Origin: a virus
Direction: 5' to 3' (one strand)
IMG/VR virus record: IMGVR_UViG_3300022602_000031
Location: 116,050 to 180,049 of that record
DNA length: 64,000 bases
The notes below the pieces were generated by a model. That model saw only the letters and a program-made list of their open reading frames with translations. It ran no database searches and was not told the origin of the DNA. Below, in pieces: positions 1-64,000 of the stretch. Position numbers and translations under genes: made by a program. Numbering within the stretch: the stretch's first letter is position 1; each line of letters opens with the position of its first letter.

Positions 1-36892: not shown

Positions 36893-37987
36893 ATGCTATA
36901 TCTAGTTACCCACCCACTTAAACGTCCAGCAGAAAAACAATTAGATTTACTATTAGGTACGCTGGACTTATTTGGCGTTGACTATCAGCAGGTGCCTATA
37001 GATCAAATACCCGCAGGAAGCACAGTTATTACTGATTGTTTTATAATGGAAACCCCGTCGGGTGATCCCGGGCACGACATAGCACAGCAGATTATCGATG
37101 CCTGTACTGGTAGAGATTGTAAACTAGTGTTTTACTACCCTAGCGAAAGTTATGCTACACTATCAGCTAGTTTTACGCCTACCGCACATTTATGTCTAGA
37201 GCGTAGTATTGAAGCACATTTGATCAAATGCGGTGATTGGGACATTATAGGATTTACTAATCATAATTTGCCTGAATTTTTTGCCTGGGTTATCAGTAGT
37301 GATTTTAATCTAGCCAGGTTAGCCTACACACAGCAGGCAATAGATCACAATCCCAAGACACATCGTTTTTTGTTTTTAAACGGGGAACGTCGCCAAGACC
37401 GAGAATATTTTTTTAATCTCTACAAAGATGCTGGCCTACTAGAGTCTAGTATATGGAGTTATAGATCAGGTAAAAGCAGTGAAGGCTTTGGCCCCAATGA
37501 AGATTGGCCGGATCCTTTTGTACACCCTGACTTCCGTTTCTATGCTTATTATCCTAGTCATTTTTATCGTACTAAGATTAGCATCATCAGCGAAACTACA
37601 CAGATGGAGTTCTTTCCTACAGAAAAAACTTATAAGAGCCTAATGCTTGGACACCCATTTGTATTATACGGTGGTAGAGGCAGTTTAGGTAAGCTACAAC
37701 AACTGGGATTTCGCACATTCGGCCCGTGGATTGATGAAAGCTATGATTTAGCTGACTATCCCTTGGAACGTGCTGATCGTACTATTCCATTACTTGATCA
37801 AATTCCCGAAGATATCATTGAGCTAACACAAGAAGTACGTGATCACAATCGACGACAATTTCACGTTGTAGCCCAAAGCATTTATCCTAAATTATTGAAT
37901 ATATTGCAAGATATTGATCGTAGTGTTATAATCAATGAAAGTTTTACAGTTAATACTAGCATATTAAACAAGTATTTTTTGAATTAA
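36893..37987 (+). CDS. Glycosyltransferase-like protein (GT10-like)
   Basis: FLFLNG..R; IISET...PTEKTYKSLMLGHPF..GFRTF. Confidence 0.55.
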   Translation: MLYLVTHPLKRPAEKQLDLLLGTLDLFGVDYQQVPIDQIPAGSTVITDCFIMETPSGDPGHDIAQQIIDACTGRDCKLVFYYPSESYATLSASFTPTAHLCLERSIEAHLIKCGDWDIIGFTNHNLPEFFAWVISSDFNLARLAYTQQAIDHNPKTHRFLFLNGERRQDREYFFNLYKDAGLLESSIWSYRSGKSSEGFGPNEDWPDPFVHPDFRFYAYYPSHFYRTKISIISETTQMEFFPTEKTYKSLMLGHPFVLYGGRGSLGKLQQLGFRTFGPWIDESYDLADYPLERADRTIPLLDQIPEDIIELTQEVRDHNRRQFHVVAQSIYPKLLNILQDIDRSVIINESFTVNTSILNKYFLN

Positions 37988-37990
37988 AAC

Positions 37991-38084
37991 GGAGAGCTGG
38001 CCGAGTGGTCGAAGGCACTTCCCTGCTAAGGAAGCATACGGGCTTAAACCTGTATCGAGGGTTCGAATCCCTCGCTCTCCGCCA
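37991..38084 (+). tRNA. tRNA-Ser(GCT)
   Basis: CTTCC-CTGCTAA-GGAAG, long variable arm. Confidence 0.95.
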
Positions 38085-38131
38085 AGTTTGTGATAAATAA
38101 ATACAATAAACACAAATCCCAGGAGTTTTCC

Positions 38132-39097
38132 ATGAATCAAACAAAAACAATACGTTGGGTATTATACCACGAACCGATTGATCTTTTTATTCGCACAGCA
38201 GAAGCATTCAGCAAAGAAATCAATCGTTTAACTGATGGTCGCATCAACGTAGAAATTTACAGCACCAACGAATTTGCTGAAAAATTTAAAAAAGGTGTAA
38301 ACGTAGAGCCAATGGTTTGGATGCAGGCTGGCGATTGCGAAATGAGCCAGGTTCAAATTGGCGAAATTGCTAACTGGCATAGCCCAGATTTTTGGGCATT
38401 AGAACTACCATTTTTATTCCGCGATCATGATCACGCTACTCGAGCACTAGAAGGCCCAATTGGGCAAAGTATGTTAAAGAATTTAGAAAATACCAGCCCA
38501 GCACGTGGATTGGCATTTACTTACTCAGGTGGATATCGTTGTCTAGCAGTCGACCGTGAAATTAATACAGCAGAAGGTCTTAAAGGACTAACAGTTATTA
38601 CTCAAAAAAATCCAATTACAATCGAGACAGCTGAAGCATTTGGTCTAGTTCCGGTGCCGGTTAATGTTAAAGATCATCTTAACAAAGATAGAAATAAACA
38701 CACAAACTTCAACGGTAATAACGCAGTTGAAACAACATTACCGCGCTACGAAGCAGAAGCAAAAACCGAAGCTCATCGTTACATAGCCGATACACGTCAC
38801 AATATGTATTTGACAAGTATTATCATTGCTAAAGAATTTTGGAATGACTTATCTGCTGAAGATCAAGAATTTATTCAACAGGCCGCACTACACAGCAGTC
38901 GTTTAGAGCGTCAATGGTCAGTGGCTGATGCTAATAAAATTTCTGACAGCAAAGAAGAACAAGATAAGTTGGGTGTTACATACAACAATTTTAGCAAAGA
39001 AGAAACTGCTAAATTAAAACAAGCAACAGCACATTTGTATGAAAAATACTCACAATTTTTTACTCCAGATCTAGTAGATGGAATTATTAAATCCTAA
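38132..39097 (+). CDS. DctP-like solute-binding protein, copy 2
   Basis: LELPFLFRDHDHA and LAFTYSGGYR motifs; GATAAATA at 38092; start moved to 38132. Confidence 0.82.
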   Translation: MNQTKTIRWVLYHEPIDLFIRTAEAFSKEINRLTDGRINVEIYSTNEFAEKFKKGVNVEPMVWMQAGDCEMSQVQIGEIANWHSPDFWALELPFLFRDHDHATRALEGPIGQSMLKNLENTSPARGLAFTYSGGYRCLAVDREINTAEGLKGLTVITQKNPITIETAEAFGLVPVPVNVKDHLNKDRNKHTNFNGNNAVETTLPRYEAEAKTEAHRYIADTRHNMYLTSIIIAKEFWNDLSAEDQEFIQQAALHSSRLERQWSVADANKISDSKEEQDKLGVTYNNFSKEETAKLKQATAHLYEKYSQFFTPDLVDGIIKS

Positions 39098-39722
39098 TAT
39101 CGTTTTTTCAAAATACACAGACAATAAATTAATTGATATAACAGCTCAGGATTTGTTTAGTAATAGACGAATCCTGATTTGCTCTGTGGTCCGCCCTCGC
39201 GAAAATCTAGATCAAAAATATGCTGATTACATTCAAAGTTTGATTCCGTTTTATAAACAACACGGAGTCGATGATGTGTATCTTATTAATTCGTCGGCTG
39301 GTAAATTTGGCCTGGTTAGATTAGAAAAAAATCATCCACAGATTACCAGCCTGTACGATAATAATGCTGACTTTGTTCGAGCATTAGCTACACAGTTGAA
39401 TAAAAAACCCACAGTTGACACTTTGTCCAAATACTGGAGTTATCAGGTTTTAGTTAATAATGGTAAAGTTGAGCAGTTTTACGAACAACCAACTGAAAAT
39501 TATATCAAACATATTATTGATGCCGGATATAAAATTGATCTGGGCAACCATAAGTTTTTTGCTCTAGAAGGAGATCGGGCATTACATCGCCCTTCGTTGC
39601 GGGTAGAAGAACAGCAGTTTGAGCACATAAACATAGAACAAAAACACCTAATCACCGGAGCCATTATGTATTTTAATTTATGGCCAAATAACTTGTTGTA
39701 TAACTATCTAAAGAGTGTATAA
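39078..39722 (+). CDS. Degenerate redoxin (Prx5-like), copy 2
   Basis: LFSNRRILIC...GVDDVYLIN...WSYQVLVNNGKVE. Confidence 0.55.
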   Translation: MELLNPNIVFSKYTDNKLIDITAQDLFSNRRILICSVVRPRENLDQKYADYIQSLIPFYKQHGVDDVYLINSSAGKFGLVRLEKNHPQITSLYDNNADFVRALATQLNKKPTVDTLSKYWSYQVLVNNGKVEQFYEQPTENYIKHIIDAGYKIDLGNHKFFALEGDRALHRPSLRVEEQQFEHINIEQKHLITGAIMYFNLWPNNLLYNYLKSV

Positions 39723-39733
39723 TTAACATTGTA

Positions 39734-39990
39734 TTAATAAGTTTGGACAGACGGTGTGGCGACCATCTGATACTTGTGGTAGTGTGAGTATTGGCAGGCA
39801 GTTGAGCCCCGTGGCATGGAAATGTAATATCGGGTACTCCCGAGGGTATAAGTAATTTTAGAGCCAAGAAAACGTTGCTAGATTCCATGAAAAACACCCG
39901 TGAGGGTTAGCCTTTCGTTGCCGGGTCGCACCCAGCAGGCATTGTGGTCCACAGTCGAAAAGCAGATTTTAGTCTGTCCAAACTTATTAA
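39734..39990 (+). ncRNA. Candidate 257-nt structured RNA
   Basis: Perfect 19-bp terminal inverted repeat; internal hairpins; TATAAT at 39718-39723. Confidence 0.6.
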
Positions 39991-40037
39991 ACGGGGTAGC
40001 CCTTGATAAATAATAACATATACTTGGAGTTTCCCAA

Positions 40038-40994
40038 ATGAGTCAAACAAGAAAAATCCGTTGGTTAATCGCACATGAGCCCGTAGATCTGTTCCTACGC
40101 ACAGCCGAAGCATTTCAACAAAAAATCGCCGAATTAACTAACAACGCTTTTGAAGTAGAAATCTTCACAGCCAGCGAATACAAGACAAAATTTAATAGTT
40201 ACGATAAAAAAGCCGGCCCAATGGTTGAATTGGACGAAGGCAACATCGAAATGAGCCAAATGCATATTACTGAACTAGCAGTATGGCATAACCCAGATTT
40301 TTACGCATTAGAAATGCCGTTTATTTTCCGTGATCATGATCACGCTCAACGTGTACTAGAAGGTCAAATTGGCCGTACAATGTTGGATAATTTAGAACAC
40401 GAAAGTCCAGCTAAAGGTCTAGCATTTACTTACTCGGGTGGCTTCCGTTGTGTTGCCAGCGAAGATGAAGTTACCAGCATTGACCAGTTTAAAGGCGCCA
40501 AGTTTGCTACAGCGGTTAATCCAGTTACTATTGATACCATTGAAGCATTAGGTGCAATTCCTGATGTATTCAGTATCAAAGACTTTGCCAAAAAATTAAC
40601 TGAAGAAGGTAATGATGCCCAGGCATTAGAAACTACTATTCCTCGTTACCTAGCACAATTTAAAACATCAAACAAGAAATTCTTGTTGAATACCAAACAC
40701 AGTTTATTCTTAACTACAATTATTGTTGGTAAGAAGTTCTGGAACGAACTAGATGAAACAACACAGGCCAAGTTCCGTGAAGCCTGTTTGTATGCTAGTC
40801 GTTTAGAACGTCAATGGTCAGTTGAAGAAGCAGATGAATTTGCTGATAAATTAGATCACAGCGATATTGGTGTTACATACGCAGAATTAAGCGATGCTGA
40901 AACTACTAAGTTTAAAGAACTTGTTCAACCACTATATGACAAATACCGTGATTTCTTTTATCCCGGTTTAGTTGATGGAATCATTCAAAGCTAA
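40038..40994 (+). CDS. DctP-like solute-binding protein, copy 3
   Basis: LEMPFIFRDHDHA and LAFTYSGGFR motifs; GATAAATA at about 40005. Confidence 0.82.
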   Translation: MSQTRKIRWLIAHEPVDLFLRTAEAFQQKIAELTNNAFEVEIFTASEYKTKFNSYDKKAGPMVELDEGNIEMSQMHITELAVWHNPDFYALEMPFIFRDHDHAQRVLEGQIGRTMLDNLEHESPAKGLAFTYSGGFRCVASEDEVTSIDQFKGAKFATAVNPVTIDTIEALGAIPDVFSIKDFAKKLTEEGNDAQALETTIPRYLAQFKTSNKKFLLNTKHSLFLTTIIVGKKFWNELDETTQAKFREACLYASRLERQWSVEEADEFADKLDHSDIGVTYAELSDAETTKFKELVQPLYDKYRDFFYPGLVDGIIQS

Positions 40995-41517
40995 TTTACT
41001 CCCTGTTAGTTTTAAAACCACAATCAACAACCGAGAGGCAACTCTCGGTTTTGTTGACGTCTTTGCGAATAGACGTATAGTAATTTACAGTCTACCGACG
41101 TTACTGACTAAATTTGCCTGGGATCAATTACGTGCCTATGAAGAAGCTAATCAACAGATTTTAAATTCTGGAGTCGATCAAATTTATTGTATAAACAGTA
41201 ACGCTGAAAGTCGTATGCTGGCATATTACGCATCTAAGTTCAGCCAAACAGTAGTAGCATTACCTGATTTAAACACTACAGTATTACAGGCCATACAACA
41301 AGAATTTAGCATCGATAAAGAATTAAAAGACCTAGCAAGGCTATGGCAATACATTATTATCGTCAACGATGGCGTCCCAGAAAAGTTGTTTAGTAATCCA
41401 CTTAAAAAGAATATGCCATTAAGAATTGCCAAAAGCCGTCTGTATCAATATCATAATCTAGGGCCAGATGTGGTATTAAAATATTTGACCACACAAGAAA
41501 AAATAAGTACAATATAG
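40972..41517 (+). CDS. Degenerate redoxin (Prx5-like), copy 3
   Basis: VFANRRIVIYSLP...GVDQIYCIN...LPD...WQYIIIVNDG. Confidence 0.6.
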   Translation: MMESFKANLLPVSFKTTINNREATLGFVDVFANRRIVIYSLPTLLTKFAWDQLRAYEEANQQILNSGVDQIYCINSNAESRMLAYYASKFSQTVVALPDLNTTVLQAIQQEFSIDKELKDLARLWQYIIIVNDGVPEKLFSNPLKKNMPLRIAKSRLYQYHNLGPDVVLKYLTTQEKISTI

Positions 41518-41524
41518 TTTTAAT

Positions 41525-41598
41525 GCCCCTTTAGTTAAATGGTATAACGATTGATTTGTAATCATTAATTGGCAGTTCGATTCTGTCAAGGGGCACCA
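41525..41598 (+). tRNA. tRNA-Thr(TGT)
   Basis: TTTGTAA loop; GCCCCTT/AAGGGGC acceptor stem. Confidence 0.9.
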
Positions 41599-41612
41599 CT
41601 AATAGAGGATAT

Positions 41613-41786
41613 ATGGAAGAAAAGAAAAGTAAGAATCCTTTTATTGCCGCCGCAATGGCCGCAAAAGCCGCGGCAGGTAATCCCAAAGTGCCCGGAGCCA
41701 AAACAACCGCAGTCCAAAATGCCAAATTCGGCGGCCAAGTTCAAACCAATAAACCAGCTAAACGTAGCGCCGGTCGCGGAAGATAA
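41613..41786 (+). CDS. Small basic low-complexity protein (57 aa)
   Basis: GAGGA RBS; MEEKKSKNPFIAAAM...KRSAGRGR*. Confidence 0.65.
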   Translation: MEEKKSKNPFIAAAMAAKAAAGNPKVPGAKTTAVQNAKFGGQVQTNKPAKRSAGRGR

Positions 41787-41795
41787 CCAAAAACA

Positions 41796-41824
41796 TTGAC
41801 CACTAATACGAATTGTGTTATACT
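41796..41824 (+). promoter_or_regulatory. sigma70 promoter
   Basis: TTGACC-17 bp-TATACT. Confidence 0.75.
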
Positions 41825-41854
41825 GACTACAGTTTAACACTAACCGGAGTTGTC

Positions 41855-42016
41855 ATGTTTGAATCACTAGAAATCCGCAGAGCGGCAAATGGTTTTATTT
41901 TGGTAGTCAATACCGAAGAAGAAGCCCGAGAGTATGTATACGATACCGAACGTAAATTAGTTCGTGTTGTTAAGCAATACTTAGGCGAACGAGTAACAGC
42001 ACAAGAAGCTGAATAA
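41855..42016 (+). CDS. Small hypothetical protein
   Basis: GGAG RBS; MFESLEIRRAANGFIL... Confidence 0.65.
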   Translation: MFESLEIRRAANGFILVVNTEEEAREYVYDTERKLVRVVKQYLGERVTAQEAE

Positions 42017-42964
42017 TTACCAAACGAAGTTTTTAGCATAGTAGTCTACTATGTTTTTTAATTCAGTATCAAATACGGCCTTAGGTTCCCAACCTAGGGC
42101 TTTTATTTTGCTGTCATCAATTGCGTAACGCACATCCTGACCTTGACGCTTGATATTTACATCAAGATGCTCATCATACAATCCCTTACACCCACCCAGG
42201 TAGTACATATCAATAATTTTTTTGGCAATAACAATATTTTGTTCTTCGTAGTTGCCTGAGATATTAAAGATATCGTTTTGTACACCAGCTTCGATTAATG
42301 TAATAATAGCTTCGGCTGTATCGCTGGCGTGTAGCCAGGTGCGGCTTGGCAGGCCAGCATCGTGTAAAGGAATAGGTTTACCTAGACTCAAATACTTAAT
42401 CGAGTGCGGTATAAACTTTTCTGTATATTGTCCGATACCATAGTTATTAGTAGGACGTACAATTACATAAGGTACATCAAATGTACGTGCCCAGGCCAGG
42501 ATCAATTGATCAGCGGCAGCCTTGGTGGCTGAATAGGGGTTACTTGGCTTGAGCAGGTCTGTTTCTTTATGAAAACCGCTGACAATATCGCCATATACTT
42601 CGTCTGTGCTAAAGTGTAGCAGAGTTGGTTTGATCTTACTATTTTTAATAAGTTCTAATAAACGCCAAACTCCGTTGATATTACTTTTTAGGAATACTTC
42701 GCTAGAAGCAATACTATTATCTACGTGTGTTTCTGCGGCTGTATTAATAACATAGTCACATTCGTATAAACGTTCAATGTCATTGATGTCAGTTTCTTCA
42801 TAGGCAAAGTTTGAGTAATCAAAAAATTCGGTTAGCAGTTCTTCGTTTGATGCGTAGGTTATTTTATCAATGCCACGAACAAACCAGCCCTTTTCCAAAC
42901 AGGCACGAGTAACGTGACTACCAATTAATCCCAAACAACCTGTTACATATACTACACGCTTCAT
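42017..42964 (-). CDS. dTDP-glucose 4,6-dehydratase-like (RfbB-like)
   Basis: TGCLGLIG, AAETHVDNS, STDEVYG, YSATK and RPTNNYG motifs. Confidence 0.9.
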   Translation of the reverse strand: MKRVVYVTGCLGLIGSHVTRACLEKGWFVRGIDKITYASNEELLTEFFDYSNFAYEETDINDIERLYECDYVINTAAETHVDNSIASSEVFLKSNINGVWRLLELIKNSKIKPTLLHFSTDEVYGDIVSGFHKETDLLKPSNPYSATKAAADQLILAWARTFDVPYVIVRPTNNYGIGQYTEKFIPHSIKYLSLGKPIPLHDAGLPSRTWLHASDTAEAIITLIEAGVQNDIFNISGNYEEQNIVIAKKIIDMYYLGGCKGLYDEHLDVNIKRQGQDVRYAIDDSKIKALGWEPKAVFDTELKNIVDYYAKNFVW

Positions 42965-43443
42965 ATAGCTCTCCGCAAATTCATATAGCTGGGCTTGCCG
43001 TTGTTGATCCACTCGCTAAAATTTTTATTTAATTCTTCTAAACTGCCAGGCTTGAATACACGAATGTTTGGCAAAGCACGTAAAACCTTTTCGTCATCGT
43101 GTGCCCAGTGTGTAATACCATCATGGCTATAATCCTTGTCACGCCCGCTACCCAGTAATTTAACTGGAATACGTTCGTAGTCAACATAGTTGCGTAGAAA
43201 CTCAAACGGGCGATATAGTAGGAAACTACTCATACTATAGCATACTGGTATTAGACCTTCCTCTGCCATACCAATACCTACACCAATCATAAGTTGTTCG
43301 GCAGCACCTACATTGTAAAAACGATCTGGGTAAGCGTTGCGTATATTATCTAATATACCAAAGCCTAGGTCGGCAGTAACAACACGTATACGGTCGTTCA
43401 CTGACATTTCATCTAGTAGTAATTGGGCACATTCTTTTCTCAT
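42961..43443 (-). CDS. Transketolase C-terminal (pyrimidine-binding) subunit
   Basis: TADLG, NVGAAEQ and GITH motifs. Confidence 0.88.
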   Translation of the reverse strand: MRKECAQLLLDEMSVNDRIRVVTADLGFGILDNIRNAYPDRFYNVGAAEQLMIGVGIGMAEEGLIPVCYSMSSFLLYRPFEFLRNYVDYERIPVKLLGSGRDKDYSHDGITHWAHDDEKVLRALPNIRVFKPGSLEELNKNFSEWINNGKPSYMNLRRAI

Positions 43444-44078
43444 AGGAATTGTTCGTAGTCTTCTGGTTTAAGTACATAGTAATGAGTTAGCAGGCCTTTG
43501 GCAAATGACCATTCAGGTACCTGACTAACACGCAAATTAATTCTGGGCATAAAGGTTTGTAATCGACAAGCAAGTAGTCCAGCGTCGATCTTATCGTACG
43601 CACCCATACCATTGATATTAGCATACACTTCAAGATTGTTGACCTGATTGTCTGTAATAAAACGTAGGCTTTCCCATATACTGCCTTCGGCAGCCTCGCC
43701 GTCACTGATTAAACAATAAACTTTCTTATTAGGAGTTGCTAATGCGTGTCCGACAGCAATAGGCAAGCCAGATCCCAAACTACCTGTAGAACAGTATAAC
43801 TTATTTTCTAGGTCTTTACCTGGATGGATACCGTGTTTGTGTAACAACATAACCGGATCAATGCCGTATTTTTCTTCTAGCATAACATACAAGGCAAGTC
43901 CGGCGTGTCCGTTACTAAGGATGAATACCTCATCATCCTTTTTAACATTATAAATTTCTTCGATGATAGGCAAAGCACTTAACGTACTACTCAAGTGACT
44001 GAGCCGTTCTTGGTAAGTAATATCAACAATGCGTTTCTGTAATTCTACAGTTTTAGACATATTTAATTTGAATCCCAT
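43440..44078 (-). CDS. Transketolase N-terminal (ThDP-binding) subunit
   Basis: LSNGHA, TGSLGSGL and SDGEAAEGSIWE..N (GDG..N-like) motifs. Confidence 0.88.
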   Translation of the reverse strand: MGFKLNMSKTVELQKRIVDITYQERLSHLSSTLSALPIIEEIYNVKKDDEVFILSNGHAGLALYVMLEEKYGIDPVMLLHKHGIHPGKDLENKLYCSTGSLGSGLPIAVGHALATPNKKVYCLISDGEAAEGSIWESLRFITDNQVNNLEVYANINGMGAYDKIDAGLLACRLQTFMPRINLRVSQVPEWSFAKGLLTHYYVLKPEDYEQFL

Positions 44079-44079
44079 T

Positions 44080-44640
44080 TTAATCTTTGAATATAACTAA
44101 TAGTCCACGCTGGCAACGTTCATCTTCACGACTGTTGCGATTAAACAAATGATGACGTAGACCGTATTCGCGACAGCGATAGTAGATTTGATTTAAATTT
44201 TGGAACGCATCTGCATCAAACAGGTTAATGTCGTGGTAAATTAGTATTCCGCTATCGTTGAGCAATTCGGTAAAAACGTGCTCAAACCATTGGTCGGCCT
44301 GAAAGTGGTCACCGTCACTCATAATAAAATCAAACTTTTGATCAGTACCAAATACAAATTCTTTTTCGGGACTGTCTATAATAGTAATACGATCGCCATA
44401 CTTTTCTGTAACACCGTCGGGTCGTACACCGCCCCAGTCGTGCCAGTTATCAACTAATGTATAGTCAAACTCTTGTTGGTTAAAGTCCAGGCCGGCTAAT
44501 ATAGCATCAGTACCTTGTCCTCCCCCAATGCCAATTTCTAAAACCATCTTAGGTTTATTTGCTTGTACTAGGGCGGTAAGCATAGCCGCGTGTGCTACGT
44601 CTACTTTAACTACAGGGTCTTGTCCAAATGGTAATGGCAT
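44080..44640 (-). CDS. Class I SAM methyltransferase
   Basis: LEIGIGGG, SDGDH and GILIYHD motifs. Confidence 0.75.
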   Translation of the reverse strand: MPLPFGQDPVVKVDVAHAAMLTALVQANKPKMVLEIGIGGGQGTDAILAGLDFNQQEFDYTLVDNWHDWGGVRPDGVTEKYGDRITIIDSPEKEFVFGTDQKFDFIMSDGDHFQADQWFEHVFTELLNDSGILIYHDINLFDADAFQNLNQIYYRCREYGLRHHLFNRNSREDERCQRGLLVIFKD

Positions 44641-45461
44641 TATTGTTTTCTCTTAATAAAATCCCGAATACCCTCTTCTAATGAGTATTCAGTCTGAAAC
44701 TTGTATTGCATTTTAGCATATACGGTGTCACAACACCAAATATTGCTTTCATATGCTTTGCTCAAACCCGGCTCGTAAACAACATTGCCGGCACGGCCCG
44801 TGATTGTGCGCCATAGCTCAAGTACTTCTAGATTGCTATACTGTCGACCTGATCCAAAGTTTACAATTTCTCCTTTGGGCCACGGGCTGTTTAATAATAG
44901 CTCAATACCACGTACAAAGTCTTCAATGTAGATAAAGTCGTGATATCCATCACGTAAGGTCATTGGCGCATCGTTAACAAACGCTTCGTATAACTTTGGA
45001 TATAGTCTATGTGGGCGTTCGTTAACACCATAGCCCGAATATATACGAGCAACACAGGTATCTAACCCAAACTGACGGGCATATCCTTGGCACAACAGGG
45101 TAGCCGCACCTTTGGTAGCCTGATACACGTCAACTGGGTTAATAGGGTCTCGTTCGCTACTAGCACGTGGCATAGGGCCGTATTCGGCACTAGACCCTAA
45201 GTTAATAAATCTGGTTGTGGGGTTATAGTTTTTAATACCTTCCAACCAACTGTGTACAATACCAACGTTAGTTTCGTACATTACATTGGCATTGTATATT
45301 TCTCCAGCACAATTAATAACAACATCGGGTTTATGGAAAGCAACAAAGGATACAGGACTAGGACTTAACCTACCCCATTCAATAATTTCGTGTTGTGTAC
45401 CGAAATATTCTTTGAGACTTTTACCGATGAATCCGCTTGTACCGGTTATTACTATTTTCAT
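44640..45461 (-). CDS. NAD-dependent epimerase/dehydratase
   Basis: TGTSGFIG, GSSAEYG and YQATK motifs. Confidence 0.9.
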   Translation of the reverse strand: MKIVITGTSGFIGKSLKEYFGTQHEIIEWGRLSPSPVSFVAFHKPDVVINCAGEIYNANVMYETNVGIVHSWLEGIKNYNPTTRFINLGSSAEYGPMPRASSERDPINPVDVYQATKGAATLLCQGYARQFGLDTCVARIYSGYGVNERPHRLYPKLYEAFVNDAPMTLRDGYHDFIYIEDFVRGIELLLNSPWPKGEIVNFGSGRQYSNLEVLELWRTITGRAGNVVYEPGLSKAYESNIWCCDTVYAKMQYKFQTEYSLEEGIRDFIKRKQ

Positions 45462-46099
45462 TTAACTAATTGAGTTAACATACGTTCTGCCTGTGCCAAA
45501 CGTAAAGGCTTGTGTAGTCCAGGCCAGTGTACGATCCAATCACCCGATTGCCATTCACCTGAGTTACCCATAATGTCTTTGGTAACATCGCAGTAGTCGT
45601 AGGGTTCTTGGACATAGCTGTTCATATAACGCTGTGGAACGACCTTAACAAAGTCTTTACAGTCATCTAGTGTATCAATGATAACCTGTTGCTCGGCCCA
45701 TTCTACATTTTTATAAGTTTCTTCCAGATCAATGATCATCTGTAAGTATGCGCGACCTACTTCTGTATTACGAGCTAGGAAGTTACCGGAGTTGATGTTT
45801 AGTCGATCAACAGGTACAATAAAATGGTAGTTGTTGTCGATCTTATCCTCGATTGGAATAGTTAAATTTGTAATGGTAGCATCACATTCGGTAAACAAGC
45901 ACCACTGAATGTCAGGGTACTTTTCAAACAGGTCCAATACATAGTGTATTTTGTTAAAGCCCATAATTGGGCTGTACTTAGTTTCTTTAAGTACAAAGAA
46001 TTTATAACCGTGAATATCACAGTATTCTTGTTTGGGTTTATCAGTTAAATCGGCTAGGTCTTGATAGTTATCAGTATTGATGCTTGCGACAGCGTACAT
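45458..46099 (-). CDS. Glycosyltransferase, GT34-like
   Basis: FNKI, ECDA (DxD-like), INSGNF, EQQ and DWIVHWPG motifs. Confidence 0.75.
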   Translation of the reverse strand: MYAVASINTDNYQDLADLTDKPKQEYCDIHGYKFFVLKETKYSPIMGFNKIHYVLDLFEKYPDIQWCLFTECDATITNLTIPIEDKIDNNYHFIVPVDRLNINSGNFLARNTEVGRAYLQMIIDLEETYKNVEWAEQQVIIDTLDDCKDFVKVVPQRYMNSYVQEPYDYCDVTKDIMGNSGEWQSGDWIVHWPGLHKPLRLAQAERMLTQLVK

Positions 46100-46151
46100 T
46101 GTGGTCCTTGAAAAATTGACAGTAAGGTATTTATTATGCTTAAATACAGCT

Positions 46152-47018
46152 ATGAAAATATATGATTGTTTTACATTCTATCACGAGCTTGACTTACTTG
46201 AACTAAGATTAACAGAATTATACGACGTTGTCGACCACTTTGTGCTCGTAGAGGGCCGCACAACATACACTAGTCGTTGGAAGCCTTACTATTTTGATGA
46301 ACATCGGGCACGTTTCGCAAAATGGATGGATAAAATTATTCACATCAAAGTGGATGATATGCCCGGACACGCAGATGCCTGGGTTAACGACCGTTTCCAA
46401 CGTGACCAAATCTATCGCGGTATTGTGGATGCTGACCCAACTGATTTAATTATGGTCAGTGATTTGGATGAAATTATTCGTCCAGCGGCAGTAGAGCAAA
46501 TGCGTCGTAGCCAGCAGAGTCTATTTGCCCTGCGTATGCCAATTTATAATTTCAAATTTAACTATATGAAAGAAAGTCCAGATCGCTATAACATTTGGGG
46601 TATGGCTGGACATCGTAGTTATTTTGAAGATATCAAGCCCGATGCTTTCCGTCAACTGCGTTTTAACTTTTTCGATCACACATATCAATACAACCAAGAT
46701 GGTATTGAAGTTATTGAACACGGTGGATGGCACTTTGGTTATATGGGCGACAAAGATTGGCTATTGGACAAAGCCAAAAGTTTTGCCCACACCGAAGTTA
46801 ATAAACCAGAATTTCTTGAACAGATTGATCCTGACGCTTCTATTGCGGCAGGTAAAAGTTGGGACCGTAGTAGCGGTGATAAGTATGTAATAGTTGAACT
46901 AGATAGTTATTTCCCACAAACACTAGTCAACAATCGTGAGAAATATCAAAAATTTATTTTGGATAATCCAACAGCAAAAGCACTTGATTTATTGCCGGCT
47001 TATCCGTATAATAGTTAA
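46152..47018 (+). CDS. Glycosyltransferase, GT17-like
   Basis: YDCFTFYHELDLLELRL, SDLDEI and GGWHF motifs. Confidence 0.85.
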   Translation: MKIYDCFTFYHELDLLELRLTELYDVVDHFVLVEGRTTYTSRWKPYYFDEHRARFAKWMDKIIHIKVDDMPGHADAWVNDRFQRDQIYRGIVDADPTDLIMVSDLDEIIRPAAVEQMRRSQQSLFALRMPIYNFKFNYMKESPDRYNIWGMAGHRSYFEDIKPDAFRQLRFNFFDHTYQYNQDGIEVIEHGGWHFGYMGDKDWLLDKAKSFAHTEVNKPEFLEQIDPDASIAAGKSWDRSSGDKYVIVELDSYFPQTLVNNREKYQKFILDNPTAKALDLLPAYPYNS

Positions 47019-47033
47019 TTCAAATAGGTAACC

Positions 47034-64000: not shown

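What the first reader, a model, noticed from the sequence alone, without database searches (positions are those of the whole stretch)
39734..39990. 257-nt non-coding element closed by a perfect 19-bp stem
Seen: TTAATAAGTTTGGACAGAC (39734-39752) is the exact reverse complement of 39972-39990. The interior is more GC-rich than the flanks and holds TCGGG-tact-CCCGA, CCC-gtga-GGG (GNRA loop), GGGT-cgc-ACCC and ATACT/AGTAT. Two crossing helices (TTGGC/GCCAA and CATGGAA/TTCCATG) suggest a pseudoknot. A TATAAT sits 10 nt upstream and there is no plausible ORF. It lacks tRNA, tmRNA and RNase P hallmark motifs. Inference: an undescribed structured phage RNA.
Basis: partly seen in the sequence, partly recalled or inferred. 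Interest (0 to 1): 0.75.

Follow-up and report, generated by a model that had tools for sequence, protein, structure and literature searches.

The report
New structured RNA in giant-phage tRNA clusters
The 257-base stretch is a real, single-copy gene for an elaborately folded non-coding RNA; it belongs to a family absent from RNA databases that sits inside the tRNA gene clusters of uncultured giant lake phages, and its job is still unknown.

Summary
Bases 39734-39752 and 39972-39990 form a perfect 19-bp inverted repeat, unique in the window and in the 180-kb contig.

- **Family:** I collected 24 distinct homologs (255-284 nt) from IMG/VR and lake metagenome contigs. All come from jumbo phages of about 355-375 kb, with one copy per genome.
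- **Structure:** A model of 11 helices and 59 pairs is 97.4% paired across them, against 36-40% in slid controls. Compensatory changes occur at 35 pairs, against 5-11 in controls. G·U pairs occur only on the + strand.
- **Context:** The RNA always lies on the tRNA strand. Its usual place is between tRNA-Ser and tRNA-Thr. It either sits 3-8 nt after the tRNA-Ser CCA or follows its own TATAAT-type promoter.
- **Not a leader:** The DctP-redoxin cassettes that flank it in this window are variable insertions, so it is not a DctP leader.
- **No known family:** Four divergent members gave no Rfam 15 match at E≤10. There is no homology to T4 rnaC/rnaD. The phages encode no SmpB, Ro60, RtcB or reverse transcriptase.
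TTGGC/GCCAA is supported. The CATGGAA/TTCCATG pseudoknot is not.

My reading is a new stable, trans-acting, tRNA-cluster RNA of unknown function, closest in context to T4 species 1/2 RNAs and to GOLLD/ROOL. The scan had already flagged this family on other genomes, and one follow-up there reached the same reading.

The parts
39718..39723 (+). TATAAT -10-like box, 10 nt before the RNA; it overlaps the stop codon of the upstream redoxin-like ORF
   Evidence: Sequence. In 19 of 24 family loci a >=5/6 TATAAT-like hexamer ends 3-12 nt before the RNA. Six of these also carry TTGACA/TTGACT/TTGACC at 17-18 nt spacing. The generic scan did not call a full sigma-70 site in this window.
39734..39990 (+). 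The whole RNA gene (257 nt)
   Evidence: The covariance model R1 matches it end to end at 280 bits. There are 24 distinct homologs. No Rfam match.
39734..39752 (+). P1 5' arm; pairs with 39972-39990 to give the 19-bp terminal helix
   Evidence: Across the family 18 pairs are modelled, 11 with compensatory changes, and 98% of cells are paired.
39753..39764 (+). Hairpin P2: GGU/ACC stem with conserved GUGGCG loop
   Evidence: All 3 pairs covary and are 100% paired.
39766..39779 (+). 5' strands of the near-invariant core helices: UCUG (39766-39769) and AC-u-UGUGG (39772-39779)
   Evidence: They pair with CAGA (39963-39966) and CCACA-GU (39949-39955). C-G to U-A compensation occurs in 2 members. 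UGAUAC and GUGG are invariant in the family alignment.
39791..39867 (+). Domain A: helix TTGGC/GCCAA (39791-39795 / 39863-39867). It encloses a variable insertion site, invariant CCCCGUG, a variable hairpin (39814-39825) and the conserved hairpin UCGGG-UACU-CCCGA (39830-39843)
   Evidence: All 5 pairs of the closing helix covary. The inner hairpins covary: G-C to A-U in 11 of 24 at the top of UCGGG/CCCGA. A possible extra helix GCCC/GGGU is only weakly supported.
39885..39947 (+). Domain B: helix CCAU/GUGG (39885-39888 / 39944-39947). It encloses the GNRA hairpin (39895-39907), helix GCCU/AGGC (39910-39913 / 39937-39940) and hairpin GGG/CCC (39923-39933)
   Evidence: Helices 8-11, all with compensatory changes. 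The tetraloop is GUGA, GGGA or GCGA in most members, CUUG in one subgroup, and a long hairpin in the two most divergent members.
39949..39971 (+). 3' strands of the core helices, the invariant asymmetric loop CGAAAAG (39956-39962) and the linker UUUUA
   Evidence: GUCC.C.GU.G.AAAGCA.A is invariant in the family alignment.
39972..39990 (+). P1 3' arm
37991..38084 (+). tRNA-Ser(GCU), the upstream flank of the ancestral tRNA-Ser / RNA / tRNA-Thr unit. In this window a DctP-redoxin cassette separates it from the RNA
   Evidence: ARAGORN. In L155, L131, L175, L176 and L178 the same kind of tRNA ends 3-8 nt before the RNA.
41525..41598 (+). tRNA-Thr(UGU), the downstream flank of the ancestral unit. 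In this window a second DctP-redoxin cassette separates it from the RNA
   Evidence: ARAGORN. In L155, L137, L174 and L175 tRNA-Thr starts 15-22 nt after the RNA.

Best explanation
Bases 39734-39990 (+ strand) are a gene for a previously undescribed, stable, highly structured non-coding RNA of about 255-285 nt. It is carried in one copy in the tRNA gene cluster of a clade of uncultured freshwater jumbo myoviruses (about 355-375 kb, distantly PA5oct/Atu_ph07-like).

Shown:
- The fold is conserved. An 18-19-bp terminal helix is followed by a small hairpin and two near-invariant long-range helices separated by an invariant AU / CGAAAAG internal loop. These lead to a junction carrying two multi-hairpin domains.
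- The RNA has a fixed orientation and place among the tRNAs.
- There is one copy per genome.
- It matches no described RNA family.

Inferred:
- The host sigma-70 RNA polymerase transcribes it. This happens either as part of a tRNA precursor, where it lies 3-8 nt after the tRNA-Ser CCA and 15-22 nt before tRNA-Thr, or from its own TATAAT promoter placed about 10 nt upstream where cassettes have displaced it, as in this window.
- The enzymes that mature the neighbouring tRNAs (RNase E/Z, RNase P, 3' exonucleases) free it. The long terminal helix then acts as a clamp that defines and protects both ends.
- The variable peripheral hairpins scaffold an invariant core, which is the working part.

My best guess for the function is that it acts in trans during infection on the translation or tRNA apparatus, either as an RNA-only assembly or as the RNA part of an RNP. 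This rests on analogy with the other phage tRNA-island RNAs (T4 species 1/2, GOLLD, ROOL). I put about 40% on this class of function, about 15% on a ribozyme, and the rest on unknown. The confidence given here is for the gene-level claim (a conserved, structured, independent RNA gene of a new family), not for the functional guess.
For: - **Structure:** 24 distinct homologs; 59 pairs in 11 helices; 97.4% of cells paired against 36-40% in slid controls; 35 pairs with changes on both sides against 5-11 in controls; 0 of 500 shuffles reach the observed values.
- **Strand:** G·U pairs are common on the + strand. The A·C combinations that an RNA read from the - strand would need are nearly absent.
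- **Selection:** 63 of 257 positions are invariant across all members, in blocks that include unpaired junction residues. The adjacent DctP protein is only 57-65% identical, and flanking intergenic DNA cannot be aligned.
- **Context:** The RNA is on the same strand as the tRNAs in every locus. tRNA-Ser lies upstream and tRNA-Thr downstream in the main clade, with gaps as small as 3 and 15 nt.
- **Promoter:** A TATAAT-like box ends 3-12 nt upstream in the 19 loci that lack an abutting tRNA. Six of them have a near-consensus -35.
- **Copy number:** One copy in three 98-100% complete genomes and in the window's own contig.
- **No known family:**
- **Precedent for the kind:** T4 species I and II RNAs are part of the same primary transcript as eight tRNAs (PMC2330249). 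GOLLD and ROOL are phage RNAs often found near tRNA islands (bioRxiv 10.1101/2024.12.08.627333).
Against:
- No terminator follows the RNA. Release from the downstream transcript is therefore assumed, and a role in cis cannot be fully excluded.
- No partner protein was identified. The neighbouring genes are metabolic (DctP-like, redoxin-like, sugar-nucleotide enzymes).
- The functional guess rests on analogy with RNAs whose own functions are unknown.
- The family is confined to one phage clade. The sequences are related, so some of the covariation counts reflect shared ancestry.
Confidence: 0.8

Rival explanations
1. It is a cis-acting 5' leader for whatever lies downstream: a riboswitch, a processive antiterminator like HK022 put RNA, or a 5' stabiliser.
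For: In 19 of 24 loci a promoter-like box sits directly upstream. No terminator follows. In this window a DctP-like gene starts 47 nt downstream, and a DctP-redoxin cassette lies within 5 kb of the RNA in 6 of 11 loci compared.
Against: The downstream partner is not constant. It is DctP, tRNA-Thr (15-22 nt away), tRNA-Leu (6 nt away) or unrelated ORFs. DctP is absent within 5 kb in the L128 group, L148, L160 and L164. The short spacers leave no room for an expression platform. Both ends are locked in one 19-bp helix, so no alternative terminator/antiterminator pairing is apparent.
Confidence: 0.1
2. It is a highly divergent member of a known RNA class (RNase P RNA, tmRNA, 6S, SRP RNA, Y RNA, GOLLD/ROOL).
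For: Its tRNA-island context matches GOLLD/ROOL.
Against: No Rfam 15 model matches four divergent members at E<=10. The CR-I/CR-V motifs are absent, and the two core helices are nested rather than crossing like P2/P4 (sequence; my knowledge of RNase P). There is no tRNA-like domain and ARAGORN finds no tmRNA. Three complete genomes encode no SmpB or Ro60/TROVE.
Confidence: 0.05
3. It is a DNA-level element (a MITE, a recombination site or a replication-origin cruciform) and not an RNA.
For: It has perfect 19-bp terminal inverted repeats.
Against: It is single copy per genome. No homolog turned up in the motif scan of prokaryote genome contigs, by BLAST in the GenBank phage collection, or by the RNA model in four cultured jumbo phages. 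Nine internal helices covary. G·U pairs are tolerated on one strand only, which base-paired DNA would not explain.
Confidence: 0.02
4. It encodes a small protein on the minus strand.
For: In 7 of 21 homologs a stop-free frame spans the element on the minus strand.
Against: That frame is broken in the window and in most members. The frame shifts between members because of 1-2-nt indels. The ORFs start at TTG, and in L131 the ORF runs into the neighbouring tRNA gene.
Confidence: 0.01

Closest known systems
Bacteriophage T4 stable RNAs, species 1 and 2 (rnaC, rnaD)
   Same: They are small stable RNAs of unknown function encoded inside a phage tRNA gene cluster, on the tRNA strand, and made from the same primary transcript as the tRNAs (T4 annotation; PMC2330249). 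The host phages share T4-type large terminases.
   Different: No sequence or structure homology: model R1 scores at most 8.5 bits on the T4 region, from trivial hairpins only. The T4 RNAs are 139 and 119 nt, and rnaC ends in a tRNA-like GGTTCGAATCC T-arm, which this RNA lacks. This RNA is about 260 nt, closed by a 19-bp helix, and often has its own promoter.
GOLLD and ROOL RNAs
   Same: They are large, ornately structured phage or prophage RNAs, often next to tRNA islands, with no known protein partner or function (bioRxiv 10.1101/2024.12.08.627333; PMC5737381).
   Different: No match to their Rfam models. This RNA is two to three times shorter; GOLLD often exceeds 800 nt, and ROOL is about 580 nt from my own knowledge. 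Whether it self-assembles is untested.
Bacterial RNase P RNA
   Same: It has a terminal helix formed by the 5' and 3' ends, a hairpin immediately after it, a conserved core with variable periphery, and a tRNA-related context.
   Different: It has no CR-I/CR-V motifs and no P4-type pseudoknot topology. It matches no Rfam RNase P model and is smaller than bacterial P RNAs.

Membership tests
Any Rfam 15 family (4227 models) | Covariance-model match at or near the gathering score | tested here: not met
   The whole window at gathering score gives only tRNAs. At E<=10 the element and three divergent homologs give nothing, or unrelated snoRNA/lncRNA noise at 11-20 bits.
RNase P RNA | CR-I (GAGGAAAGUCC-like) and CR-V motifs forming the P4 pseudoknot | tested here: not met
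   The motifs are absent from the sequence. The two invariant core helices are nested. No RNase P model matched.
tmRNA | tRNA-like acceptor/T-arm domain plus tag reading frame; works with SmpB | tested here: not met
   ARAGORN reports no tmRNA in the window. No Rfam tmRNA match. No SmpB in four phage records, three of them 98-100% complete.
Y RNA / YrlA | Ro60 (TROVE)-binding stem; usually encoded with Rsr/RtcB | tested here: not met
   No Rfam match. No TROVE or RtcB in the phage genomes. A host-encoded Ro60 cannot be excluded.
Retron msr-msd ncRNA | Inverted repeats flanking the ncRNA next to a reverse transcriptase gene | tested here: not met
   No RVT_1 domain anywhere in four phage records. 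The neighbours are DctP-like and redoxin-like genes.
GOLLD / ROOL | Homology to the Rfam models | tested here: not met
   No hit at E<=10.
GOLLD / ROOL | Phage-encoded and located near tRNA islands | tested here: met
   Every locus examined with ARAGORN shows same-strand tRNA genes in the stretch of DNA fetched around the RNA.
GOLLD / ROOL | Self-assembly into multimeric RNA cages | not testable with these tools
   Needs native gels, SEC-MALS or cryo-EM.
T4 species 1/2 RNAs (rnaC/rnaD) | Sequence/structure homology | tested here: not met
   R1 scored with filters off on the T4 tRNA region gives at most 8.5 bits, from hairpin-only matches.
T4 species 1/2 RNAs (rnaC/rnaD) | Encoded within and co-transcribed with the phage tRNA cluster | tested here: inconclusive
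   The position inside the cluster is met: the RNA lies 3-8 nt after tRNA-Ser in 5 loci and 15-22 nt before tRNA-Thr in 4.
MITE / dispersed repeat | Multiple dispersed copies with target-site duplications | tested here: not met
   One copy in the contig and in three complete genomes. The arm sequence occurs only at the two arms.
Riboswitch / cis leader of the DctP gene | Constant association with the regulated gene, plus an expression platform | tested here: not met
   DctP is absent downstream in many loci. In several loci a tRNA follows within 6-22 nt.

The most novel reading that the evidence does not exclude
The RNA is a new class of RNA machine made by giant phages. Three forms fit the evidence: a ribozyme acting on tRNA or other RNA substrates; a self-assembling RNA-only particle like ROOL/GOLLD but built from a 260-nt unit; or a decoy that captures a host tRNA-directed defence or translation factor. 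The evidence consistent with this is an invariant, largely unpaired core held by variable scaffolding helices, and a fixed place in the tRNA array.
Probability: 0.25. Interest if true: 0.85.

Novelty: new variant of a known kind. Interest (0 to 1): 0.62.

Why it matters
Large, intricately folded non-coding RNAs with invariant cores are rare. Past examples turned out to be ribozymes, riboswitches, RNP scaffolds or self-assembling cages. Phage tRNA islands have now yielded several unrelated RNAs of this kind (T4 species 1/2, GOLLD, ROOL), and none has a known function. A compact 260-nt example would be an easier object for probing, cryo-EM and pull-downs than the 600-800-nt RNAs, because it shows clear covariation, a defined promoter and defined processing neighbours. 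It could therefore help explain why phages place such RNAs among their tRNAs. It also adds a missing family to the annotation of huge-phage genomes.

Tried and rejected
- **14-mer from the stem arm against viral contigs.** It returned only chance single matches. The pattern was too short and the scan was wasted.
- **Two-anchor motif against prokaryote genome contigs.** It returned 4 hits, all chance. Two fall in a cyanobacterial coding region, and none matches the family profile.
- **BLAST of the element.** No real match in GenBank phages or in E. coli genomes.
- **Model R1 on cultured relatives.** PA5oct, Phosso, Atu_ph07 and Vibrio phage 2.275.O gave no match. The 117-kb, 32%-complete contig carrying a 40%-identical DctP also gave none.
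- **Promoter-associated motif AGTGTATAMT.** It is not enriched in the window, so it is not a recurrent phage-specific promoter word.
- **Extra helix GCCC/GGGU closing the two central hairpins.** It is plausible, and a 6-bp equivalent can be drawn in L160, but support on the alignment is weak. I left it out of the core model.
- **Alternative pairing of CCGUG with UGUGG.** It competes with CCAU/GUGG. The one compensatory change in L131 favours CCAU/GUGG.
- **Fremin et al. 2023 catalogue of IMG/VR structured RNAs (PMC10690425).** Its candidates are 29-151 nt long, so the whole RNA is not there as one unit. No supplementary files were held, so I could not check for fragments.

Full report
**Observation.** The sequence and the repeat finder confirm a perfect 19-nt inverted repeat, 39734-39752 / 39972-39990, with 219 nt between the arms. 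Allowing up to 3 mismatches, the arm occurs nowhere else in the window: 0.04 matches are expected by chance and 0 of 100 shuffles gave two. The whole element is single copy in the 180-kb IMG/VR contig that holds the window. The interior is 49% GC, against 34-40% in the flanks and 39.8% for the window. The + strand folds with z = -3.8 and the - strand with z = -4.3, so single-sequence folding does not tell the strands apart. Rfam 15 finds 23 tRNAs in the window and nothing at the element. A permissive scan of 39500-40200 at E<=10 also finds nothing there.

**Homologs.**
- The DctP-like gene just downstream led to three related viral contigs that carry a 79-80%-identical element at the same place.
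- Scans with conserved-block motifs added more from IMG/VR and 14 from metagenome contigs. Those contig names point to lakes; reading TBL..HYPO as Trout Bog Lake hypolimnion is my own knowledge.
- A conserved neighbouring 364-aa protein brought two further loci, one of them much more divergent.
- In all there are 24 distinct sequences, 255-284 nt long and 64-83% identical to the window's copy.
- The motif scan of 185,579 prokaryote genomes gave only chance hits.
- BLAST against GenBank phages and E. coli genomes gave nothing.
- The covariance model R1 finds exactly one copy in each of three 98-100% complete genomes of 354-374 kb and in the window's own contig.
- R1 finds none in the cultured jumbo phages with the closest large terminase (53% identity: PA5oct; also Phosso, Atu_ph07 and Vibrio 2.275.O).

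**Structure.** RNAalifold on 16 sequences gives 59 pairs in 11 helices.
- On a MAFFT alignment that was not fitted to any structure, 97.0% of cells are paired, against 36-40% when partners are slid by 1-3 columns. Compensatory changes occur at 28 pairs, against 4-7 in the slid controls.
- On the model-fitted alignment of all 24 sequences the figures are 97.4%, and 35 pairs against 5-11. No shuffle out of 500 reaches the observed values. The fitted alignment leans towards the model, so one search is the cleaner test.
- The fold, in window coordinates:
  - P1, the 19-bp terminal helix (11 of its 18 modelled pairs covary).
  - Hairpin 39753-39764, with a conserved GUGGCG loop.
  - Two near-invariant long-range helices, UCUG/CAGA and AC-UGUGG/CCACA-GU, separated by an invariant asymmetric loop (AU opposite CGAAAAG).
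  - A junction bearing domain A: TTGGC/GCCAA closing a variable insertion site, invariant CCCCGUG, a variable hairpin and the conserved UCGGG-UACU-CCCGA hairpin.
  - The same junction bearing domain B: CCAU/GUGG closing a GNRA hairpin and a GCCU/AGGC-closed hairpin.
- G·U pairs are frequent on the + strand, while A·C combinations are nearly absent. The RNA is therefore read from the + strand, the same strand as the tRNAs.
- 63 of 257 positions are invariant in the family alignment, which includes the two most divergent members. Many of them are unpaired junction residues. Peripheral hairpins vary in length and sequence. This pattern of conserved core and variable scaffold is typical of RNAs with a tertiary fold.
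CATGGAA/TTCCATG is not: CAUGGAA lies in a hairpin that changes freely, while UCCAUG is invariant and pairs with GUGG, with one compensatory change in L131. ATACT/AGTAT also fails.

**Not coding.** Homologs differ by 1-2-nt indels. Stop-free antisense frames appear in some members but are broken in the window and in most others. They shift frame between members, start at TTG, and in L131 run into the adjacent tRNA gene.

**Context.** The window reads tRNA-Ser(GCU) 37991-38084, DctP-like 38090-39097, redoxin-like 39078-39722, RNA, DctP-like 40038-40994, redoxin-like 40972-41517, tRNA-Thr(UGU) 41525-41598.
- Across the family the DctP-redoxin cassettes come and go. They lie upstream, downstream, on both sides or nowhere near.
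- The tRNAs stay. In L155 and L175 the arrangement is tRNA-Ser, 3-4 nt, RNA, 16-18 nt, tRNA-Thr.
- L131, L176 and L178 keep the tight 5' junction. L137 and L174 keep the tight 3' junction.
- In the divergent L164 a tRNA-Leu starts 6 nt after the RNA.
- The ancestral unit is therefore tRNA-Ser / RNA / tRNA-Thr, and the window shows a version split by two cassette insertions. This rules out a DctP riboswitch or leader.

**Expression signals (comparative, not measured).**
- In the 5 loci where tRNA-Ser abuts the RNA there is no promoter in between.
- In the other 19, a TATAAT, TATACT or TACAAT box ends 3-12 nt before the RNA.
- In L174, L137, the L128 group and L160 it is preceded by TTGACA, TTGACT or TTGACC at 17-18 nt, which makes near-consensus sigma-70 promoters.
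- In the window the box is TATAAT at 39718-39723 with a weak -35. The generic scanner does not call it.
- A promoter that tracks the RNA's 5' end whenever the tRNA is displaced is good indirect evidence that the RNA starts at the base of P1.
- No terminator follows. The 3' end is presumably made by cleavage in the AU-rich spacer, or by RNase P at the next tRNA, followed by trimming back to P1. These steps are inferred.

**Comparison with known RNAs.**
- Four divergent members give no Rfam match at E<=10.
- RNase P: no CR-I or CR-V motifs, and the core helices are nested, not crossing.
- tmRNA: no tRNA-like domain, ARAGORN is negative, and there is no SmpB.
- Y RNA: no TROVE or RtcB.
- Retron: no reverse transcriptase.
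- T4 rnaC/rnaD, the classical stable RNAs of a phage tRNA cluster (PMC2330249), are not homologous: at most 8.5 bits with filters off. rnaC also ends in a tRNA-like T-arm that this RNA lacks.
- GOLLD and ROOL share the tRNA-island habit (bioRxiv 10.1101/2024.12.08.627333) but not sequence, fold or size.
- The IMG/VR catalogue of Fremin et al. lists candidates of only 29-151 nt (PMC10690425).

**Mechanism.** What is shown is a conserved fold, one copy per genome, the tRNA strand and tRNA-cluster position, and a promoter or an abutting tRNA at the 5' end. From that I infer a stable trans-acting RNA. It would be released by the tRNA-maturation machinery, clamped at both ends by P1, with an invariant core as the active surface. 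What that surface does is open. I lean towards a role on the tRNA or translation apparatus, as an RNA-only assembly or an RNP (about 40%). A ribozyme is about 15%. A cis role, such as antitermination or 5' stabilisation, is about 10%.

**Earlier notes of this scan.** Other first readers flagged the same family on four other genomes and on this stretch in another window. One follow-up agent on another genome reached the same reading, with T4 rnaC/rnaD as the closest known. I reached my conclusions from my own tests.

**Verdict.** This is a real, conserved, structured RNA gene and a new family within the known, still unexplained category of phage tRNA-island RNAs. Interest is moderate to high for RNA biology.

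Noticed in passing
window 38090-39722 and 40038-41517: There are two tandem cassettes, each a DctP-like (TRAP solute-binding family, PF03480) gene followed by an overlapping redoxin-like gene. The DctP copy I read (40038) begins MSQTRKIRWLIAHEP, which does not look like a signal peptide. The cassettes move around the RNA and tRNAs in related phages: they lie upstream, downstream, on both sides or are absent. This is an odd auxiliary gene pair for a jumbo phage.
   Followed up: partly
L004, L005, L006, L150, L158, L174, L175, L176, L178 (tRNA-Ser upstream of the RNA): ARAGORN calls these tRNA-Ser genes with anticodon ACT (A34), which is unusual for bacteria and phages. The window's copy has GCT.
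   Followed up: no
L160:11275-11310: Five nt after the divergent RNA copy, the sequence GCCCAGATGGTGGAATTGG looks like the 5' half of a tRNA-Leu. ARAGORN calls no tRNA there; the nearest call is tRNA-Leu at 11798-11882. It may be an interrupted or degenerate tRNA.
   Followed up: no
window 18290-27021: Twenty tRNA genes lie in dense same-strand arrays, and the window holds 23 in all. Nearby genes include a GroEL-like chaperonin (52031-53650), a tryptophan-halogenase-like gene (18456-20060) and a radical-SAM gene (28105-29553).
   Followed up: partly
window 36893-37987: A 364-aa protein with no Pfam or PHROG match is conserved at 56-67% identity next to tRNA-Met in all related phages. It served as a synteny anchor.
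   Followed up: partly
window 42017-45461 (- strand): This is an operon-like run of sugar-nucleotide and related genes: two NAD-dependent epimerase/dehydratases, a split transketolase-like pair and a methyltransferase. It suggests phage-encoded glycan or nucleotide-sugar modification.
   Followed up: no
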